64,000 bases of DNA from contig JAKJDF010000003.1 in NCBI GenBank assembly GCA_022706085.1, positions 338,879-402,878 of the forward strand. The letters are read 5' to 3'. Positions within the stretch are counted from its first letter, which is position 1. Every line of letters begins with the position of its first letter. The stretch is from Candidatus Latescibacterota bacterium. GTDB lineage: Bacteria > Latescibacterota > MWCZ01. The position numbers and the translations under genes are program-made. The notes under the pieces were generated by a model. That model searched no databases and was not told the DNA's origin. It saw only the letters and a program-made list of their open reading frames with translations. Below, one piece after another: positions 1 through 64,000 of the stretch.

Positions 1-888
1 CCGGTGGTGGGAGACGCGCACCTCGACACAAGGTTTGGACGCGTGGCCGCGCTCTCAGGAGAGGCGCTCCGCGCGTATGCGGAGACGGTAGTATCCAGCA
101 TTTGTCGCAGCCTGGACTGCGTGTCTGGCACGCCATCAGACCGGGAGGAGGCTCTCGTCCGCGCGCTGAACGCAGATGAAATGGTCGCGTATCTCAGATA
201 CCGGGCCGCCACGCACCTGACATCGAACAACTGGCGGATGCGGAATGCCGGTGTCAAAATGGTGGGGATTCTCCGGCAGCGTGACAAACTTCCGGTTCTC
301 GCCGGATTCGTGAAGGATCGAACGCCCGCCTCACGCATGCGCCGACTTTTGGGCGGCGATTTTGAAACGAACGGGTTCATTCGTCGCAACTCAATGGCAA
401 GCCTGATCCGGCTCGGCGTAGCGTCTCCTGTTGTGCGCGAAGTCATCCTGTGTGGACTCGCGGATCCGTATTTCGAGGTTCGTTCTCAGGCGGCGCGCGC
501 GGTTCAGGTGTTCTGCGGGAGCCTTGAAAACGACAAGGAAATTGTCGAAAGGTTGCTGAACTGCGCGAAGGACAGATACTTTGAAGTTGTGGTGGAGGCA
601 GTGAAGGCTCTGGGCTCCGTTGCTTTCGCAGAGACTGTTCTGGAGGTGTTCCGGTCTCTGTCCCAACACCAGAACTGGCGCGTGCGGCAGGCGGTGGTGG
701 AAGGGTGCTGCGCCCTGCTGGACAGAGGGCAGGACGTACCGAAGGCGTTCCTCAGCGAAATACTGGCGGGGATGATGGTGACGAGTACCGGGTTTTGTCC
801 ATCCTTTTCGCTGAAACTCGCCGTGGCGAAGCTCGGGGAACGAATTCGCGAACCTGACAACGCGGCGGGTGACCGGGGGAAATCCTGA
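1..888 (+). CDS. HEAT-repeat protein, 5' end probably truncated by the window edge
   Basis: Frame is open to nt 1. Repeated ~30-aa units with HEAT/PBS-lyase-like pattern (DPYFEVRSQAARAV, DRYFEVVVEAVKALG, QNWRVRQAVVEGCCALL). Stop overlaps the next start (TGATG). Confidence 0.55.
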   Translation, partial: PVVGDAHLDTRFGRVAALSGEALRAYAETVVSSICRSLDCVSGTPSDREEALVRALNADEMVAYLRYRAATHLTSNNWRMRNAGVKMVGILRQRDKLPVLAGFVKDRTPASRMRRLLGGDFETNGFIRRNSMASLIRLGVASPVVREVILCGLADPYFEVRSQAARAVQVFCGSLENDKEIVERLLNCAKDRYFEVVVEAVKALGSVAFAETVLEVFRSLSQHQNWRVRQAVVEGCCALLDRGQDVPKAFLSEILAGMMVTSTGFCPSFSLKLAVAKLGERIREPDNAAGDRGKS

Positions 889-2039
889 TGCTTTATCACC
901 TTGCGTCGGAAGCATTCCAGTGGTACAGGCAGGCACCGGTCAGTTTCCCGGTTATTGGATCGGACGTCCTGTTGATCACCCGCTTCCTCATGTACCTCTC
1001 CGTTCGTGCGATTCTCGCGATACTTACGTCCTTCGTCGTTACCATGCTTGTCGGACGAAGGCTGATCCGGTTGCTCCACGCGCACCACGTACGGGACACC
1101 ATAAAGGATTTCGGGACTATCTCGGCGACGGACAAGCGCGGAACGCCCACAATGGGGGGCCTCATCATCATTGCGTCTCTCGTTGTCCCCGTGTTGCTGT
1201 GGTGCGACTTGACCAACCGGTTCGTGCAGATCGCACTTGCCGCCACGGCATGGTTCGGAGCGATCGGGGTCGTCGATGACTACCTGAAAGTGCGCCCGTA
1301 CCGTGGACGTATTCGCGGGCTCGGCGAGGCGCAGAAACTCGCGCTTCAGGGATTGTTTGGTCTGGGGTTGGGCATCGTCTACCTGACACCGGCGATTTCT
1401 CCCGTACCTCCAGAGGTAGCGGGCAGCTTTTACGTTCCGTTTTACAAATATGCGGTCTTGCACGACATCGGCTGGTGGTATCTGCCGTTTGTTGTCTTCG
1501 TAACTGTCCTCATTTCGAACAGCGTGAATCTCACCGACGGCATGGATGGGCTTGCGATCATGCCCGCTAACTTCGCTGTTCTGGTTTACGGAGTCATTGC
1601 GTACGCAATGGGGAACGTAGTGTATGCGGAGTATTTGAGGTACGATTACCTGCATGGTTCCGGGGAGTTGTTGGTATTCTGCGCGGCGCTGTTCGGAGCA
1701 GGTCTCGGGTTTCTCTGGTACAACGCGTATCCCGCCGAGATCATCATGGGCGATACGGGCTCGATGGCACTCGGGGGTATTCTCGCCTCTCTCGCCATCA
1801 TGTTGAAACAGGAAGTTCTTTTTCTGATCGTGGGTGGCGTGTTCGTTGCAGAGACTCTGTCCTCTTTCATTCAGCAGAAGATTGGAGAAAACTTCCTGGG
1901 AAGGCGCATCTTTTACCGTGCACCGCTGCACCACCAGATGGAATACCGGGGCCTGGCCGAAACGAAAGTGGTGATCCGCCTCTGGATCATCGCAGGACTG
2001 CTGGCAATGGTCGGGCTGGCTTCCATGAAGTTGAGGTAA
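888..2039 (+). CDS. mraY: phospho-N-acetylmuramoyl-pentapeptide transferase (MraY-like, glycosyltransferase family 4)
   Basis: MraY motifs visible: KRGTPTMGG, VVDDYLKV (DD motif), NSVNLTDGMDGLA, IIMGDTGSMALGG, and C-terminal APLHHQME (HHH motif with third His replaced by Gln). Multi-TM hydrophobic profile. ATG start. Confidence 0.8.
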   Translation: MLYHLASEAFQWYRQAPVSFPVIGSDVLLITRFLMYLSVRAILAILTSFVVTMLVGRRLIRLLHAHHVRDTIKDFGTISATDKRGTPTMGGLIIIASLVVPVLLWCDLTNRFVQIALAATAWFGAIGVVDDYLKVRPYRGRIRGLGEAQKLALQGLFGLGLGIVYLTPAISPVPPEVAGSFYVPFYKYAVLHDIGWWYLPFVVFVTVLISNSVNLTDGMDGLAIMPANFAVLVYGVIAYAMGNVVYAEYLRYDYLHGSGELLVFCAALFGAGLGFLWYNAYPAEIIMGDTGSMALGGILASLAIMLKQEVLFLIVGGVFVAETLSSFIQQKIGENFLGRRIFYRAPLHHQMEYRGLAETKVVIRLWIIAGLLAMVGLASMKLR

Positions 2040-2252
2040 TTTCCCCTTGCTTCCCGCGTGATATTTCACCTTCCTCGCACATCCCATCCTGTGAGCGCTC
2101 GTTTTGCCACCTGTTTTCGCTGTGGAGCCACGCTCCGCCCCACCCCTGTCTAGCCCCTCGACAAGTCCCGCGTTATTTTCTTTCTCCGTGCAGGCCGTCC
2201 CCGTTTTGCCAGCATTTCCGGGCCGATTTCCCTGATTGATTGAGGAAGCAAA

Positions 2253-3287
2253 ATGATTGATATCCGCAGCGACACAGTGACGAAACCCACTCCCGCGATG
2301 CGTGCCTTTATGGCGAACGCCGACGTGGGAGATGATGTGTACCGCGAAGACCCGATGGTCCGCGCGCTGGAGGAGGAAACGGCGGCGCTGTTGGGCAAAG
2401 AGGCCGCACTTTACGTCCCTTCCGGCACGATGAGCAACCAGATCGGCGTGTGGGTGAACACCCGCGAAGGCGACGAAGTGATCTGCGAGCGCGACTGCCA
2501 CATCTACAATTACGAAGCGGGGGCGCCGGCGCTGCTGTCCCGGGTACTCATGAAAACATTGCAGGGTGCACGCGGGGTGATCTCGGCCGCGCAGGTGGAA
2601 GAGGCAGTGAACCCGTCAAATATTCACGCTGCGGCTACTACCCTCGTGTGCCTGGAAAACACGCACAACAAAGCCGGCGGGACGATATATCCGCGTGAGG
2701 AAATGGAGCGCATCAGCGACCTGTGCAAACGAGCGGACATGCGGCTCCACCTCGACGGTGCCAGGTTGTGGAACGCCTCTGCGGCCACCGGAATACCGGA
2801 ACGCGACTACGCGGAACTGGCGGACACCGTATCCGTGTGTTTCTCGAAAGGTCTGGGTGCACCCGTTGGTTCGGCCCTGTGTGGTTCACAGGAGGTAATT
2901 GAACGCGCACGTCGAAAACGCAAGATTCTCGGTGGCGGTATGCGACAGGCAGGAATCATCGCCGCAGGTGCGCTCTATGCGCTGAGGAACCATCGCACGC
3001 GCCTCGTCGAAGACCACGCAAACGCGCGTCGTCTTGCGGAAGCGGTTAACGAATTGCCCGGTATCAAGGTCGATCTTGAGGGCGTCCATACGAACATCGT
3101 GATGATTGAGATCACAGGGAACGCGACGGCACAGCAGGTTTCCACAATGATGAAGGAGGAGGGCGTCCTCATCAATGCGATGCGGCCGAAAGTTCTGCGG
3201 GCAGTAACCCATCTCGATGTCAGTTCCGGGGACGTCGAAAAGGCGATCGAAGCTTTCGCGCGGATCAGTCGCAAAATCCGGAGTTGA
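2253..3287 (+). CDS. ltaE: low-specificity L-threonine aldolase (PLP-dependent)
   Basis: N-terminal [12 protein letters not shown] motif and overall threonine-aldolase-like sequence. GAGGAAG RBS upstream of the ATG. Confidence 0.8.
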
Positions 3288-3304
3288 AACGGGAGGAGTT
3301 TTCC

Positions 3305-4177
3305 ATGAAGATCGCGTTTCATCAGATCACTTCAGGGTCCAAGAGAGACCTGAACGAGACGTTCGAAGCCTATGCTGACGCTGGATGGCGCCACTTCGAG
3401 GTGAACCTCTGGGAAACGGAGGAGTTTGTCACGCAACATGGTGCGAAGTCACTGGCGGATCTGGCGAAGGATTTCGGGCTGAAATGCGTTGGCGCGACAG
3501 GTCTCAGCATCCCCGCGTTTCAGGGTGGAGACGCTCTCGAGGCTGCATTAAAACAAATTGAAAGGCACGCGCAGGTGATGAATGCCCTCGAGTGCACCGC
3601 GATCGTGGTTGGTGGTGACGTGCCAAAGGATTTCCCACCTCGCGCGCAGAACTCCACGGAAGACGCTCTTTCAGCACGGGATGCCGCGTACAGGAACGCA
3701 CTGCGGGAATTTGCGACGGCGGTCGGACGGGTGGCAGAGGTCGCCGCGAAATACGGCGTCACACTGGCGCTGGAGGTCAACTGGTGCGGTCTCGCGCGAA
3801 GCTTCCGGACAATGGCGGAACTGGTGGCGATGGTTGATCGGGACAACGTGGGCGCCACGTGGGACCCCGCGCATTTTTACAGCACACCGTCACGCCTTTC
3901 CGATCTGGACCGCCTCAGAGGCAAGATCGTGCACGCCCATCTCAACGATATCCGAAACTGCTACATGGAAGCGATGGACATCAACGGCGACCGCATGCTG
4001 CCCGGCGACGGTGTGTTGCCACTCGTCGAATGGACCGACAAGATTCATTCACTGGGGTATCGCGGCTGGCATTGCGTGGAGTTGTTCAGCGACGATCTCT
4101 GGGCCGAACCGTTGCGTGAGATCGCAACGCGGACAAAAAAGTCCTGCGAACACGTATGGCCGAACGCCGAGTTCTGA
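3305..4177 (+). CDS. sugar phosphate isomerase/epimerase (xylose-isomerase-like TIM barrel)
   Basis: TIM-barrel sugar isomerase-like sequence (FHQITS..., LEVNWCGLARS, HAHLND). Strong GGGAGGAG RBS 7 nt upstream of the ATG at 3305. The track ORF begins at a TTG at 3284. Confidence 0.65.
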   Translation: MKIAFHQITSGSKRDLNETFEAYADAGWRHFEVNLWETEEFVTQHGAKSLADLAKDFGLKCVGATGLSIPAFQGGDALEAALKQIERHAQVMNALECTAIVVGGDVPKDFPPRAQNSTEDALSARDAAYRNALREFATAVGRVAEVAAKYGVTLALEVNWCGLARSFRTMAELVAMVDRDNVGATWDPAHFYSTPSRLSDLDRLRGKIVHAHLNDIRNCYMEAMDINGDRMLPGDGVLPLVEWTDKIHSLGYRGWHCVELFSDDLWAEPLREIATRTKKSCEHVWPNAEF

Positions 4178-4270
4178 AACCAGGAACGACGATCTCCTCA
4201 GGGAACACAACAAGGCGTGAGACGGCTATCGGGAAGTTGTTGGCCAAGTTGCAGGGAAGGACTGCTCGAC

Positions 4271-5863
4271 ATGGCGCTGAACGAACATGAACAGAAGATC
4301 GCCACAGCCCGGCATATGCGGGAGCACCTGCTGCGCGACCGGTATCGGCCTGGCTACCACTTCGCCATCCCGGAAGACATCGGGATGCCGGGCGACCCCA
4401 ATGGCGCCTTCTGGGCCAACGGCCGGTACCATCTCATGTATCTTTACAACCGGCGAGACGTGAAGGTGTGGGGCGGCAACGGCTTTTCGTGGGGGCACAT
4501 CTCCAGCTCCGACCTCGTACACTGGCGGCACCATCCGGATGCGCTGGTCCCCGGTGGCGACCATGGTGGGTGCTTCAGCGGCGGAGCTTTCGTAGATGAC
4601 GACGGGACAGCGTACCTGACGTACTGGAGATTGCAGACTTCGGAAAATATACCCGATGGATCGGGCATCGGCATCGCGCGAAGCAGGGATCCACACTTCG
4701 ACGAGTGGGAGAAGCTTCGCATTCCCACGCTGGATGGGACGCAATCGGGAATCCTTGAGACGCACGACGGCGCAGGGAATCCGCTGGTCCTATGCAATGC
4801 TGACCCCAGCAATATCTGGAAAAAGGATGGATTCTACTATTTGCAGGCGGGAAACCTGCCCGTTCTGCGGAAGCTGGAGAACTCAGAGGACGGATCGAAA
4901 CGATGGAAGGGCGACTGGGTCGATCTGTTTCGGTCAAGGGATCTTGTTGATTGGGAGTACGTCCACAGGTTCTACGCGAGAAATCCGACGAACAGGTGGA
5001 CGGACGAAAGCGAAGACGACATGTGCCCGAGCTTTCTCCCGCTCCCGAGCTCTTCTTCGGGTGGCGTTCCGAGCGGCAAATACCTCCAGCTTTTCATTTC
5101 CCACAACAAAGGGTGCCAGTACTACGTAGGAACGTACGACGAGGGGAGGGACCTCTTTCTGCCAGAGACACACGGCCGAATGACATGGGTTGACAACACG
5201 TTTTTCGCTCCAGAAGCACTGATCGATGACAAAGGCCGCCAGATAATGTGGGCGTGGCTTCTAGATAACGTGCCTTCCGAACCCGAACAACAGATTCTGG
5301 CAGGGTGGTCTGGAGTCTATTGTCTTCCAAGAACCCTCTGGCTCGGGGAGGACGGGATTCTGCGAATGGCGCCTGTGCCCGAATTGTCGGTGCTGCGGTT
5401 CAACTCACGCGTTTTCGACGACGTGATTCTCGACCCAGATTCTGAGAAAGCGCTGGAAGTGGCCAACGGCGAGTCGGCGGAAATCAATTTCTCCATCGAA
5501 TCGGTGACCGCGACGCAGGCAGGCCTGAAAGTCCGGACGAGCCCTCAAGACGAAGAAACAACTTTGTTGTATTGTGATTTCGAACGCAACAAGCTGGTGT
5601 TCGATTCTACACGGAGCGGGAACGCGGGGCGAAAAGTCAAAGAGGAAGCGCCGTTTGAGTGCCGCAGGGACGAACGCATCGATCTGCGTGTCTTCATAGA
5701 CAGGGCGGTGGTGGAAATCTTCGCGGGGGACCGCCAGGCGATCGCTCGCAGGGTCTACCCGGTTCGCGATGACAGCACCGGAGTGCGCCTGTTCTGTTCA
5801 GGAGGCGAAGTTGCATTCACTCGGATCAGAACCTGGGAAATGATGCCGTCGAATGCGTGGTAA
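4271..5863 (+). CDS. glycoside hydrolase family 32 (beta-fructofuranosidase/levanase-like)
   Basis: GH32 motifs: YRPGYHF, GDPNG (nucleophile block), RDP motif (SRDPHF). The EC acid/base block reads DMCPSF, so the Glu is not obvious. No signal peptide. ATG at 4271 with GGGAAGGA upstream. Confidence 0.7.
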   Translation: MALNEHEQKIATARHMREHLLRDRYRPGYHFAIPEDIGMPGDPNGAFWANGRYHLMYLYNRRDVKVWGGNGFSWGHISSSDLVHWRHHPDALVPGGDHGGCFSGGAFVDDDGTAYLTYWRLQTSENIPDGSGIGIARSRDPHFDEWEKLRIPTLDGTQSGILETHDGAGNPLVLCNADPSNIWKKDGFYYLQAGNLPVLRKLENSEDGSKRWKGDWVDLFRSRDLVDWEYVHRFYARNPTNRWTDESEDDMCPSFLPLPSSSSGGVPSGKYLQLFISHNKGCQYYVGTYDEGRDLFLPETHGRMTWVDNTFFAPEALIDDKGRQIMWAWLLDNVPSEPEQQILAGWSGVYCLPRTLWLGEDGILRMAPVPELSVLRFNSRVFDDVILDPDSEKALEVANGESAEINFSIESVTATQAGLKVRTSPQDEETTLLYCDFERNKLVFDSTRSGNAGRKVKEEAPFECRRDERIDLRVFIDRAVVEIFAGDRQAIARRVYPVRDDSTGVRLFCSGGEVAFTRIRTWEMMPSNAW

Positions 5864-5875
5864 TAGGGGGCCAAA

Positions 5876-7492
5876 ATGGGGTTGTGCGGAAGTCGCCTGG
5901 GTGGCGGGGAGACCAAGATGGAACTTCATGCGTTAACGAATTGCATCGTTGAAATACCTTTTCATTCAGCCGCGGTGTACCAGAATCCTTATGCGGATGT
6001 GACCCTCGACGTGGCGTTTTCGAACTCGCGGGGCGCGAAAATCATCGTTCCTGCTTTCTGGGCCGGCGGCGCAACCTGGAAGGTTCGATTTTCTGCTCCT
6101 TCTGCGGGAACATGGAGGTTCCAGTCAATCTGCGACAACCGGTCAGACATCGGTCTGCACGGGAGAACCGGCGCGATTTCGGTAAAGCGATATCGCGGCA
6201 GCAATCCTGTCCTGAAGCACGGGCGAGTGCGTGTTTCCCCGAACAGACGCTACCTGGAGCACCAGGACGGCACACCGTTTTTCTGGCTCGGCGACACGTG
6301 GTGGATGGGCCTTTGTACGCGTGTTGATTGGCCACACGGGTTCAAGGAACTCACCGCGGATAGAGTTGCGAAAGGGTTCAGTGTAATCCAGATCATCGCC
6401 GGACCCTACCCCGATATGGATGCGTTCGATCCACGGGCGCGGAATGAAGCCGGGTTTGCGTTTGAAAAGGGGTTCACCTCCGTCAACCCGTCATACTACG
6501 ACCACGCGGATCTGAAAATCGGACATCTCGTGGAATCGGGGCTCGTTCCCTGTATCGTTGGAATGTGGGGGTATTACCTCCCCGAAATCGGGGTGGAGCG
6601 CATCAAGCGCTTCTGGCGCTACCTCATCGCGCGGTACGGTGCGTATCCGGTTGTTTGGTGTGCCGCCGGCGAGGGCACCATGCCGTGGTACCTGTCGAAA
6701 ACACCAAAAGAGGACGCTCAGAAGCAGAAGTCGGGCTGGACGGACGTGTGCCGTTACATTCGCTCGACCGATGGATTCGGAAACGTGCTTACCATCCACC
6801 CGACCCGGTACGGGCACGAACAGGTTGAAGACAGAGCGGTACTCGATCTGAACATGTTGCAGACCGGGCATAGCGGGTACGAAAGCGTAGGTCCGACGAT
6901 CGAAAGCGTGCGAACCGCGTACGCGCTTGATCCGCCCATGCCCGTTCTGGATGGCGAAGTGAATTACGAGGGGATTCTCGGCAAGAGCTGGCAGGATGTC
7001 CAGCGGCTCTGTTTCTGGCATTCGATTCTGAACGGTGCGTGTGGCCACACGTACGGGGCAAATGGCATCTGGCAATGCAGTACGAAAACCGAACCGTACG
7101 GTGCGTCGCCACACGGACGCTGCTGGGGTAACACGCCCTGGCAGGAGGCAATGAAGCTCCCCGGTTCCACCCAGCTCGGGCTGGCTCGAAGGTTCCTCCT
7201 CCGACTCGATTGGCACCAGATGGAGCCCCATCCTGAGTGGACGCAAGAGGGTGCCAGCGCAGCCGGCATTCCCGAGCGGTTGCGAGTGATCTATTCACCG
7301 ATGGTCTGGGATCCTCCGGTCATCAAAGAATTGGAACCCGATGTGAAATACCATGCGCGCTTCTTCGATCCGGTTACGGGCGGGGAGCACCCTATCGGCC
7401 CCGTCGATCCCGCCCCGGGCGGAACATGGGCGCCTCCTGTCTTCCCCGAAATGCACGATTGGGTGATCCTTCTGCAGGCGGTTTCGGGATGA
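5876..7492 (+). CDS. DUF5060 + DUF4038 protein (GH140-like putative glycoside hydrolase)
   Basis: Signature DGTPFFWLGDTWW block of DUF4038/GH140-like proteins, preceded by an Ig-like N-domain. AGGGGG RBS upstream. Confidence 0.6.
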   Translation: MGLCGSRLGGGETKMELHALTNCIVEIPFHSAAVYQNPYADVTLDVAFSNSRGAKIIVPAFWAGGATWKVRFSAPSAGTWRFQSICDNRSDIGLHGRTGAISVKRYRGSNPVLKHGRVRVSPNRRYLEHQDGTPFFWLGDTWWMGLCTRVDWPHGFKELTADRVAKGFSVIQIIAGPYPDMDAFDPRARNEAGFAFEKGFTSVNPSYYDHADLKIGHLVESGLVPCIVGMWGYYLPEIGVERIKRFWRYLIARYGAYPVVWCAAGEGTMPWYLSKTPKEDAQKQKSGWTDVCRYIRSTDGFGNVLTIHPTRYGHEQVEDRAVLDLNMLQTGHSGYESVGPTIESVRTAYALDPPMPVLDGEVNYEGILGKSWQDVQRLCFWHSILNGACGHTYGANGIWQCSTKTEPYGASPHGRCWGNTPWQEAMKLPGSTQLGLARRFLLRLDWHQMEPHPEWTQEGASAAGIPERLRVIYSPMVWDPPVIKELEPDVKYHARFFDPVTGGEHPIGPVDPAPGGTWAPPVFPEMHDWVILLQAVSG

Positions 7493-9969
7493 CCTGGCCA
7501 CGAGTACTTCTCCAGCTGCAGGCACGGCGAAATGGAGCGGCGCACGAACCCCACGATGACCGCGCGAATACCTGCTCCTGGTCCGGGAAGCACCTTTCCG
7601 GGCAAGTATCAGGCCCGGTTGCTCGGGCCGACGCGAACCTGAAAGGTCAGGAAACTCAGACCGGCCGCGGAAAAGCCACGTTTGCCACGATCCTTGCGCT
7701 GGTGACATTGGTGGTGACATGCGGGCAAACGGGCGCCGCAACGTCGATAAGCGGGTATGTGCGTGAACGTGGCAGCCGGGAAAGCATCCCTTACGTCAGC
7801 GTCTACATTGAAGGGTTGCGTCTGGGTGGCATGACAAACGCGGCGGGTTATTATGTCATCAATGGTGTGCCGCCGGGCCGCCACGTGGTGGTCGCCGCCA
7901 TGATCGGTTACAATGAATCGCGGCAGACGTTGGTTGTCGCCGCGGAACCGCTCGTGCACAACATTGAGCTGTCCACGGAAGCGATTGAAGTTGCGGCAGT
8001 GGAAGTTCAGGCGGAACGCGCCCGGGCCCCTTCGCTCGAGATCATTCCCAGCAGGGAGACGCTTCGCGGTGTGGATCTGAAGATCGCTCCCGCGGCCGTG
8101 GAAGCCGATCCAATCCGGACACTCCATACGCTCCCGGGGGTGGTGCAGCTTTCCGATTTCAACACCGGGTTGTACGTGCGCGGAGGAACGCCGGATCAGA
8201 ACCTGATCCTTGTGGATGGTTCAGAGTTGTACAACGTGTCGCACATGTTTGGTCTGTTCTCGACGTTTCCTGCGGATGCGATCAAAACCACCGAGTTGCT
8301 CATGGGGGGATACCCGGCGCAATACGGTGGCCGGCTTTCCTCCGTGCTCAACGTGATCACGGAGGAAGGGAACAAGGAGCGATTCAGAGGCTCAGGCGGG
8401 GTAAGCCTGCTGAGCTCCCGCATGACATTGCAGGGCCCGTTCGGGAAAGGCTCGTTCCTTGTGTCGGGGCGGCGGACGTACCTGGAGCCAGTGTTCTGGG
8501 CTGCCAGCCGCTCAAGCGATGCGTTCGACGGAATGGGGTATTTCTTCTACGACTTCCAGGGCAAAATACATCAGATTCTTTCGCACTCCGATCAGTTCGC
8601 CATCGCCGGATACATGGGCAAGGACGCGTTCAAATACACCAACGATTTCATGGATACCCGCTTCGACTGGGGAAACAAATCAGTCTCCCTGAGCTGGAAT
8701 CACCTGTTTTCCGGGGAGCTCTACTCTCATGTGCAGGCAAATCTGAGCCGGTTTGTTTCGCACACTACGTTCAAGATAGAGGATTTCGGCGCCACGGATC
8801 ATAACGAGCTCTTCGACACGGATCTCAGGGGTGATCTTACCTGGTTCGCCAACGAGCGGCACACGTTTGAAACCGGCGTTCATATGAAACGAAACACCAT
8901 GCGCTTCGGGCAGGAATATGCCGGACAGAGTTACGAAGCATTCGATCTCATCGCATACGTCCCCAGCGCCTATGTGCAAGATAGCTGGAGACCGTGGCCG
9001 TTCCTCACGGTGCAACCTGGTCTCAGAGGGACGCTCTTCCGAAGCCGGCTCCGAGATACTCCCGAGTCCGCAACCTACTCTGCATTCGAACCACGGTTCA
9101 CCGTGCGCTACCAGCTGGGGGAACAGACCTTTCTGAAGGCGGCCACCGGGCGCTACAGTCAGTTCATTTTCCGCGTGCCGAGAGAATATCAGGGCATCTC
9201 GATGATGTCTGACATCTGGTTCACCTGCGACGACACGCCGGGAGGGTATCCTCAGCGCGCATGGCACTACGTGCTGGGACTGGAAACAAAAATACGGCAC
9301 GATGTCGATTTGTCGCTTGAAGCGTATTACAAGGATTACGCGGGCCTCGTGGAATTCAATGCCTCACAGACCGCCCCGCAGAGCGTCGAAGACGCACTCC
9401 TGAGGGGCGACGGATATGCATACGGGCTTGATGTTAACGTGAAAAAACGAGCCGGCCGAAACACGGGATGGCTGTCATACTCGATGAGTTGGACCGTTCG
9501 AACCATCGACGGACTGAACCTCGACGAGAACGGGAACCCGCAACCATTCTACCCGAAATTCGACGCGAGGCATCATCTGGACGCGGTGTACAGCTTTGAT
9601 CTATCGCGCCACTGGACCCTTAACAGCCGAATGTCATTGTCGTCAGGGCAGGGGTATACGAAAGTTCTCGGACGGTACGTGGTGGAAGATCCTCTGTTCA
9701 CCCAGGGCCTGTACTATCGCGGACAGAAAAACGGGGCCCGGCTGCCGTATTACATGCGCCTCGACGTAGGAGCGAAGGGCAGTTACCGATTCTGGGGAGT
9801 CAGGTGGATGCCGTTCTTCCAGATTGTGAACGTTCTCAATCGCGCGAATGAGTTCAACAGATACTACGACAGCGGCGACGCGGCGAAAGATCCGCCGGAG
9901 ACCGGCCGCGAACGAGTGATCCCCCAGTTGCCGTTCCTTCCAACCTTCGGCGTGGATGTGGAGTTCTGA
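7489..9969 (+). CDS. TonB-dependent outer-membrane receptor with carboxypeptidase-regulatory-like N-domain
   Basis: ISGYVRE...GYYVINGVPPGRH (CarbopepD_reg-like) followed by a plug domain (LYVRGGTPDQNLILVDGSELYN) and a long barrel ending in terminal Phe (GVDVEF). Start taken as the ATG overlapping the upstream stop (ATGA), but about 60 aa precede the hydrophobic signal-like segment, so the start is uncertain. Confidence 0.75.
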   Translation: MTWPRVLLQLQARRNGAAHEPHDDRANTCSWSGKHLSGQVSGPVARADANLKGQETQTGRGKATFATILALVTLVVTCGQTGAATSISGYVRERGSRESIPYVSVYIEGLRLGGMTNAAGYYVINGVPPGRHVVVAAMIGYNESRQTLVVAAEPLVHNIELSTEAIEVAAVEVQAERARAPSLEIIPSRETLRGVDLKIAPAAVEADPIRTLHTLPGVVQLSDFNTGLYVRGGTPDQNLILVDGSELYNVSHMFGLFSTFPADAIKTTELLMGGYPAQYGGRLSSVLNVITEEGNKERFRGSGGVSLLSSRMTLQGPFGKGSFLVSGRRTYLEPVFWAASRSSDAFDGMGYFFYDFQGKIHQILSHSDQFAIAGYMGKDAFKYTNDFMDTRFDWGNKSVSLSWNHLFSGELYSHVQANLSRFVSHTTFKIEDFGATDHNELFDTDLRGDLTWFANERHTFETGVHMKRNTMRFGQEYAGQSYEAFDLIAYVPSAYVQDSWRPWPFLTVQPGLRGTLFRSRLRDTPESATYSAFEPRFTVRYQLGEQTFLKAATGRYSQFIFRVPREYQGISMMSDIWFTCDDTPGGYPQRAWHYVLGLETKIRHDVDLSLEAYYKDYAGLVEFNASQTAPQSVEDALLRGDGYAYGLDVNVKKRAGRNTGWLSYSMSWTVRTIDGLNLDENGNPQPFYPKFDARHHLDAVYSFDLSRHWTLNSRMSLSSGQGYTKVLGRYVVEDPLFTQGLYYRGQKNGARLPYYMRLDVGAKGSYRFWGVRWMPFFQIVNVLNRANEFNRYYDSGDAAKDPPETGRERVIPQLPFLPTFGVDVEF

Positions 9970-10940
9970 TGGTAAGGAGACTCTGGCTTTCGGTCGCGTT
10001 GTTCGTGGTTGTCGCACAATCAGGGTGCATTCTCAATCCGGTCAAACCCGAGAAGAAAAACGTTCCCGAGCTCTTCCTGCAAGGGTTTCTGGTCGCTGGC
10101 GGGCCGATCGACAACATCATTCTCCGGAAGACAATCCCGCCGGAGATGTATTACGACTTCATGCCGCTGGGCAGGTACGCAGTGTCGGGCGCCGAAGTCG
10201 TGATTACCATCGACGGCGTTCCGCACCCGCTCCCAGAACTCCACGCGGGGACGTACGGTGACCCGAACCTGATTGCTCGCTCAGGGGCTACGTGCGAAAT
10301 CGAGGTGCGTTTCCCGGCAAACCACGAATTCGCCGGGCGGAGGTTGCACGGCACCACCACGATTCCAGAAAAGCCGCGTGCATCCGTAACAATTCACCCG
10401 TACTACGTCCAACGGGGAGCTCGTCTCGACGGCAATTCTCTCACCGGGCTCGTGTTTCCGCGCGAACTGTCTTACCCGGATTCTTTCGGCACCACTACGG
10501 AAAAGGAGCCGTTCCGACTTTCATGGCCGATAAGCGCCTCCGCGGCCGGGTACATGGTGGTGTCCACCGCGGTGGATACGCAGGGTACCGGGCTTCTGCG
10601 GCAACGAGATTACGAGGACTATCTTGATGGAAATTTCCGGGACCCCGTGAAGCGCCAGGCCAAGCGGTCAGCGGGATTCTACATTCTTCCCGATTCCTCA
10701 CAGAGCACCGTGTACTGGTTGCTGTTCAGTTACCGCGGTTGGCACGATGTGTCGATTGTGGCGTGCGACAGCGGGTACTGGGATTATATGGTGACGGTGC
10801 TCAATGACGCCGGAACCGGTGCTGATTCGGATGCCGGGGTGAAGCTGAACGTTCAGGGGGGGCTTGGGATTTTCTGTTCGTACGCTGCCGACACGACGCG
10901 TGCGTACATCCAGCCCGAGTGGCTTCCGTCAACCCGTTGA
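9969..10940 (+). CDS. DUF4249-like lipoprotein partner of the TonB-dependent receptor
   Basis: Signal peptide with lipobox (VVAQSG-C). Sits immediately downstream of a CarbopepD_reg TonB receptor with a TGATG overlap, the usual pairing. Confidence 0.55.
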   Translation: MVRRLWLSVALFVVVAQSGCILNPVKPEKKNVPELFLQGFLVAGGPIDNIILRKTIPPEMYYDFMPLGRYAVSGAEVVITIDGVPHPLPELHAGTYGDPNLIARSGATCEIEVRFPANHEFAGRRLHGTTTIPEKPRASVTIHPYYVQRGARLDGNSLTGLVFPRELSYPDSFGTTTEKEPFRLSWPISASAAGYMVVSTAVDTQGTGLLRQRDYEDYLDGNFRDPVKRQAKRSAGFYILPDSSQSTVYWLLFSYRGWHDVSIVACDSGYWDYMVTVLNDAGTGADSDAGVKLNVQGGLGIFCSYAADTTRAYIQPEWLPSTR

Positions 10941-10953
10941 CGGATGGAAACAG

Positions 10954-10980
10954 AAGGGCGCCCGAAAGGCGCCCTTTGTA
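10954..10980. terminator. bidirectional rho-independent terminator between convergent genes
   Basis: AAGGGCGCC-CGAAA-GGCGCCCTT hairpin followed by TGT; lies between the lipoprotein stop and the serS stop. Confidence 0.6.
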
Positions 10981-11009
10981 AGACCTGATGGCATGGCTCC
11001 GAATGTCCT

Positions 11010-12281
11010 CTACCGCGAGATTGTGTCCTGTCCGCCGAGGTAGGGCTTGAGCACTTCCGGAATCACTATGCTCCCATCCTCAAGCTGGTAGTTCTCCATT
11101 ATCGCAATCATCACGCGCGGCAACGCGAGTCCCGAGCCGTTCAGGGTGTGCACATATTCCGGCTTGGCGCTCGGGGCCGGCCGGTACCGGATATTTGCGC
11201 GCCTCGCCTGAAAGTCACGGAAATTGCTGCAGGAGCTGACCTCCAGCCATTCGCCGCAACCGGCTGCCCACACTTCCACATCGTATTTCATTGCCGCGGT
11301 GAAACTCAGATCGCCGGTGCACATCTGAACGATGCGATGGGGAAGCCCGAGTCCTCTGCACACATCCCGGGCATGCTCCACAAGAGAGGTCAGCTCCGCG
11401 TCAGAGGTCGCCGGCTCCACGAACTTCACCATCTCGACCTTATCAAACTCGTGGCCGCGCTTGATACCACGGACGTCCTTCCCTGCGGACATCTTCTCAC
11501 GACGGAAACACGGAGTATACGCCACGTGATAAAGCGGTAGTTGGGATTTCTCCAGCACTTCGCCAGCGTACAAGTTGGTGACAGGCACCTCCGCCGTGGG
11601 AACCAGCCAGAAGTCTTCCTCGGCGTCGTGGTAAAGGTTCTCACCGAACTTCGGAAGCTGACCGGTGCCTATCAGACATTCGTGTCGTACCACGGCGGGA
11701 GGGTAGACCTCCACGTACCCGTGCCTTGTCCTGTGGAGGTCGAGCATCCATGTGATAAGTGCGCGCTGGAGGCGGGCGCCATCTCCTACGAGAACGTAGA
11801 ACCTTGAGCCGCTTATTTTTACGCCGCGCTCAAAATCGAGAATTCCCAGGTCTGGTCCTATCTCCCAGTGGGGACGAGGCTCGAACGTGAACGTGGGAAG
11901 ATCGCCCTCCATGGCAGTCACGACGTTGTCTGATTCGTCTTTCCCCACCGGAACGTCGGGGTGGGGAAGGTTGGGTACCTCCAGCAGGCGGGCGTTGAGT
12001 TGCTCTTCCACCGCGCGCACCTGCTCATCGAGAACACCAATGCGATCGCTGACTTCACGCATCTCGAGAATCCGTGACTGCCGTTCCACCGAATCCTTGA
12101 CGGCGCTGATCGCCTTCGAAGCAGCATTGCGGCGCGCCTTGAGTTCCTCGACCTCGCGAATCAGGTTCCTTCGCGTCTCGTCAAGGGAGAGGATTTCGTC
12201 TATCGGCGCTTCCGTGAAAAGCTTCGCGATTTCCCGTCTGACGAAATCAGTCTGTTCTCTGATCAATCTCAGATCAATCAT
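11010..12281 (-). CDS. serS: seryl-tRNA synthetase
   Basis: N-terminal coiled-coil ([10 protein letters not shown]...), class II aaRS core ([12 protein letters not shown]). ATG at 12281; the track ORF extends to a TTG at 12299. Confidence 0.9.
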
Positions 12282-12327
12282 GGCTACGTCTCTCCGCAAT
12301 GCCGTGCGAAATGTACCGGCAGCACAA

Positions 12328-13407
12328 TCAATCGTCTTCCGCCGACGGATGCTGAAGCTGATTTGCGCGGTCCGCCATCCGTAACGCTTCTATGAGTTCG
12401 TCAAGGTTCCCATCAAGTATCTCGCTCAGGTTGTGCACCGTCAACTTGATTCGGTGGTCGGTGACGCGGCTCTGCGGGAAGTTGTACGTCCGTATCTTCT
12501 CGCTCCGCTCACCCGTACCAACCTGCGCCCTCCGCGCGGCGGCCTCTTCAGATTGCTGCTGGGTAATCGCGCGGTCAAGAAGACGCGCGCGGAGCACCTT
12601 CATGGCCTTCGCTTTGTTTTTCAGCTGCGAACGTTCGTCCTGGCACTGGACGACAAGCCCCGTGGGTAGATGGGTGATCCTGATTGCCGAATCCGCGGTG
12701 TTCACGCTCTGCCCTCCGGGGCCGCTGGAGCGGAACACATCTATCCTCAGATCTGCCGGGTCAATCTCCACTTCCACATCGTCGGCTTCGGGCAGCACCG
12801 CGACGGAAGCAGTACTGGTGTGTATTCTGCCCTGCGCCTCGGTTGCAGGCACACGCTGAACCCTGTGAACGCCGCTCTCGTATTTCAGGCGGCCGTACGC
12901 GCCTTCTCCCGAAATCTGGGCGATGACTTCTTTCAGTCCGCCCGCAGAGGCTTCGCTCGTGCTCATGACCTCAAGCGACCACCCCTTGGATTCTGCATAC
13001 CGGGAATACATGCGAAAAAGGTCCGCCGCAAACAACGCTGCCTCGTCGCCGCCGGTGCCGCCGCGGATCTCCAGAATCGTGTTTCTGTCGTCGTTCGGAT
13101 CCTTGGGAATCAGTTGTTCCCTGAGCGTCTCTTCAAGAGTTGCCACGCGATCTTCCAGAACGGCGATCTCTTCCTTCGCCAAAGCGATGAGGTCGCGGTC
13201 CTGTTCCTCTTCCAAAATTCGCCGGGCTTCCGCAAGCTGGGCGAGTACGTCCGCGTACCGCCGGCCCGTTTCCACGATCGGTGCAAGCTGCCGGTGTTCT
13301 TTCGCGAGCTTCTGGTACTGGGCGATATCCGCCGTTGCTGCCGGATCGGAGAGAAGCCGCTCGATCTCGGTGAACCGAGTCTCAATGGCGGCGAGGCGAT
13401 CCAACAT
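12328..13407 (-). CDS. prfA: peptide chain release factor 1
   Basis: GGQ motif ([10 protein letters not shown]), PxT-type RF1 sequence. GAGGAAGG RBS. Confidence 0.9.
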
Positions 13408-13432
13408 TTCCCTGTTCCTTCCTCTATATCAT

Positions 13433-14419
13433 TCAGGCGGCGCGACTTACCGGGCCACTGGTTTGCTTTGGAAGACCGACGGCTGCGCACACAGCGGCAA
13501 TAGCGACTGAAAGCTGATCATCGTCCGGTTCGCGTGTCGTGAGACGCTGCAACCAGAGTCCCGGTTTCGAAATGTAACGCGCCCAGCGTGAATTCCGGGA
13601 TTTTCCCGTCGCCTTCAAAACCTCGTAGCCAAGACCCGCAACGACCGGGAGACAGGCGAGGTGCAGGAGAAAACGCGTCTGGAGACCCGGCCACTTGCCC
13701 GCACAAACTGCGTAGAAGGAGTCAGTCATCGCGTAGAACGCAATCGCCACCGCCACGACGAGGAAAACGAAACTGGTTCCGCAACGGGGATGGAAACGCG
13801 AGAACCTTCTTGCCGTCTCCGCCGTGAGTTCCGAGTCCAATCCCGATTCGAACGCGGCCACTGCCTTGTGTTCCGCGCCGTGGTACGCAAACACGCGCTT
13901 CACGTCCGCGATTTTTCCAATCGCCCAGAGGTAGAAAAGAAACACCAGAATGCGTACTGTGCCGGCGAACAGATTGTACGCCACCGGATGGTTGGTCAGG
14001 CCGGCGAGAGTGGCGAATGCCATAGGCAGGAACACAAAAAGGCCAACCCCGAGCACGAACGATACCACAAAAAGAAGCGCCTCCGCCGGCGATACCCGAT
14101 CCTTCACAGGGGTATCGCACCCATCGGAGGCTGCGACGTTCGCGCTGTACGTCAAAGCATTCAGGCCGATGCCAAGCATTTCAAAAAAAGAAACGACGCC
14201 ACGCAAAACGGGCAGCGATAACCCGCGTCGGCGCGCCGCCAGGTTCACGTAGCCCCGGGTTTCAACGGTGATTCCACGAGGCGTGCGCAAGGCGATGGCA
14301 ATGAGCCGGGGAGAACGTATCATGACCCCTTCGATCAGCGCCTGGCCGCCGACCGAAAGATCGAGCCTGGTTCTGTCTGTATTCGAATCCGTGCAACGTT
14401 CGGGGCGTGGAGGTTCCAT
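13433..14419 (-). CDS. DUF1385 family membrane protein (YqhQ-like)
   Basis: VGGQALIEGVMIRSP N-terminus and YHGAEHK motif typical of DUF1385. Conserved position between rpmE and prfA. Confidence 0.75.
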   Translation of the reverse strand: MEPPRPERCTDSNTDRTRLDLSVGGQALIEGVMIRSPRLIAIALRTPRGITVETRGYVNLAARRRGLSLPVLRGVVSFFEMLGIGLNALTYSANVAASDGCDTPVKDRVSPAEALLFVVSFVLGVGLFVFLPMAFATLAGLTNHPVAYNLFAGTVRILVFLFYLWAIGKIADVKRVFAYHGAEHKAVAAFESGLDSELTAETARRFSRFHPRCGTSFVFLVVAVAIAFYAMTDSFYAVCAGKWPGLQTRFLLHLACLPVVAGLGYEVLKATGKSRNSRWARYISKPGLWLQRLTTREPDDDQLSVAIAAVCAAVGLPKQTSGPVSRAA

Positions 14420-14431
14420 TCTGCCCGGCGG

Positions 14432-14641
14432 TTACTTCGCTTCCGAACGGTTGTACCGACGTCGGAAGGCATCTACTCTTCCCGCAGTGTCGATAAGTTT
14501 CTGCTTGCCGGTGAAGAATGGGTGGCATGCACCGCAGATTTCGACGCGAAGGTTCTTCTTCGTTGAGGACGTCTGAACGACGTTACCGCACGCGCAGGCG
14601 ATGGTTGTGGCGTGATATTCAGGATGGATTCCGGATTTCAT
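14432..14641 (-). CDS. rpmE: 50S ribosomal protein L31
   Basis: [10 protein letters not shown]..., CxxC...C...HPFFTG: classic L31. Confidence 0.9.
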
Positions 14642-14771
14642 AGGGAGTGCTCCACAGGTTCCAAGGGGTCCACATGGTTTTCTGCTAAAGCAGAATCAAC
14701 TTCTGAATATAACTTTCGCCGCGCCTTCCGGCAAAATTCTGGCGATCGGCTGAGTGCGCCGGTTGCGTCGA

Positions 14772-16097
14772 TCAGCCGTTCATCATGTCAAGGAATTCGT
14801 GATTGGTCTTTGTGCCGTGCATCCGGTCGATCAGGAATTCCATTGCCTCCGCCGAACTCATTTGCGCCAGGAACTTGCGGAGGATCCATACACGGTGCAG
14901 TTCGAATTCGGTGAGAAGGAGTTCCTCGCGACGCGTTCCTGACTTGTTGACGTCAATTGCGGGGAAAATGCGACGATCCGAAAGCTTACGGTCGAGCACG
15001 AGTTCCATGTTGCCCGTTCCCTTGAACTCCTCGAAAATCACCTCGTCCATACGGCTTCCTGTGTCAATAAGCGCGGTGGCGATGATCGTAAGCGAACCAC
15101 CCTCTTCGATGTTTCGCGCGGCTCCGAAAAACCGCTTCGGGCCATGTAACGCGTTCGCATCTACGCCGCCGGAGAGGATTTTCCCGGAGTGAGGCACCAC
15201 CGTATTGTGGGCGCGGGCAAGCCTGGTGATGCTGTCAAGTAGAATCACCACATCATGCCCGTATTCAACCAGCCGCCGTGCCTTCTCGATAACCATGTCC
15301 GAAACCTGCACGTGGCGGTTCGGCGGTTCGTCAAACGTGGAGCTGATCACCTCGCCATCCACCGACCGTTGCATGTCAGTCACTTCTTCGGGCCGTTCAT
15401 CGATCAGCAGAACGATCAGCTTGATATCAGGGTGATTGTGCGTGATCGCATTTGCGATCTTCTGCAGAAGCATGGTCTTGCCGGCCTTCGGTGGCGAAAC
15501 GATAAGGCCTCGCTGGCCCATGCCTATGGGCGCGAGAAGGTTGACGATGCGCGTCGAAAGCTCGTTCGGATAATGTTCCAGATTAATCCGGCGGTTCGGG
15601 AAAAGCGGGGTGAGGTTATCGAAAAGCGTTTTCTCTTTGGCGAGATCGGGGTTCTCAAAATTGACCGCCTCCACGCGAAGCAACGCAAAATGCCGCTCGT
15701 TCTCTTTCGGTGGACGGATTTGGCCGCTGACCGTGTCGCCCGTTCGAAGGCCGAAACGTTTGATCTGCGACTGGCTGACGTAGATGTCATCCGGGCCCGG
15801 CAGGTAGTTGTAATCTGGCGACCGGAGGAAGCCATTCCCCTGCTCCAGAATCTCGAGCACACCCTCAGCGAATATGAAACCACTTTTCGCAGTTTCCGCC
15901 TCCAGAATCTTGAAAATGAGTTCCTGTTTGCGGTAGCTGGTGTACTCGGGTATGCCGAGCGCGTGCGCCATTTCATGGAGCTCGGCGATGGTCTTCTTCT
16001 TCAATTCGATGATGTTCAAGGGTGTGCCTCCGGCAGGAGATTTGGTGGAACCTCGGGCTTTGCGTTTAGGTCGGGGGCCCATAAAGGGGCATTCCAT
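14772..16097 (-). CDS. rho: transcription termination factor Rho
   Basis: Walker A PKAGKT, RecA-like core, Rho N-terminal RNA-binding region. An alternative ATG lies 5 codons downstream. Confidence 0.9.
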
Positions 16098-16428
16098 TTA
16101 AGCTCGTTCTGGATACGCATACCCAACGTACCAGGGCGAGTCCTGCTGATGCGTTCGGGAAGCCAGAGAAACGATTGTCGAATGGAAGTCAGGTCTTCTG
16201 GTCGTCCTTGCCTGTTGTTCGCGTTCGCAAAAGACAGTTCGACGCGCAATAAGCGAACGATACAAGACCCGCCGACACAATCAGAGTTGTGCCGCTACCA
16301 TACTTCCTTCCAAATGGTATCTCAAGGGCATTCGTCAAGAGGTTACTTGACAGGCGAACAGTAAGAAAGCTCATGGAAAATTGCGGGGTAATTGCGTGTT
16401 TTTAACATAGGGCCTTGAGCCGGAAGTG

Positions 16429-19116
16429 TCAAGTCCGCTCATTTCCGATCACGCGAAGAATAGACTCGCGGACTTTCTCACTTTCTGCGGCGTCGACCAG
16501 TTTCTTCCCGGAACTCGTTACTACATAAAACGCGTCTGCTACGCGATCCCCATCTGTTCCGATACGGGCCATACTAATATCGAGCCCGTTCTCCGAAATC
16601 GCTCTGCTGATGTCGTAAAGCAACCCGATCCTGTCTATTGCAAACACATCAATCACCGTATTGGTTTCACTCACGGTGTTGTCGATCACTACGTGAGAAG
16701 GTGCCACGCCCGCTTTGGGCTTGATCCGTGCCCATCGTCTTCGATGGCGCGCTATGAGTTCTGCAACCGCGGTCTGCCCTGTCCACACGGTTCGGAACGT
16801 CTCGCGAAGAGTATTCACGAACACCTCGTCCCGTATGTCGCTCTCTCCCACCACCTCTACTCCGAATACGTCAACGATGATTCCGTCCGTGCGCGTATAC
16901 GCATCTGCGTAAAGAATATTGAGATTATTGACGGCGAGGACACCGCAGATGTCGCTGAGGAGGTACCTCCGGTCCCTCGTGTACACGATCACGCGTGCGT
17001 GGTTACCTGCGGGCGTTACATCCACCAGCACAGGTTCATTTTTCAGGGAATCCGCTCGCAGTGCGTGGGTAGCTGCTTCGTCCAGGGAGTGCATCAGCGA
17101 ATAGCGTCGCGGCATACCCGAAAGATGTCGCTCTGCCGCTTCTTCGCCGATTCGTTCGGAAAGAAGGTTGCGGAACTTCTGAGGGCTCTCCAGTGTGCGA
17201 AGCGCGGCAAACTCTGGCCCGAGCCCGCGCGTTTCCACAACCTCGCGAAGACGTTGATAAAGGGTATCCAGAAGCTGACATTTCCATCGCGAAAGCGGCC
17301 GCGCCTGGGTCGCGTTCATGTCCGCCCACGTAAGCACGTACAGCATGTCAAGCGTGTCGGTGTCGCTGAAACGCTCCGCCTCGGCCCTTACCATCGCGAG
17401 ATCATCGATATCCCGTCGTTGCGACAGATGGCTTAACCGAAGATGGTGCGCCACCAGAAAGGCAACCAGATCCTGGTCGGCTTTTTCAAGACCGAGTCTA
17501 CGTGTGATGGTAATCGACATCTCGGCACCACGCTCTGCGTGCCCATGCCCGCCGGACTTGCCCACGTCGTGCAGAAGCGCCGCAAGATGGAGGAGATGTT
17601 TCCTCGGGAGGGAACGGTACACCGTCGCCACCCGCGAGTCCTGGCCAGTTGACGCGAGCTCGCTCAACCGGTCAATCACGACAATGGAGTGCTCGTCCGC
17701 CGTGTAGGCGTGGTAGTAGTCATGCTGTACCTGACAGGTCAAGCGTCCGAACTCAGGAACAAACGCGCCCAGCAAACCTGTCCAGTGCATACGGCGAAGG
17801 ACCGCCCCCAGATGCGCCGGTTCACTCAGGATTGACAGAAAGACAGCCGCATTCCCCGGATCCGTTCGGAAGTCTTCGTCGACCAGTGCGAGTTCGTCGT
17901 AAATCGCCCACGATGCCGTCTCGCTCATCATGGCACCAAAGCGTTGCATGTTGGCGAAGAGGCTCAACAATCGGCGCGGGTTGGTGGTGAAAAAGTCTTT
18001 CCTGCGCCTGGGAAGGAGGATTTTTCCGCGGACGTAAACGGCCCCATCCGGGAGCACCCGCCGCCGGACAATATCGGTTACAGTCTGGATCCCGCGCGGC
18101 CGGCGGAGTGCCTGATGACACACCGCATCGGATATCCGGACGATCTCCCGCGCTGCGAGATAATAATCCCGCATGAAATGCTCCACTCCCAGTGCCGCAG
18201 CGTCGTCCCGGTATCCGAATGCGGCAGCCACCCTGGGCTGAGCCGAAAAATCGAGTCGGTCGTGTTTCCTCTTGTGTACGAAGTGAAGCTCGTTGCGCAC
18301 CTTCCAGAGCAGATCAATCGACTGCTCCAGAAGACGGAAATCCCGTTTGGATATCAGATGATGCTCCACAAGCGCCTCAAGCGAAGCAGTTCCATGCCTT
18401 GCACTCGCAATCCATTGCAGAGCATGAACGTCTCGAAGGCCTCCGGTAGATTCCTTGACGTCCGGTTCCAGCACCTGGGCGTACGAACCGTGCGCCTCAC
18501 GCCGCGTGTGGAGCTGACGAACGATCTTCTCCGAAAACTCCCAGCCGCCGTCCGCCATGAAACGCGCACGAAAATTGTTGACAAACCGACCGAACAAGGG
18601 TTCGAGCCCGGCGAGAAAACGCGCGTCTACGACTGCAGTCTGCGCGATGTCGTCCCTGGAAGCAAAGTCCAGAGTGCTCTGCAAACTTCTGGCGGAATGG
18701 CCAAGATCAAACCCTACGTCCCAGAGCAGATGCAAAACCCCGTGCACAATCGGAGAGTGGTCCGGTACCTCGTCCGCGAACAGGAACAACAGATCAACAT
18801 CCGAGCAGATGTTCAGGGCGCCCCTGCCGTACCCGCCGAGAGCGATTACTGCACACTCTCCCGGAGTACCCTCCCCGTTGAGCATAACCGCCCGGTATGC
18901 CTCGATGACAACCGCATCCACCGCGGCGGTCCATTGCTGAACCACATGATGTCCGGAAGCGCCAGCCCGGTGCTCGTAGTGCAAACGCTCACGTTCCCGC
19001 TCAACGAATTCCCGGAAGATCCGCAACTGAATAGAAGTGCTTTTCTCCTCCGAATAACCCTTCGCGTGCGCTTCCCGAGTCAGCAGTTCCAAGCTCTGAC
19101 GCAAATCGGTCATCAT
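16429..19116 (-). CDS. glnD: [protein-PII] uridylyltransferase / uridylyl-removing enzyme
   Basis: Nucleotidyltransferase block GGYGRGALNICSDVDLLFL, HD domain (HDVGK), two C-terminal ACT-like domains, 895 aa. Confidence 0.85.
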   Translation of the reverse strand: MMTDLRQSLELLTREAHAKGYSEEKSTSIQLRIFREFVERERERLHYEHRAGASGHHVVQQWTAAVDAVVIEAYRAVMLNGEGTPGECAVIALGGYGRGALNICSDVDLLFLFADEVPDHSPIVHGVLHLLWDVGFDLGHSARSLQSTLDFASRDDIAQTAVVDARFLAGLEPLFGRFVNNFRARFMADGGWEFSEKIVRQLHTRREAHGSYAQVLEPDVKESTGGLRDVHALQWIASARHGTASLEALVEHHLISKRDFRLLEQSIDLLWKVRNELHFVHKRKHDRLDFSAQPRVAAAFGYRDDAAALGVEHFMRDYYLAAREIVRISDAVCHQALRRPRGIQTVTDIVRRRVLPDGAVYVRGKILLPRRRKDFFTTNPRRLLSLFANMQRFGAMMSETASWAIYDELALVDEDFRTDPGNAAVFLSILSEPAHLGAVLRRMHWTGLLGAFVPEFGRLTCQVQHDYYHAYTADEHSIVVIDRLSELASTGQDSRVATVYRSLPRKHLLHLAALLHDVGKSGGHGHAERGAEMSITITRRLGLEKADQDLVAFLVAHHLRLSHLSQRRDIDDLAMVRAEAERFSDTDTLDMLYVLTWADMNATQARPLSRWKCQLLDTLYQRLREVVETRGLGPEFAALRTLESPQKFRNLLSERIGEEAAERHLSGMPRRYSLMHSLDEAATHALRADSLKNEPVLVDVTPAGNHARVIVYTRDRRYLLSDICGVLAVNNLNILYADAYTRTDGIIVDVFGVEVVGESDIRDEVFVNTLRETFRTVWTGQTAVAELIARHRRRWARIKPKAGVAPSHVVIDNTVSETNTVIDVFAIDRIGLLYDISRAISENGLDISMARIGTDGDRVADAFYVVTSSGKKLVDAAESEKVRESILRVIGNERT

Positions 19117-19174
19117 TGGCGGGGCGCCCGTCTGGGAATGTTGTTCCGAGTGGGATATTTGCGTAACGTGAACG

Positions 19175-19990
19175 CTATGGTGCGGTTACCGAACCGGTGA
19201 ATGCAACATCGGCATTGCCCTCAAGGAACACGTCTTCCGCGTGTTCTCCCCGATTCACGAAATGAATCGTCAACGGCAACCCGCTTTGAGTGATGCCGAC
19301 AACCGGAGAATCGAAAAGCCCGAGAAACGATCCGATGATAGCCGCAGCAGTCGTGCCGGTTCCACAGGCGAGCGTTTCGTCCTCCACGCCCCGTTCATAC
19401 GTTCTGATGCGGAACGTGTGCCTGTCCAGAGGGGTGATGAAATTGGCGTTTGTGCCCGCGGGTCGGAACACTTCGTGGTACCGTATCTCGCGCCCGATGC
19501 CAACCACGTCCACGGCGTCAACATCAGCGACGACCTCCACCGCGTGAGGGACTCCGGTGTTGAGCGTGTGCAGTGTTCGCGTCCCTCCGGAGAGCTCAAC
19601 GCAGGTGTTCAGCGAAAGTGAATGCGGCGGGGTCATCTGAAGCTTCACGTTTGCACCCCGGATTTCCGCCTCATGCGTTCCGGCGGCTGATACGAAACGC
19701 ATCCGGGCAGGGGCGATTCCGTGGAGGTACGCGAAGCGGGCGATACAACGACCGCCATTGCCGCACATTTCCGCTTCGCCGCCGTCAGCATTGTAATACC
19801 GCATTCGGAAATGCGCGTTCTCGGTATTCTCCAGAAGGAGGACACCGTCGGCCCCCACGGATAGCCTGCGCCGGCATACGTCGCGAACGAATTTCGCTCT
19901 TGGTTGGCCCTCAGGCAGGGAGGCGTTCCGGTTATCGACTACCACAAAATCGTTGCCTGCTCCGACCATTTTTGTGAACTGAATGTCCAA
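19175..19990 (-). CDS. dapF: diaminopimelate epimerase
   Basis: QFTKMVGAGNDFVVVD N-terminus and GNGxRC active-site blocks. A TTG start at 19990 matches the conserved N-terminus; an in-frame ATG is at 19969. Confidence 0.85.
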   Translation of the reverse strand: MDIQFTKMVGAGNDFVVVDNRNASLPEGQPRAKFVRDVCRRRLSVGADGVLLLENTENAHFRMRYYNADGGEAEMCGNGGRCIARFAYLHGIAPARMRFVSAAGTHEAEIRGANVKLQMTPPHSLSLNTCVELSGGTRTLHTLNTGVPHAVEVVADVDAVDVVGIGREIRYHEVFRPAGTNANFITPLDRHTFRIRTYERGVEDETLACGTGTTAAAIIGSFLGLFDSPVVGITQSGLPLTIHFVNRGEHAEDVFLEGNADVAFTGSVTAP

Positions 19991-20257
19991 TGCAGTGTCC
20001 TCGAGTACGTTCCGGCAGGTGGCAGATTGGCGTTCGTGGGAGAAAGACTTCCGGGAAACGGAAAGTGATTGACACTATCAGAAAATCGCCCTCGGAGACT
20101 GTTAACGTCAAGGGCTCATCCGGCGTCAGCGGCTTGTGCAAAACGCAGTGACTGTTGCATTTTCAACACTGCGGGAGGCCAGCGCTCATCTAGGCCCTGA
20201 AAAAGGACTCCGGGCGCACAGGTACAGGCTTTTGTAACCTTGCAGGAGACAACCGAA

Positions 20258-21748
20258 ATGGCGGCGTCGAGGAAAATGATCGCCATTGATCTGGGTGCGT
20301 CAAGCGGACGGACGATTCTGGGCGAACTGGGGAAGAAACTCAGCCTGAGGGAGATTCACCGGTTTCCGAACGGACCGGTTTCCGATAGCGGACGGATGCG
20401 CTGGGACTTCGACCGTCTCTGGCAATCGGTGCAGGAAGGCATCCGGCGGGCCTCGGCAAATGCCGGCGGAGACATTGCGAGCCTTGGCCTGGACACATGG
20501 GGCGTAGACTACGGCCTTCTGGGCGAGGACGGGCGATTGCTGGAACCGCCCGTTCACTATCGGGATTCGCGCACGAACGGGATGATGGATTTTGCGTTCA
20601 AAAGGGTGCCACGCAAAGAGATATACGAAACGACGGGTCTGCAGTTTCTTCAACTGAATACGCTTTATCAATTGCTCGCGGAACAGACGTCAGGCTCGGG
20701 GCTTCTCGAGAAGGCGAAAACGCTGCTGATGATCCCCGACGTTTTTGATTACCTCCTGACGGGGATCGCAAAAGCGGAATTCACGGATGTCACCACCACT
20801 CAGTGTTACGATCCTCGAGCCCGGGGGTGGGCTCGCCCCCTGCTCGAACGCCTGGGAATTCCGACGCACTTCTTGCCGGAGATCATTCCGCCGGGTACAC
20901 CGCTTGGCGCCGTCCGCCCGGAATTGGCCGCCCGTCTGGAGTTGCACGGCGCCAGAGTCATCGCGCCCGGATGTCACGATACGGCCTCCGCGGTGGCGGC
21001 AGTTCCGGCGCGTGAAGGCGGGAAATGGGCGTATTTGAGCTCGGGAACGTGGTCGTTGATGGGCGTGGAGCTTCCAGAACCACACATTACGGAGACCGCG
21101 CTCGCGTACAACTTTACGAATGAAGGTGGCATCGGGGGCACGTTCCGGTTCCTGAAAAACATCAGCGGTCTCTGGCTGCTTCAGGAATGTCTCAGATACT
21201 GGCGAGAACATGATGGTGAGGACATTTCATATGCCGAGGCAGTCGCGCGTGCGAAAGCGGCGCGCCCGTTCCAGTCCTGGGTCGACCCTGACGCGCCGGA
21301 CTTCAACACGCCGGCTTCGATGCCGGAAGCGATTTCTCAATATTGCTCGAACACCGGGCAGGTGGTGCCCCGGACCAGGGATGAGATTCTGCGTACCGTA
21401 TTTGAGAGCCTTGCCCTCAAGTATCGGTCGGTATTTGACATGCTGAGGGAAATGGTCGGCGGCATTCAGGTGCTTCACATTGTCGGCGGAGGATCGGCGA
21501 ACGAGTTGTTGAACCAGTTTTCCGCCAACGCGCTCGGAGTTCAGGTTCTCGCCGGGCCCGTGGAAGCGACGGCGATTGGCAATTTGATGGTGCAGGCGAT
21601 GGCTCTTGGAGAAGTTCGCTCAACGGCGGAAATCAGAACAGTCGTACGGGATTCGTTCCCCGTTACTTTGTTCGAGCCGCAGGATTCTGGCGACTGGGAG
21701 GACGCGTACGGACGCTGGCGGGAGGTGATCGTGAAATCTGTCGCTTAG
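20258..21748 (+). CDS. rhaB: FGGY-family sugar kinase, rhamnulokinase-like
   Basis: IAIDLGASSGR N-terminal motif, FGGY kinase architecture. AGGAG RBS 9 nt upstream of the ATG at 20258. Confidence 0.65.
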   Translation: MAASRKMIAIDLGASSGRTILGELGKKLSLREIHRFPNGPVSDSGRMRWDFDRLWQSVQEGIRRASANAGGDIASLGLDTWGVDYGLLGEDGRLLEPPVHYRDSRTNGMMDFAFKRVPRKEIYETTGLQFLQLNTLYQLLAEQTSGSGLLEKAKTLLMIPDVFDYLLTGIAKAEFTDVTTTQCYDPRARGWARPLLERLGIPTHFLPEIIPPGTPLGAVRPELAARLELHGARVIAPGCHDTASAVAAVPAREGGKWAYLSSGTWSLMGVELPEPHITETALAYNFTNEGGIGGTFRFLKNISGLWLLQECLRYWREHDGEDISYAEAVARAKAARPFQSWVDPDAPDFNTPASMPEAISQYCSNTGQVVPRTRDEILRTVFESLALKYRSVFDMLREMVGGIQVLHIVGGGSANELLNQFSANALGVQVLAGPVEATAIGNLMVQAMALGEVRSTAEIRTVVRDSFPVTLFEPQDSGDWEDAYGRWREVIVKSVA

Positions 21749-21911
21749 TACGGTAGGCACTGAAATTGTCGGGAACGCCGCTGTTTTCACAACGTCCTGA
21801 AAAACTCGAACACTGCATCTGCGGGGTGCCACCGAACGGAATCTGAACGGTTTGAGTGGTCAAAGGTTAAAAAAGGGGGGCAGGGAAACGGACACGCTCT
21901 GGCAGGCAGAC

Positions 21912-23342
21912 ATGGAAGCAACGGAACGCGTCAAAGGAACGAACGGGACCGTACTCATCGTCGATGATGATCCGGCAATTCGCAGGTTGCTGGCGGCCGC
22001 GCTGGAAAGAGCGGGTTTTCAGGTGCGGCAAGCGGAGGGATACCGCCAGTGCTATGGCGAGATGAGTGACACGGCAAGCGTTGATGCAGTCCTTCTCGAC
22101 ATCATGTTACCCGAAGTCAACGGGCTGGAAATCCTGCGCCATTGTTCCAAACTGGATTCGCCGCCCGCTGTAGTGATGATGACGGCTTCAACGGATGTCT
22201 CGGACGCCGTCAATGCCCTGAAATTAGGCGCGTTTGACTACCTGATAAAACCGGATGACACGAGCAATTTGCCGAAGCTTACCGGCGTATTGAGGAACGC
22301 CGTCTCCTTCACGCGCTCAGAGCGCGAGATCGTTCGGTTGAGGCGGGAACTGGTAGCGCGCAACCGCCCGGCGGACATTGTTGGCACCTCGGCGCCCATG
22401 CAACGAGTTTTCGAGGCAATCCGCCAGGTTGCCGACAGCGATGCGTCCGTTCTGATCACGGGGGAGAGCGGCACGGGAAAGGAACTGGTGGCAAAGGCGA
22501 TCCACGAGGCAAGTTCTCGCTCCAGGGGGCCTTTTGTTGTCGTAAATTGCTCGGCGATCCCCGTTACGCTCATTGAAAGCGAGCTGTTTGGTCATGAAAA
22601 AGGAGCATTTACAGGCGCAATAACTCAAAAGAGGGGCAAATTCGAGATCGCGCACGGCGGGACGATTTTCCTCGACGAGATAGGAGACATGGATTCCGGT
22701 TCGCAGACGCGATTGCTGCGTGTGCTCCAGGAGCAGGCGTTCGAACGGGTCGGCGGCACGCACCCCATCAATGTCGACGTTCGGTTCATTGCCGCAACCA
22801 ATCAGGACCTGCAGGTGCGTGTTCGAGAGTCGGCATTCCGATTGGACCTGTTCTACCGGATCGCGGTCTTTACCATCTCATTACCGCCGCTGCGGGATCG
22901 GACGGAGGATATTCCGCTCCTGGCCGCACATTTCCTGAACCTTCACGCATCTAGAGCCCGCAAAAAAGCTGCCGGGTTCGAACCGGCGGCGATGAACGCT
23001 CTTATCCGGCACGCATGGCCGGGGAATGTTCGGGAACTGGGCAATGTGATCCAGCACGCGGTGATCGTCTCAGAAGGACCAACCATCCGGCTTGAACATC
23101 TCCCGCCACACCTGGTGCAGGAAGGTGCCTCCAAAACGCCGGCAGGAGAGAACGTGGTGCTTCTTCGAGATCCTTCCACACACGATATTCGTCCACTGAA
23201 AGAAGTGGAAAAGGAGGTGATGAAAAGAGCGCTTGAGGCCACGGAGGGCAACTTTGCGCAGGCCGCCATGAAGCTCCAGATCGGCCGGGCCACGCTGTAC
23301 CGCAAGGTGAAGGAATACGGACTGGACGCGGATGGAACTTGA
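21912..23342 (+). CDS. sigma-54-dependent response regulator (NtrC/Fis family)
   Basis: Receiver domain (LIVDDD), AAA+ sigma-54 activator core (GESGTGKE, GAFTGA-type loop EKGAFTGA), C-terminal HTH. Confidence 0.85.
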   Translation: MEATERVKGTNGTVLIVDDDPAIRRLLAAALERAGFQVRQAEGYRQCYGEMSDTASVDAVLLDIMLPEVNGLEILRHCSKLDSPPAVVMMTASTDVSDAVNALKLGAFDYLIKPDDTSNLPKLTGVLRNAVSFTRSEREIVRLRRELVARNRPADIVGTSAPMQRVFEAIRQVADSDASVLITGESGTGKELVAKAIHEASSRSRGPFVVVNCSAIPVTLIESELFGHEKGAFTGAITQKRGKFEIAHGGTIFLDEIGDMDSGSQTRLLRVLQEQAFERVGGTHPINVDVRFIAATNQDLQVRVRESAFRLDLFYRIAVFTISLPPLRDRTEDIPLLAAHFLNLHASRARKKAAGFEPAAMNALIRHAWPGNVRELGNVIQHAVIVSEGPTIRLEHLPPHLVQEGASKTPAGENVVLLRDPSTHDIRPLKEVEKEVMKRALEATEGNFAQAAMKLQIGRATLYRKVKEYGLDADGT

Positions 23343-23410
23343 CGGTTCTGGGCGTACATGTTCCCCATCTCTGCTCCGTGGGTGTCCAAAAGGCGATGAT
23401 GGAGGGCAGT

Positions 23411-23929
23411 ATGTCTCCTTACGTAAATCGAATACGGCGTGCACTGAAGCTTGATCCCGCATTGTTCGAGGAAGTGGAAGCGGACAAGCATGCAACCGGC
23501 GAGGCCGTTGGGGTGGTCCTGTTATCAAGTGGCGCGACGGGCCTTGGAGCGATTCCTCAAACAAGCATCGGATCGCTCGCGATTCTGTTTGTTGCGGTGC
23601 TTGTCGGGTGGTGTGCGTGGGTATATGTGACATTCGTGTTCGGGGTTCAGGTGTTTTCTGTACCCGAGACAGATGTTGACGTGGGCCAGATAGTACGCAC
23701 ATCGGGGTACGCTGCTGCACCCGGTCTTTTCGCGATTTTCGGCATCATTCCCCTTCTCTACGTCCCCGCGCTTGCGCTGGCGCTGGTGTGGATGCTCGCC
23801 GCAATGGTTGTTTCGGTGCGTCAGGCGTTCGACTACTCCAGTACCTGGCGTGCTCTCGGTGTGTGCGCGGCCGGTTGGATAGTTCTTGCGGCGTACATCG
23901 GTGGGGTTGTTCTCCTGTTGCAGTGCTGA
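23411..23929 (+). CDS. Yip1-domain integral membrane protein
   Basis: About 5 TM helices after a charged N-terminus, Yip1/DUF1282-like. GGAGGG RBS before the ATG at 23411. Confidence 0.5.
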   Translation: MSPYVNRIRRALKLDPALFEEVEADKHATGEAVGVVLLSSGATGLGAIPQTSIGSLAILFVAVLVGWCAWVYVTFVFGVQVFSVPETDVDVGQIVRTSGYAAAPGLFAIFGIIPLLYVPALALALVWMLAAMVVSVRQAFDYSSTWRALGVCAAGWIVLAAYIGGVVLLLQC

Positions 23930-23964
23930 AAACGGCGAACACCGGATTGGAGAGGACACGAAGC

Positions 23965-25245
23965 ATGGAAGCGTCCCGTGTGCGGGTTTTGGCTTCCCTT
24001 TCCGCGCTCGTGTTTTCCACTGTTGTGTTTGCAGTAGCCGGGCTTTTTGTGGACCGGCAGCTACAGGCGCTGCTGGACGACCGTTTGGCAGAGGCGTTGC
24101 TGGCACAGGCGAAATCGGTTGCGGGGGCAGTTTTTCTGGAAAACACGACGGACTCGGTCGCACTGGCGCTGGCAACGGGTACCCTTTCAGAGACACGGGA
24201 GCAGACCGGTGCGGAACTGGTAGTGCTCCTGGACGCGCGCGGCAGGGTATTGTTCACTGACCCTCCAGTTCTCGGAGAACGTCCGTACATCGATCTGGAT
24301 AACGCCGCCCTGGCGTCCGCCATAACTGGAAAACCGGCATGCGGGGAGCGTTTCCGTATCGGCAACGTGGATCTGAAAACTGCCTTTGCGCCGGTTTTCA
24401 GCCCGTTCGGCGAAGTAGTGGCAATCGTGGGAATCGAAGCGCCGGCGGATTTCTTCGGAGCACTTCGTGACGTGAGGCGGGCGCTTGTTATTACGCTGGG
24501 TCTGGGCATGGCGCTGGTCGCGGGGTTGGTCGTTGTGGTATGGCATTTCTGGGCGCGGAGTGAGGCTTCTGAACGCGCGCTGTGGGATAGTCAGCAGTTG
24601 GCCATGATCGGGCAGATGACCGCGACGATGGCCCACGAGGTGCGGAACCCGCTCGGGATCATCAAAGCGGCGGCAGAACGGATCCGCCGTAAGTACGGCG
24701 ATGGAACGGAGCTTTTCGATTTCATTCCCGATGAAGTGGATCGACTCGACCGTCTTACGGAATGGTATCTGCGATTCGCCAAACCTGGCGATTTGAGGCT
24801 TACGAAAGCCAGAATGGGGCCGATCCTCCAGGATTCGGTCTCCCGTGTTCGCGGTGAACTGGAAGCGGCAGCGATCGAGGTGGTCGTAGAGGATCTGGCG
24901 GAATCGGAATGCCTGGTGGACTATGATCGCCTTGTGCAGGTGAACATCAACATCCTTCTGAACGCCCGGCAGGCGATAGGCTCAAACGGGAGGATCGAGG
25001 CAAAAGTATTCGAAAAATCGGACGTGATAAGGGTGGAGGTGAAAGACAACGGACCCGGGATTCCGCCCCGTGTTCAGCCCAACGTGTTCCAACCATTCTT
25101 CACCACGAAAACCGCGGGCAGTGGACTGGGGCTTCCCGTCGTGAAGCAGGTCGTTGAGGCCCTTGGCGGCAGAGTGGGGCTGACCAGCAGGCCGGGAGAT
25201 GGAACCACGGTGTGGTATGAACTCCCGTGTGCGAAAGACAACTGA
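23965..25245 (+). CDS. sensor histidine kinase with periplasmic sensor domain
   Basis: Two TM segments flanking an approx. 190-aa loop, H-box HEVRNPL, N/G-box HATPase (DNGPGIP, GSGLGL). GGAGAGGA RBS. Confidence 0.85.
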   Translation: MEASRVRVLASLSALVFSTVVFAVAGLFVDRQLQALLDDRLAEALLAQAKSVAGAVFLENTTDSVALALATGTLSETREQTGAELVVLLDARGRVLFTDPPVLGERPYIDLDNAALASAITGKPACGERFRIGNVDLKTAFAPVFSPFGEVVAIVGIEAPADFFGALRDVRRALVITLGLGMALVAGLVVVVWHFWARSEASERALWDSQQLAMIGQMTATMAHEVRNPLGIIKAAAERIRRKYGDGTELFDFIPDEVDRLDRLTEWYLRFAKPGDLRLTKARMGPILQDSVSRVRGELEAAAIEVVVEDLAESECLVDYDRLVQVNINILLNARQAIGSNGRIEAKVFEKSDVIRVEVKDNGPGIPPRVQPNVFQPFFTTKTAGSGLGLPVVKQVVEALGGRVGLTSRPGDGTTVWYELPCAKDN

Positions 25246-25269
25246 TCGAAATCGGAAGAAGGACGATAG

Positions 25270-25608
25270 ATGCAGCGCGACAGAGTTGGCAAAATCGTTC
25301 CCATAGGAAAAGGTCTGTGTCGCGTGATCGTTCGCTCGCGCAAACTGGCGGAGAGACTTTCCAGCGTGCCCGGTGTAGAGGTCAGAGCGCAGGACGCGGA
25401 ATACCTGGGGTGGTGGGTGATATTTCCGGAGTCGATGCGCGCGTTGATCGAACCGGTGTTCCGTGAGAAAACGATCGTGACCGAACACGCCGCGCAGTTG
25501 TCCCTGCTGGACATCGATGCTGGTGATGCCGGCAATTCAAAAGGGGAACCGCCTGAGAAATGCGGCGATGGCACGGGAGAGGGGAATGGCTCGGGTACTC
25601 CTGGTTGA
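25270..25608 (+). CDS. small hypothetical protein (weak call)
   Basis: 112-codon ORF in the HK-to-RR gap with high GC3; overlaps the RR start by about 20 nt; no recognisable family. Confidence 0.25.
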   Translation: MQRDRVGKIVPIGKGLCRVIVRSRKLAERLSSVPGVEVRAQDAEYLGWWVIFPESMRALIEPVFREKTIVTEHAAQLSLLDIDAGDAGNSKGEPPEKCGDGTGEGNGSGTPG

Positions 25609-26905
25609 CGACGAACGGAAGCTCGCGGTACTGCTTGCGGGAGAACTGACTGATGCGGGGCACTCGGTGCTTACCGCGCAAGACGGGCGAACAGCGATTC
25701 AACTGGTAAAGGAACAGGCTTTTGATGTTGTCGTAACGGACATCCGTATGGAGGAGGTTGACGGTCTCGCGCTTCTCAGGGCGGTGAAAGACACATGTCC
25801 GGACACGGACGTGATCATGATGACGGCGTACGCCAATATCGAGACAACAGTGGAAGCTCTGAGAAAGGGAGCGGCGGATTACCTCATCAAGCCCTTCCCA
25901 CCGGAAGAACTTATTCTTGCCGTTGAGCGCGTTGCAGAACGGCAGAGGCTTGCCCTCGAGAACAGGCAACTCAAACGTGAACTCGCCTCAGGGGAATCCG
26001 AATTCATTGCTGCGAGCGACGCCATGAAAACCGTTGCCGATCTGGTGTCCCGGATCGCGAAAACGGACACGAGCGTGCTGATCACCGGCGCAAGCGGGAC
26101 GGGGAAGGAAGTCGTTGCAAGGGCCATTCACGCTCGCAGCAAGAGGAAGGACGGGCCGTTTGTCGCTGTGAACTGCGCGGCTTTGCCGGAGCCGTTGCTC
26201 GAGAGTGAGCTTTTTGGGCACGAACGTGGAGCCTTCACCGGGGCGGACCGACGCAAACTGGGGAGATTTGAGCTGGCTGACAAAGGCACCCTGTTCCTCG
26301 ATGAGATTGGAGAAATCGGTCAGAGCATTCAGGTCAAGCTTCTGCGCGCACTGGAGACGAAGACATTCGAGCGTGTGGGAGGGACCGCGAACATCAGCGT
26401 GGATGTGCGGATCATTGCCGCCACGAACAAGGATCTTCCCACAGCGATCGCGAACAAACAGTTCCGAGAAGACCTGTACTACCGCCTGAACGTATTCCCG
26501 ATAAGCCTGCCGCCGTTGAAAGAGCGGATTGCGGATATCCGCGCGTTAGCGGCCCATTTCGTGGCGCCGACCGGGCTGAAACTCTGTGACGCCACGCTCA
26601 GGCGGCTTGAGGAATACGAGTGGCCGGGGAATGTGCGTGAGCTCCGCAATGTTCTGGAACGCGCGGTCATATTGTGCGACGGCGATACGATTCTGCCAGA
26701 ACACCTGTCGCTGGACCCCGTCTCTCGCCGGACGGGGAACGATAGCGACGTGGCTGACCTGAACCTGGAAAGAAGGGAACGGAAAGCGCTGGAGGAGGCA
26801 TTGGCCCGCGCGAAAGGGAACAAGGCGGAGGCTGCGCGGTTGCTGGGAATCAGCAGGAGAGCCCTTTACTCACGCGCGGCGAGCCTCGGCATTACCCTGA
26901 CGTAA
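25586..26905 (+). CDS. sigma-54-dependent response regulator (NtrC/Fis family), second copy
   Basis: Receiver (LLVDDE), AAA+ core ([16 protein letters not shown]), HTH. GGGAGAGGGG RBS before the ATG at 25586. Confidence 0.85.
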
Positions 26906-26968
26906 AGAGCGCACCGGATGGCAAGTCGAACGGGGATACCGCCGCCATGCCACCCGGTGCAGAACATG

Positions 26969-27142
26969 TTACTCCAGCGTAATCGCCTCACTTGGGCATT
27001 CGTCTACACAAGCGCCGCAATCCGTGCACTCTTCGGGGTTCACCACTGCCACGTCTTCGTCCATCGTGATGGCTTCGGACGGGCACACTTCCACGCAACT
27101 TCCACAACCAGTGCATTCCTCTTTGTTGACTACTGCAGGCAT
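26969..27142 (-). CDS. 2x[4Fe-4S] ferredoxin
   Basis: Two CxxCxxCxxxCP motifs. AGGAG RBS before the ATG at 27142. Confidence 0.8.
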
Positions 27143-27197
27143 TTTCTTGCTCCTGAGTTGAGTTGAATACTCCCGGAATGAGTTCCGGGTCTGCCGG

Positions 27198-28271
27198 CTA
27201 CGCAAAGTTCACAAGTGAGCTATCCCCGAGAACGAATCTATTCTCTGAAGGCATGAGTCGTTCGTGGGTGATCCGGACGTTCTTGCCGATGAGACTCGAC
27301 CCGATACGGGATTTGATACCGGAAATGACGCTTTTCTCCATTATGATGCTGTATTCCACCTCACTCCCTTCTATCGTTACACCCGGCCCAATGGAGGTAT
27401 AGGGTCCTATATATGCGTCACGGATCATCGAACCGGGGCCGACGATGACCGGCCCGCGTATGATGCTTCTTTCAACGACCGCGGAAGACTCGATTACCAC
27501 ACGCCCGACAACGGAAGATTGGCCGTCCACGTTTCCGCGGCACGAAGCCTCGGTGATTTTTTCCAGCAGTAACCGGTTGAGGTCTATCATGTCTTCCGGC
27601 TTACCGGTGTCCTTCCACCACCCTTCCAACATCAGCGGCTGAACCACAAGGTTCCGGGCGATCAGTTCCCGTAATGCATCGGGCAGTTCCAGCTCGCCTC
27701 GGGGGGAGGGCTTCACCTTTCCGATGACATCGAAAATGCACGGCTGGAACACGTAAATACCGGCGACCGCAAGGTTACTCTTGGGTGATTCCGGTTTCTC
27801 TTCGAGACCTACGATTCTCCCATTTTCGATTTCCGCTATGCCAAATTGGTGCGGGTTATCTGTCTTGTGCAGAACGACGACTGACGCCGGGTGGTTTTTT
27901 GCGAATGCCTCCACGACGGAGGTGATACCATTCTCTACGAGGATGTCGCCGAGAACCATCAGAAACGGTGCACCAGCCGCCCAGTCTTGTGCTAACGATA
28001 CAGCATGTGCTGTGCCAAGAGGGTTATCCTGGACGATATAGTCCACCTCGACACCCCAGCGCGAACCATCGCCCACCGCGCCTTCGATTTCGTGCCGGTT
28101 TACCCCGACCACTATGCCGATCTCCGTAATTCCGGCCTTGTGGAGCATTTCGATCGTGTAGTGGATCAGTGGCTTGTTGGCAACCGGCAGAACGTGCTTG
28201 GCCGAGGTGTAAGTGATGGGACGCAATCTGCTTCCCATACCGGCACAGAGGAGCAACCCTTTTTTTAGCAT
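27198..28271 (-). CDS. sugar-1-phosphate nucleotidyltransferase with C-terminal left-handed beta-helix (long-form RmlA/GlmU-like)
   Basis: [14 protein letters not shown]... (G-x-G-T/S-R-L nucleotide-binding signature), then hexapeptide-repeat C-terminus. Confidence 0.7.
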
Positions 28272-28285
28272 TTGGCATCCTTCGG

Positions 28286-28327
28286 CTCTCAGTCGCTGAG
28301 AGACCTCTCTCAGTCGCTGAGAGACCT
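28286..28327. repeat. exact tandem duplication of a 21-nt palindromic unit (CTCTCAGTCGCTGAGAGACCT x2)
   Basis: Two perfect copies. Each unit contains the 7-bp inverted repeat CTCTCAG/CTGAGAG around TCG. The second copy encodes the last 5 codons and stop of the DUF1015 gene. Coordinates +/-1 nt. Confidence 0.8.
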
Positions 28328-29581
28328 CATGACCATACCCGTGAGAGGTTTCGGGCTGAAATACGTGGATTTGTGCGGCATCACGTCACCGGCTTCGGCG
28401 ACCGCCGCAATCTGAGCGGCCGACGGCGCGCGTATCAGAAAAAAGATGTCAGCAGAACCTGATACGACGGCAGAACAGCCGTCCTCCGGGTCGACCGTAT
28501 ATCTGATGTTCACGTCGTTCTCACTCACACCTGCAATACGCTGCAGGATCACCTCGTGCAGGAGAGACACGTCGAGTTTGCGCCAGGCCGGCGACCGTTG
28601 TGGATCTATCCATTCGGCAACGCGTTCCCACGACCGCAACCCGAGAAGAAAAACTCCGTGATTCTTCACCCACATCCCGATTTTATAAGATTCCGCGGTG
28701 TCTACTTTGAGTAATCCTGCGAGATTCGGGCTGGTTGCGCCAATTCTCGTCACCGCGAAATACTCGTCCAGACGGCTGAGAAATCCACCCACGTCAAACG
28801 ATGGTGGAAACGTCACGACCCGGTGCGGAGGCAGAATAGTAAGGTTCGGGTCATCGCTGGAGCAAAGATACACCATCAATGACTCCGCCGCCCCTCGGAT
28901 ACCCATGGCGCGCTGCTGGTCGCGAAAGCGTATCGCTGTCTCGTACCGATGGTGCCCGTCAGCGATGATAAGTGGGTACCGGCGTACTACTTCCGCAACT
29001 CGCCTGATGTCGCCAGTATCGGTTACCCGCCACATCCTGCTCGTGCCGCCGGCGGTTTGAGCCTCTGCGTCAGGTGGAGCACTTGCGACGCGTGCGTACG
29101 TTCCGCCAAGTTCGTCCGTCGGGTCGCGATAAAGCAGGAAGACGGGACTCAGGTTGGCGAGCGTCTCCTCCATGAGGCGGAGTCGGTCCGCCTTCGGTCC
29201 GGCGAACGTCCGTTCGTGTGGCAACACTGACCCCTTGCCGATTTCTTCCAGTACAAGCGCCCCAATAAAACCGCGCCTGACGGCAGGTTTGCCCGAGGGC
29301 GTCACGTACCGCTCCTCGAGGAAGTACAACGCCGGGGCGGGGTCACGCACCAGAACTCCCGATTCCCTCCATCTGCGCCAGAGGCTTCCCGCATAGCGAT
29401 ACTTCGCGTCTCCATCTCCGATCGGCAGGTCAATCCGCACCACATTGAACAGGTTTTTTGAGAGAAGGTGTGCGCGTCCTTCGGGAGTGATGACGTCGTA
29501 CGGGGGTGCAACGACTGTCTCCAGCGCTCCAACCTTTTCACTGTTATAGCGGATGCCCCGAATTGGGTTGATGATCGCCAC
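28310..29581 (-). CDS. DUF1015 family protein
   Basis: ADGHHRYETA motif and overall DUF1015-like sequence. GTG start overlapping the ispG stop. Confidence 0.65.
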   Translation of the reverse strand: MAIINPIRGIRYNSEKVGALETVVAPPYDVITPEGRAHLLSKNLFNVVRIDLPIGDGDAKYRYAGSLWRRWRESGVLVRDPAPALYFLEERYVTPSGKPAVRRGFIGALVLEEIGKGSVLPHERTFAGPKADRLRLMEETLANLSPVFLLYRDPTDELGGTYARVASAPPDAEAQTAGGTSRMWRVTDTGDIRRVAEVVRRYPLIIADGHHRYETAIRFRDQQRAMGIRGAAESLMVYLCSSDDPNLTILPPHRVVTFPPSFDVGGFLSRLDEYFAVTRIGATSPNLAGLLKVDTAESYKIGMWVKNHGVFLLGLRSWERVAEWIDPQRSPAWRKLDVSLLHEVILQRIAGVSENDVNIRYTVDPEDGCSAVVSGSADIFFLIRAPSAAQIAAVAEAGDVMPHKSTYFSPKPLTGMVMRSLSD

Positions 29582-30717
29582 TAGGAAATCCTTCCCTCCA
29601 CCCGTGCCTTTTCAATTTCTTCGAACAGCGCAGACACCAGTTCCTCTTCTTTGACTCGCCTCACGACCGCACCGTCGCGGTACACCAGTCCGACGCCCTT
29701 GCCACCGGCAATGCCAAAGTCCGCTCCCTGAGATTCACCCGGCCCGTTAACCACACACCCCATGACCGCGACCCGAAATGACTCCGAGTACTTCTCCAGA
29801 CGGCGTTCCACTTCCTGAGCGATGCTGATCAGGTCAATCTCGACGCGGCCGCAGGTGGGGCAGGAAATCAGCGTCGGGCCTTTCACTCGCAGTCGCAGCG
29901 CTTTCAGGATATCAAACCCGACGGCGACTTCCTTGACCGGGTCATCGGTCAGAGAAACGCGTATCGTATCCCCGATGCCTGCCGCCAGGATAGCGCCGAT
30001 GCCGACCGCGGAAGCGATTGAACCGGTTTTCGCCGTTCCGGCTTCCGTGATGCCCACATGCAGAGGATAGGGGCGCTCTCTGGAAAAATCGGTATAGGCC
30101 GCGATCGCCATCGGAACGTCCGACGCCTTGAGCGATACCACGATGTCGTGAAATGACAGATCCTCAAGTATTCGGACGTGACGCAACGCGCTTTCTACCA
30201 GTCCGGCGGCCGTCGGGTACCCGAATCTCTCCAGAATATCCTTTTCCAGCGAACCCGCGTTGACTCCGACCCTGATAGGGATCCCGCGCTCCGAACATGC
30301 GCTTGCCACGCGTTCGACAGACTGCCGCGTACCGATGTTACCCGGGTTGATACGAAGCTTGTCCACTCCCTGCTCCACCGCCACCAGAGCAAGACGGTGC
30401 CCGAAATGGATATCGGCGACGAGAGGTATCGGAATCTGTCTCCGGATTTCCCCGAGCGCAAGCGCGTCCGCTTCATGCGGGACCGCAACCCTGACAATCT
30501 CACAACCGGCGGCCGCAAGGGCGTTAATCTGTCGGACGGTGGCGTCTATGTCTCGCGTGTTTGTGGTGCACATGGACTGAACCGTCACAGGCGCGCCACC
30601 GCCAATATGTACCCCACCGACCGAAACGCGATGCGTTGCGGTCCGAGGGGTAAACGGCTTCACGTGAGAACAGGCGCCGTCACCCAGCTGCCCGGAATCA
30701 GTGTTCTCGTGTGCCAT
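29581..30717 (-). CDS. ispG: 4-hydroxy-3-methylbut-2-enyl diphosphate synthase (GcpE)
   Basis: VQSMCTT, TIM-barrel GcpE core, C-terminal 4Fe-4S cysteines (CPTCGR...GCVVNGPGE). Confidence 0.9.
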
Positions 30718-30858
30718 GGAACGTGTCCGTGAAGAACGCAGAAATGCAACTCTGGAAAACGCGCTTCGGGAATGCCGTGACCCGGTGCCCGGGCGGGAAA
30801 GTTATAAGATAAGACACTTCGCCCGGCTCCGTCCATTTCCCCGGAATGGTTTCGCTTC

Positions 30859-33800
30859 TCAGAACACCGCGTTGAATTCCGCCCTTGCAGTGTGCATCAA
30901 TCGTGTCCCTGCATTCCGACGTGCGGAATAGGAAACAGACAGTGTGGCGAGAGAGGAAAGGCGATAGCTGGCCAGCACTGACGCTCGGAAATTGTGGCCC
31001 CCGTTCCTGCCGTTGAGCAGGTGGACCGGAAGCATTCTATTGGGTGTTCCGTTGTGCACAAAAACTCCCGACCATTGCGCTGACGTACGCATCACGCCGC
31101 GATTTCCCCACGACTTGCGCCACGCCGGTTCAAGGCTGACGACATACGCTCCCAGCGGCTTGCCCTGAACACTGCCGTACGCCGCGGCGGGAACGCCATC
31201 CTTGCCTGCACCCACTTCGTTCCGCAGGGAGAACTCATCGAACGACGAATTCCGGTACGTGATGGATTGATCGAGCCAGCTTCTCCGCACGGAGTAATCC
31301 TGATTGCTCCCACTTCTCAAATCGCTCTGCCACTTGAGCTCTGCGGTCCAATCCGTTCCGGGGCGCACCCTGAGTCTTCCACGAACCGAGTAGTCTTTCT
31401 GGTTCGTCACCGCCGGCACGCCGGCGCGGGAATACAGTGCAGCGTCATAATCTTCATACGCCATGACGCGGAACCGCAGGTCTCCCGCCCACGATGGGTC
31501 CCGGAAAAGCAGGTCCTGGGTTACGCGCACCGAACCTCGCAGGGTCGGAGATTTGCCCGCTTTTCGAAACGTCCACAGCTTCAGGAGGTAAAGATCACTC
31601 GTACGCGCGGTGTCGGTTTCGCTGATCAGAACGTTCGTCTCTGTACCCACTACCCTGATCGCTCGTTGCCACAACGGACGAATCTCGTTTGTCCTCGGAT
31701 TCGCCGCTCCTTTCCACAGACGATTGAAATCGGTGTTCATCTGCCACGCCGCGTCCAACGTCACCGTCGGACTGAAGTCGTCCGTGTCTCGGTACCGGAG
31801 AACGTAAGAAGCGGCCGGATCGCCAGCGGGCGCGATGACAACCTCTGTTTCAGCGAGGATCGCACGGGTGTCGTTCGGGTCAATCGGTGCGTAGTCGCCG
31901 CGGCCGGCACCGACGTAGAGAAACAGGCGCTCACGTTTCGCTGTTCGAGTTGAAGCGACGCGGTAGCGAAACGCATTTCGTACGCCGCCACCGAGAGCTT
32001 CATGGCGGATATCCACGTCAGCGTTGTCGGAAACGGTGCCGCCCCCACCGGCGAAATTCTGGCGTTTTCGCCACGCATATTCAGCCGTACTGGACAGACC
32101 TTTCCAGGAGCGCACGGCGCCGCGCCACGTCTGCGTATAGGATCGCTGCTGGCGGACCCAGCTCCCGAACAGGCTGTCGTATACGCTGTTGTACCGCGAT
32201 TGGACCTCCGCGGAGATGGCGAAATGTTCTGTCTCGGACATTGCAAGTCCCGCCGACCAGTCCTGGAATCTCGTTCCGTAGAGACGTTCGCGAGGGCTAT
32301 TCCGTGTGTCCTGTTCACCTTCCCATTTCGCCGAAGAAGTTACGTGGAAAACAGGGGTTTTGACTTCCGCTCGGCCCCTGTAGATATCACCGGAGGTCAC
32401 AGAACCATGTACCGGGCTGATGCTCATGGCGATCTTCTCACCAGTAACGCGTACGGCGGGCATGTGGTCGCCCGTGGTGCGCCACGACAGGCCGGTTCGC
32501 CGCGCCGTGTGCCCGTCGCGTTCGGCAAGGCGGTTTCGTTCCAACCAGCCGATGTCCCAGTCCAGCGTGTGGCTTTGTACCGGGTTGTACGTAAGCGCCA
32601 CTTCTCCGGTAGTCTCCTGTTCTCTGTTCTCGTCCACGCCGAGGCCCCAGCGCCGGTTGTCGTAGGGGTCTATGGTCCGATACAGAGCCCCAAAACCTTC
32701 GTCGACTTTCCTGCCTTTCGCGCGAACGTTGACCGAACCGAATCGGCCGTCCCGGGGGGCCAGGCGCGTTTCGATGGAGATCGTTCCCGCAAAGCGCGTG
32801 TTATCTTCGTCATCGGCACGGGAAATGACGTTTTTGTCGATATCGCTCATCGCGGCTTCGCATTCCAGCTGGAAGTTGTTCGCCGGCCGGTATGTCGTCC
32901 ACAGAGACGCAAGCCGTGTGCGTTGCGGGAGCGGGTAGGTGATTCGCGGGACCCAGTCGCCATTTCCCTGGCCCACGTAGACCATGTCCTGTTCGAAGTA
33001 TCCCTGTCTCCGGATGTAAGATCCTTTCCCCGGGCCGACGCGCGTGAACATCACGTCATACTCGCCGCTGTCGGGAGTCGTTTTTACGAAGTACTCAGTG
33101 TTCGGGTCAACGAGGCGGTACCCGCCGCCGGGTTGATACGACCAACCGGGCCGCGATGCCCGCGCGGGATCGTCTCCGGCGGCAGCCAGTATTGCTCTGG
33201 CAGTGTCATCCATTTCTACACCGAACGACTCGCCGGTATCGTCGCCTTCCTGAACGAAAAACACGCGTGTCTGCCACTCTCCGCGGCGCTGTCCATCCTG
33301 CGCATATGCGGACAGAAGCGTTGTCGTTCGTGCGTACGATTCGCTCGAATACTCGTAGTCTACGACCACTTCCATGTCATCCCGCAGAAGCCATTTGCGC
33401 GTAAACGTGAGCTCACCGGCCGAATAGTCTATCGTGTAATCGTTCGGTTCGCCCCGGACAAGCAGTCTGCCATCTATCCACACTCGTTCGGTTCCCGCAA
33501 TAACCACGATGCCCGCATTGCCGTTTTTGTCGGTCAGACGGTAAGGTCCCTGATTGCCGTCAATTACAGGAAGATGGAGACTGCGAAACTCGCCCCGCGT
33601 GGTGGCGATCCCTGCGGAGGCACCCCATCGATCGAAGGACGCCGCACCCATGGCCCCGTCCAGCCGCCGGGAAAAACGGCCGAATTCCCCGACGTCATTC
33701 CTGGCGTCGAATGAACCGAGCAGCGCACGATAGTGGGGGCTTTTGATCTCCACCAGAACCTTGTCAATCTCTTGCAGTTCCTGCGTTGTTCCCTCCGGTT

Positions 33801-34428
33801 GAATTGGCAGGTTCTGGTCGCTCAATTCCGCCGTAACGGTAACATTTTCGGCGACGGTACCGTTGATGCTGACGCGAAGCGACTGCTCCAGAGTGAGATC
33901 GCGTCCCGAACCTACCTGCACCGCGAAGGTCTTGTTTCCGCCGATTCGCAGGTTGCTTTCGGGCAACGGCTGGCGGCGCGCAAGCGCGGACGTGCGGGGC
34001 GCGCCGATCGTATCTCGCGCCACCGAGTCCAGTTGCGCCGGTCGCAACCATCGCTGTCGTACGGGCCAGTCCGCAGGAATTCTGCGATAACGGATGACGA
34101 CCTCGGCGCCGGGCGGCAACGGTCTCAGGAAGACGACGCGTCGATGATCGTAGTCCACCGCGAAATCTTTCCCGGAGATTAGCCCACCATCCGACGTCTC
34201 CACTTCCACGGAATCGCGCACGAGCACCACTTCGGGAAGCAAGACCGCGATCGTCTCAGCGGCCGGCACGTTCCACACAAACTGTTCCCAGCCGGATTTC
34301 AATTCCCCCGCAACGACGGATCCATTCGCACGCAGGATCAACATGCTCGCGAAAATGGCTAGCAAACCTGCGCGAGGAGTCCGCCACGGGCGGACGGGTG
34401 ACCGGACTCTCCGGTTCTTCGCGCGCAT
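30859..34428 (-). CDS. very large secreted protein, predicted outer-membrane beta-barrel, unknown function
   Basis: 1189 aa from the ATG at 34428 (Arg-rich n-region, hydrophobic core AGLLAIFASMLIL, then LRA-NG). Rich in Tyr/Trp/Arg amphipathic beta-strand-like segments; C-terminus ...RAEFNAVF ends in aromatic Phe as in OM barrels. No recognisable family. Alternative starts at 34344 (ATG) and 34545 (TTG). Confidence 0.55.
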   Translation of the reverse strand: MRAKNRRVRSPVRPWRTPRAGLLAIFASMLILRANGSVVAGELKSGWEQFVWNVPAAETIAVLLPEVVLVRDSVEVETSDGGLISGKDFAVDYDHRRVVFLRPLPPGAEVVIRYRRIPADWPVRQRWLRPAQLDSVARDTIGAPRTSALARRQPLPESNLRIGGNKTFAVQVGSGRDLTLEQSLRVSINGTVAENVTVTAELSDQNLPIQPEGTTQELQEIDKVLVEIKSPHYRALLGSFDARNDVGEFGRFSRRLDGAMGAASFDRWGASAGIATTRGEFRSLHLPVIDGNQGPYRLTDKNGNAGIVVIAGTERVWIDGRLLVRGEPNDYTIDYSAGELTFTRKWLLRDDMEVVVDYEYSSESYARTTTLLSAYAQDGQRRGEWQTRVFFVQEGDDTGESFGVEMDDTARAILAAAGDDPARASRPGWSYQPGGGYRLVDPNTEYFVKTTPDSGEYDVMFTRVGPGKGSYIRRQGYFEQDMVYVGQGNGDWVPRITYPLPQRTRLASLWTTYRPANNFQLECEAAMSDIDKNVISRADDEDNTRFAGTISIETRLAPRDGRFGSVNVRAKGRKVDEGFGALYRTIDPYDNRRWGLGVDENREQETTGEVALTYNPVQSHTLDWDIGWLERNRLAERDGHTARRTGLSWRTTGDHMPAVRVTGEKIAMSISPVHGSVTSGDIYRGRAEVKTPVFHVTSSAKWEGEQDTRNSPRERLYGTRFQDWSAGLAMSETEHFAISAEVQSRYNSVYDSLFGSWVRQQRSYTQTWRGAVRSWKGLSSTAEYAWRKRQNFAGGGGTVSDNADVDIRHEALGGGVRNAFRYRVASTRTAKRERLFLYVGAGRGDYAPIDPNDTRAILAETEVVIAPAGDPAASYVLRYRDTDDFSPTVTLDAAWQMNTDFNRLWKGAANPRTNEIRPLWQRAIRVVGTETNVLISETDTARTSDLYLLKLWTFRKAGKSPTLRGSVRVTQDLLFRDPSWAGDLRFRVMAYEDYDAALYSRAGVPAVTNQKDYSVRGRLRVRPGTDWTAELKWQSDLRSGSNQDYSVRRSWLDQSITYRNSSFDEFSLRNEVGAGKDGVPAAAYGSVQGKPLGAYVVSLEPAWRKSWGNRGVMRTSAQWSGVFVHNGTPNRMLPVHLLNGRNGGHNFRASVLASYRLSSLATLSVSYSARRNAGTRLMHTARAEFNAVF

Positions 34429-34541
34429 CCGCAGGGTCGTCGGCGCAAACCGGCGATTACGTGCGACAGGATGGGTCTGGGAGAGGGACGAGCCGCGGCG
34501 CAGCCATCCGGCGGGATGCAGAAAGGGCGCGGTGTTCGACG

Positions 34542-35039
34542 TCAAAGGACCAGTTGCTTGAACGTATCCGAGCCAAGTGCGACGAAAAATGGCGGTTCAA
34601 ATCCTGCCATGCGAACGTACACGGAGAGCTTGCCGTTGTGGTTGTTGGTGTGATCGCGCATGAAAATGAGGATCTGCGCCGGAGTGGCCTCGAATCCCCA
34701 CGGCGTCAGAACGGGAGCATGGAGGCGGTGAAAACTGATCGATCGAGCAAGCGAAATCACTTCGTCTCGAGTCTGGAGAAGGAGGTTCCAGAGCGCTGTC
34801 CGGCCGGGGTAGTCGTCAGGTGAAAACCCTTCCGATTCAAATGCCCAGCCCTGGCCTGCGGCACCGAGTGCCATCCCCCGTTCCACGGATGCGATATGCA
34901 CTATCTGTTCGCGGAACGAGCGCACCGCGGGCGATGGACGGAAGTCAATGTGTTCTTCCGGCATTGCTTCGACCATGCCGATAGAGACGTCGTGGACTAT
35001 TTCATACAGCGGGAGAAAAACACGATCCGCAAACTGCAT
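34542..35039 (-). CDS. DinB-like (DinB_2) metal-dependent hydrolase family protein
   Basis: 165-aa C-terminal portion of the track ORF starting at the ATG at 35039, with His-containing helices (EQIVHIASVERG, HRLHAP). The rest of the long track ORF is antisense to the SDR gene. Confidence 0.5.
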   Translation of the reverse strand: MQFADRVFLPLYEIVHDVSIGMVEAMPEEHIDFRPSPAVRSFREQIVHIASVERGMALGAAGQGWAFESEGFSPDDYPGRTALWNLLLQTRDEVISLARSISFHRLHAPVLTPWGFEATPAQILIFMRDHTNNHNGKLSVYVRMAGFEPPFFVALGSDTFKQLVL

Positions 35040-35178
35040 GGGGCACTCCTGTGTTCTTCGGCGCAATTCTGTTCCCGGGGGTGCCGAAGGGTTACATTTC
35101 AGACGTGCGAATGAGTTACAAGAACCGTGTGCAAAGCGTGCGGAAACACAAAAGACTCCTTCTCGTTGGTGTAAGAAT

Positions 35179-35970
35179 ATGGACTTGGGCCTCAAAGGGC
35201 AAGTTGTGATGGTGTGTGGCGCCAGCAGCGGGTTGGGGCTGGCTGTTGCGGAAGAATTCGCCAGGGAAGGGGCAAGAATAGCGATTTGCGCCCGTTCCGC
35301 CGACGAACTGGAACGACAGACGGCAAGGCTTTCCTCAACACATTCCGTCGAGGTGCTACCGGTCGCGGCGGACCTCTCGAACGCCGACGGGGTGAATGCC
35401 GCGTTCACCGGGGTGCGGAACGGATTGGGTGGGGTTGACGTACTGGTCACGAACGCCGGTGGGCCACCCGCGGCGAGGTTTGAACACACGAACGACTCAG
35501 AGTGGGAAGCGGCATTCCAGTTGACGCTGATGCATGCGGTCCGTCTCTCCCGGCTTGCGGCTCCGATCATGCGGCAGCGCGGCGGGGGACGCATCGTGAA
35601 TTTGGTCTCGATCAGCGTGAAACAGGTCGTGGAAAACCTCGTGCTTTCGACGGCGATCCGTTCCGCCGTTGTCGGCCTGGCGAAAACTCTCGCGATGGAA
35701 CTCGGGCCCTGGGGTATCACGGTCAACAACGTTTGCCCCGGGTATATCGGCACGAAACGCCTGGAATCCCTCTGGGGCGGAGCCGCGGAAAAGGCCGGAA
35801 TCACGTTTGACGAATACTGCCGCAATCAGGCGAAAGCGATTCCTCTCGGCAGGATCGGGACACCTCAGGACGTTGCCGCCCTTGTCGTGTTTCTCGCGTC
35901 GTCGCTGGCCAGCTACATGACCGGCGCCACGATCCAGGTAGACGGCGGCCTGTACAAGGGTTTGCTGTGA
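35179..35970 (+). CDS. SDR family oxidoreductase (3-oxoacyl-ACP-reductase-like)
   Basis: CGASSGLGLAVA Rossmann motif, NAG block, YxxxK-type active-site region. Confidence 0.8.
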   Translation: MDLGLKGQVVMVCGASSGLGLAVAEEFAREGARIAICARSADELERQTARLSSTHSVEVLPVAADLSNADGVNAAFTGVRNGLGGVDVLVTNAGGPPAARFEHTNDSEWEAAFQLTLMHAVRLSRLAAPIMRQRGGGRIVNLVSISVKQVVENLVLSTAIRSAVVGLAKTLAMELGPWGITVNNVCPGYIGTKRLESLWGGAAEKAGITFDEYCRNQAKAIPLGRIGTPQDVAALVVFLASSLASYMTGATIQVDGGLYKGLL

Positions 35971-36884
35971 TTTCGAAGCCTCTTCCAGTCGCATCTGAAC
36001 CCGCCAACGGGGCGGAGCAGGGGAAGCGTCGTCTCCCACCGTGGTTTCGTGTTCCGGCGCCAGGGAATGAACGATACCGTGAGATCAAAGCCCTTCTCCG
36101 GCGCGAGCGTCTCCACACGGTCTGTGAGGGAGCGCGTTGTCCGAATATCGGGGAATGCTGGGGTAAGCATGGCACCGCCACGTTCATGATTCTCGGCAAG
36201 CATTGTACACGTCGGTGTCGTTTCTGTGCGGTAGAAAAAGGAACGCCTTCCATCCCGGATATCAGTGAGGCTGACAGCGTCGCTCGGGCAGTTCGAAGCC
36301 TCGGCCTTCGCCACGTTGTAATCACCTCCGTGACGAGGGACGATCTCCCGGACGGCGGGGCAGGTGCATTCGCGGCGGTGATTCACTCTGTGCGTGCCGC
36401 GAACGAAGGCGTCTCAATCGAGGTTCTGATTCCCGATTTCCGCGGGGACCTTGAATTGCTCAACGTCGTTCTGAAAGCGCGCCCGGACGTGCTGAATCAC
36501 AATCTGGAAACTGTGCGACGGCTGTACACGGCGGCGCGGCCGCAGAGCGATTACGAGCGCTCCCTCTCGGTGCTCCGCCATGCCTCGAAGCAGGGATGCG
36601 TCACCAAAACGGGCATCATGGTAGGACTGGGCGAAAGATGGGACGAGCTTGAGGACCTGTTTGCTGATGTCGCGCGTGCCGGATGTTCAATGATGACGAT
36701 CGGGCAGTATCTGCGCCCATCTGAGCAGCACCTTCCCGTAGATCGTTTTTACACGCCTGACGAATTCGCGATGCTTCGAAGCAGCGCCGAGAAGGCCGGT
36801 GTAAGCCATGTGGAAAGCGGCCCGCTGGTCAGAAGTTCATACCACGCGGCCCGGCAGGTGAAACACGCCACTCGTGAGAGGTGA
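35967..36884 (+). CDS. lipA: lipoyl synthase
   Basis: HTVCEGARCPNIGECW and radical-SAM CTRRCRFC motifs. GTG start overlapping the upstream stop. Confidence 0.9.
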   Translation: MISKPLPVASEPANGAEQGKRRLPPWFRVPAPGNERYREIKALLRRERLHTVCEGARCPNIGECWGKHGTATFMILGKHCTRRCRFCAVEKGTPSIPDISEADSVARAVRSLGLRHVVITSVTRDDLPDGGAGAFAAVIHSVRAANEGVSIEVLIPDFRGDLELLNVVLKARPDVLNHNLETVRRLYTAARPQSDYERSLSVLRHASKQGCVTKTGIMVGLGERWDELEDLFADVARAGCSMMTIGQYLRPSEQHLPVDRFYTPDEFAMLRSSAEKAGVSHVESGPLVRSSYHAARQVKHATRER

Positions 36885-36889
36885 ACAAA

Positions 36890-37819
36890 ATGCCGATCAT
36901 ATCGCGTATCGCCCCGATCATTCTTCTGGCCGGCATTGCCGTGGCGGGATGCGGCGATGAGGTTGGAGACGAGCAGGTACGGGAGAAGCAAGGAGAAGGC
37001 GTCAGCGAGTTGGCCGCGGTTTCGCCAGTCGCGGATGACCAGGGTGGCGCACCGGGGACCATGATGGCAACTCGCGGCGGGATTCAAAATCCGGTCCCGG
37101 GTCCGATGGCTGCGACGCCCGTGGATACCTTCCACCGTCAGATCATCAAAACGGTGGACATGACGTTGGAAGTGCCGAATGTTGACTCAGCCCTCGCGCG
37201 GTCTGAGCGGATCGCGCTCGAAGCGGGCGGTTATGTCGGGTCGGTAAGCAGGAACGAGGCACCCCCTGAAGGCGCTCGCAGCGGCATGATCACGCTCAAA
37301 GTGCCCGCCGGGAAGACGGACGAGTGCCTGTCCAGGCTCCGCGCTCTCGGGTCCCTCAAAAATGAACACATCTGGACGGAGGACGTCACCGAAGACTATT
37401 ACGACACGTCGATACGCCTGAGAAACGCACAGGCGGCCCGCGAGCAATTCGAAGCGCTGCTTCGTCAGGCTCGCACGGTGCCGGAAATCGTTGAGGTGCA
37501 GCGCGAACTCCAACGCACGACCGAGGAAATCGAACGGATGACCGGCCATCTGCGCCGCCTTTCGAATATGGTCGCGTTTTCGACGGTCAACCTGAGCGTT
37601 ACCGAACCGGTCCCCATCCTTCACGACAGGACAAGTGTTTTGGGCAGGCTGGCGGCAGCCCTGCGAGAAATGGTAGACACGTTCTGGCGCACGATCGCGT
37701 GGCTGATACGTATGCTCGGTGTGGTGATTCCAGTGGGACTGCTCGTTGGCGGGGTGTGGTGGTCGGTTCGCACCCACCTCAAAGCGCGCGTGCGACGCAA
37801 ATCGCGCAACCCGAGTTGA
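36890..37819 (+). CDS. DUF4349-like lipoprotein
   Basis: Lipobox (IAVAGC), coiled-coil middle, C-terminal TM helix. GAGAGG RBS. Confidence 0.55.
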   Translation: MPIISRIAPIILLAGIAVAGCGDEVGDEQVREKQGEGVSELAAVSPVADDQGGAPGTMMATRGGIQNPVPGPMAATPVDTFHRQIIKTVDMTLEVPNVDSALARSERIALEAGGYVGSVSRNEAPPEGARSGMITLKVPAGKTDECLSRLRALGSLKNEHIWTEDVTEDYYDTSIRLRNAQAAREQFEALLRQARTVPEIVEVQRELQRTTEEIERMTGHLRRLSNMVAFSTVNLSVTEPVPILHDRTSVLGRLAAALREMVDTFWRTIAWLIRMLGVVIPVGLLVGGVWWSVRTHLKARVRRKSRNPS

Positions 37820-37871
37820 GTCTCCAACCACTTCCTGCACCGGCGCACTCGTTGGGCAGCGCGGGCGTGCA

Positions 37872-39119
37872 TCACATGGTGATACCGGGCGCGGGAAACG
37901 CCTCGCAGAACGACGCAATCTCGTTCCGAGTCGAATCGAGCAGCGTTTCGTCGTCGTGATTGCGGATTATCAGGTCCATCCATTCGGCAATCTGGCGCAT
38001 CTCCGCTTCCTTCATGCCGCGAGTTGTAACAGCCGGCGTTCCGATTCTCAGGCCTGAAGGGTCGTTCGCTCTCCGCGGGTCATCGGGGATGGTATTGTAG
38101 TTCGTTTCTATCCCGCCAAGGTCCAGCGCGCGCGCGGCGATTTTGCCGGAAATTCCCTTATTCGTCAAGTCAATAAGAATCAGATGGTTGTCTGTTCCAC
38201 CCGATATCAGGTTGTACCCCTTTTTCACCAGGGCGTCCGCGAGCGTTTTTGCATTGCGCACGATCTGCCTGCCGTATTCCCGAAACTCGGGAGTGGCGGC
38301 TTCTTTCAGCGCGACGGCGATCGCAGCGGTCGTGTTGTTGTGGGGGCCACCCTGAAGGCCGGGGAATACTGCACGGTCGATTTTCTTCGCGAGTTCCTCT
38401 GAATTGGTCATAATCATCGCCCCGCGCGGCCCACGCAAGGACTTGTGCGTTGTCGTAGAGATCACGTCGGTGATTCCTACGGGCGATGGATGCTCCCCGG
38501 CGATGATCAGGCCGGAGATATGGGCAATGTCGGCAAGCGAATACGCTCCGACAGACCGGGCTATTTCGGCAATTCGGGGGAAATCTATGATGCGGGAGTA
38601 CGCCGTTGCCCCGCAGATGATAAGCTTCGGCCGGTGTTCCTTCGCCAACGCCTCGAGAGCGTCGTAGTCCAAAAGGCCGTTTGCGGTGTTGACGTGATAG
38701 GGAACAGAACGATAGTACCGGGCGGAGAAATTCACCTTCCATCCGTGAGTGAGGTGTCCGCCATGACGGAGATCGAGCCCCATGAGGGTATCCCCGGGCT
38801 CAAGCAGAGCGTGGCATACGGCCTGGTTGGCCGGCGAACCGGAATAGGGCTGGACGTTCACATATCTGGCACCGAACAGCTCTTTCGCGCGGTTCTGGGC
38901 AAGTGTTTCCAGCACATCAACGTTTTGCTGTCCCTCGTAATAGCGGTTCCCCGCGTACCCTTCGGAGTACTTGTTGGTGAACACTGAACCTGTGGCCTCA
39001 AGAACTGCTCTGGAGACGTAGTTCTCCGAGGGGATCAAGCGGATTTTACTCGTCTGACGTACCTCTTCCTGCTGAACCAGCGCCCACACTTCGGGATCAA
39101 CATCACGCAGATTGCTCAT
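37872..39119 (-). CDS. glyA: serine hydroxymethyltransferase
   Basis: SHMT blocks (IPSENY..., TTTHKSLRGPRG PLP-lysine region). AAGGAG RBS 7 nt before the ATG at 39119. Confidence 0.9.
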   Translation of the reverse strand: MSNLRDVDPEVWALVQQEEVRQTSKIRLIPSENYVSRAVLEATGSVFTNKYSEGYAGNRYYEGQQNVDVLETLAQNRAKELFGARYVNVQPYSGSPANQAVCHALLEPGDTLMGLDLRHGGHLTHGWKVNFSARYYRSVPYHVNTANGLLDYDALEALAKEHRPKLIICGATAYSRIIDFPRIAEIARSVGAYSLADIAHISGLIIAGEHPSPVGITDVISTTTHKSLRGPRGAMIMTNSEELAKKIDRAVFPGLQGGPHNNTTAAIAVALKEAATPEFREYGRQIVRNAKTLADALVKKGYNLISGGTDNHLILIDLTNKGISGKIAARALDLGGIETNYNTIPDDPRRANDPSGLRIGTPAVTTRGMKEAEMRQIAEWMDLIIRNHDDETLLDSTRNEIASFCEAFPAPGITM

Positions 39120-39278
39120 TAAAAACTCCTTAAGGTACATAAACGCCGCCGGGGAATGGGTGCCGTCGGATTTGGAGAAAAAGTCCGCCCGTGGCAAGGA
39201 TTAAAATGTACCGTTTGCGCCACTTGCTTCGCAAGGCGAAACTCAAGGATGCGCCGCATCGGCAGACCTGAGAGCGTG

Positions 39279-40154
39279 TTATCTGAGGTGCAGGTCCGCA
39301 AGCATCCGGAAGAGGTTATCGAGGCAGACGCGCGTGGCGTACTCGCCTTCCTTGCTGAAGGCAGCCCCGCCGGGTCGGTTCAGCTGTTCTTCGTCGAGGG
39401 CTGTCGGTCTCCAGTGGGTTTCGAGCGACACGAACCCATCGTAACCGTCGGCGACAAGTGCAGCGAACTGGGAGCGGTAATCCACAAGTCCTTCCCCGAT
39501 TGGGACACACCGGGGTTCGTTCTTCGCCGGGTCCCGCAGCGCGTCCTTGAGATGCATGTGGCGCATCCTGTGCTTCACCGCCTCGTATCCGTCGGGGAAC
39601 GGGATTTCCCTGTCCTCGTCGTCGTAGATGCAATTTGCCGGGTCCCACATTGCGGCAACCCGGTCCGCGTTGAGATCGCCCAGAAATCTCGCGAGGCGCC
39701 TGCCGGTTCCGACCATCGTGCTTGCTTCATTCTCAATGGCGAGGGTCTTGTCGTATTTTTCAAGAAGGGTAAGTGGCTCGGCAAAAGCGGTCAGTATATC
39801 CTGCCAGTGGTTTTCCACGGGCGTTTCGCGCCAGAACGTGAATCCCCTGATAATCGAGCACTCGAGAGCGTCGGCGAGACGGGCACACCGCTCGAGAATC
39901 AGAATGTGTTCTTTTCGTTCCTCGGCGTTGCCCAGATGGCATTTGAAAAAGGGGGACGCTATGCTGGCCACCTTGAGGCCGGTTCCCTTCAGGATTTCCC
40001 GAACTTCGCGGATATCCCGGTTATCAAGTTGTTGAGGGGGTTTGTCCCAGACCGAGCGTATTTCGACGCCATCGAGACGGTACTCCGACGCAACGGCTAC
40101 CGCTCGTTCAAAGTCCTGCGAAATCTCATCCGTGAAAACCGACAGCTTGAACAT
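39279..40154 (-). CDS. sugar phosphate isomerase/epimerase (xylose-isomerase-like TIM barrel)
   Basis: 291-aa portion from the ATG at 40154 with TIM-barrel isomerase-like blocks. The upstream 94 codons of the track ORF look non-coding. Confidence 0.6.
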   Translation of the reverse strand: MFKLSVFTDEISQDFERAVAVASEYRLDGVEIRSVWDKPPQQLDNRDIREVREILKGTGLKVASIASPFFKCHLGNAEERKEHILILERCARLADALECSIIRGFTFWRETPVENHWQDILTAFAEPLTLLEKYDKTLAIENEASTMVGTGRRLARFLGDLNADRVAAMWDPANCIYDDEDREIPFPDGYEAVKHRMRHMHLKDALRDPAKNEPRCVPIGEGLVDYRSQFAALVADGYDGFVSLETHWRPTALDEEQLNRPGGAAFSKEGEYATRVCLDNLFRMLADLHLR

Positions 40155-40278
40155 ACGGGTTATCCCTTCAGGTGGCGAAAGTTTTCTGCTGTTACCCGGC
40201 AGGGCTTTGCGCGGCTTGTGAAAAAGTATACGCGGGTCGCGGAGATATGAACAACCACATCCGTTCGGACGAAGAACC

Positions 40279-42945
40279 GTGACTTCTCGAAGTCGTTTGC
40301 CACGAGCAACCGTATCGCAGCTTGAACGGATTGTCGGACGTGGTTTCGTGATCGTGGACGAAGCCCTGCTGCAACTGCACGCCGAAACCAGAGGCAGCGA
40401 TTCCGTCCGCCCGGTGGCAATTCTGCTACCCTCCACGGATGAGCAGGTTTCTCAACTTTTTCGCCTGCTCGGGAGAGAGGGGCTTGGTGCTTCGGTGCGC
40501 GGCGGTGGCTCCGGTCTGGTCTGGGGGGCACTCCCACACGACGCGGTCACAGTAATCAGCACCGCGCGGATGAACACACCCCTGCGAATTGTTCCGGAAC
40601 AGATGAATGTCACTGCGGGGGCAGGAGTGCGGATAGAGGAAATCGCTGCCGGCGTGGCTGCACACGGATTCCGACTTTGTGGCGGAATGGACATGCCCCC
40701 GTTTGCCACGGCAGGCGGATTTGTCGCGAGAAACGGGGATGGTTACGGTGGACCCTTAGGGCTCGCAGATGGCCTCTTGTCCGGAATCAGGTGCGTTTTC
40801 GCGTCGGGTGACATCGTCTCGTCTTCCAAGTCGGGTTTCAGCGGACCGCTCGATCTGCACGGGTTCGCCGTGGGGTCGGAAGGGACCCTTTGTGTCGTCA
40901 CCGAGGCGACGTTTCGCCTGGAACCCGCGCCGCCGAGAGAAGTGATTGTGGTGGCGTTGTTTCGGGACGTGGTTGCCGCAACCGTCGCCGGTGTGGGTCT
41001 GTTCAAGACGGGGTTCTTACCGGACAGCGCGGACATTATCGCCGCAGAAGCCATTCGAGGGGCTCTGGCGGGCGAAGCGGCGGCAGCCGCAGGCGCGGCG
41101 TTGCTGGTCTCTATCTCCGGTGGTGAGCAGGACGTGGAGGACGGTGCGCAATGGGTATCGGGTATCTGCCATGATTTCCTCGCGATGCAGGCTCTCGTGA
41201 CTGAGAACCGGCAGAGGCAAGAGATAGCGAATTGCTGGCGTTCCGCGCAGCGCCAGTTCTGCTCGCCTCATGGCGGTGTGCTTGCGGATTTTTCCTGCCC
41301 GCTGGCGGCTCTTCCGGAGCTGACGGGATATGCCCTGGGGCAGGCGCGGGAGTACGGAGTTGTCCTGTCTGGAATGGTCAGGGTGGCTTCTGAGTGTCTT
41401 TGGATGCATGGTGCAGCGAAACAGGGCGAGGAGGCAAAAGAACAGGCTTTCGCGGCGCGGCTTCAGGAGAAGGCGTTGGCGCTGAAAGGGAGCGCTCTTG
41501 CCGCGCACGGTGTTGGAGCGCGACGACTGGATTTGTTGCCGTCGCTGCACCGAGAGGCCGATCTGGACGCGATGAGACGTATCGATGCGGTGTTTGACAA
41601 GGACGCCATTTTGTCTCTTTCCCTCCCGCAGGCACGAAGCGCGGAACGGCGTGACATTGTTGCACGCAGGAGGCGTGAGGAAGAGGTCAGGGTACTCAAG
41701 GCAAAAACAGCGGAGATTACCAGCAAGGCATCGCTTGGCGCTCTTGCTGAGTCGTTGGCCGTCCCGGCACCGGAGGTATTGGGCTTACTGGTGCGGTCGG
41801 CGAGGGAACGAGGCATCGTGCTTTCAATAAACGGGTTTCCTCGCGGCGCTTCCCTCGACCTCGACACTTCAGGTCTGAACAAGGTCGTGCTCTCCGACAA
41901 CACAAGCAGAGTAGTTGTCGCGGAGGCAGGGATTGCTCTGAATGACCTGGCCACCCATCTCGCCGCCAACGGGCTGTGGTTCCCCGGGTCACCCTACGTC
42001 GACGGCGCCATTCGTCTCGGGGATTTTCTTGCCTGGGAGACTGAGGGCGGGTTTGCGCCGGGGTACGGGAGAATGTACTCGCGGGTCCTCGGGCTGGAGG
42101 CGGTTACGGGTCGCGGAGACGTGATGTCCTGGGGCGGGATGGTTCGCATGCAACATGCTGGATTGCGACTTTCTGAACTTTGCCTCGGGAAGCGGAACCG
42201 GTACGCGATCATCACCGCAGTTGCGTTGCGTGTCGCGGTTACTCCCGCCACCAGGCAGTGCGTAGTCGCGTCTTACGACAATATCGCGGCCGCGTCGAGC
42301 TTCGCTCGCCTCGCGCTGCGGGGAGGGCAAGGGAGTTCAGGGCACCTTGCCCCTCGCGCGGTAGCCCTTTTCAATGGTCCGCCAGGTAGTGGTCGCTCGG
42401 GAGAAGGTGTCTCTGTGGTCGTGGAGTTTTCGGGAACCTCTTCCTCCGTGGCGGGACACGTGAACCGTGCGACGGTACTGGCGGCCGTGGAGGGAGCGGA
42501 CCACATTACTTCCCACGAAGACAAGGCGTGCGAAGGCCTCTGGAGACGTATCGCAGAACGGTACAGCCCCGTGCCGGACGCCGTCAACGACGAAAGTCTG
42601 AAGCTGGTTTTGACTACCCCACCGGACACGCTCGGGTTCTGCCTTGACCATATTTCTCGCGCCTGTTCACGCCGCGGGCGCAGATGTGAGTATGTTGCCG
42701 ATGCGCTGGCTGCGCGGGCAGACGTTGTTGTCCCGAACGGGGTATCGGTGGCTCCCGAGATTCTGCGGGAACTGGACGAGAATCTGACGGAGACGCCCGC
42801 AAGGATCGAGGTGTTTTCCCGGCATGAAGGCCTGCAGGAATTCATGCAGAACCAAGGACAGCCTCCGCTGGCGGAGGAACTTAAACAGCAGTTCGACCCG
42901 AGCGGGATACTGCCTTCCGGCCGTCTCCCCGCGATCGGCAGATGA
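40279..42945 (+). CDS. tandem-duplicated FAD-linked oxidase (two FAD_binding_4 + FAD-oxidase_C units in one 888-aa chain)
   Basis: First unit PSTDEQ...GGGSGLVWGA ... DAVFDKDAILS; second unit VVAEAGIALNDL...GLWFPGSPY ... QQFDPSGILPSGR. GTG start. Confidence 0.6.
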   Translation: MTSRSRLPRATVSQLERIVGRGFVIVDEALLQLHAETRGSDSVRPVAILLPSTDEQVSQLFRLLGREGLGASVRGGGSGLVWGALPHDAVTVISTARMNTPLRIVPEQMNVTAGAGVRIEEIAAGVAAHGFRLCGGMDMPPFATAGGFVARNGDGYGGPLGLADGLLSGIRCVFASGDIVSSSKSGFSGPLDLHGFAVGSEGTLCVVTEATFRLEPAPPREVIVVALFRDVVAATVAGVGLFKTGFLPDSADIIAAEAIRGALAGEAAAAAGAALLVSISGGEQDVEDGAQWVSGICHDFLAMQALVTENRQRQEIANCWRSAQRQFCSPHGGVLADFSCPLAALPELTGYALGQAREYGVVLSGMVRVASECLWMHGAAKQGEEAKEQAFAARLQEKALALKGSALAAHGVGARRLDLLPSLHREADLDAMRRIDAVFDKDAILSLSLPQARSAERRDIVARRRREEEVRVLKAKTAEITSKASLGALAESLAVPAPEVLGLLVRSARERGIVLSINGFPRGASLDLDTSGLNKVVLSDNTSRVVVAEAGIALNDLATHLAANGLWFPGSPYVDGAIRLGDFLAWETEGGFAPGYGRMYSRVLGLEAVTGRGDVMSWGGMVRMQHAGLRLSELCLGKRNRYAIITAVALRVAVTPATRQCVVASYDNIAAASSFARLALRGGQGSSGHLAPRAVALFNGPPGSGRSGEGVSVVVEFSGTSSSVAGHVNRATVLAAVEGADHITSHEDKACEGLWRRIAERYSPVPDAVNDESLKLVLTTPPDTLGFCLDHISRACSRRGRRCEYVADALAARADVVVPNGVSVAPEILRELDENLTETPARIEVFSRHEGLQEFMQNQGQPPLAEELKQQFDPSGILPSGRLPAIGR

Positions 42946-42961
42946 ACATCGGGAATACGAC

Positions 42962-43414
42962 ATGAGCCTTTTGATTGCGCCGAAAGCCCTCGAGAAATGG
43001 GCCTCGAACGACCTCGATGCCCGGAAAAACCAGGATGGGTCTTATGATTTCGTTTTTCGTTACGAGGGTTCTTCGTGCCGGAACGGCGGCAAGGGATTTC
43101 CAGCGGAAATCCGTGTATGTCTCTCACCCGCGGATGTTAGAAACTGGCGCATCAAAGACCTTACGATAGTCGTGCCGCCGGTGGGGCGCGAAGGATGGGA
43201 GGCTACGTGCATTTTCGGGGAGATCGGGAAGGACAGCCTGAGGAGAATGGGGACTTGGGTTCCGTTTCGAGGACAACGCCTCGATGAAGCTCTCGCATCC
43301 GACACGACACTCAACCACGGCGGCTGCTTCTGCACACCCGCCCACGTCAATCACAAGGTGCTGCTTGCTCTTGAGACGATAAGATGGTGGTTGGATAACA
43401 AGGCGAAGGCGTGA
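42962..43414 (+). CDS. hypothetical protein (150 aa, Cys/His-containing)
   Basis: ATG-initiated ORF with no recognisable family (CRNGG...CIFGE...HGGCFCTPAH). Confidence 0.4.
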   Translation: MSLLIAPKALEKWASNDLDARKNQDGSYDFVFRYEGSSCRNGGKGFPAEIRVCLSPADVRNWRIKDLTIVVPPVGREGWEATCIFGEIGKDSLRRMGTWVPFRGQRLDEALASDTTLNHGGCFCTPAHVNHKVLLALETIRWWLDNKAKA

Positions 43415-43517
43415 ACGCGGGACTCAAAAGCGTTCGAGGTCGCGTTGGCCGGGCGCGGTGCGGAACCGTATTTTCGGGACATTGGGAACTTCGAACATTT
43501 CGCCTGTGAGGGAAACC

Positions 43518-46382
43518 GTGTATACGATCGTAATCAGCCAGAAGAACCCGGAGATGGACGCGCATGCGAGAGGTACCCTCGCAGACATACGCGATCACGG
43601 ACTCACCGGGATCACGCGTGTGGAGGTAGATCGAGTTTTCCGGGTCGAGGGAAACCTTTCCAGGGATGCTGCCGAACTTCTCGCGACGCGGCTATTCGTG
43701 GACCCGGTTGTGGAGACGTGGGCGGTGTACGCCGCAGGGGAGACTCCTGACAGGCAGGGCGCCAGCCACGTGCTTGAGATCGCGTACAACCCCGGTGTCA
43801 TGGACCCCGTGGAAGGATCTGTTCTGAAGGCTTCCAGCGACCTTGGTGTCGCGCTGGGTGCTGTACGAACAGCCGCGAGGTACCGTTTCTACGGAGAAGC
43901 GACCGCCTCTGAAATCCTTGACGCCGCGTACGCCTTTCTCGCGAACAAGACTGTCAACCACGTAGTCATGGGGAACGATGACCTCCCCAAGCCGTTCGCC
44001 GCTGAGGAATTCAAGGGTCCCTCCCACGTAGAGCTGGTCGACCGTGATGATGATGACTTGATGGCGATCAGTCGCGGGCGCGGGTTATCCCTGAGCATAT
44101 CCGAAATGCGGCGGATCAAGGAACACTTCGAACAACTGGGCAGGAATCCTACTGACATAGAACTGGAAACCCTCGCTCAGACCTGGTCCGAGCACTGCGT
44201 CCACAAGACGTTCAAAGGCAGAATTGAGTTCGACGGTGAAGTCATCGACAATTTGCTCAAACAGACCATCGTGAAGGCGACTCAGGAGCTTGCGAAGCCC
44301 TGGTGCGTGTCTGTATTTGATGACAACGCCGGAGTGATCGAGTTTGACGAGAAGAACCATATTTGTTTCAAAGTGGAGACCCATAACCATCCCAGTGCGC
44401 TGGAACCGTACGGCGGTGCCGGAACGGGCATCGGAGGGGTGATCAGGGATGTGTTGGGGACCGGGCTCGGGGCGAAACCGGTAGCCAACACCGACGTGTT
44501 CTGTTTCGCCCGGCCCGATTACCCGGCGGACGAGATTCCGGACGGTATACTCCATCCACGGCGGATCATGCGCGGCGTTGTCGCGGGCGTACGGGATTAC
44601 GGCAACCGGATGGGTGTACCTACCGTCAATGGTGCGGTCATTTTCGACGATCGCTATCTCGGCAATCCGCTCGTCTACTGCGGTACCGTCGGTTTGCTGC
44701 CCGTCGGGTGCGAGCGGAAAACCGTGCTTCCCGGAATGAAGATAGTGGTTGTCGGCGGGCGAACCGGACGAGACGGTATTCACGGTGCGACGTTCAGCAG
44801 CGCAGAGTTGGGCAGTGACGAGGAGAACGTCTGGTCCAACGCTGTTCAGATCGGCAACCCCATTACGGAGAAGAAAGTCACGGATGTTCTGATGATGGCA
44901 CGTGACAGGGGATTGTACAGTGCTATCACTGACTGCGGGGCAGGGGGGTTGTCTTCCGCAGTAGGGGAAATGGGTGAGCGGACCGGTGCGGTAGTGGACC
45001 TTGAACGCGCACCGCTGAAGTACGAGGGGCTGAGCTACACCGAGGTATGGATCTCCGAAGCTCAGGAACGGATGGTACTTGCGGTCCCTCCACAACATGC
45101 GGAGGAACTGCTGGCGCTGTTTGAGTCCGAAAACGTTGAAGCGACGGTGATTGGAGAGTTCACGGACACCGGAAGGCTGGTTCTGCGGTACCACGGTGTT
45201 GAGGTTGCGGATTTGGACATGAGGTTCCTGCACAAAGGTGTGCCTCAGGTTCGCAGGAACGCTGTGTGGCGACCGCGGGAAGAGTGCGATCCAGTGTTCG
45301 AAGAACCCGCGTCGCTGAATGCGGATTTGCTGGCGCTTCTCTCGCATCCGACGATCGCAAGTAAGGAATGGATTATTCGCCAATACGATCATGAGGTGCA
45401 AGGCGGTTCAGCGCTGAAGCCGCTGGTTGGCGTGGAGAATGACGGGCCTTCGGACGCATCCGTAATCCGTCCGGTTCTCGACAGCGAAAAAGGTGTGCTT
45501 CTTGCCAACGGTATCAATCCACGGTACTCACTCTTGGACCCATACTTCATGGGCCTTGCCGTTATTGACGAGGCGATCCGGCAGGTCGTGGCGGCCGGGG
45601 GTAACCGCGGCCGAACGGCGCTTCTGGACAATTTCTGCTGGGGCAATCCGGAGAACCCGGAACGCCTCGGGGAACTGGTGCGGGCCGCGCGGGGATGTTA
45701 TGAGGCGGCGAAGGCATTCGAAACGCCTTTCATAAGCGGCAAGGACAGTTTTTACAACGAGTACGCCGTTCCTTCCGGCACGATTGCGATACCGCCAACG
45801 CTGTTAATAAGCGCAATTTGTGTGATTGAAGATGTACGGAAACTGGTGAGTATGGACTTGAAGGAACCGGGCCATTTCGTGTACGTGGTGGGGCTTACGC
45901 GTGCTGAGATGGGTGGTTCGCACTACTGGATGCTGCACGATGCGATCGGCCGTGATGTGCCGAAGGTTGACCTCGCGAGTGCGCCAACAGCGATGGACAA
46001 GATGAGCGCCGCAATTCGGGCTGGGTGTGTGCGGGCATGCCACGATTGCTCTGAGGGAGGTATCGGTGTAGCGGCGGCCGAGATGGCGTTTTCGGGCGGC
46101 GTGGGCTGTGAAATCGATCTGGGGCACTTGCCCGCGGATTCAACGCACGGGCGATCGGATATCCTGTTGTTCAGTGAGTCGCCCACCAGGTGGATATGCG
46201 AGGTACCTCCTGACCGGCAGAAAGAGTTCGAGACTATCATGGAAGGCACTCCGCACGGTCGCGTTGGGCAGACAACGGCTTCACTGAGGATGCGTGTCAC
46301 GGGTCTCTCCGGCAACGCGGTGATCGATCTGTCGCTGGAAGAAATGAAAGAGGCCTGGCAGCGCACCTTGCGAGAGGTGTGA
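43518..46382 (+). CDS. purL: phosphoribosylformylglycinamidine synthase, fused PurS-PurL
   Basis: N-terminal approx. 80-aa PurS-like domain (YTIVISQKN...GITRVEVDRVFRVEG) then PurL (AIR-synthase-like repeats, 974-aa frame). GTG at 43518 has a GAGGGA RBS; the frame is open from 43458. Confidence 0.85.
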   Translation: MYTIVISQKNPEMDAHARGTLADIRDHGLTGITRVEVDRVFRVEGNLSRDAAELLATRLFVDPVVETWAVYAAGETPDRQGASHVLEIAYNPGVMDPVEGSVLKASSDLGVALGAVRTAARYRFYGEATASEILDAAYAFLANKTVNHVVMGNDDLPKPFAAEEFKGPSHVELVDRDDDDLMAISRGRGLSLSISEMRRIKEHFEQLGRNPTDIELETLAQTWSEHCVHKTFKGRIEFDGEVIDNLLKQTIVKATQELAKPWCVSVFDDNAGVIEFDEKNHICFKVETHNHPSALEPYGGAGTGIGGVIRDVLGTGLGAKPVANTDVFCFARPDYPADEIPDGILHPRRIMRGVVAGVRDYGNRMGVPTVNGAVIFDDRYLGNPLVYCGTVGLLPVGCERKTVLPGMKIVVVGGRTGRDGIHGATFSSAELGSDEENVWSNAVQIGNPITEKKVTDVLMMARDRGLYSAITDCGAGGLSSAVGEMGERTGAVVDLERAPLKYEGLSYTEVWISEAQERMVLAVPPQHAEELLALFESENVEATVIGEFTDTGRLVLRYHGVEVADLDMRFLHKGVPQVRRNAVWRPREECDPVFEEPASLNADLLALLSHPTIASKEWIIRQYDHEVQGGSALKPLVGVENDGPSDASVIRPVLDSEKGVLLANGINPRYSLLDPYFMGLAVIDEAIRQVVAAGGNRGRTALLDNFCWGNPENPERLGELVRAARGCYEAAKAFETPFISGKDSFYNEYAVPSGTIAIPPTLLISAICVIEDVRKLVSMDLKEPGHFVYVVGLTRAEMGGSHYWMLHDAIGRDVPKVDLASAPTAMDKMSAAIRAGCVRACHDCSEGGIGVAAAEMAFSGGVGCEIDLGHLPADSTHGRSDILLFSESPTRWICEVPPDRQKEFETIMEGTPHGRVGQTTASLRMRVTGLSGNAVIDLSLEEMKEAWQRTLREV

Positions 46383-46389
46383 GCTCCGG

Positions 46390-47226
46390 ATGCACCTCCG
46401 CGCGGAGGATCTTGAAGCGTACCGGGACCGGTTGTGGTGCCGCCTGCCATCGCTCCGAATCCATGATGAGGATGAGGCCGCCGCGTATCTGCAGCGGGTT
46501 CCGATGTGCCTCGCTTTTGGTGGGTATGCGCTCGGTGTGCCCACGATGTGGGTGGCCGCATGCGGCGTCCGCAATCCAGTTTTCCCCAGGCATTCCCATC
46601 ACGACGCGGCAGTAGGATTGGTATGGCGTGCGAAAGAGACGCTGGTCCATTCTGGTGCCGCGTATTACGGGCGTTTGTTCCTCAACAGACCCTCCTTTGT
46701 TGCCAGGAGCTGGCTTGCCACGGTGCTGGCCGGGTACCCGCCGGTGAAGCTTTCGCAAGAAGCACAGGCTGTTTCGCAAACGCTGAAAGAATCAGGTCCT
46801 CTTCCCACACGAGAACTCGGCATCCGGTCGGGCATTTGTGACCGACGGGTCCTCACAAAGGCGCTTGAGGAAGCCCAGACGGGATTGCGGGTTACAAAGG
46901 TGGAGGAACGCAGCGACCCGTTCACGTACGTGTGGGGTACGCTGAGCACGCTCTACGCGCAGGAAATCGATCAGGCGAAGGAGATTCCTCAGTGTGTCGC
47001 ACAGAGGAAGATCGTCGCGCTGTGGTTGAATTCGCTTGGATTTACACAAGCGGGGCGTCTCGCGAGGATACTCGGATGGGATGAGCGTATCGTCCGGAAC
47101 GCACTCGCCGATCTCGTCGCTTCAAAAACCGTTGTGGACGAGGTTTCACTGGAAGGCGCACGCGGATTCTGGGTGGGCATCCCCAGGCTTCTTGACGAAG
47201 GGATTACTGGCCCTGCGGTCGAGTGA
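46390..47226 (+). CDS. hypothetical protein, possibly winged-helix containing
   Basis: ATG ORF of 278 aa with no confident family; 3' end overlaps the convergent BMC gene by about 23 nt. Confidence 0.4.
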   Translation: MHLRAEDLEAYRDRLWCRLPSLRIHDEDEAAAYLQRVPMCLAFGGYALGVPTMWVAACGVRNPVFPRHSHHDAAVGLVWRAKETLVHSGAAYYGRLFLNRPSFVARSWLATVLAGYPPVKLSQEAQAVSQTLKESGPLPTRELGIRSGICDRRVLTKALEEAQTGLRVTKVEERSDPFTYVWGTLSTLYAQEIDQAKEIPQCVAQRKIVALWLNSLGFTQAGRLARILGWDERIVRNALADLVASKTVVDEVSLEGARGFWVGIPRLLDEGITGPAVE

Positions 47227-47833
47227 AAAGAGCCTGAATCACAGGGTCGGGATGCGGGATAACATGCGTTGAGGCCAGGGTGCCGACGCGTTCTGCCGCC
47301 ACGGCCCCGGCTGCGAGAGACGCTGTGACAGCCGAAACGTCGCCCGTGACGAGAACGGAAACCCTTGTCTGCCCGATCTTCTCTTTGGCAAGAAGCCCCA
47401 CATCGGCGGATTTGAGCATTGCGTCAAGCGCGGCCACGGCGCCGGCGAAGCCGCGCGTTTCCAGCATCCCCATTGCACGGTCATCCACCGGAACGAGTCC
47501 AACTGCTGGGATTATGTGGTTCCGGGATTTCAGAAGGCCGCTGATCGAGGGTTTGCACGCTATCCACATGGTGTATGCGCACGACGAGTAGCGCGGGATG
47601 ACTGTCGCGCCCACCAGAGCATCCAACTGCCTGGCTGTTGCTTCTCCGGCATCATGCGCAGCCGTGACCGCTGCCGCGTTCCCCGAAGCCTTGATGGTCA
47701 AGGCACCAAGCGTGTTGACCTCGAGCGCGATGAGGGTGATCGCCGCTGACTTCACCATCGCGTCTGCCACGACTACTGCAGGCGGAAGGCCCTGGACTTC
47801 AACGATGGTCAAAGCTTCGTCCGTTTTGCTCAT
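47204..47833 (-). CDS. bacterial microcompartment shell protein, tandem BMC domains (BMC-T, PduT-like)
   Basis: Two BMC (PF00936-type) domains. Domain 1: EALTIVEVQGL...ADAMVKSA...VIPR. Domain 2: [65 protein letters not shown]...HVIPHP. ATG start 3 nt after the aldolase stop. Confidence 0.85.
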   Translation of the reverse strand: MSKTDEALTIVEVQGLPPAVVVADAMVKSAAITLIALEVNTLGALTIKASGNAAAVTAAHDAGEATARQLDALVGATVIPRYSSCAYTMWIACKPSISGLLKSRNHIIPAVGLVPVDDRAMGMLETRGFAGAVAALDAMLKSADVGLLAKEKIGQTRVSVLVTGDVSAVTASLAAGAVAAERVGTLASTHVIPHPDPVIQALFTRPQGQ

Positions 47834-47836
47834 GCG

Positions 47837-48859
47837 TTACCTATTCGTCCGCATCTGACGCACGACCTCCGCGACAATCGCCTGAATTTCTGCTTCGGAA
47901 GGGGAGCCATCCTGCCCAAGGGGCTCGCACCCGACGGCTCCTTCGATCTCCGCAACGAAGCCATGTTCGCTGAGGATGCAGTGGAGAGTCTGGCGCACCG
48001 CGTTGAGATCGCACTTTTCTTTCGGGGAAAGTGGCTGGCGGGATTGCCCCATAACGAAGCCCCTCAAGCTGGCTGCCGCACGGAAGCCTTCCGGGAATCC
48101 CGCTCCGAACAGCATGACATTGATGAGCTCCAGCAGCTTGAACTGGATTCTGCGCGCCTCCTCGATCTGACCCGATTCCGCAAGCGCGTACAACTTCATC
48201 ACAACTTCCGGAACGATTCCGCTTGTGGCGATGGTTCCCCCATCGCCGCCCATCAACAACGCGGGCAGAATGATCTCTTCGGTACCGATGAGAATGCTGA
48301 AATCGGGGCGCCGTGGCCGCATACGGTTGATCAGGTTGAGGAAACGCGGAAAATCCCGGCTCGAATCTTTGATGCCGACGATGCGTGGGAAATCAGCAAG
48401 ACGCTCGATGGTGTCCAGGCTGATTTCGTTGGCAAACTGCGGGATGTTGTAAAGCACGATGTCGAGTTCCGTGTGGCGCGCAAGTTCGGCGAAGTACTCA
48501 CCCACTGAGTCCTGCGAGAGTTTGAAGTAGTAAGGCGCGCAGATGGCAGCCGCAGTGCAGCCCATTTCGGCGTACGCGGCGCAGGCGGCCAATGTGTCAC
48601 GGACTGTTGCCTCTGCTGCACCAGCGAGGACGGGAACGCGCCCATTGACCTGGCTGGCAACGATCCGGATGATTTCGCGCCGTTCTTCCGGACTGAAACG
48701 GGTGAATTCCCCGGTGCTCCCGTTGGGGTAGAGGCCGCTCACTCCCTTCTGAACGAGCCATTCTACGTAGCGACGAAGCTCGTCCTCCGCGATATTCCCG
48801 TTGCGATCCAGCGGTACGAGATTTGGCGTGAGGATACCCTTAATTCTGGCCTGTGACAT
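47837..48859 (-). CDS. DHDPS/NAL-family class I aldolase (2-keto-3-deoxy-sugar-acid aldolase-like) with C-terminal extension
   Basis: GSTGEF, YNIP, Schiff-base Lys block VGIKD. About 45 extra C-terminal residues: Gly/Pro/Ser linker then amphipathic helix SEAEIQAIVAEVVRQM. Confidence 0.8.
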   Translation of the reverse strand: MSQARIKGILTPNLVPLDRNGNIAEDELRRYVEWLVQKGVSGLYPNGSTGEFTRFSPEERREIIRIVASQVNGRVPVLAGAAEATVRDTLAACAAYAEMGCTAAAICAPYYFKLSQDSVGEYFAELARHTELDIVLYNIPQFANEISLDTIERLADFPRIVGIKDSSRDFPRFLNLINRMRPRRPDFSILIGTEEIILPALLMGGDGGTIATSGIVPEVVMKLYALAESGQIEEARRIQFKLLELINVMLFGAGFPEGFRAAASLRGFVMGQSRQPLSPKEKCDLNAVRQTLHCILSEHGFVAEIEGAVGCEPLGQDGSPSEAEIQAIVAEVVRQMRTNR

Positions 48860-48875
48860 GTCAGTCCGCTCTTCA

Positions 48876-49640
48876 TCAGAAGGTGATGGTCAATCCGCCG
48901 TCGATGGTGATTGTTTCACCAGTAATGTATGTTGCGTAGGGACCTGCAAGGAATACCACCGCTCCGGCGATTTCGTCCGGTCTGCCGGCACGGCGGAGAG
49001 GGAGATGGTGTCCCTCGACGTAGTTGGTGCGAAACCATTCCCCGGCGAGCTCGTTTTTCCCGCCGGCTTTGACGGACATCGGGGTATCCACAAAGCCGGG
49101 TGCAACTGCATTCACGAGGATGCCCTGGTCCGCAAGTTCCACGGCAAGGGCCCGAACGTACTGTGTAAGTGCGCCTTTTGCTGTTGCGTAGGCGGAAGCG
49201 CCTTTCTCGACCCGTTCGCGATGGATGCTTGTAACCACCACGATCCTGCTTCCGAAAGGCATCAGAGGGACGAACGCGCGTGTGCAATGCACGGCTCCCA
49301 TGAGCATGGTGTCAATGGGAAGCATCCAATCCGCGAGTTCGGAAGTTATGGGATGGGCTGCAGCCGACACGCCTGCGTTATTTACCAGCACGTGGAGCGC
49401 ACCCCAGCGATCACGGATCAGGTCCCTCGCGTTCGCTACCTGAGCCGCAACAGTGACGTCGGTCGGAATCACAAGATGGTCGCCTTCCGGCATGGCACTG
49501 CGGGTTTCTTCAAGCATTTCCTTCCGTCGCCCCAGCAGCCCGACAGACGCTCCTTCCCGTGCAAAGCGCACGGCGATGGAGCGTCCGATGCCGCTTCCCG
49601 CCCCGGTGATCACGGCGTTTTTGCCGTCCAATGTGCCCAT
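48876..49640 (-). CDS. SDR family sugar dehydrogenase
   Basis: TGAGSGIGR Rossmann motif, NNAG, SxnY...K catalytic pattern. GAGGAA RBS before the ATG at 49640. Confidence 0.8.
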   Translation of the reverse strand: MGTLDGKNAVITGAGSGIGRSIAVRFAREGASVGLLGRRKEMLEETRSAMPEGDHLVIPTDVTVAAQVANARDLIRDRWGALHVLVNNAGVSAAAHPITSELADWMLPIDTMLMGAVHCTRAFVPLMPFGSRIVVVTSIHRERVEKGASAYATAKGALTQYVRALAVELADQGILVNAVAPGFVDTPMSVKAGGKNELAGEWFRTNYVEGHHLPLRRAGRPDEIAGAVVFLAGPYATYITGETITIDGGLTITF

Positions 49641-49648
49641 TCCGTTCC

Positions 49649-50830
49649 TCAATCGAAATGGTCAATTTCGACCAACACTTTTCCGTTCAATTCGATCCGT
49701 ACAGGTTGCAGGTATTCCTTCGCAGCGCTTACGTCCAGTTCCATCCCGAGTCCCGTGGCTCGCGGCAGGCGAACCAGCCCATCCGAACCTGGAACCAACG
49801 GTGCGGCCACGAGGCGCTTTGCAAGGTCCGACGCGGCAGCAGGGAACTCGAGATACCGGAACATGGATTCGCCAGCGAAGACATGGAACGATGCCGCGAG
49901 CGAAAGATGCGATTTGAACGTATGGTTCACATAGATCGCACCGTGATTTCTGGTAAGTACCGCGACATCCCTCGCCGGAGTCAATCCGCCGATGCGTCCC
50001 ACGTCAATCTGGAGGAAGTCCACCTTTCCGTTGCAGAGGATATCCTGAGCCGTTCGGAAGCGCGCCGCACCTTCGCCCGCAGCTATGGGTACCGGGGGAT
50101 TCAGCGCTTTCAACTTGCCGTATTCGTCTACCGCGTCCGGAAGGAGAGGCTCTTCCAGCCAGGTAGGCCGGAACGGTGAGAACGCGAGAGCTCTGGCGTA
50201 TGCGGTTTCGTAATCAGTTCCCCAGGCGACTCCGGCGTCGATCATGATTTCCGCTTCTTCACCCATACCTTCGCGCGCGGCGGCTACCAGGTCTACGTCG
50301 AAATCCGCACCGTGTTTCCCCATCGGTCCCCAGCCGAATTTCGCGGCACGGAAGCCCAGTCTTCTCAATCCCCTCGCGCGTTCGAGGGTCTCCTGTGGTG
50401 TATCTGCGAACAAAACGGACGCGTAGGGGAGCTTTGGATACGCGATTGCGCTTCCGAGCAGGTGATACACCGGCTCGTCCAACTGTTTCCCGAGCGCATC
50501 CCACATCGCAATGTCGGCCGCGCTGTACGCGTGATCGATCTGTTCGATGTCAAGTCCCTGCCTGCGGACCTTCTGATACAACCTTCTGACATCTTCCGGC
50601 GTGTCGAGCCGCTCCCCGAGCAAAGATTCCCTGATGTTGATGATGTTCCCGTGCGACATCGGGCAGTAATACGCAGCGAGGCTCACCAGGGGAGACGCGT
50701 CGGATTCCCCCCAACCCGTCACCCCGGTGTTCGTTCGGATGCGCACAAGAAAAGTATCCTGCGTTCCATCGGCCGCGTCGGTAATATGGGGCATTGCGAG
50801 AATAAACGCGTCAACGTCCGTAATCAGCAT
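49649..50830 (-). CDS. enolase-superfamily (mandelate racemase / muconate lactonizing enzyme family) sugar-acid dehydratase
   Basis: MR/MLE N-terminal capping domain and barrel with metal ligands (IDAG..., EEP, ...DVG). ATG at 50830; the track ORF extends 45 codons further to a non-ATG start. Confidence 0.75.
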   Translation of the reverse strand: MLITDVDAFILAMPHITDAADGTQDTFLVRIRTNTGVTGWGESDASPLVSLAAYYCPMSHGNIINIRESLLGERLDTPEDVRRLYQKVRRQGLDIEQIDHAYSAADIAMWDALGKQLDEPVYHLLGSAIAYPKLPYASVLFADTPQETLERARGLRRLGFRAAKFGWGPMGKHGADFDVDLVAAAREGMGEEAEIMIDAGVAWGTDYETAYARALAFSPFRPTWLEEPLLPDAVDEYGKLKALNPPVPIAAGEGAARFRTAQDILCNGKVDFLQIDVGRIGGLTPARDVAVLTRNHGAIYVNHTFKSHLSLAASFHVFAGESMFRYLEFPAAASDLAKRLVAAPLVPGSDGLVRLPRATGLGMELDVSAAKEYLQPVRIELNGKVLVEIDHFD

Positions 50831-50832
50831 CG

Positions 50833-52143
50833 TCAACCTTTCGAACTGGTCGTGTTGCCGTAATAGCCGGCCTTCTCGTACGACTCGTCCAGAAGTTCGA
50901 TCACGTGAGCGACGGAAACGTCCATACCTGCTTGACGGACGCCTGCCTGGATCTGCATCTGGCATCCCGGATTAGCCGTCACCAATGTTTCAGCGCCGGT
51001 TTCGAACAACGCGCTCAATTTGCGCTGTAACACTTCTTCGGCGATATCGGCGTGGGTGAGATTGTATATGCCTCCGGAGGCACAACATCGATCGGCTCCG
51101 CGCAAGGGTCTGAAATCGAGGTCTGGAACTCCTTTGAGGACGTCCAACGGGGCAGTTTTCACCTTTTGGGCGTGGTACAGGTGGCACGGTGCGTCGTATG
51201 TGACTTTGCGTCGAATTGGCGCGCCTTTGACGACCCCCGTTCGGGCAAGCAGCTCGGTCACATCGCATACGCGAGATGCAAATCTGTGGGCGCGCGCAGC
51301 GTAGCGGGGGTCGTCTTTCAACAACTCCCCGTATTCTTTCATCAAAGCCGCGCAACCTGCCGCGTTCACAACGATGGGAGTGTCGTTGCTATCCTCCAGA
51401 GAATCGATGTTTTTCCTCGCCAGTTCCCTGGCAGCATCTACGAAACCGCTGTGGTCATGGAGAGAGCCGCAACAGGTCTGTGCCTGAGGAACCGTAACCC
51501 GAAAACCGTTCACCGCGAGGACGCGTGTGGTAGCCTGATTGACGTTTTTGAAGAGCTCATCCATCACGCATCCGCGGAACTGCACGACAGCTCCTCTTTC
51601 AGGAGCTTGCGGTGAAACGGGTGCGAATTCTCCTTTGCGGGGCGGCGGAGGCAGCATTTCAAGTCCCAGGCGGACGATTGATGGCAACCACCGCCACCAG
51701 CCGTTCGAAGGGCGCAGATGCCGGATTACACGCATCGGGTATACCGCCGGTCTGAGCAGAGAACGGCGGGGCAGAAGGTAAAGACCCATCCATCGCAACG
51801 CGCGCGCAAGCCACCCCATGTCCGACGCGCCCAGCCGTCGCAGATCGTGCCGCGCGGCCTCCATTATGGTTCCATAGCGCACGCCCGAAGGGCAGGCTGT
51901 CTCGCACGCGCGGCAGACGATGCACGATTCGATGTGGCGGGTGTATGCCTCATCGGGTGTGATTCTGCCCTCTGCTGCTGCCCGCATGAGGTAGAGCCTT
52001 CCGCGGGGAGAATCGTTTTCGTCTCCGAGAACGCTGTACGTGGGGCAATGGGGAAGACAGAAGCCGCAATGAACGCACGCGAGGAGATTATTCTCCTGTT
52101 TCTTCACGGCGTCTGGCAACAGACGTTTTCGTTTTCCAAACAC
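50833..52143 (-). CDS. glcF: glycolate-oxidase-type iron-sulfur subunit (GlcF-like, 2x4Fe-4S + CCG domains)
   Basis: CVHCGFCLPHCP and CIVCRACETACP ferredoxin motifs, C-terminal CCG-type Cys clusters (CCGS..., CCASGG). GTG start with GGAAG RBS. Confidence 0.75.
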   Translation of the reverse strand: MFGKRKRLLPDAVKKQENNLLACVHCGFCLPHCPTYSVLGDENDSPRGRLYLMRAAAEGRITPDEAYTRHIESCIVCRACETACPSGVRYGTIMEAARHDLRRLGASDMGWLARALRWMGLYLLPRRSLLRPAVYPMRVIRHLRPSNGWWRWLPSIVRLGLEMLPPPPRKGEFAPVSPQAPERGAVVQFRGCVMDELFKNVNQATTRVLAVNGFRVTVPQAQTCCGSLHDHSGFVDAARELARKNIDSLEDSNDTPIVVNAAGCAALMKEYGELLKDDPRYAARAHRFASRVCDVTELLARTGVVKGAPIRRKVTYDAPCHLYHAQKVKTAPLDVLKGVPDLDFRPLRGADRCCASGGIYNLTHADIAEEVLQRKLSALFETGAETLVTANPGCQMQIQAGVRQAGMDVSVAHVIELLDESYEKAGYYGNTTSSKG

Positions 52144-52161
52144 GGTTACTTCCAGGCTGCT

Positions 52162-53487
52162 TCAGATTCCTTCCGCGAATCTGCCGGGATTGAGCACCCC
52201 GGAAGGATCGAAGGCTTGTTTCATTCCCTTCATGAGCGAGGCGGCCGTACCGGTCGGCCCCCACACGTCGATGTGCTCTTTCCATCCGGTTGGCAACTTC
52301 TGCAGGATGAGCGAACCGCCCGACGACACCACTTGCAGGCGGATTTCTGAGAGCGCGGGCAGAAGTGCTTGCATCACGGTCGCGTCGCAGGGGGTTTCCA
52401 CCATCAGCGTCGCGCACCCGACGCCAGCGGATGCCGAAAAGTATACGCATTCGGCGGCGTGTCGCAGCGTGTCGGCAACCATCGAGAGAAAAAGTGGAAG
52501 CCGCGACGGAACGGTGTTCAGGCGGACAACAATCGGAAATCCCAACGGAAGGTCTGAGACCATCTGCCAGAAAGCGCTCGCTGTCTGCGCGGGGACGGGC
52601 GCACGCACGCTCAATTCCAATTCCGAGGCGATCCTTTCCATCTGCATTGTCTGCACGCGCACATCGGCCTCTTCGCCCGCGACCCGGACGCAAAGGCACT
52701 GATCTGGCAGGTCGCCTTCCAGGCCCACTTTTCTGAGCGCGTTCTCTGATACGATCTCCAATGAAACCGGATTGACGTTCCTCGCCATCATGCATTCGGC
52801 CGTCTTCCAGACCCGATCGATCTCGTCCGATCCACACACCAATGTCATTTCCGTGGCCGGTTTCGGGTAGACCTTCAGACTTACTTGAGTTATGATCCCC
52901 AGCGTGCCGTATGAACCGGTGAAGAGACGAGTGAGATCATATCCCGCAACGTTCTTGACAACCTTCCCGCCGCTTTGGATGAGCTTCCCGTCGGGCGTGG
53001 CGATCTGGAGGCCAAGGATCCAATCCCGCGGTTGACCGTAACCAAGGCGCAGCGTTCCCGTCTGCGCGGTGGCAACTATTCCGCCGATTGTGCGGCTGCT
53101 GGCACCCGGGGGATCGAGAGGCAGGATCTGACCGTGCTCACCAAACACCCTGTTCAGGTTGGAGAGGAGACAACCGCTCTGAACAGTGGCCGTGAGATCG
53201 GCTGGCTCGTACTCCTCGAATGCGTTGAGGCGGGCCGTGGAAAGCCAGATGTCTCCCCTGCGGGGCGGGTTACCAATCGAGATTGCAGAACCAGAGCCGA
53301 TGGGAAGCACTGCCAGCCGTTCCCGCGCGGCAAGTTCCAGCACGGCGGCAACTTGCTGAGAATTGGCCGGTTTGACGAGGTATCTCGGCCGCACACCATC
53401 CAATGACGCCCATTCGACGGGCACTTCCGTGACAAAATCGTCGCCGGTAATCCGCGCAAGAGGAGTTCTCATTCCCGTTACCGTCAA
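52162..53487 (-). CDS. glcE: FAD-binding oxidase subunit (GlcE-like)
   Basis: FAD_binding_4 block (AVLPIGSGSAISIG), GlcE-like length. TTG at 53487, or ATG at 53472. Confidence 0.7.
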   Translation of the reverse strand: MTVTGMRTPLARITGDDFVTEVPVEWASLDGVRPRYLVKPANSQQVAAVLELAARERLAVLPIGSGSAISIGNPPRRGDIWLSTARLNAFEEYEPADLTATVQSGCLLSNLNRVFGEHGQILPLDPPGASSRTIGGIVATAQTGTLRLGYGQPRDWILGLQIATPDGKLIQSGGKVVKNVAGYDLTRLFTGSYGTLGIITQVSLKVYPKPATEMTLVCGSDEIDRVWKTAECMMARNVNPVSLEIVSENALRKVGLEGDLPDQCLCVRVAGEEADVRVQTMQMERIASELELSVRAPVPAQTASAFWQMVSDLPLGFPIVVRLNTVPSRLPLFLSMVADTLRHAAECVYFSASAGVGCATLMVETPCDATVMQALLPALSEIRLQVVSSGGSLILQKLPTGWKEHIDVWGPTGTAASLMKGMKQAFDPSGVLNPGRFAEGI

Positions 53488-53509
53488 TCCAGTGATGCCG
53501 TCAGTGTCG

Positions 53510-53836
53510 TCAGTAGCGTTTCATTGCCGGTTCAACGGCCGTGCACCAGCTGTCGATGCCACCTTCCAGGCTGATGACGTTTCTAACACCGTGCGCGATT
53601 GCCATGGCGCAGGCCTGGCGACTGCGCCCTCCGTGGTGGCAATGGAAGACGTACTCCTTGTCGGGCTCAAGAGCGTCTATCCACCCTGAAATCTGGCTCA
53701 AAGGGCGGAGAAGGGCTCCTTCGATGTGGCAAATGTCCCACTCGTTCTGCTCGCGGACGTCTACCAGAACGAAGTCCTTTCCGTTTTCGAGCAATTCCTT
53801 CAATTGAGCGGGCGTAATTGTCCTGATCTCCGCCAT
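53510..53836 (-). CDS. rhodanese-domain sulfurtransferase
   Basis: Single rhodanese domain with active-site FHCHHGGRS. GAGGAAAGG RBS before the ATG at 53836. Confidence 0.75.
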   Translation of the reverse strand: MAEIRTITPAQLKELLENGKDFVLVDVREQNEWDICHIEGALLRPLSQISGWIDALEPDKEYVFHCHHGGRSRQACAMAIAHGVRNVISLEGGIDSWCTAVEPAMKRY

Positions 53837-53971
53837 GCCTTTCCTCGTGGAAAGTTTTCGATCGAAAGGGACAAACCAAAGGTACATGCGCTCAGCAGGG
53901 ATTCCTAGGCCGCAGCACCTCGCGCGGGGTTGTTTGCCACTGTTTCGTGTCGTCGGTAAATTCTGAACATT

Positions 53972-53986
53972 GTCCCGAGTCGGGAC
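53972..53986. promoter_or_regulatory. perfect 7-1-7 palindrome GTCCCGA-G-TCGGGAC in a divergent intergenic region (candidate operator)
   Basis: Seen directly. Lies between the rhodanese operon start and the PmoA-like gene start. Followed by a T5 run but the stem/loop is poor for a terminator. Confidence 0.3.
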
Positions 53987-54038
53987 ACCCAGGTTTTTGC
54001 CGATTCAGTAATCCGCCTCACGTGCAGGAGCGTGCTCC

Positions 54039-55223
54039 ATGGAAACAGCAAAAGTGACGATATCGGCCGGTCCACACGACCGACATTTTGTTCCAATTCG
54101 AACTCGTATCCCCGTGCCGCCGGGTGCCCGTTCGGTGGTCCTCGCGCCATACATGGCGAACCCTCCCAAAAAAGGGTACATCCCCGCGCCTGCTATGGTG
54201 GCGCAACTTGGCGAACGAGGAGCGGACGGGACAGCAGAAGTGACGTTCATTCTGCCCTATCTGGCGAGGAATGCCGCCGCGACATTCCAGATCACTTTTC
54301 TGCCCTCACAAGCCGACGAAAAAGCGATTCTTGCGCCGCAACCCGACGGCGACATTGAGATTACTATCTCTGGCACTCGCCTCGGCCGTTACCACGCTGA
54401 CAAGAAATGGGCGAGGCCTTTCCTGCATCCGGTGATGGGGCCGTTCGGGCATTCCGTTACCCGAGGGTGGCCTGTGGAACCTCGTGAGAACGAATCGCAG
54501 GATCACCATCATCATAAATCGTTGTGGGTCGCGCACGGGAGTGTGAACGGCGTTGACAACTGGTCGGAGGAGACGGGACACGGGAAACAGATTCAGAAAC
54601 AGGTGCTGAGCCGCCAGAGCGGACCGGTGTTCGGCGTGCTGGAAACGGTGAATGACTGGGTTGACAACTCCGGCAAGAAGGTGTGCGAAGACCGACGGAA
54701 ATGGTGCTTCTGGGCGATGCCGCAAGGCCTGCGCATGGTTGATCTCGAAGTTGAGTTCCGTGCCAGCGAGGGTCCCGTCGTATTCGGCGACACGAAGGAA
54801 GGCGGTATCATCGCCGTCCGGGTTGCGACGTGCATGGATGTTCCCCGAACGGGGCGTATTACGAATGCTGATGGCGGGACAAACGAACCGGAGACATGGG
54901 GCAAGAGGTCGCCCTGGTGCGATTACTCCGGTCTCGACGAAGGCGGGAATGAGGTTGGGATCGCACTTTTCAATCATCCCAAAAGCTTTCGGTATCCAAC
55001 CTACTGGCACGTTCGTAATTATGGCCTGATGACTGCCAATCCGTTCGGGTTGAGCGAATTCTACGGCGACAAATCCCGCAACGGTTCCCACACTCTGGGC
55101 GCGGGTGAAACGCTTGTGTTCGCGTACCGGGTGTACGTGCACGCGGGCGACGTGGTGGGCGGGCAGGTGGCCGACGCGTTTCACGGCTACATTAATCCCC
55201 CGTCCGTCAGCGTGGTTCCCTGA
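54039..55223 (+). CDS. PmoA-family (DUF6807-like) protein
   Basis: DHHHHKSLWVAHGSVNGVDNW block resembles the PmoA/DUF6807 family. AGGAG RBS. Confidence 0.45.
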   Translation: METAKVTISAGPHDRHFVPIRTRIPVPPGARSVVLAPYMANPPKKGYIPAPAMVAQLGERGADGTAEVTFILPYLARNAAATFQITFLPSQADEKAILAPQPDGDIEITISGTRLGRYHADKKWARPFLHPVMGPFGHSVTRGWPVEPRENESQDHHHHKSLWVAHGSVNGVDNWSEETGHGKQIQKQVLSRQSGPVFGVLETVNDWVDNSGKKVCEDRRKWCFWAMPQGLRMVDLEVEFRASEGPVVFGDTKEGGIIAVRVATCMDVPRTGRITNADGGTNEPETWGKRSPWCDYSGLDEGGNEVGIALFNHPKSFRYPTYWHVRNYGLMTANPFGLSEFYGDKSRNGSHTLGAGETLVFAYRVYVHAGDVVGGQVADAFHGYINPPSVSVVP

Positions 55224-55325
55224 GAGAGGCGAACTGAACCAATGGAGAGAAGCCGGTGACGAGGAGTCCAGGGCGCAAGGCTTGACCTGAACATCCTTTT
55301 CGGTTACACTCAACTGCACATTTTC

Positions 55326-55362
55326 CTGCACCGACTCTGCCCGTCGGTGCAGGTTTTGTTTT
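55326..55362 (+). terminator. rho-independent terminator
   Basis: CTGCACCGAC-TCTGCCC-GTCGGTGCAG hairpin followed by GTTTTGTTTT, about 100 nt after the PmoA-like stop. Confidence 0.75.
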
Positions 55363-55425
55363 ACGTTTCCAAACGGGCAGCCGCGGAAAGGCGGGCAGAG
55401 TGGCCATAATCAGGGAGTTCGTTTG

Positions 55426-55911
55426 ATGAACAGCATCTATATGACCCGGGAAGGACGAGCCAAGCTGGAAGAAGAGTTACGCTTTCTCAAAGTCGAAGAA
55501 CGTCCCCGGATCAAGCGCCAGATTGTGGAAGCCCGGGAGAAAGGCGACCTTACCGAAAATGCAGAGTACGACGCTGCGAAGGAGGAGCAGGGACGCCTGG
55601 AAGCGAAGATCGCGAAACTCCAGGATCAGCTTTCCCGCGCGATCGTCCTTGACGATCAGAGTTTGCCTGAGGGTAAGGCGCACATCGGGCGTCGGGTGGA
55701 TCTGGAGGACCTGAACACCGGTAAACGGTTCAGTTACACACTCGTATCCGAGGCGGAAAGCGACTTCGCGTCGGGGAAAATATCCACGGGCTCGCCAGTG
55801 GGGAAGGGGCTTGTGGGACATGGGGCCGGGGAGGAGGTTACGGTTCAAGTGCCTGCGGGGACAAAGCGATTCCGCATCCTCCGCGTTGTTTCCTCGGCAG
55901 ATGCGCAATAG
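55426..55911 (+). CDS. greA: transcription elongation factor GreA
   Basis: MTREGRAKLEEEL..., coiled-coil N-domain, FKBP-like C-domain. AGGGAG RBS. Confidence 0.9.
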   Translation: MNSIYMTREGRAKLEEELRFLKVEERPRIKRQIVEAREKGDLTENAEYDAAKEEQGRLEAKIAKLQDQLSRAIVLDDQSLPEGKAHIGRRVDLEDLNTGKRFSYTLVSEAESDFASGKISTGSPVGKGLVGHGAGEEVTVQVPAGTKRFRILRVVSSADAQ

Positions 55912-55944
55912 GGTTGCGCTCGTTGGTCAGTGACGCTGCTTAAC

Positions 55945-56364
55945 CTACTGAGATTCTTTCCCAACCGGGGCGAGTCTGCACTCGCCGGGCAGATATCGGT
56001 ATCTGCCGCCGGCCGGTCCCAGATAATCGCCGTTCTCTTTGCGCCATGCAGCAGCGACGCGAAATTCGTGGGACAGAGCAGAGAAAAGCGAACACGTTTC
56101 CGTGGTTGATCCGTCCGGACAGTCATCGAGGCGCTCCGGACACCTCACAAAAAGCCCTGGTTCACCGCTCAAAGCGTAGTTCAGCTGCGTGACGTCGCCC
56201 GTTTCCTCGGCGACAAGTTGACGGAATGTCCATTCCCTGTACCGCGGGAAGGCCTGCCATATAACCCCGGCGGAGACTGCCACCAGAACCACTGCCTCGA
56301 CGGGCGTCAGCGCGAACCATCCCAGAACCCAGCGCAGCCGGAACAAACGCCTCCTCTCGATCAT
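55945..56364 (-). CDS. hypothetical membrane protein
   Basis: One TM helix (WVLGWFALTPVEAVVLVAVSAGVIW); ATG at 56364; no family. Confidence 0.35.
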   Translation of the reverse strand: MIERRRLFRLRWVLGWFALTPVEAVVLVAVSAGVIWQAFPRYREWTFRQLVAEETGDVTQLNYALSGEPGLFVRCPERLDDCPDGSTTETCSLFSALSHEFRVAAAWRKENGDYLGPAGGRYRYLPGECRLAPVGKESQ

Positions 56365-56369
56365 TCGAT

Positions 56370-57230
56370 TCAAAGAGCGAGGATCTTCGTGCACAGGGCC
56401 TCGGTATTGATGATGGCCCTTGAGTCAAGAAGAACGCCTGGCAGCCTCGGTATGTCCTTCTGGACGTCACTTCGGCCGACCTCGAGAGGAACCGAGACGA
56501 ACCACTGCTGGAGTCTGTACTGCGCGTAGAGCCGGTATTTCCCCGGGGGGACATCGGAGAACGAGAACCTGCCATCGAGCCCCACCGGCGCGGCCATTAC
56601 GCGCTTGGGCGTGGCGGAACCGTTGGCGCCGGCGAACATGATTCGCTTTTGCTCCGCCCGGACCGCCCGGAGGCTGTCCATCGATGTCTGAAGTCGTCGG
56701 TGGATTGCCTCAGCTGAGTCCCGAAGCTCGTCCTTGAGCTTGTCCAACCCGGCGGCCAACTCCGGTGCAGTTGCGGGCCTGCATTCGACGACAATTCCTT
56801 GGAAAATGGAGTCAAACGGCGTCAGAGCAGTGATCTCACGACGGGGCGGCAGGGTGACTGAAGTCGGGATCTGCCCCCGGTTCAAGACGTTGATCTTCTC
56901 GCGAAGTACTCCCAGTTGGATGAGAGCGGGTAGCTGTCTACGGAGGAATTCCACGTCCTTGCCAAGAAGCGCGAGAGTTACAAGCCGTTCGCGTTCTTTC
57001 AGATCGTATTCCAATTCGGGTGAATCGTGAACGAGCCACACCTCTCCCCATTGGGCGTTCCCCTGCAGGCCGGGAGGAACATACATCGTTCCCTGGACAC
57101 GGGCGCGCCGGGTGCCGCACGAAGAAAACAGCAATATGCCGACAAGCGCCGCCATGCATGCACACGCAATGTGCGGTATGCGGGTTTCACCATACGCCGC
57201 ATTCGAGCATCGTTTTTCGAATCGCGCCAT
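56370..57230 (-). CDS. hypothetical lipoprotein with carboxypeptidase-regulatory-like C-terminus
   Basis: Lipobox (LLFSSC), C-terminal RFSFSDVPPGKYRLYAQ beta-sandwich-like block. Start ambiguous (ATG 57230, ATG 57155, or GTG 57251). Confidence 0.45.
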   Translation of the reverse strand: MARFEKRCSNAAYGETRIPHIACACMAALVGILLFSSCGTRRARVQGTMYVPPGLQGNAQWGEVWLVHDSPELEYDLKERERLVTLALLGKDVEFLRRQLPALIQLGVLREKINVLNRGQIPTSVTLPPRREITALTPFDSIFQGIVVECRPATAPELAAGLDKLKDELRDSAEAIHRRLQTSMDSLRAVRAEQKRIMFAGANGSATPKRVMAAPVGLDGRFSFSDVPPGKYRLYAQYRLQQWFVSVPLEVGRSDVQKDIPRLPGVLLDSRAIINTEALCTKILAL

Positions 57231-57319
57231 AGCGAATCTCCTGACGAGCACTGATGTCTTACGCTGAAGCGGCTTGCAGGCCGCTGGTTTTCAATTGCAG
57301 TCCAAATTCCTCTGTGTTC

Positions 57320-57880
57320 TCAATCCCCGCGTGTGGCTTTCGCAGGTCCGCCGCTGATACGCGCCAGCAAACGGCCAAAAAAGCCGTCAGCGGCAAGATG
57401 ACTGAAAAGCCCCACGATGGCCGCGAGGTAAAAAGGCAACCCCGCCGAAATCTTTCCGAAATCTGGCGTCCGCAACCACCGCCCGTCGTCCGAAACATAC
57501 AGAGGTAACAGAACGATCGGAAGAGGAACCAGCACGGCGGCCCACACCTTGTGCGTCCACCCCCTGTGGTTTCCAAGCGCGGGCAGAATCCCGACGAGCC
57601 CAATTACCGCGGCCATTTTCCACTGGCTGCGCGCGATACTGTATAACGAGAAAGCGAGCAGCACGCGGTAAAATACTTTCCTCCCGCGGCTGGCGGTGTC
57701 GACGTCGGGCCAAAGTGCCGCCAGCACTGCCACGGCAAGCTGAGCGACGAACCCCCAGCCGCTCAGGACGAACCACCCGCCGCGGTTACCAACCAACCGA
57801 GGCAGAAGCAGAGAAGTCGCGACCGCGAGAATCAGGAACCATACGACTCCGGCAACCACATGCCCACGGAATTCGCTCAC
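57320..57880 (-). CDS. membrane-bound metal-dependent hydrolase (YdjM/DUF457-like)
   Basis: RGH...HRGWTH His motifs, 4-5 TM segments. GTG start. Confidence 0.5.
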   Translation of the reverse strand: MSEFRGHVVAGVVWFLILAVATSLLLPRLVGNRGGWFVLSGWGFVAQLAVAVLAALWPDVDTASRGRKVFYRVLLAFSLYSIARSQWKMAAVIGLVGILPALGNHRGWTHKVWAAVLVPLPIVLLPLYVSDDGRWLRTPDFGKISAGLPFYLAAIVGLFSHLAADGFFGRLLARISGGPAKATRGD

Positions 57881-57966
57881 GGCAATCCCCGGGTGCGTCT
57901 CGGAAGCTCTGTCGGCACCCTCAACGAAGCAATGTACATCGTTTTCCCGCCTTCACGCAAATATGG

Positions 57967-58620
57967 TCAGGGCGTGCGCTCCCCACGTACCGGCCGACAT
58001 AACGCCAACGGGAGCGACACAATCACGGCGAGCATGGCAGCTGGGTGCCAATATGGCAGATCCAGCAGGCACGAGACGAGCGCCACGTCAGCGCACGCGA
58101 CGAACACGGAGATAAGCCAAACGACTCCGAGCAGCGAACCACGGGTCGATACAGCAAGAAGAGGCAGGACCACAAGCGCGTACGGAGCGGGAGCCAGCGC
58201 AAAAGCCTGAAACGCGGGGTAGGTGCGCCCGCCCAACCACTCGACTGCGGGGAATCCGACTCCCGCTGCACAGAAGGCCAGAACTGCCGCGAGAGGCCAG
58301 CCGGAACGGGGGAGGCGAATCCGTGTTCTGCCGAGGATGGTGTCTGCAAATCCGAGCGCGCTCGAAAGCAGGAACACCGCGCCCCAGAAGAGGATGATTT
58401 CGTGGTTCTCGCCAGCGTGTCTTCCGAGGGTTGGGTAAAAAAACAACCCTGTTGTGAGAGCAGAGCTTGCGAACACTGCTTTCAGTGCCGTGCTGGCCCA
58501 CGGTGCGCCCCGAATGAGGTCCACCAGGGACCAGACAAAGGCAAGCGTGAGAACGGCTCGCGTGCCTTGATAGGAGTCATTGAGGTTCGCGAGGAACTCC
58601 GCGTACGTGCTTTCGGACAT
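57967..58620 (-). CDS. hypothetical polytopic membrane protein
   Basis: ATG ORF, 6-7 hydrophobic helices, no family. Confidence 0.4.
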   Translation of the reverse strand: MSESTYAEFLANLNDSYQGTRAVLTLAFVWSLVDLIRGAPWASTALKAVFASSALTTGLFFYPTLGRHAGENHEIILFWGAVFLLSSALGFADTILGRTRIRLPRSGWPLAAVLAFCAAGVGFPAVEWLGGRTYPAFQAFALAPAPYALVVLPLLAVSTRGSLLGVVWLISVFVACADVALVSCLLDLPYWHPAAMLAVIVSLPLALCRPVRGERTP

Positions 58621-58635
58621 GCGCGCGTGCCTGAA

Positions 58636-61600
58636 TCAGGTGTTGCCAGTCGCGAGCGCGCTGAGTGTCCGGCGCAGCGACGCTAACTGAACCGGGTTCC
58701 ACTTGGAGTTGCGCGCCGCACGGACGGCCTCCTCCAATGCCTCGGTGAGAATTTCTGAACGGTTTACGTCACCAGCAATTCGCGCTGTTTCCGCCGCATT
58801 TTGAACCGCCCACATACGAGCGTAGTCCTCGATGCCGATGCGTATCGCCTGGACGCGAACGCTTGGGACTGGCACGCGTGCTCCGCCGTACACCATCTCC
58901 CAATCATTGTTGTTCGGATTTGGCCCCTGCCAGAGGTCCACGCCCCTGGTGCAGTACGACCAGTAACCGACACCGGTAAGGCCGAGTTCCCAGGCGGTCC
59001 AGATCATCTCCCAGTAGTACTTCACTCCCACCATATCCTTGACGCCGCCATACGCTTCGTAAGTCCACAGTGTTTTTCCCGTGGTCTTGAGGTAGTTGTA
59101 ACGTTCCCTCGATGCCTCTGTAAGGACTGATCCAAAACTCAACTGGAAAATGTCAACGACGTCAATCACCCGTCGCAGGTCAGCGACCGTCATACCCTTG
59201 AAAGGATCGGTGTACACCTGGACCCGGGGGTCTATTCGCTTGAACAGTCTGGCCTGGTATTCCAGCTCGTCAATGAGCTTGCCGCCGAGCAGCCCTGGCT
59301 CATCTACCGGGTAGAACGCCCAACTCTCGTACCCGAAGCCCTTCTCCGCAAGGTGAGTTACCCACAGCGGGAGATACTGCGAAAACGCGCGCTCCCACTC
59401 CGGGGTGTGGGAACTAGGTGCGTCGGAGGCCGGGTGAAGGCCGCCGGGACTGATGAGCATCATATCGGTGGGCCGCAGTCTGTCCAGGATCCAATCGTGC
59501 TCGGACCAGTCTACTTCGCCTTGCAGGTTGCCTGCATTGTCGTACGCCACTTTCGGCAATCGCGTGATGACGAATACGTTGGTGTGATGCGCCTGCATAT
59601 CGCGGATTGTAGCTTCCTCGATGTCGCGCAACGGGGAGGAGTGAGGGTAACCCCAGTTGCAGAAGCGAACGGGCATCTGTTCCGGTAACTCGAAGGAGGA
59701 AACCGTCCAATGGATGGGAATCTCCCACGTAGTGCCCGCAGGAGTAAGCGCCCTCAAATGGAGCGCCGTCGAATACTCGCCAGCCGGGAGATCACCGGTG
59801 TCAACATCTACCCACAATCGTGCAGAGCTGGTGGCTGAAACCCCTACAAGGCCCGCTTCGCCGAGGTCGGGCAGGGCGTCGGGTCCCATTTTTGACGTTG
59901 ATGTCGGTACCCAGGTGACCTTCCGCAATGTAAGATGGGTGACCGCATCAATTCTCTGGCCGGTGGGGCACGCAATCCGGTCAAGAGACGCGCGAATCTC
60001 GAGGGGTACGTCAAGCAGGTTCGCGATCTGCACGACAAAGACCTCGTGTCCCCGCATGTCTGTCGTCAGAGTGATCCGTGGAGCGCAGTCCCCGGCAGGC
60101 ACATCGAGCTCCGGCGCGAAGGCGCTCCAGGGGTCTTCCACAATCCACGGTAAGAACTCGGTGGGGGCGTCTCGTTCCGCCGTCAACGCAACTCGTCTCT
60201 TCTGCAGCTCTGCTTCGCGGCGGAGTCGCCCGAGGAAGTGCCTGATTTCTCCGACAAATGCGCGGCGTTGTTCACAGGAACTTGTTTCGTATTGAGGCAG
60301 ACGCTCCAGAATATCGTGCCACGTGAGCTTGCGTGTGCGCGTTCCCCGTGCGAGGTCGTTCGTGATGCCGTACCCACCGGCAATGCCTGAGAGGTGCTTC
60401 AAAAGGCGCTCAGCTTCGGCCTGCTCATCCTCAAAAAGGGTTACGGAGAACTGGCTGGAAGAGGCGCCGATCGGGGTACGATCGGCGTCGCGATACATCG
60501 TTGCCTCCACCGTGTATTCGCCGCAGGCGAGGATTTCGAACTCAACCGTGCGGTCCGAATCCGCAACTCCGAAGTGCGTGACCCCGTCAGCACCCAGGAG
60601 TGAAACGCTGGCGTACGTCCCCGACGGAAGGTCGTAATCAAGGGTGTTTGACCCGAGCTGCAATTGATTCTTCGGCCCGGCCACAGCAGGAAGATCACGG
60701 AGTTTCTCAGTTTTTCTGCCGAGCAGATTCCCGGTGCGCAGATTGCTGGCGCGCCCATCGAATCCGCCGCGGCTTGTCGGCCAATCCGTCTTGCCTCCAA
60801 GGCATTTGAAACAACTCAGGGCTCCAGTGGTAGCGTTCACTGTGAAGATTTCAATTATTCCATCGCCGTCCAGATCAGCGGCAACGGGTGCCCCGATCAT
60901 CGTACCCTCAAGACGGTAATTCTCGATCTGCACCCCCTCAGAATCGAAAACACGGAGAACTGTTCCGGCGCGTTGAACGAGCAGCGATTCCAACTTGCCG
61001 TCGCCGTCAATATCTACCAGTGAAGGCGCAAATGGTTGGTCACCATCTCCCGAATCCATGTTTGCCCAGATGAGCGTGCCATCCGACGCGACGGCCTGGA
61101 TCGCACGACCGGCGTTGACAAATACGATTTCCGTAACGCCATCGGCGTTAATATCGCCCGCGGCAATGCCGATTTCGAGGCTTCCGGCTCCCGCGCCACG
61201 GCAAGTCCACTCGACCTCACCCTCCGGAGTGATGCAGCGAAGGACGTCGTCCATAGACCCTGCGAGAACTCGTGGGCCTTGCCCGAAATCAACCAGTATC
61301 GGTGCGGAGAATTCAGCGGATGCATCTGTTTTGACGCGCCACAGGAGTTTTCCATCGAAGTCGATGCAGTAGATGAACGAATCTCCTGCACAGAAGACGA
61401 TTTCATCCTCGCCGTCGCGATCGATATCACCTATCGCCGCGGGCCCCACGGCTCGCACGTTCGTGTGGAACTGCCACGCATGGTCCCCGGAATCCAGCGC
61501 AAGACCGGTGACACGCCCCTTCGCATCAGTCACGATGACACGGGAAACGCTCCCGCCGAACGCTATTCCTATGCTGTTGAAGGGGCTGGTCTCGGCCTCG

Positions 61601-61893
61601 ACGTCGGACGCCCAGACGAGCGTACCGTTGTCTGAAAGGCGGATCGCCTTTCCCGCTTCCGTGGCCGCGAGCACGCATCTGTCGGGACTTTCCCCGGAGG
61701 ACACGGAAACCCACGTCCCCAACTTCGAACCTACCGGCGTTCTCCAGTGCTCATTGCGATCTGAATCGATAGCGACTATGTGGCCCGATTTCGTTCCGCA
61801 GACCAGGAGTGTTCCGTCCTGCGTGGGGAGGACTGCCGGACAACCCAGAAATCCGCCAGTTCCGAACGTCCACAGATGGGTGAGTGAACTCAT
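58636..61893 (-). CDS. FG-GAP/beta-propeller repeat protein fused to DUF4091-like glycoside-hydrolase-like domain
   Basis: Repeated DIDGDG/DINADG/DLDGDG (FG-GAP-like) units in the N-terminal half. C-terminal half (WAFYPVDEP...YWSYC) resembles DUF4091. GGAGGG RBS before the ATG at 61893; an ATG at 61920 overlaps the dapB stop (ATGA). Confidence 0.55.
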   Translation of the reverse strand: MSSLTHLWTFGTGGFLGCPAVLPTQDGTLLVCGTKSGHIVAIDSDRNEHWRTPVGSKLGTWVSVSSGESPDRCVLAATEAGKAIRLSDNGTLVWASDVEAETSPFNSIGIAFGGSVSRVIVTDAKGRVTGLALDSGDHAWQFHTNVRAVGPAAIGDIDRDGEDEIVFCAGDSFIYCIDFDGKLLWRVKTDASAEFSAPILVDFGQGPRVLAGSMDDVLRCITPEGEVEWTCRGAGAGSLEIGIAAGDINADGVTEIVFVNAGRAIQAVASDGTLIWANMDSGDGDQPFAPSLVDIDGDGKLESLLVQRAGTVLRVFDSEGVQIENYRLEGTMIGAPVAADLDGDGIIEIFTVNATTGALSCFKCLGGKTDWPTSRGGFDGRASNLRTGNLLGRKTEKLRDLPAVAGPKNQLQLGSNTLDYDLPSGTYASVSLLGADGVTHFGVADSDRTVEFEILACGEYTVEATMYRDADRTPIGASSSQFSVTLFEDEQAEAERLLKHLSGIAGGYGITNDLARGTRTRKLTWHDILERLPQYETSSCEQRRAFVGEIRHFLGRLRREAELQKRRVALTAERDAPTEFLPWIVEDPWSAFAPELDVPAGDCAPRITLTTDMRGHEVFVVQIANLLDVPLEIRASLDRIACPTGQRIDAVTHLTLRKVTWVPTSTSKMGPDALPDLGEAGLVGVSATSSARLWVDVDTGDLPAGEYSTALHLRALTPAGTTWEIPIHWTVSSFELPEQMPVRFCNWGYPHSSPLRDIEEATIRDMQAHHTNVFVITRLPKVAYDNAGNLQGEVDWSEHDWILDRLRPTDMMLISPGGLHPASDAPSSHTPEWERAFSQYLPLWVTHLAEKGFGYESWAFYPVDEPGLLGGKLIDELEYQARLFKRIDPRVQVYTDPFKGMTVADLRRVIDVVDIFQLSFGSVLTEASRERYNYLKTTGKTLWTYEAYGGVKDMVGVKYYWEMIWTAWELGLTGVGYWSYCTRGVDLWQGPNPNNNDWEMVYGGARVPVPSVRVQAIRIGIEDYARMWAVQNAAETARIAGDVNRSEILTEALEEAVRAARNSKWNPVQLASLRRTLSALATGNT

Positions 61894-61916
61894 TGCGTTC
61901 CCTCCGGTCTGAGGTT

Positions 61917-62732
61917 TCATCGCAAAGCCAGAACATCAACCATGTCGTACAACCCTTGTGGTTTGCCGACAACCCATTTTGCAGCACGGAGTGCCCCCAT
62001 CGCAAACGTGTCGCGGCTCTGGGCCCGGTGGCGCAATTCTACTGACTCGCCGACGCCCCCGAACAAGACGTCGTGCTGGCCGACGATATCCCCCGCCCGC
62101 AAGGAGTGCATCCCGATCTCATGAATGGGACGTTCGCCGGTGATGCCGGCCCTTCCGTGGCGGACGGATTTTTCGAAATCCCAGTTCCATGTTTTCGCTA
62201 CTGCTTTTGCCAGTGAGATGGCGGTCCCGCTGGGCGCGTCGCATTTCTGTGTGTGGTGAGCTTCCACTATCTCGCAATTGAACCGCGGTCCGAGAAGACG
62301 CGCCGCTTCCTCAACCAGGCGCAAAAGCACGGTGACGCCTACACTGAAATTGCTTGTCTTCACGACTGCAATCCCTCGCGCTGCATCTTTGAACGCCTGT
62401 TCCTGCTCAGACGACAGGCCCGTAGTTCCCAGCACAAGCGGCTTTGCTGAGGCCCTGCAGATGGCGACCTGCTCCACCGTGGCTTCGGGGTCGTTGATGA
62501 AGGCAATTGCGACGTCTGCGCCTTTGATGGCATCAGCCAGATTGTCGACGACGGGAACCGAAAGACGCCCGACGCCCGCTATTTCGCCAGCGTCGCAACC
62601 GATTGCCGGGTTGCCAGGTTTCTCCACAGCTCCCGCGATATTGACTTCGGTGTCTTCGTGAGCCAGGGCAATGACGCGCCGACCCATTCTTCCTGCCGAT
62701 CCGCATACTGCGATTCGCACCATGAACCTCAT
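61917..62732 (-). CDS. dapB: 4-hydroxy-tetrahydrodipicolinate reductase
   Basis: VRIAVCGSAGRMGR N-terminal Rossmann motif and DapB C-domain. Alternative ATG 3 codons in. Confidence 0.85.
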   Translation of the reverse strand: MRFMVRIAVCGSAGRMGRRVIALAHEDTEVNIAGAVEKPGNPAIGCDAGEIAGVGRLSVPVVDNLADAIKGADVAIAFINDPEATVEQVAICRASAKPLVLGTTGLSSEQEQAFKDAARGIAVVKTSNFSVGVTVLLRLVEEAARLLGPRFNCEIVEAHHTQKCDAPSGTAISLAKAVAKTWNWDFEKSVRHGRAGITGERPIHEIGMHSLRAGDIVGQHDVLFGGVGESVELRHRAQSRDTFAMGALRAAKWVVGKPQGLYDMVDVLALR

Positions 62733-62865
62733 GCTCCTGTTGTCGTGTGGCGCCAGGCCGCGGGTCCCGAAGTGGACCCGATTCGTGCATTCCTAGTATA
62801 GGACCGGACTGGCGATTGGAGGAAGTGCTCTGCTCGCTGCGAATTGTCCGGTTTGGGTGCGATAG

Positions 62866-62900
62866 TGCATTACTGGCAAGATAATGCAGTTATTGCATTA
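62866..62900 (+). promoter_or_regulatory. candidate enhancer (UAS) for a sigma-54 activator: TGCATTA - 9 nt - TAATGCA - 5 nt - TGCATTA
   Basis: Three 7-nt half-sites seen directly, including a perfect TAATGCA-N5-TGCATTA palindrome about 85 bp upstream of the -24 element, in a locally AT-rich patch. Confidence 0.5.
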
Positions 62901-62974
62901 TACACTGTTGCGGAGCGGTGTCGGAAAGCGCAGCAGTGTCCTTTTTATGGGCAACAATCGCCGAAGCGCAACAA

Positions 62975-62990
62975 TGGCACACTCGTTGCA
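62975..62990 (+). promoter_or_regulatory. sigma-54 (RpoN) -24/-12 promoter TGGCAC-N5-TTGCA
   Basis: Exact match to consensus TGGCAC N5 TTGCW (TGGCACACTCGTTGCAT), oriented toward the small ORF at 63112. Confidence 0.65.
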
Positions 62991-63111
62991 TGCTGGAAGT
63001 CCTGGTTCTTCGAAGTGCGAGCGTTAGTCTGAGCACGGAACCCTGGAAAAAGCCTGTCGCGCAAAGCGAGGGCGAACAACAAGAAAATGGAAAGACTCAA
63101 AGGAGCGAACC

Positions 63112-63390
63112 ATGACGTTATACAGTCAGCCCAACGCGTTCGGGATCACCGGAATTTCCCAATGTCCCATATACGACCCTGGTTGCGGTTCACGCGACGA
63201 TTGGTTCGGGTTGTCGTCCGAATCTCCCGTGTTTACCGACATGTCTCACATTGCAGAGCTGGCAGCGCTCGACCTCCGGTCAAGGGGGAAAACGCGCAAT
63301 CTCAGGAATGCCGAGGATCGGGAAAAGGTTCTTTCCAAAGATCGTCGGGGGCGGGGGTGGTCTCATCCGTCAGAGCGCGACCGAAACTGA
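63112..63390 (+). CDS. small hypothetical protein (92 aa, CPIYDPGC motif), putative sigma-54-dependent
   Basis: ATG with AAAGGAG RBS 7 nt upstream; downstream strong hairpin; no family recognised. Confidence 0.45.
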   Translation: MTLYSQPNAFGITGISQCPIYDPGCGSRDDWFGLSSESPVFTDMSHIAELAALDLRSRGKTRNLRNAEDREKVLSKDRRGRGWSHPSERDRN

Positions 63391-63406
63391 TGTGAACGCC
63401 CTTCAT

Positions 63407-63454
63407 GAAAGGAAAGGAACCGTGGCCTAAGTGGCACGGTTCCTTTCCTTTTCC
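63407..63454. terminator. strong hairpin, likely bidirectional terminator
   Basis: GAAAGGAAAGGAACCGTG(G)CC-TAAGT-GGCACGGTTCCTTTCCTTTTCC: about 19-bp stem with a U-rich 3' arm; lies between the small ORF stop and the convergent tsaC stop. Confidence 0.65.
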
Positions 63455-63462
63455 TGGTTGCG

Positions 63463-64000
63463 CTACGCATCCACGATTTCGCCACTCCACCATTCCCGCA
63501 GAGTGGGCAGATCAACAGCGCCCCGCCGCAGCACCAGCAGTGTGGCCCCGACGGGCCGCACAAGCGTTGACGGGAGATCTCCCGGCGCGCGTTCTCCCTC
63601 AAACACCCCCGCGAGGCCTTGGGGGAACTGAGCTTCCACCTCTTCCGCCGTTCGCGCGGGCGGCATGTTCTGACGGTTTGCGCTTGTCGCCGTGATGGCG
63701 CCTCCCGCGGAATCAGCGAGCATCCTCGCGCCGGGGTGGGAAGGTACGCGGACCGCGACGGTACCAGTCCCGCCGGTAATCACGCGCGCGACCGAGTCTT
63801 TCGCCGGGAGTACGACCGTGAGCGGCCCGGGCCACGCGAGGGAAATCAGGCGTACGGTGGCGGGGGTCAAGGAAATTGCGAAGCTGGACACCACTTCGGC
63901 CTTTCCGAGGATGAGGCTTACCGGTTTGTCGGTGTCTCTTCCTTTCAGTCTGACGAGGCGAGTCAGCGCCGCCATATCGGACGGGAGGACGGCGAGCCCG
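63463..64000 (-). CDS. tsaC: L-threonylcarbamoyladenylate synthase (YrdC/Sua5 family), N-terminus beyond window
   Basis: KGRDTDKPVSLIL and ...SANRQNMPPARTAEEV blocks typical of the YrdC domain. The frame runs open to the window end, so this is the 3' part only. Confidence 0.7.
   Translation of the reverse strand, partial: GLAVLPSDMAALTRLVRLKGRDTDKPVSLILGKAEVVSSFAISLTPATVRLISLAWPGPLTVVLPAKDSVARVITGGTGTVAVRVPSHPGARMLADSAGGAITATSANRQNMPPARTAEEVEAQFPQGLAGVFEGERAPGDLPSTLVRPVGATLLVLRRGAVDLPTLREWWSGEIVDA

Follow-up and report, generated by a model that had tools for sequence, protein, structure and literature searches.

Does the enzyme encoded at positions 47837-48859 (minus strand) of the window, the 64,000-nucleotide stretch of a Candidatus Latescibacterota genome analyzed here, carry a signal for delivery into a bacterial microcompartment (BMC)? 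The open reading frame was read from the sequence as a 340-aa protein of the DHDPS/NAL family, and a preliminary description of the stretch had regarded its C-terminal extension as a candidate encapsulation peptide. Judging from sequence comparison and structure prediction, we consider it probable that the last ~42 codons encode such a peptide, composed of a flexible linker of ~22 residues and an amphipathic helix of 17 residues (E322-T338). The features of this gene and of the gene downstream are as follows.

47966..48859, minus strand: catalytic core of the DHDPS/NAL-family class I aldolase, residues 1-298 (Pfam PF00701 and AF2)
48368..48370, minus strand: codon of Lys164, the predicted Schiff-base lysine (IVGIKDSS; aligned to the catalytic lysine motif of solved DHDPS)
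47927..47980, minus strand: span bounded by the co-varying Cys294 (47978-47980) and Cys311 (47927-47929)
47897..47965, minus strand: flexible linker, residues 299-321, HGFVAEIEGAVGCEPLGQDGSPS (coil in AF2)
47846..47896, minus strand: candidate encapsulation-peptide helix, residues 322-338 (E322-T338), EAEIQAIVAEVVRQMRT (AF2 and hydrophobic pattern)
47837..47845, minus strand: terminal residues N339 and R340 and the stop codon (sequence read)
47204..47833, minus strand: tandem-BMC-domain shell protein (BMC-T, single-layer type, 209 aa; two PF00936 domains)

Residues 6-293 of the enzyme matched the Pfam DHDPS model PF00701 (E 8e-63; 212 bits against a cutoff of 22.1), and most of the core was modeled by AF2 with a pLDDT above 90. 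Class I aldolases of PF00701 are recognized by a Schiff-base lysine plus Tyr/Thr and by the GxTGE, YNxP, and GxK motifs. The motif GSTGE at residues 47-51, together with Tyr111, Tyr137, and Lys164, aligned to solved DHDPS, and in an alignment of 77 homologues Thr49, Tyr111, and Tyr137 were invariant or nearly so while Lys164 was invariant. The protein fell below every cutoff in the NCBIfam profile comparison. A true DapA was rejected, as TIGR00674 gave 166 bits against its equivalog cutoff of 206 and Phe142 occupies the position of the aspartate-semialdehyde-binding arginine after YNxP; the scores against the NanA, archaeal KDG aldolase, HpaI-like, and KdgD models were far under all of their cutoffs. 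The family also holds dehydratases, KdgD-type ones among them, so that even the name 'aldolase' is one that we infer for the window enzyme, which may instead be a KdgD or L-KDA-type dehydratase yielding 2-ketoglutarate semialdehyde. Aldol cleavage of a 2-keto-3-deoxy acid is an activity that we read from the operon context, with no NCBIfam equivalog reached.

Among the 134 PDB relatives matched, the best 60 are 289-343 aa long, and in all of these the alignment ends by query residue ~296; the C-terminus is therefore 40-45 aa longer than in the solved members of the family. Together with the end of the Pfam match at residue 293, this agrees with the ~45 additional residues claimed in the preliminary description. 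The span flagged there, 47840-47974 (minus strand), translates to LSEHGFVAEIEGAVGCEPLGQDGSPSEAEIQAIVAEVVRQMRTNR, residues 296-340, and does comprise both linker and helix, except that its first three residues belong to the final helix of the core. The linker, ~22 aa long and rich in Gly, Pro, and Ser, separates the core from the terminal helix and was modeled as low-confidence coil at residues 301-321, with a mean pLDDT of 62 for residues 301-310 and 52 for residues 311-320, falling below 50 at residues 312-316. It is followed by a helix at residues 322-338 of 340 with a pLDDT of ~80, in which I325, I328, V329, V332, V333, and M336 lie inside one 140-degree arc of the helical wheel. The structure prediction and the wheel thus bear out the amphipathic terminal helix proposed from the sequence; a disordered and non-amphipathic tail, which had been named as evidence against an encapsulation peptide, is not what was found, the predicted helix having a single hydrophobic face. 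The AF2 model is that of a monomer, and the helix may pack within the tetramer.

The hydrophobic moment is weakly discriminating by itself: the value for the window tail was 0.57 against a threshold of 0.66 (the 95th percentile of shuffled tails), and the tails of the family exceed shuffled ones only moderately, with 44% of them beyond that percentile. Positional conservation and profile search were more informative. The pattern phi-xx-phi-phi-xx-phi-phi-xx-phi was present in 179 of the 187 non-redundant homologue tails, with the family helix consensus V-[ED]-x-I-V-x-[ED]-V-phi-x-x-L (written also as V-E-x-I-V-R-E-V-M-x-x-L). The tail is more than chance. Within the window, the pattern was unique to the aldolase among 604 stop-to-stop ORFs, and the putative aldehyde-forming enzyme is the sole tagged enzyme of its operon.

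All of the best 120 homologues (57-100% identity) are tailed and 323-374 aa long, save one N-terminally truncated call of 301 aa. Among 180 homologues, the linker varies from 15 to 38 aa and consists of 37% Gly/Ala/Ser, 16% Pro, and about 5.4% Cys; its sequence is little conserved and cannot be aligned from clade to clade. The peptide itself is 36% aliphatic and 41% hydrophilic with 0.5% Pro, and is followed by a short hydrophilic fragment of 0-9 aa. Cys294 and Cys311 co-vary, both being present in 182 homologues and neither in 4, while the linker cysteine stands alone in 2 and the core cysteine alone in none. The tailed clade corresponded to one 50% cluster in a search of 1.84 billion representatives, and the signature motifs of the subfamily occurred in at least 593 species-level genomes. 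The next relatives outside the clade (44-54% identity, 303-321 aa) carry no such tail, so the extension is lineage-specific, as had been supposed. One member, L050, is tail-less and has no nearby shell gene. A second, distant DHDPS clade possesses an EP-like tail, with a Cys-rich linker, and neighboring shell genes, a combination that appears to have arisen independently.

An encapsulation peptide is defined as a terminal, amphipathic helix of 15-20 aa joined by a variable, poorly conserved linker (Kinney 2012; Aussignargues 2015, PMC4594438); according to PMC4594438, homologues associated with microcompartments also carry it and those not so associated lack it, and it is necessary and sufficient for targeting. 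The window tail shows the helix, the amphipathicity, and the linker of this definition. With the lineage specificity and the linkage to shell genes described below, these properties support the encapsulation-peptide architecture suggested in the preliminary description.

The shell gene starts 3 nt past the stop codon of the aldolase (TAA CGC ATG), as stated earlier, and its product bears two PF00936 BMC domains (Pfam, E 5e-38). PduA aligned colinearly to each half of the protein, of which the best PDB match was 6NER, a tandem fusion of BMC-H, and the best NCBIfam match was CcmO-like. By these sequence features, the protein classifies as a BMC-T of the single-layer, non-permuted type. GenBank records the aldolase as '4-hydroxy-tetrahydrodipicolinate synthase' and its partner as a 'hypothetical protein'; with these names in the public records, the annotation does not reveal the link between the two. 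The shell gene has no companion in the 64-kb window, in which no other shell or core genes were detected with PduA, EutN, and the L024 BMC-P/BMC-H, PTAC, AldDh, and class II aldolase as queries (L024 is described below). The main microcompartment locus was found neither in the window nor in the 9 kb past its left edge, where only cell-wall and redox genes occur; at the right edge, a look-up gave no exact gene product. A protein identical to the shell protein, BWY06_01622, is encoded by Ca. Latescibacteria ADurb.Bin168, and for the MAG that carries it the published catalog records a BMC-P alongside a shell protein of the PduT type. The reverse search from the shell protein by word index gave at least 55 matches. 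Of the two contexts inspected, one again contained the aldolase and the shell protein, and the other was a main locus encoding another tandem protein.

Does the pairing hold beyond the window? Directly downstream of the aldolase, a tandem BMC gene was present in 34 of the 76 assessable loci, with junctions of 3-nt gaps or 4-nt overlaps. Such loci occur in every deep clade of the NJ tree, and the pair persists inside otherwise unrelated gene neighborhoods. On the basis of these genomic comparisons, the adjacency is far beyond chance and looks ancestral. The remaining 42 loci, mostly of one Planctomycetaceae clade, keep the tail and have no shell gene within 10 kb. The preliminary description had held that tailed homologues without neighboring BMC genes would speak for an oligomerisation helix, and this clade formally provides them. 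We judge the test too strict, however, because cargo genes need not adjoin shell genes, because the deeper clades show the adjacency, and because allied genera have PVM loci elsewhere in their genomes: as far as the portions of the published catalog available to us extend, PVM main loci are listed for at least three genera from or allied to the shell-less clade, namely Gimesia, Planctopirus, and Planctomicrobium.

The most complete context was found in a Verrucomicrobiota locus (L024), in which the aldolase and shell pair heads a complete PVM-type microcompartment operon that also encodes PTAC, three BMC-H, three BMC-P, AldDh, and a class II aldolase. [quoted passage not shown] When the tail HMM was searched against 1186 unrelated ORFs, the top match was residues 5-18 of E. 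coli EutC (E 0.0024), followed by a weak match to residues 9-21 of the L024 AldDh (E 0.11); the match to the peptide of the L024 class II aldolase was also weak (E 1.4).

Three other readings of the tail need to be weighed against encapsulation. The tail could be an oligomerisation or regulatory helix that stabilizes or gates the tetramer and is unrelated to microcompartments, the shell gene being a lineage-specific coincidence. The 42 loci with no nearby shell gene, in which the helix is equally conserved, fit this idea, and the co-variation of Cys294 with Cys311, where core and linker meet, may point to a part in structure or redox chemistry. On the other hand, a linker that is variable in length and sequence and predicted to be disordered would be unusual in a structural interface element, and a tetramer-specific helix is difficult to reconcile with a motif common to EutC and to three unrelated cargo enzymes of L024, AldDh and the class II aldolase among them. 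A neighboring shell gene in 34 loci over all deep clades is far more than coincidence would give, and the distant DHDPS clade independently pairs an EP-like tail with neighboring shell genes. We regard the oligomerisation helix as improbable.

The two other readings keep the association with other proteins and dispense with the luminal position of the enzyme. In one of them, to which we likewise attach little weight, the helix would dock the aldolase specifically onto its co-encoded tandem partner, and the enzyme would sit on the shell, possibly on its outer face over the pore, and inject the aldehyde into the organelle. In line with docking, the aldolase is inherited together with this one shell protein even where the neighborhoods are unrelated, and the tandem protein arrives as an add-on with the aldolase, classical PVM loci being described with BMC-H and BMC-P only. 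In the Planctomycetaceae clade, however, the tail persists although no tandem shell gene adjoins it, and the motif is generic: it resembles the peptides of EutC, AldDh, and class II aldolase, to which a luminal targeting role is ascribed (PMC4594438). Finally, published work shows that encapsulation peptides alone can condense fused cargo and bundle mutually, so the tail might drive a shell-independent co-condensation of the aldolase and the aldehyde dehydrogenase into a channeling aggregate. Condensation, however, is understood to be part of organelle assembly and not to replace it (PMC4594438), and the tight linkage to the shell gene, with the full shell operon of L024, speaks for an enzyme that ends up bound to a shell; this last reading is very improbable.

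If the tail is an encapsulation peptide, what would the enzyme do inside the organelle? The genes upstream of the aldolase are informative on this point.

48876..49652, minus strand: SDR-family dehydrogenase, a putative sugar or keto-deoxy-acid dehydrogenase (Pfam adh_short_C2, E 2e-58)
49649..50830, minus strand: enolase-superfamily (MR/MLE) acid-sugar dehydratase candidate (Pfam MR_MLE_N and MR_MLE_C)
50833..52143, minus strand: GlcF-like Fe-S subunit (Pfam CCG/Fer4; NCBIfam GlcF 294 bits against a cutoff of 333)
52162..53487, minus strand: GlcE-like FAD subunit (Pfam FAD_binding_4; NCBIfam GlcE 171 bits against a cutoff of 284)

Glucose 1-dehydrogenases were among the best PDB and NCBIfam relatives of the SDR dehydrogenase, which occurs together with the aldolase in three loci (L001, L013, and L020). 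The MR/MLE candidate matched best to 2HZG in the PDB (E 6e-104), itself uncharacterised and not mentioned in the open-access papers searched for it, and bore a sub-cutoff likeness to the gluconate, galactonate, and rhamnonate dehydratases of NCBIfam. The GlcF-like and GlcE-like subunits (50833..53487), which head the same-strand gene run, would form a 2-hydroxyacid (glycolate/lactate) oxidase-like enzyme.

We propose that the co-operonic dehydrogenase and enolase-superfamily dehydratase produce a 2-keto-3-deoxy sugar acid in the cytosol, which would enter the organelle, possibly via the co-encoded tandem shell protein. The aldolase would be held in the lumen because the hydrophobic face of its helix binds shell tiles or bundles with like helices on AldDh and other cargo, and would cleave the sugar acid into pyruvate and a reactive aldehyde. 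L-lactaldehyde from 6-deoxyhexonates is our most likely candidate for this aldehyde, at a confidence slightly short of even; glycolaldehyde from pentonates is the main alternative, if an unlikely one. A CoA-acylating aldehyde dehydrogenase, its gene lying in another part of the genome, would consume the aldehyde in place, and the GlcEF-like oxidase at the operon head would then oxidise the resulting lactate or glycolate.

Under the encapsulation reading, the aldolase and its shell protein act as a portable satellite module of two genes, by which a non-phosphorylative sugar-acid route is added to an existing aldehyde-processing microcompartment. More speculatively, and with somewhat more doubt than belief, the tailed aldolase and the tandem shell protein may be a widespread, horizontally portable plug-in, which would serve as the absent signature enzyme for cryptic AldDh metabolosomes (such as FRAG and MIC7 of Latescibacteria) and as a second, non-phosphorylative entry of deoxy-sugars or pentoses into the PVM organelles of Planctomycetes/Verrucomicrobia, with the tandem protein as the conduit for the 2-keto-3-deoxy acid; the second clade with a Cys-rich linker would then represent repeated recruitment. 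The classification of microcompartments follows the signature enzyme, the source of the toxic intermediate, and in the published catalog, the largest one, many AldDh-containing types (ACI, FRAG1-7, HO, MIC2-7, and MUF2-3) have no obvious signature enzyme. The aldolase, often paired as a unit with one shell protein, is a concrete candidate enzyme for the cryptic organelles of Latescibacteria and relatives, and the enzyme and the adjacent shell gene occur together in many bacterial lineages. If the proposal is true, sugar acids of non-phosphorylative pathways are added to the substrates of these organelles, and pathway reconstructions change for those Planctomycetes and Verrucomicrobia that break down the polysaccharides of algae and plants. 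The compact unit of enzyme, peptide, and shell tile would also be an attractive part for synthetic-organelle engineering.

Among known systems, the closest parallel is the encapsulation peptide of the class II (PF00596) fuculose/rhamnulose-phosphate aldolases of PVM, PVM-like, GRM5, and ACI microcompartments, which is likewise C-terminal with a helix of ~17 aa and a variable, unusually Cys-rich linker, the compositions of peptide and linker being almost identical to those reported in PMC4594438. Both peptides tag a (putatively) aldehyde-generating enzyme, and the two enzymes lie side by side in L024. The hosts differ, as the window enzyme is a DHDPS/NAL TIM barrel with a Schiff-base lysine whereas the class II aldolases are metal-dependent and of an unrelated fold; the former would cleave a non-phosphorylated 2-keto-3-deoxy acid to pyruvate, and the latter cleave a ketose phosphate to DHAP. 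The N-terminal peptide of EutC (QIEEIVRSVMASM), the small subunit of ethanolamine ammonia-lyase, is nearly superimposable on the family consensus and also has a linker containing cysteines, albeit on the opposite terminus and in a different enzyme, organelle type, and set of phyla.

In its gene content, the pair recalls the EUT satellite modules (EutABC plus an EutL-type tandem shell protein; HO and SPU), which combine a signature aldehyde-generating enzyme with one tandem shell protein and, in the published catalog, are proposed to let the resident organelle accept further substrates, which would enter through the pore of the shell protein. The window module differs in having two genes, a different enzyme, and a non-permuted CcmO/PduT-like tandem protein in place of the permuted EutL. 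As for the chemistry, the DeoC-type (PF01791) class I aldolase of SPU microcompartments also works through a Schiff base and releases an aldehyde in a metabolosome, and about half of the SPU2 enzymes bear encapsulation peptides according to the same catalog; unlike the window enzyme, they belong to another aldolase family, carry the extension at the N-terminus, and act on phosphorylated deoxyribose. The route proposed here resembles that of the L-2-keto-3-deoxyfuconate aldolase FucH (non-phosphorylating L-fucose route 1), a Schiff-base enzyme that follows a sugar dehydrogenase and an acid-sugar dehydratase and for which cleavage to pyruvate and L-lactaldehyde is documented; the likeness is one of description, and the cited text names no microcompartment or C-terminal tail for FucH.

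No published description of such a tail on the DHDPS family was found in the text of the open-access papers and bioRxiv preprints searched, and the PVM satellite-locus diagram of the catalog may already depict the pair; in the portions of the catalog covered, PF00701 is mentioned solely for an N-terminally extended protein near MUF2 loci. A class I aldolase in a microcompartment is not unprecedented, as the DeoC-type SPU enzymes have already been described. What is new here is that the DHDPS/NAL family is a candidate cargo and that it comes paired with a tandem shell protein.

The aldolase, its C-terminal tail and the adjoining shell gene are arranged as follows.

47837-48859 (-): DHDPS/NAL-family (PF00701) aldolase, 340 aa
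47840-47974 (-): residues 296-340 of the aldolase, comprising the tail
47204-47833 (-): tandem shell gene, 209 aa with two BMC domains (Pfam)

The DHDPS-family domain was assigned to residues 6-293 of the aldolase (Pfam; E 8e-63), and solved relatives (60 listed, 289-343 aa, of 134 matched) stop aligning by approximately residue 296. As no listed solved relative aligns past this point, the last 40-45 residues form an extension, and the preliminary description was right in regarding the protein as longer at its C-terminus than typical family members. The extension comprises a linker of ~22 residues (HGFVAEIEGAVGCEPLGQDGSPS) and a predicted helix (EAEIQAIVAEVVRQMRT), in which I325, I328, V329, V332, V333 and M336 fall within one 140-degree sector of the helical wheel. 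In the AlphaFold2 model built on a 77-sequence alignment, the core was a confident TIM barrel, residues 301-321 were a low-confidence coil (block means of 62 for 301-310 and 52 for 311-320, with values <50 at 312-316), and residues 322-338 formed a helix with a pLDDT of about 80. The linker and amphipathic helix read earlier from the sequence were thus both recovered. Within the window, the tail profile matched the aldolase only. Cys294 (47978-47980 (-)) lies in the last core helix and Cys311 (47927-47929 (-)) in the linker; across the family, both Cys residues were found in 182 sequences, neither in 4, the linker Cys alone in 2 and the core Cys alone in 0, with a spacing of 12-25 residues (mostly 14-17). 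This co-gained or co-lost pair suggests that the tail's base holds a disulfide, a redox switch or a metal site. An unusually high Cys content has likewise been published for the linkers of class II aldolases (PMC4594438).

The best 120 homologues (57-100% identity; labelled Latescibacteria, Phycisphaerae and Armatimonadota) are 323-374 aa long, except for a single 301-aa call with a truncated N-terminus, and all of them end with a variable stretch followed by the conserved helix motif. Scanning one genome per species with the motifs YPNGSTGEF and KDSSRD[FL]P[RF] matched at least 593 genomes, and 80 of the motif-bearing loci, mostly of Planctomycetota and Verrucomicrobiota, were fetched. The pattern phi-xx-phi-phi-xx-phi-phi-xx-phi was present in 179 of the 187 non-redundant tails, the consensus of which is V-[ED]-x-I-V-x-[ED]-V-(V/M/L/I)-x-x-L-[RK]. 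The hydrophobic sites are near-invariant in character while the polar sites vary, and the linkers are 15-38 residues long. The compositions nearly coincide with those published for the encapsulation peptides and linkers of class II aldolases.

Composition of family tails and of published class II aldolase encapsulation peptides and linkers (PMC4594438)
Peptide, aliphatic: family 36%; published 34%
Peptide, hydrophilic: family 41%; published 38%
Peptide, Pro: family 0.5%; published 0%
Linker, Gly/Ala/Ser: family 37% (family value only)
Linker, Pro: family 16% (family value only)
Linker, Cys: family 5.4%; published 5.5%

When 1.84 billion cluster representatives were searched with phmmer, the tailed proteins constituted one 50%-identity cluster, and the relatives ranking after them (44-54% identity; length 303-321 aa) stop right after the core. 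The tail is thus lineage-specific, which answers the homologue comparison proposed earlier. The nearest outgroups, P0127 (400 aa) and P0143 (403 aa), bear an N-terminal extension of 85-100 aa instead of the C-terminal tail; that of P0127 (…LTPSALDLIRARKIQL…) resembles the N-terminal region of the class II aldolase at L024, a locus of a Verrucomicrobiota MAG. This extension may be the 'N-terminal domain' ascribed to a PF00701 protein near MUF2 loci in the largest published microcompartment survey (hereafter the catalog).

The shell gene starts 3 nt past the aldolase stop (TAA CGC ATG), as the preliminary description had it. Both halves of the shell protein are colinear with PduA, among solved structures it matches a BMC-H tandem fusion best, and its best NCBIfam match is CcmO-like, which by homology make it a non-permuted tandem shell protein. 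As no other shell gene was found in the 64-kb window, the pair is a satellite locus; none was found in the 9 kb past the window's left edge either. Both proteins are identical to those of the MAG Candidatus Latescibacteria bacterium ADurb.Bin168 (OQB39514.1 / OQB39515.1), for which the catalog lists a BMC-P (BWY06_01657, 'fragmented, main') and a PduT-type shell protein, implying further shell genes elsewhere in the organism. The aldolase stop and the shell start share one reading frame (47831-47842 (-)), as they do in L001, a relative's locus that also has a 3-nt gap. The 4-nt overlaps at other loci indicate that this arrangement is not conserved, and it is probably incidental. An AlkZ-like DNA glycosylase family gene at 46390-47226 (+) converges on the shell gene with a 23-nt overlap of the 3' ends, and marks the end of the aldolase operon.

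A tandem BMC gene directly follows the aldolase in 34 of the 76 loci with enough downstream sequence, with a 3-nt gap or a 4-nt overlap at the junction. The surroundings of the pair are a dehydratase and an SDR in the window, L001 and Verrucomicrobia, DeoC and a 2-hydroxyacid dehydrogenase in L002, and housekeeping genes in L084. Altogether, the neighboring genes differ completely between linked loci, and only the aldolase/shell pair is conserved. A neighbour-joining tree built from the catalytic cores showed shell adjacency in every deep clade (Phycisphaerae, Latescibacteria, Verrucomicrobia types, Thermoguttaceae/Isosphaeraceae and the Pirellula type). The pairs of L011, L014 and L020 (contigs labelled Bifidobacteriaceae/Bifidobacterium) and L015 (Omnitrophota) nest in the Verrucomicrobia clade of this tree, and these MAG bins probably bear incorrect taxonomic labels. 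At L016 (11047-12048; Limisphaerales), the aldolase is followed by two tandem shell genes, of which the second lies on the other strand.

The other 42 of the 76 loci are unlinked and mostly come from a single derived clade of Planctomycetaceae (Gimesia, Schlesneria, Planctomicrobium, Fuerstiella and their relatives), in which the tail is intact though no shell gene lies within 10 kb. Such homologues are what the preliminary description had named as refuting its reading, and they are real evidence against the tail being an encapsulation peptide. The rivals, each considered unlikely, are that the tail is an intrinsic oligomerisation helix, to which homologues of this kind had been expected to point in the preliminary description, a driver of shell-free condensation, or a peptide that docks the enzyme on the outside of the shell by binding the tandem protein specifically. 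The unlinked tails weigh less since Gimesia and Planctomicrobium, as well as the related Planctopirus, have PVM main loci in the catalog, and since L050, the sole clearly tail-less family member, likewise lacks a shell neighbor. In the Planctomycetaceae-type loci (L029-L080), genes for a histidine kinase and an HTH response regulator regularly lie upstream of the aldolase, in many cases together with an NhaC-like transporter, and MnmG is nearby, a gene content that suggests dedicated regulation and uptake of some substrate.

L024 bears on the same question. The pair is at the head of a same-strand operon (Pfam) in the order of aldolase, tandem shell protein, PduL-type phosphotransacylase, three BMC-H, BMC-P, aldehyde dehydrogenase, two BMC-P and class II aldolase, which, judged by its gene content, is a complete PVM-type organelle locus. 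The aldehyde dehydrogenase has the N-terminal peptide NETLVRDIVSEVLGRLNG, the class II aldolase the C-terminal peptide EAEAAVKAITDQIMAQIGK, preceded by a Cys-containing linker, and the DHDPS-type aldolase the C-terminal peptide NMDQIVHEVLKTLGK; the recognised cargo thus appears to bear peptides of the same kind as the DHDPS-type tail. The window tail EAEIQAIVAEVVRQMRT is also close to EAEAAVKAITDQIMAQIGK. An HMM of 176 tails, L024 excluded, was searched against 1186 unrelated ORFs from all loci and E. coli eut proteins. A profile of 17 columns cannot be expected to give strong E-values, and those obtained were weak: the top non-aldolase match was residues 5-18 of E. coli EutC (E 0.0024; N-terminus MDQKQIEEIVRSVMASMGQ, taken from NC_000913.3), the second was residues 9-21 of the L024 aldehyde dehydrogenase (E 0.11), and residues 336-349 of the L024 class II aldolase ranked seventh (E 1.4). 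Even so, the two leading matches are recognised targeting peptides at the right termini.

Given the anatomy, conservation and lineage specificity of the tail, its linkage to shell genes and its likeness to known peptides, we consider it quite probable that the tail is an encapsulation peptide targeting the aldolase to a microcompartment. Such peptides are known to bind shell tiles or to bundle with other peptides. The hydrophobic face of the helix would bind shell tiles or bundle with the peptides of aldehyde dehydrogenase and other cargo, and this binding would carry the aldolase oligomer into the lumen, where an aldehyde dehydrogenase encoded elsewhere would oxidise the aldehyde in place. 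The tandem shell protein may be a pore fitting a larger anionic substrate or a preferred docking tile; we hold the pore role less firmly than the targeting.

As for the enzyme, the Schiff-base aldolase signature is intact, with GSTGE, Tyr111, Tyr137 and Lys164 invariant or nearly so, and no NCBIfam equivalog cutoff was reached. A DapA identity was rejected (166 bits vs the 206-bit cutoff; Phe142 at the position of the substrate-binding arginine). In ADurb.Bin168, the aldolase, an N-terminally truncated call of 301 aa, is annotated '4-hydroxy-tetrahydrodipicolinate synthase' and the shell protein (BWY06_01622) 'hypothetical protein'; judged from the sequences, both labels are misleading. The same-strand run (-) of GlcE-like, GlcF-like, enolase-superfamily dehydratase, SDR, aldolase and shell protein, of which the block from the dehydratase onward recurs in L001 and Verrucomicrobia, is, by analogy, laid out like a non-phosphorylative sugar pathway (from sugar via lactone and acid and then a 2-keto-3-deoxy acid to pyruvate and an aldehyde). 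The documented non-phosphorylative route for L-fucose ends in pyruvate and L-lactaldehyde, an established substrate of PVM organelles, and we tentatively take L-lactaldehyde as the leading candidate for the aldehyde product. Glycolaldehyde from pentonates is less likely but a serious contender, since glycolate is the usual substrate of GlcEF-like proteins; these proteins could possibly be a lactate dehydrogenase instead. On sequence, an alternative is that the aldolase is a DHDPS-family dehydratase yielding the aldehyde 2-ketoglutarate semialdehyde. In every version, the tagged enzyme would catalyze the aldehyde-releasing step, following the logic of a microcompartment signature enzyme. The longest dehydratase ORF, 49649-50965 (-), overlaps the GlcF-like gene at 50833-52143 (-) by 133 nt; the true start is likely at 50830 (MLITDVDAF…), from which the protein begins like the solved relative 2HZG and the two genes are 2 nt apart. 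An 888-aa protein at 40279-42945 (+), with two FAD_binding_4 stretches, appears to join GlcD-like and GlcE-like FAD oxidase modules in one chain. Its gene, on the strand opposite to the operon, adjoins a xylose-isomerase-like TIM-barrel gene, 5 kb past the shell-gene end of the operon and ~8 kb from glcF, and the protein may be what completes the operon's GlcEF-like oxidase.

Encapsulation peptides have been amply documented, and class II aldolases are among the enzymes that bear them at the C-terminus (PMC4594438); DeoC-type class I aldolases bearing them have been described for SPU organelles. The earlier proposal of a class I aldolase targeted to a microcompartment is supported as to the peptide, but, broadly taken, such an aldolase has precedents. 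On the DHDPS/NAL family, we found one sentence in the catalog supplement, on the N-terminally extended PF00701 protein near MUF2 loci. No other report of the family in microcompartments was found among the open-access papers and bioRxiv preprints searched, while the catalog's diagram of PVM satellite loci might depict the pair. What appears to be new is DHDPS/NAL as a probable cargo family, with a peptide of the standard kind and a shell tile of its own. Another DHDPS clade, only distantly related (P0160, 36% identical, and P0335-P0435; 370-400 aa; labelled Actinomycetota, Humimicrobiaceae and Bacteroidota) has CxxCGMCxGxxxC in the linker followed by an encapsulation-peptide-like C-terminal helix, e.g., KEAIKSIVDETVKRIK. 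A BMC-H gene adjoins its member at L092 (10001-11467), and five BMC-P genes and an MR_MLE dehydratase/lactonase/SDR cluster adjoin that at L093 (8334-12545); both loci also hold untailed DHDPS paralogues. These loci suggest that the family was recruited into microcompartments more than once. According to the catalog, many metabolosome types, including FRAG and MIC of Latescibacteria, have an aldehyde dehydrogenase without a signature enzyme, and the pair is a concrete candidate signature module for them. In organisation, its closest precedent is the satellite module of EutABC and EutL; the proposed role of that module is to widen the substrate range of other organelles.

Follow-up and report, generated by a model that had tools for sequence, protein, structure and literature searches.

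What does the gap of about 730 bp between the DapB gene and a Sua5/YrdC/TsaC-family gene of a Candidatus Latescibacterota bacterium encode, and how is it controlled? The initial annotation of the 64-kb stretch of DNA analysed here (the window) had placed in this gap a sigma-54 promoter with palindromic activator sites, a 92-codon open reading frame (ORF) and a downstream hairpin. To our knowledge there is no experimental work on how genes are regulated in Latescibacteria (WS3), a phylum that lacks cultured members. Full-text literature searches for Latescibacteria together with sigma-54, and for the TGC-N7-GCA motif described below, gave nothing, and Latescibacteria are absent from a 2025 cross-phylum survey of sigma-54 regulons. 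Judging from the comparison of related loci, the gap very probably holds a self-contained, activator-dependent sigma-54 transcription unit with candidate sites for a sigma-54 activator (EBP), a leader, a small gene and a terminator (Table 1). The same genes surround it in all loci, namely dapB, tsaC, NIF3, a UDG-like gene and ribulose-phosphate epimerase. The contig of one divergent locus, L015, starts at the dyads, and linkage to dapB is not checkable there.

Table 1. Features of the dapB-tsaC gap and its flanks, in window coordinates.
Feature	Position	Strand	Remarks
DapB gene	61917-62732	-	Flanks the gap
Putative UAS dyad 1, TGCattactgGCA (TGC-N7-GCA)	62866-62878		Centre about -129 from the predicted start
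Putative UAS dyad 2, TGCagttattGCA	62885-62897		Core of the palindrome at 62882-62900; centre about -110
UAS-promoter spacer	62898-62974		77 bp; sequence drifts, length fixed
Sigma-54 promoter block, GCAACAATGGCACACTCGTTGCAT	62968-62991	+	-24 TGGCAC at 62975-62980; -12 TTGCA at 62986-62990
Sigma-54 promoter, TGGCACactcgTTGCA	62975-62990	+	Exact TGGCAC-N5-TTGCA
Predicted 5' leader	63001-63111	+	About 111 nt; start set about 12 nt past the -12 GC
Predicted 5'-terminal hairpin	63001-63046	+	In the leader
Predicted second short hairpin	63052-63073	+	In the leader; A-rich stretch after it
Shine-Dalgarno sequence AAGGAG	63100-63105	+	Six nt before the ATG
92-codon orphan gene	63112-63390	+	Acidic N-terminal half, basic C-terminal tail
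Intrinsic-terminator-like hairpin	63407-63452	+	18-20-bp stem, U-rich end; between the small gene and tsaC
Sua5/YrdC/TsaC-family gene	63463-	-	Flanks the gap; convergent with the small gene

The small gene and its product

The substitution pattern shows that the ORF codes for protein, as had been proposed: dN/dS is 0.19-0.22 in its own frame versus 0.9-6.4 in the other frames, and the Shine-Dalgarno sequence is conserved among the related loci. By region, dN/dS is 0-0.14 over residues 1-59 and about 0.45 over residues 60-92, and the first 59 residues are constrained like the neighbouring dapB (0.11) and tsaC (0.15). The small gene has a GC3 of 0.62, similar to that of neighbouring genes, and is syntenic with tsaC in relatives. 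It may be dispensable in some backgrounds, as a strain with a frameshifted 74-aa product suggests. The description of the ORF as unannotated was mistaken, for it is already in GenBank as OQB42117.1 ('hypothetical protein BWY06_00671', Candidatus Latescibacteria bacterium ADurb.Bin168).

The remark that the product matches nothing recognisable was borne out by database searches. No family was matched in Pfam, NCBIfam or PHROGs, PADLOC returned one non-significant match (E = 0.026), and the best E in a profile search of PDB was about 1. Only four 90% clusters of relatives, all of 92 aa, were found among 5.8 billion proteins; word-index searches and an exhaustive HMMER search of 1.84 billion representatives yielded no relatives beyond P0001-P0004, and GTDB genomes and JGI metagenomes, when scanned, contributed close relatives only. 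A further match, P0005, a low-complexity repeat protein, was judged spurious. By these searches the product is a lineage-restricted orphan protein. Its cysteines, singled out in the initial annotation, are not a family trait, Cys18 and Cys25 being replaced by Phe and Val in the distant homologue P0004. A cysteine-dependent peptide (RiPP precursor, bacteriocin or metal-binding peptide) was considered and rejected, since the cysteines are not conserved and no modification, export or immunity genes lie adjacent to the small gene in any of the loci compared.

Both subfamilies show a split in charge, with a pI of 4.05 for the N-terminal half and 11.7 for the tail. The product has a GRAVY of -0.89 and no hydrophobic segment. 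The AlphaFold2 prediction, made from a five-sequence alignment, was unusable (mean pLDDT 49.9, pTM 0.19), and the protein part of our explanation is for this reason drawn from composition and conservation only. Our best guess, a speculative one, is that the product is induced by a signal and acts as a binding or regulatory protein, with a basic tail that would touch nucleic acid or another polyanion.

The sigma-54 promoter and its upstream dyads

The exact -24/-12 element reported upstream of the ORF is present, is intergenic and faces the small gene, lying 121 nt before the ATG with its GG and GC spaced by exactly 10 bp. It is the single exact match to TGGCAC-N5-TTGCW on both strands of the window, where shuffles predict 0.06. 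The window holds two matches with one mismatch, at 24086 and 28017, both intragenic, and a relaxed scan for further sigma-54 promoters yielded intragenic or weak matches only. Promoter, upstream sites and ORF are conserved together in related genomes, including L015, in which the small protein is 36% and the neighbouring tsaC 71% identical. The exact promoter is found in all 18 related loci with upstream sequence; that of L015 (TGGCACggctgTTGCA) has different N5 bases. Among the other lineages the promoter block is invariant except for spacer bases (G or A at 62985, and a C-to-G change in L014 aligned with 62982), while bases only a few nucleotides upstream drift. A sigma-70 match on the minus strand, from 62924 to 62897, was discarded; it overlaps with dyad 2 and has a TATAAT that lacks conservation.

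Farther upstream, the palindrome, third half-site, AT-rich patch and distance of about 85 bp that had been noted are all in place: TAATGCA-gttat-TGCATTA at 62882-62900, a further TGCATTA at 62866-62872, a G+C content of 37% over 62860-62905 versus 59% in the window, and 85.5 bp from the centre of the palindrome to the promoter GG. Three of the five TGCATTA copies in the window thereby fall within 35 bp. The comparison of lineages nevertheless changes how this EBP-UAS-like site is to be read, because what is conserved is not the TAATGCA/TGCATTA heptamers but two copies of TGC-N7-GCA, with centres 19 bp apart; the supposed third half-site actually belongs to a second full dyad, of which it forms the left half. 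The TGC and GCA cores of dyad 1 are kept across lineages, L015 included (TGCcacaagtGCA), with the right half reading GCT in L007 and L017, and dyad 2 is found as TGC-N7-GCR in every lineage. The tandem TGC-N7-GCA-N6-TGC-N7-GCR (62866-62897) occurs once in the window, and the exact tandem pattern is present in 15 of the 20 fetched loci, L015 among them.

Upstream distances from the promoter GG to the dyad centres are 104.5 and 85.5 bp; all close lineages keep the 85.5 bp of dyad 2, and L015 has 84.5 bp. The spacer measures 77, 77, 77, 77 and, in L015, 76 bp, while its identity between lineages is 52-69%, near synonymous-site identity. Within it, an A/T-rich patch with TGGGC after it is partly conserved in close lineages, and no clear IHF consensus was seen by eye. 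A fixed distance from dyad 2 to the -24 element across a drifting spacer marks a looping activator at work on this promoter, and in the standard layout for EBPs tandem dyads lie about 80-150 bp upstream. These observations support the dyads as putative activator sites of the sigma-54 promoter, with spacer length rather than sequence being constrained. In addition, L014 and L001 differ by a gap-free 125-bp patch that is about 50% diverged between flanks that are about 98-100% identical, and the dyad cores and their spacing are retained inside this patch; such strain variation amounts to a ready-made mutagenesis experiment on the region.

The two genes proposed as candidate regulators (21912-23342 and 25586-26905) do encode sigma-54 activators, both REC-AAA+(Sigma54_activat)-HTH_8 proteins with intact GAFTGA loops. 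They are generic candidates only: no tandem dyad or TGCATTA cluster lies near them (21852, 25517), the upstream regions of both are without TGCATTA, and nothing in the sequence appears to link either protein to the dyad site. The window itself contains no rpoN, an RpoN-box motif not being found in its six-frame translation; because EBPs are encoded, rpoN is presumably present in the organism.

With no EBP tied to the site, the dyads could instead be operators for a regulator of another kind (a repressor or activator of the divergent dapB, or a repressor of the sigma-54 promoter), and the EBP would then bind elsewhere or not bind DNA at all. The dyads do lie between divergently transcribed genes, about 135-165 bp away from where dapB starts, and the dapB-proximal stretch (62745-62863) is itself 82-92% conserved, with a fourth copy, TGCATT, at 62786. 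Against such operators stand the near-constant distance to the -24 element across a drifting spacer and the typical EBP placement of the tandem dyads, and we regard this explanation as improbable.

Leader and terminator

The leader of about 110 nt had also been suggested as a possible regulatory RNA, and an explanation that makes RNA the main product would take it as a cis-regulatory element (riboswitch, protein-binding or thermosensing) or as part of a dual-function sRNA, with the peptide secondary. Leader identity is indeed 79-94% versus 52-69% in the spacer (79-85% versus 63-69%, Fisher p 0.015-0.04), all close lineages have two predicted hairpins, and L015, with its unrelated leader sequence, is predicted to have a similar layout (a 46-nt 5'-terminal hairpin, then a short hairpin with a GCAA loop). 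Modest conservation and the two predicted hairpins are, however, as much of the suggestion as stands. An Rfam search (cmscan, 62600-63600, E <= 10) gave chance miRNA and lncRNA matches only, below gathering scores, and one of the 29 predicted pairs is compensatory in the few lineages available, which is not convincing covariation. The folding energy of the whole leader is ordinary in the window (z = -0.7), L001 (-0.7) and L015 (-1.4), and unusual only in L007 (-3.7). Moreover, the L015 leader, 33 nt shorter, cannot be aligned, and the ORF is under selection at the protein level, all of which makes an RNA product quite improbable as the main output. Control of the leader by CsrA/RsmA was rejected, as GGA is not enriched (4 versus 3.2 expected, p = 0.40) and L015 has one such motif. 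A conserved upstream ORF in the leader (ATG at 63087, a 102-aa overlapping frame) was rejected as well: the ATG is absent in L001 and L007, which read AAAAGG, and dN/dS of the frame exceeds 3.

The hairpin noted after the ORF, with a stem of roughly 19 bp, was recovered at a folding energy of -34.5 kcal/mol (z = -6.5 versus shuffles). In the plus-strand RNA 18 pairs are kept, A-to-G changes becoming G-U pairs, and the stem is followed by eight T in L007 and L017 and by a short run of four U in the window. The minus-strand RNA, in contrast, has 14 pairs only, with A-C mismatches and no U-tract. A simple pattern-based terminator scanner did not call the hairpin.

Finally, it is highly improbable that the sigma-54 match is fortuitous or a relic and that the small gene is read from another, unrecognised type of promoter: promoter types of Latescibacteria are uncharacterised, the scan that found no sigma-70-like promoter on the plus strand of 62600-63600 used one consensus, and six of 100 shuffled windows give at least one exact TGGCAC-N5-TTGCW match, but the element is unchanged in every lineage, survives with another N5 in the 36%-identical homologue locus and co-occurs with the distance-locked dyads.

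Proposed mechanism and known counterparts

For the activator-dependent unit that we favour, EBP activation, looping and the start site are inferred from established sigma-54 biology. Dimers of an NtrC-family EBP (REC or another sensor domain, AAA+, Fis-type HTH) would bind the two adjacent dyads, whose centres precede the start by about 129 and 110 bp, form an active oligomer, loop over the 77-bp spacer and remodel the sigma-54 holoenzyme held closed on TGGCAC-N5-TTGCA (62975-62990). Transcription would begin near 63001 and produce a monocistronic mRNA of about 450 nt with leader, strong Shine-Dalgarno sequence, ORF and terminator, the leader stem-loop and short hairpin probably stabilising the message rather than sensing a ligand. 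The product would be cytoplasmic, its core (residues 1-59) comprising an acidic Gly/Pro/Ser-rich segment and one amphipathic helix, and its basic, fast-evolving tail (residues 60-92) may be partly dispensable.

The archetypal sigma-54 promoter with tandem EBP dyads is glnAp2, with NtrC, of enteric bacteria. The unit described here shares with glnAp2 the -24 GG and -12 GC, two adjacent dyads more than 100 bp upstream with TGC...GCA outer triplets, and, as proposed, a REC-AAA+-HTH_8 activator that binds there, oligomerises and loops to the closed complex. The dyads differ in length (13 bp, TGC-N7-GCA, versus 17 bp, TGCACC-N5-GGTGCA, for NtrC) and in the distance between their centres (19 bp versus about 32 bp), and the target is an orphan small gene rather than a nitrogen-assimilation operon. 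Sigma-54 also drives small-RNA genes, namely glmY/glmZ (GlrR sites) and crcZ (CbrB sites). Those genes resemble this locus in being short units in a housekeeping neighbourhood, with a sigma-54 promoter preceded by several EBP dyads and with a hairpin terminator; unlike them, the predicted transcript here lacks an Rfam match and carries an ORF under purifying selection with a strong Shine-Dalgarno sequence. The CbrB regulon has been covered elsewhere (PMC6296734). In E. coli, sigma-54 RNA polymerase together with the EBP PspF transcribes pspG, which encodes a small protein and is monocistronic (PMC3068692, PMC2763126). Like pspG, the present gene would form a stand-alone sigma-54/EBP unit whose sole product is a small effector shorter than 100 aa, encoded apart from its regulator. 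PspG, however, is an integral membrane protein without sequence similarity to the product found here, and a membrane-stress role is not evident for the latter.

A further proposal, which we consider improbable, is that the product is the founding member of a new family of small regulators, controlled by sigma-54 and confined to one Latescibacteria clade. The acidic core would dock on a partner (e.g., the activating EBP, sigma-54 or a ribosome/nucleic-acid complex) while the basic tail binds polyanions, and the tandem dyad would be the motif of an uncharacterised EBP in this candidate phylum. If this were true, the protein would be a feedback or effector arm like PspA-PspF in logic, yet unrelated in sequence.

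As a sigma-54/EBP-dependent unit the locus appears well supported yet ordinary: its regulatory design is textbook and the protein alone is new, so that it serves as a useful handle and brings no conceptual surprise. The paired TGC-N7-GCA is a candidate EBP operator motif, and the locus, with its delimited promoter and length-constrained spacer, provides a testable example of enhancer-dependent transcription in Latescibacteria. It also flags a strongly constrained orphan protein that lies beyond homology-based annotation.

The sigma-54 promoter and its upstream dyads

The promoter, palindrome, additional TGCATTA, ORF and hairpin listed in the initial annotation were each located in the ~730-bp gap between dapB and tsaC, with the palindrome and the additional TGCATTA lying in a patch of 37% G+C (59% for the window overall). 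The putative -24/-12 element, TGGCACactcgTTGCA, is the sole exact match to TGGCAC-N5-TTGCW in the 64-kb window, where 0.06 matches are expected by chance (dinucleotide-preserving shuffles), and all two-mismatch matches except that at 13563 fall inside long ORFs. As first described, the element is exact, and TGGCAC-N5-TTGCA recurs in all 18 related loci with upstream sequence, 119-121 nt 5' of the ATG. The block GCAACAATGGCACACTCrTTGCAT is invariant in alignments and drift begins a few bases upstream; at the distant locus L015 the element is exact (TGGCACggctgTTGCA), with different spacer bases, and lies 88 nt 5' of the ATG. No sigma-70-like promoter was found on the + strand of 62600-63600. 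On the - strand, a 10/12 match (CCGACA-16-TATAAT, 62897-62924) faces dapB and overlaps dyad 2, and is probably due to chance because its -10 hexamer is not conserved in the related loci L001 and L007. The 64-kb window lacks rpoN, but the organism very probably has sigma-54, as two REC-AAA+-HTH_8 activators encoded in the window have GAFTGA loops that are intact.

Features of the dapB-tsaC region, in window coordinates
Feature	Position	Strand	Details
dapB	61917-62732	-	DapB_N and DapB_C domains
Dyad 1	62866-62878
Additional TGCATTA	62866-62872
Palindrome TAATGCA-N5-TGCATTA	62882-62900
Dyad 2	62885-62897
Sigma-54 element TGGCACactcgTTGCA	62975-62990	+	exact TGGCAC-N5-TTGCW
Predicted 5'-terminal hairpin	63001-63046		RNAalifold
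Predicted short second hairpin	63052-63073		RNAalifold
Small ORF, 92 codons	63112-63390	+	AAGGAG six nucleotides 5' of ATG
Hairpin, 18-20-bp stem	63407-63452		-34.5 kcal/mol, z = -6.5
tsaC (Sua5/YrdC/TsaC family)	63463 to window end	-

When lineages were anchored on the promoter, the conserved upstream core was found to be two 13-bp dyads, TGC-N7-GCA-N6-TGC-N7-GCR, with centres 19 bp apart. The palindrome reported initially is dyad 2 plus flanks, but its heptamer TGCATTA is not the conserved unit, and the supposed third half-site, although present, is actually the left arm of dyad 1. Within the window, the exact tandem pattern is confined to this one place; of the 20 fetched loci, 15 have it, including L015, and two others (L007 and L017) deviate from it by one base. 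The centre of dyad 2 lies 85.5 bp from the promoter GG in four close lineages and 84.5 bp in L015, across a spacer of 77 bp (76 bp in L015) that is just 52-69% identical between close lineages, approximately the identity of synonymous sites. A looping activator needs dyads that are conserved and keep a set distance from the promoter while the DNA in between drifts freely, and this arrangement is the strongest evidence that the dyads act on this promoter.

Two further observations concern the intergenic DNA, and the first sharpens the argument above. Locus L014 has flanks 98-100% identical to those of L001 and is ~50% diverged, with zero indels, over a ~125-bp patch (L014:2731-2855 versus L001:2731-2855, ~62840-62965 in the window). 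The patch starts a little upstream of dyad 1, covers both dyads and the spacer, and ends shortly before the -24 block. Only the dyad cores, GTG and TGGGC are retained in it, as the runs TGC, AATGGCA, TGCAATT, TTGCGC, GTG and TGGGC. Recombination may have brought in a fourth allele here, or the regulatory region may be locally hypervariable. Secondly, the half of the gap nearer to dapB (62745-62863) is 82-92% conserved between lineages, compared to 52-69% for the spacer. Within it are a fourth copy of TGCATT (at 62786) and the inverted repeat GGGTCC...GGACCC (62762-62779), and it is presumably the dapB promoter and 5' UTR.

Coding status, distribution and product of the small gene

Nei-Gojobori comparison of three close lineages (synonymous divergence 0.33-0.47) gave a dN/dS of 0.19-0.22 in the annotated frame, whereas the other frames gave 0.9-1.5 and 3.4-6.4. 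Substitutions were mostly at third codon positions (for example, 2/12/25 by codon position for the window versus L001). Residues 1-43 and 44-59 (dN/dS 0-0.14) equal the level of dapB (0.11) and tsaC (0.15) in the same genome pair, and the tail (residues 60-92) reaches ~0.45. Together with a GC3 of 0.62, in line with the neighbours, these values argue that the proposed 92-codon ORF is a real protein-coding gene; an overlapping 102-codon frame from 63087 is not conserved. In two independent assemblies, a 1-bp deletion (GTTCTTTCGAAAGG to GTTTTTTGAAAG; L019:887-1132, L020:1501-1746; ~63325-63332 in the window) shifts the frame to yield a 74-aa product without the basic tail, in agreement with relaxed constraint on the tail. 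The protein may be able to do without its tail, or the strain may be losing the gene.

The same protein sequence is deposited as GenBank OQB42117.1 ('hypothetical protein BWY06_00671') from Candidatus Latescibacteria bacterium ADurb.Bin168, so the ORF, initially called unannotated, had already been predicted by gene callers. Word-index searches over 5.8 billion proteins and an exhaustive HMMER profile search over 1.84 billion representatives yielded four 90% clusters in total, each exactly 92 aa; their identities to the window protein are 97%, 86%, 83% and 36%. Among GTDB species representatives, one has the gene. In every locus of sufficient length, the gene order is beta-propeller protein, dapB (-), small ORF (+), tsaC (-), NIF3 (+), and the gene for the 36%-identical homologue (at L015) is likewise convergent with a tsaC 71% identical to that of the window; thus the small gene is old within the clade. 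Its overall rate of evolution is much higher than that of its neighbour. The tsaC gene itself (63463-64000) runs off the window end, with 170 codons from an internal ATG listed here and 207 aa in relatives. Immediately downstream of dapB, 58636-61920 (-) encodes a 1094-aa protein with PQQ-like, FG-GAP and beta-propeller repeats, whose position is kept in all long related contigs.

The small protein had no significant match in Pfam, NCBIfam, PHROGs, PADLOC or PDB, and an AlphaFold2 model from a five-sequence alignment (pLDDT 50; predicted helices 28-34, 44-59 and 67-80) was too poor for fold comparison. Both subfamilies keep the 92-aa length, an N-terminal MTL, a final N, the AE.AA motif of the central helix, and residues P7, G11, G14, S16, P19, D22, G24, W31, L34, S36, P39-V40, D43 and W83. 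Also conserved is a bipartite charge, with a pI of 4.05 for residues 1-55 (net -5 to -6) and 11.7 for residues 56-92 (net +6 to +7). The two cysteines that had been singled out are not conserved, and the protein has no hydrophobic segment and no signal peptide obvious by eye. Because the neighbours are housekeeping genes, genomic context offers no hint of function, and it speaks against a role as a RiPP or bacteriocin. Our guess is that the product is a binding or regulatory protein that is induced by a signal and whose tail binds polyanions.

Putative leader and terminator

Transcription from sigma-54 promoters starts ~12 nt after the -12 GC and, if this applies here, the leader would span ~63001-63111. 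This region is 79-85% identical between lineages, compared to 63-69% for the spacer (Fisher p 0.015-0.04). A compensatory change was present in just one of the 29 pairs predicted in the leader, and whole-leader folding energies were ordinary in three of four lineages. The L015 leader is shorter and unalignable; its predicted 46-nt 5'-terminal hairpin, followed by a short hairpin with a GCAA loop, gives a similar layout that is suggestive but unproven. The leader had no Rfam match and no enrichment of GGA motifs, and the simplest reading is an mRNA-stabilising 5' structure and an A-rich translation-initiation region.

The hairpin noted after the ORF pairs best as plus-strand RNA (18 pairs versus 14 on the minus strand), on which A-to-G substitutions in the 5' arm form G-U pairs rather than A-C mismatches. 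A run of 4-8 U follows it on the plus strand only, and the unit is therefore monocistronic.

Proposed regulation and comparison with known systems

From established sigma-54 promoter behaviour, we infer that an NtrC-family enhancer-binding protein (EBP) would bind the two dyads as dimers, oligomerise and loop across the spacer to the promoter, where its ATP hydrolysis would open the sigma-54 closed complex; a terminated mRNA of ~450 nt would then be made and translated. The two EBPs of the window, suggested earlier as regulators, have no dyad copies nearby and are no better candidates than other EBPs of the genome. Their cluster (20240-26905: FGGY sugar kinase, EBP 1 (REC-AAA+-HTH_8), Yip1-domain protein, sCache-type histidine kinase and EBP 2) resembles a pair of adjacent sigma-54 two-component modules. 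One-mismatch sigma-54-like motifs flanking it, at 24086-24101 (+) and 28002-28017 (-), are intragenic, in a HisKA/HATPase kinase gene (23788-25245) and an NTP-transferase gene (27198-28271), respectively.

Tandem dyads lie upstream of the sigma-54 promoter glnAp2, controlled by NtrC, and glmY/glmZ and crcZ are short sigma-54 units. The present locus resembles glnAp2 in its dyads, glmY/glmZ and crcZ (PMC6296734 for the CbrB regulon) as a short unit in a housekeeping neighbourhood, and PspF-controlled pspG as a stand-alone sigma-54 small-protein unit (PMC3068692, PMC2763126). It differs from these systems in its 13-bp dyads and 19-bp spacing, and in a product belonging to no described family. 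Hypothetical proteins are already among the targets in sigma-54 regulon surveys (PMC4641369); an orphan gene driven by sigma-54 is therefore nothing unusual in kind. Full-text literature searching turned up no account of sigma-54 in Latescibacteria.

Comparative evidence strongly supports the main interpretation of the initial annotation: sequence comparison shows the DNA elements, that they are conserved and that the ORF is coding. The locus is a sigma-54 unit of the canonical, enhancer-dependent type, and its cargo is an orphan small protein that is restricted to one lineage and strongly constrained. It holds no conceptual surprise but is a good starting point for experiments on an uncultured phylum.
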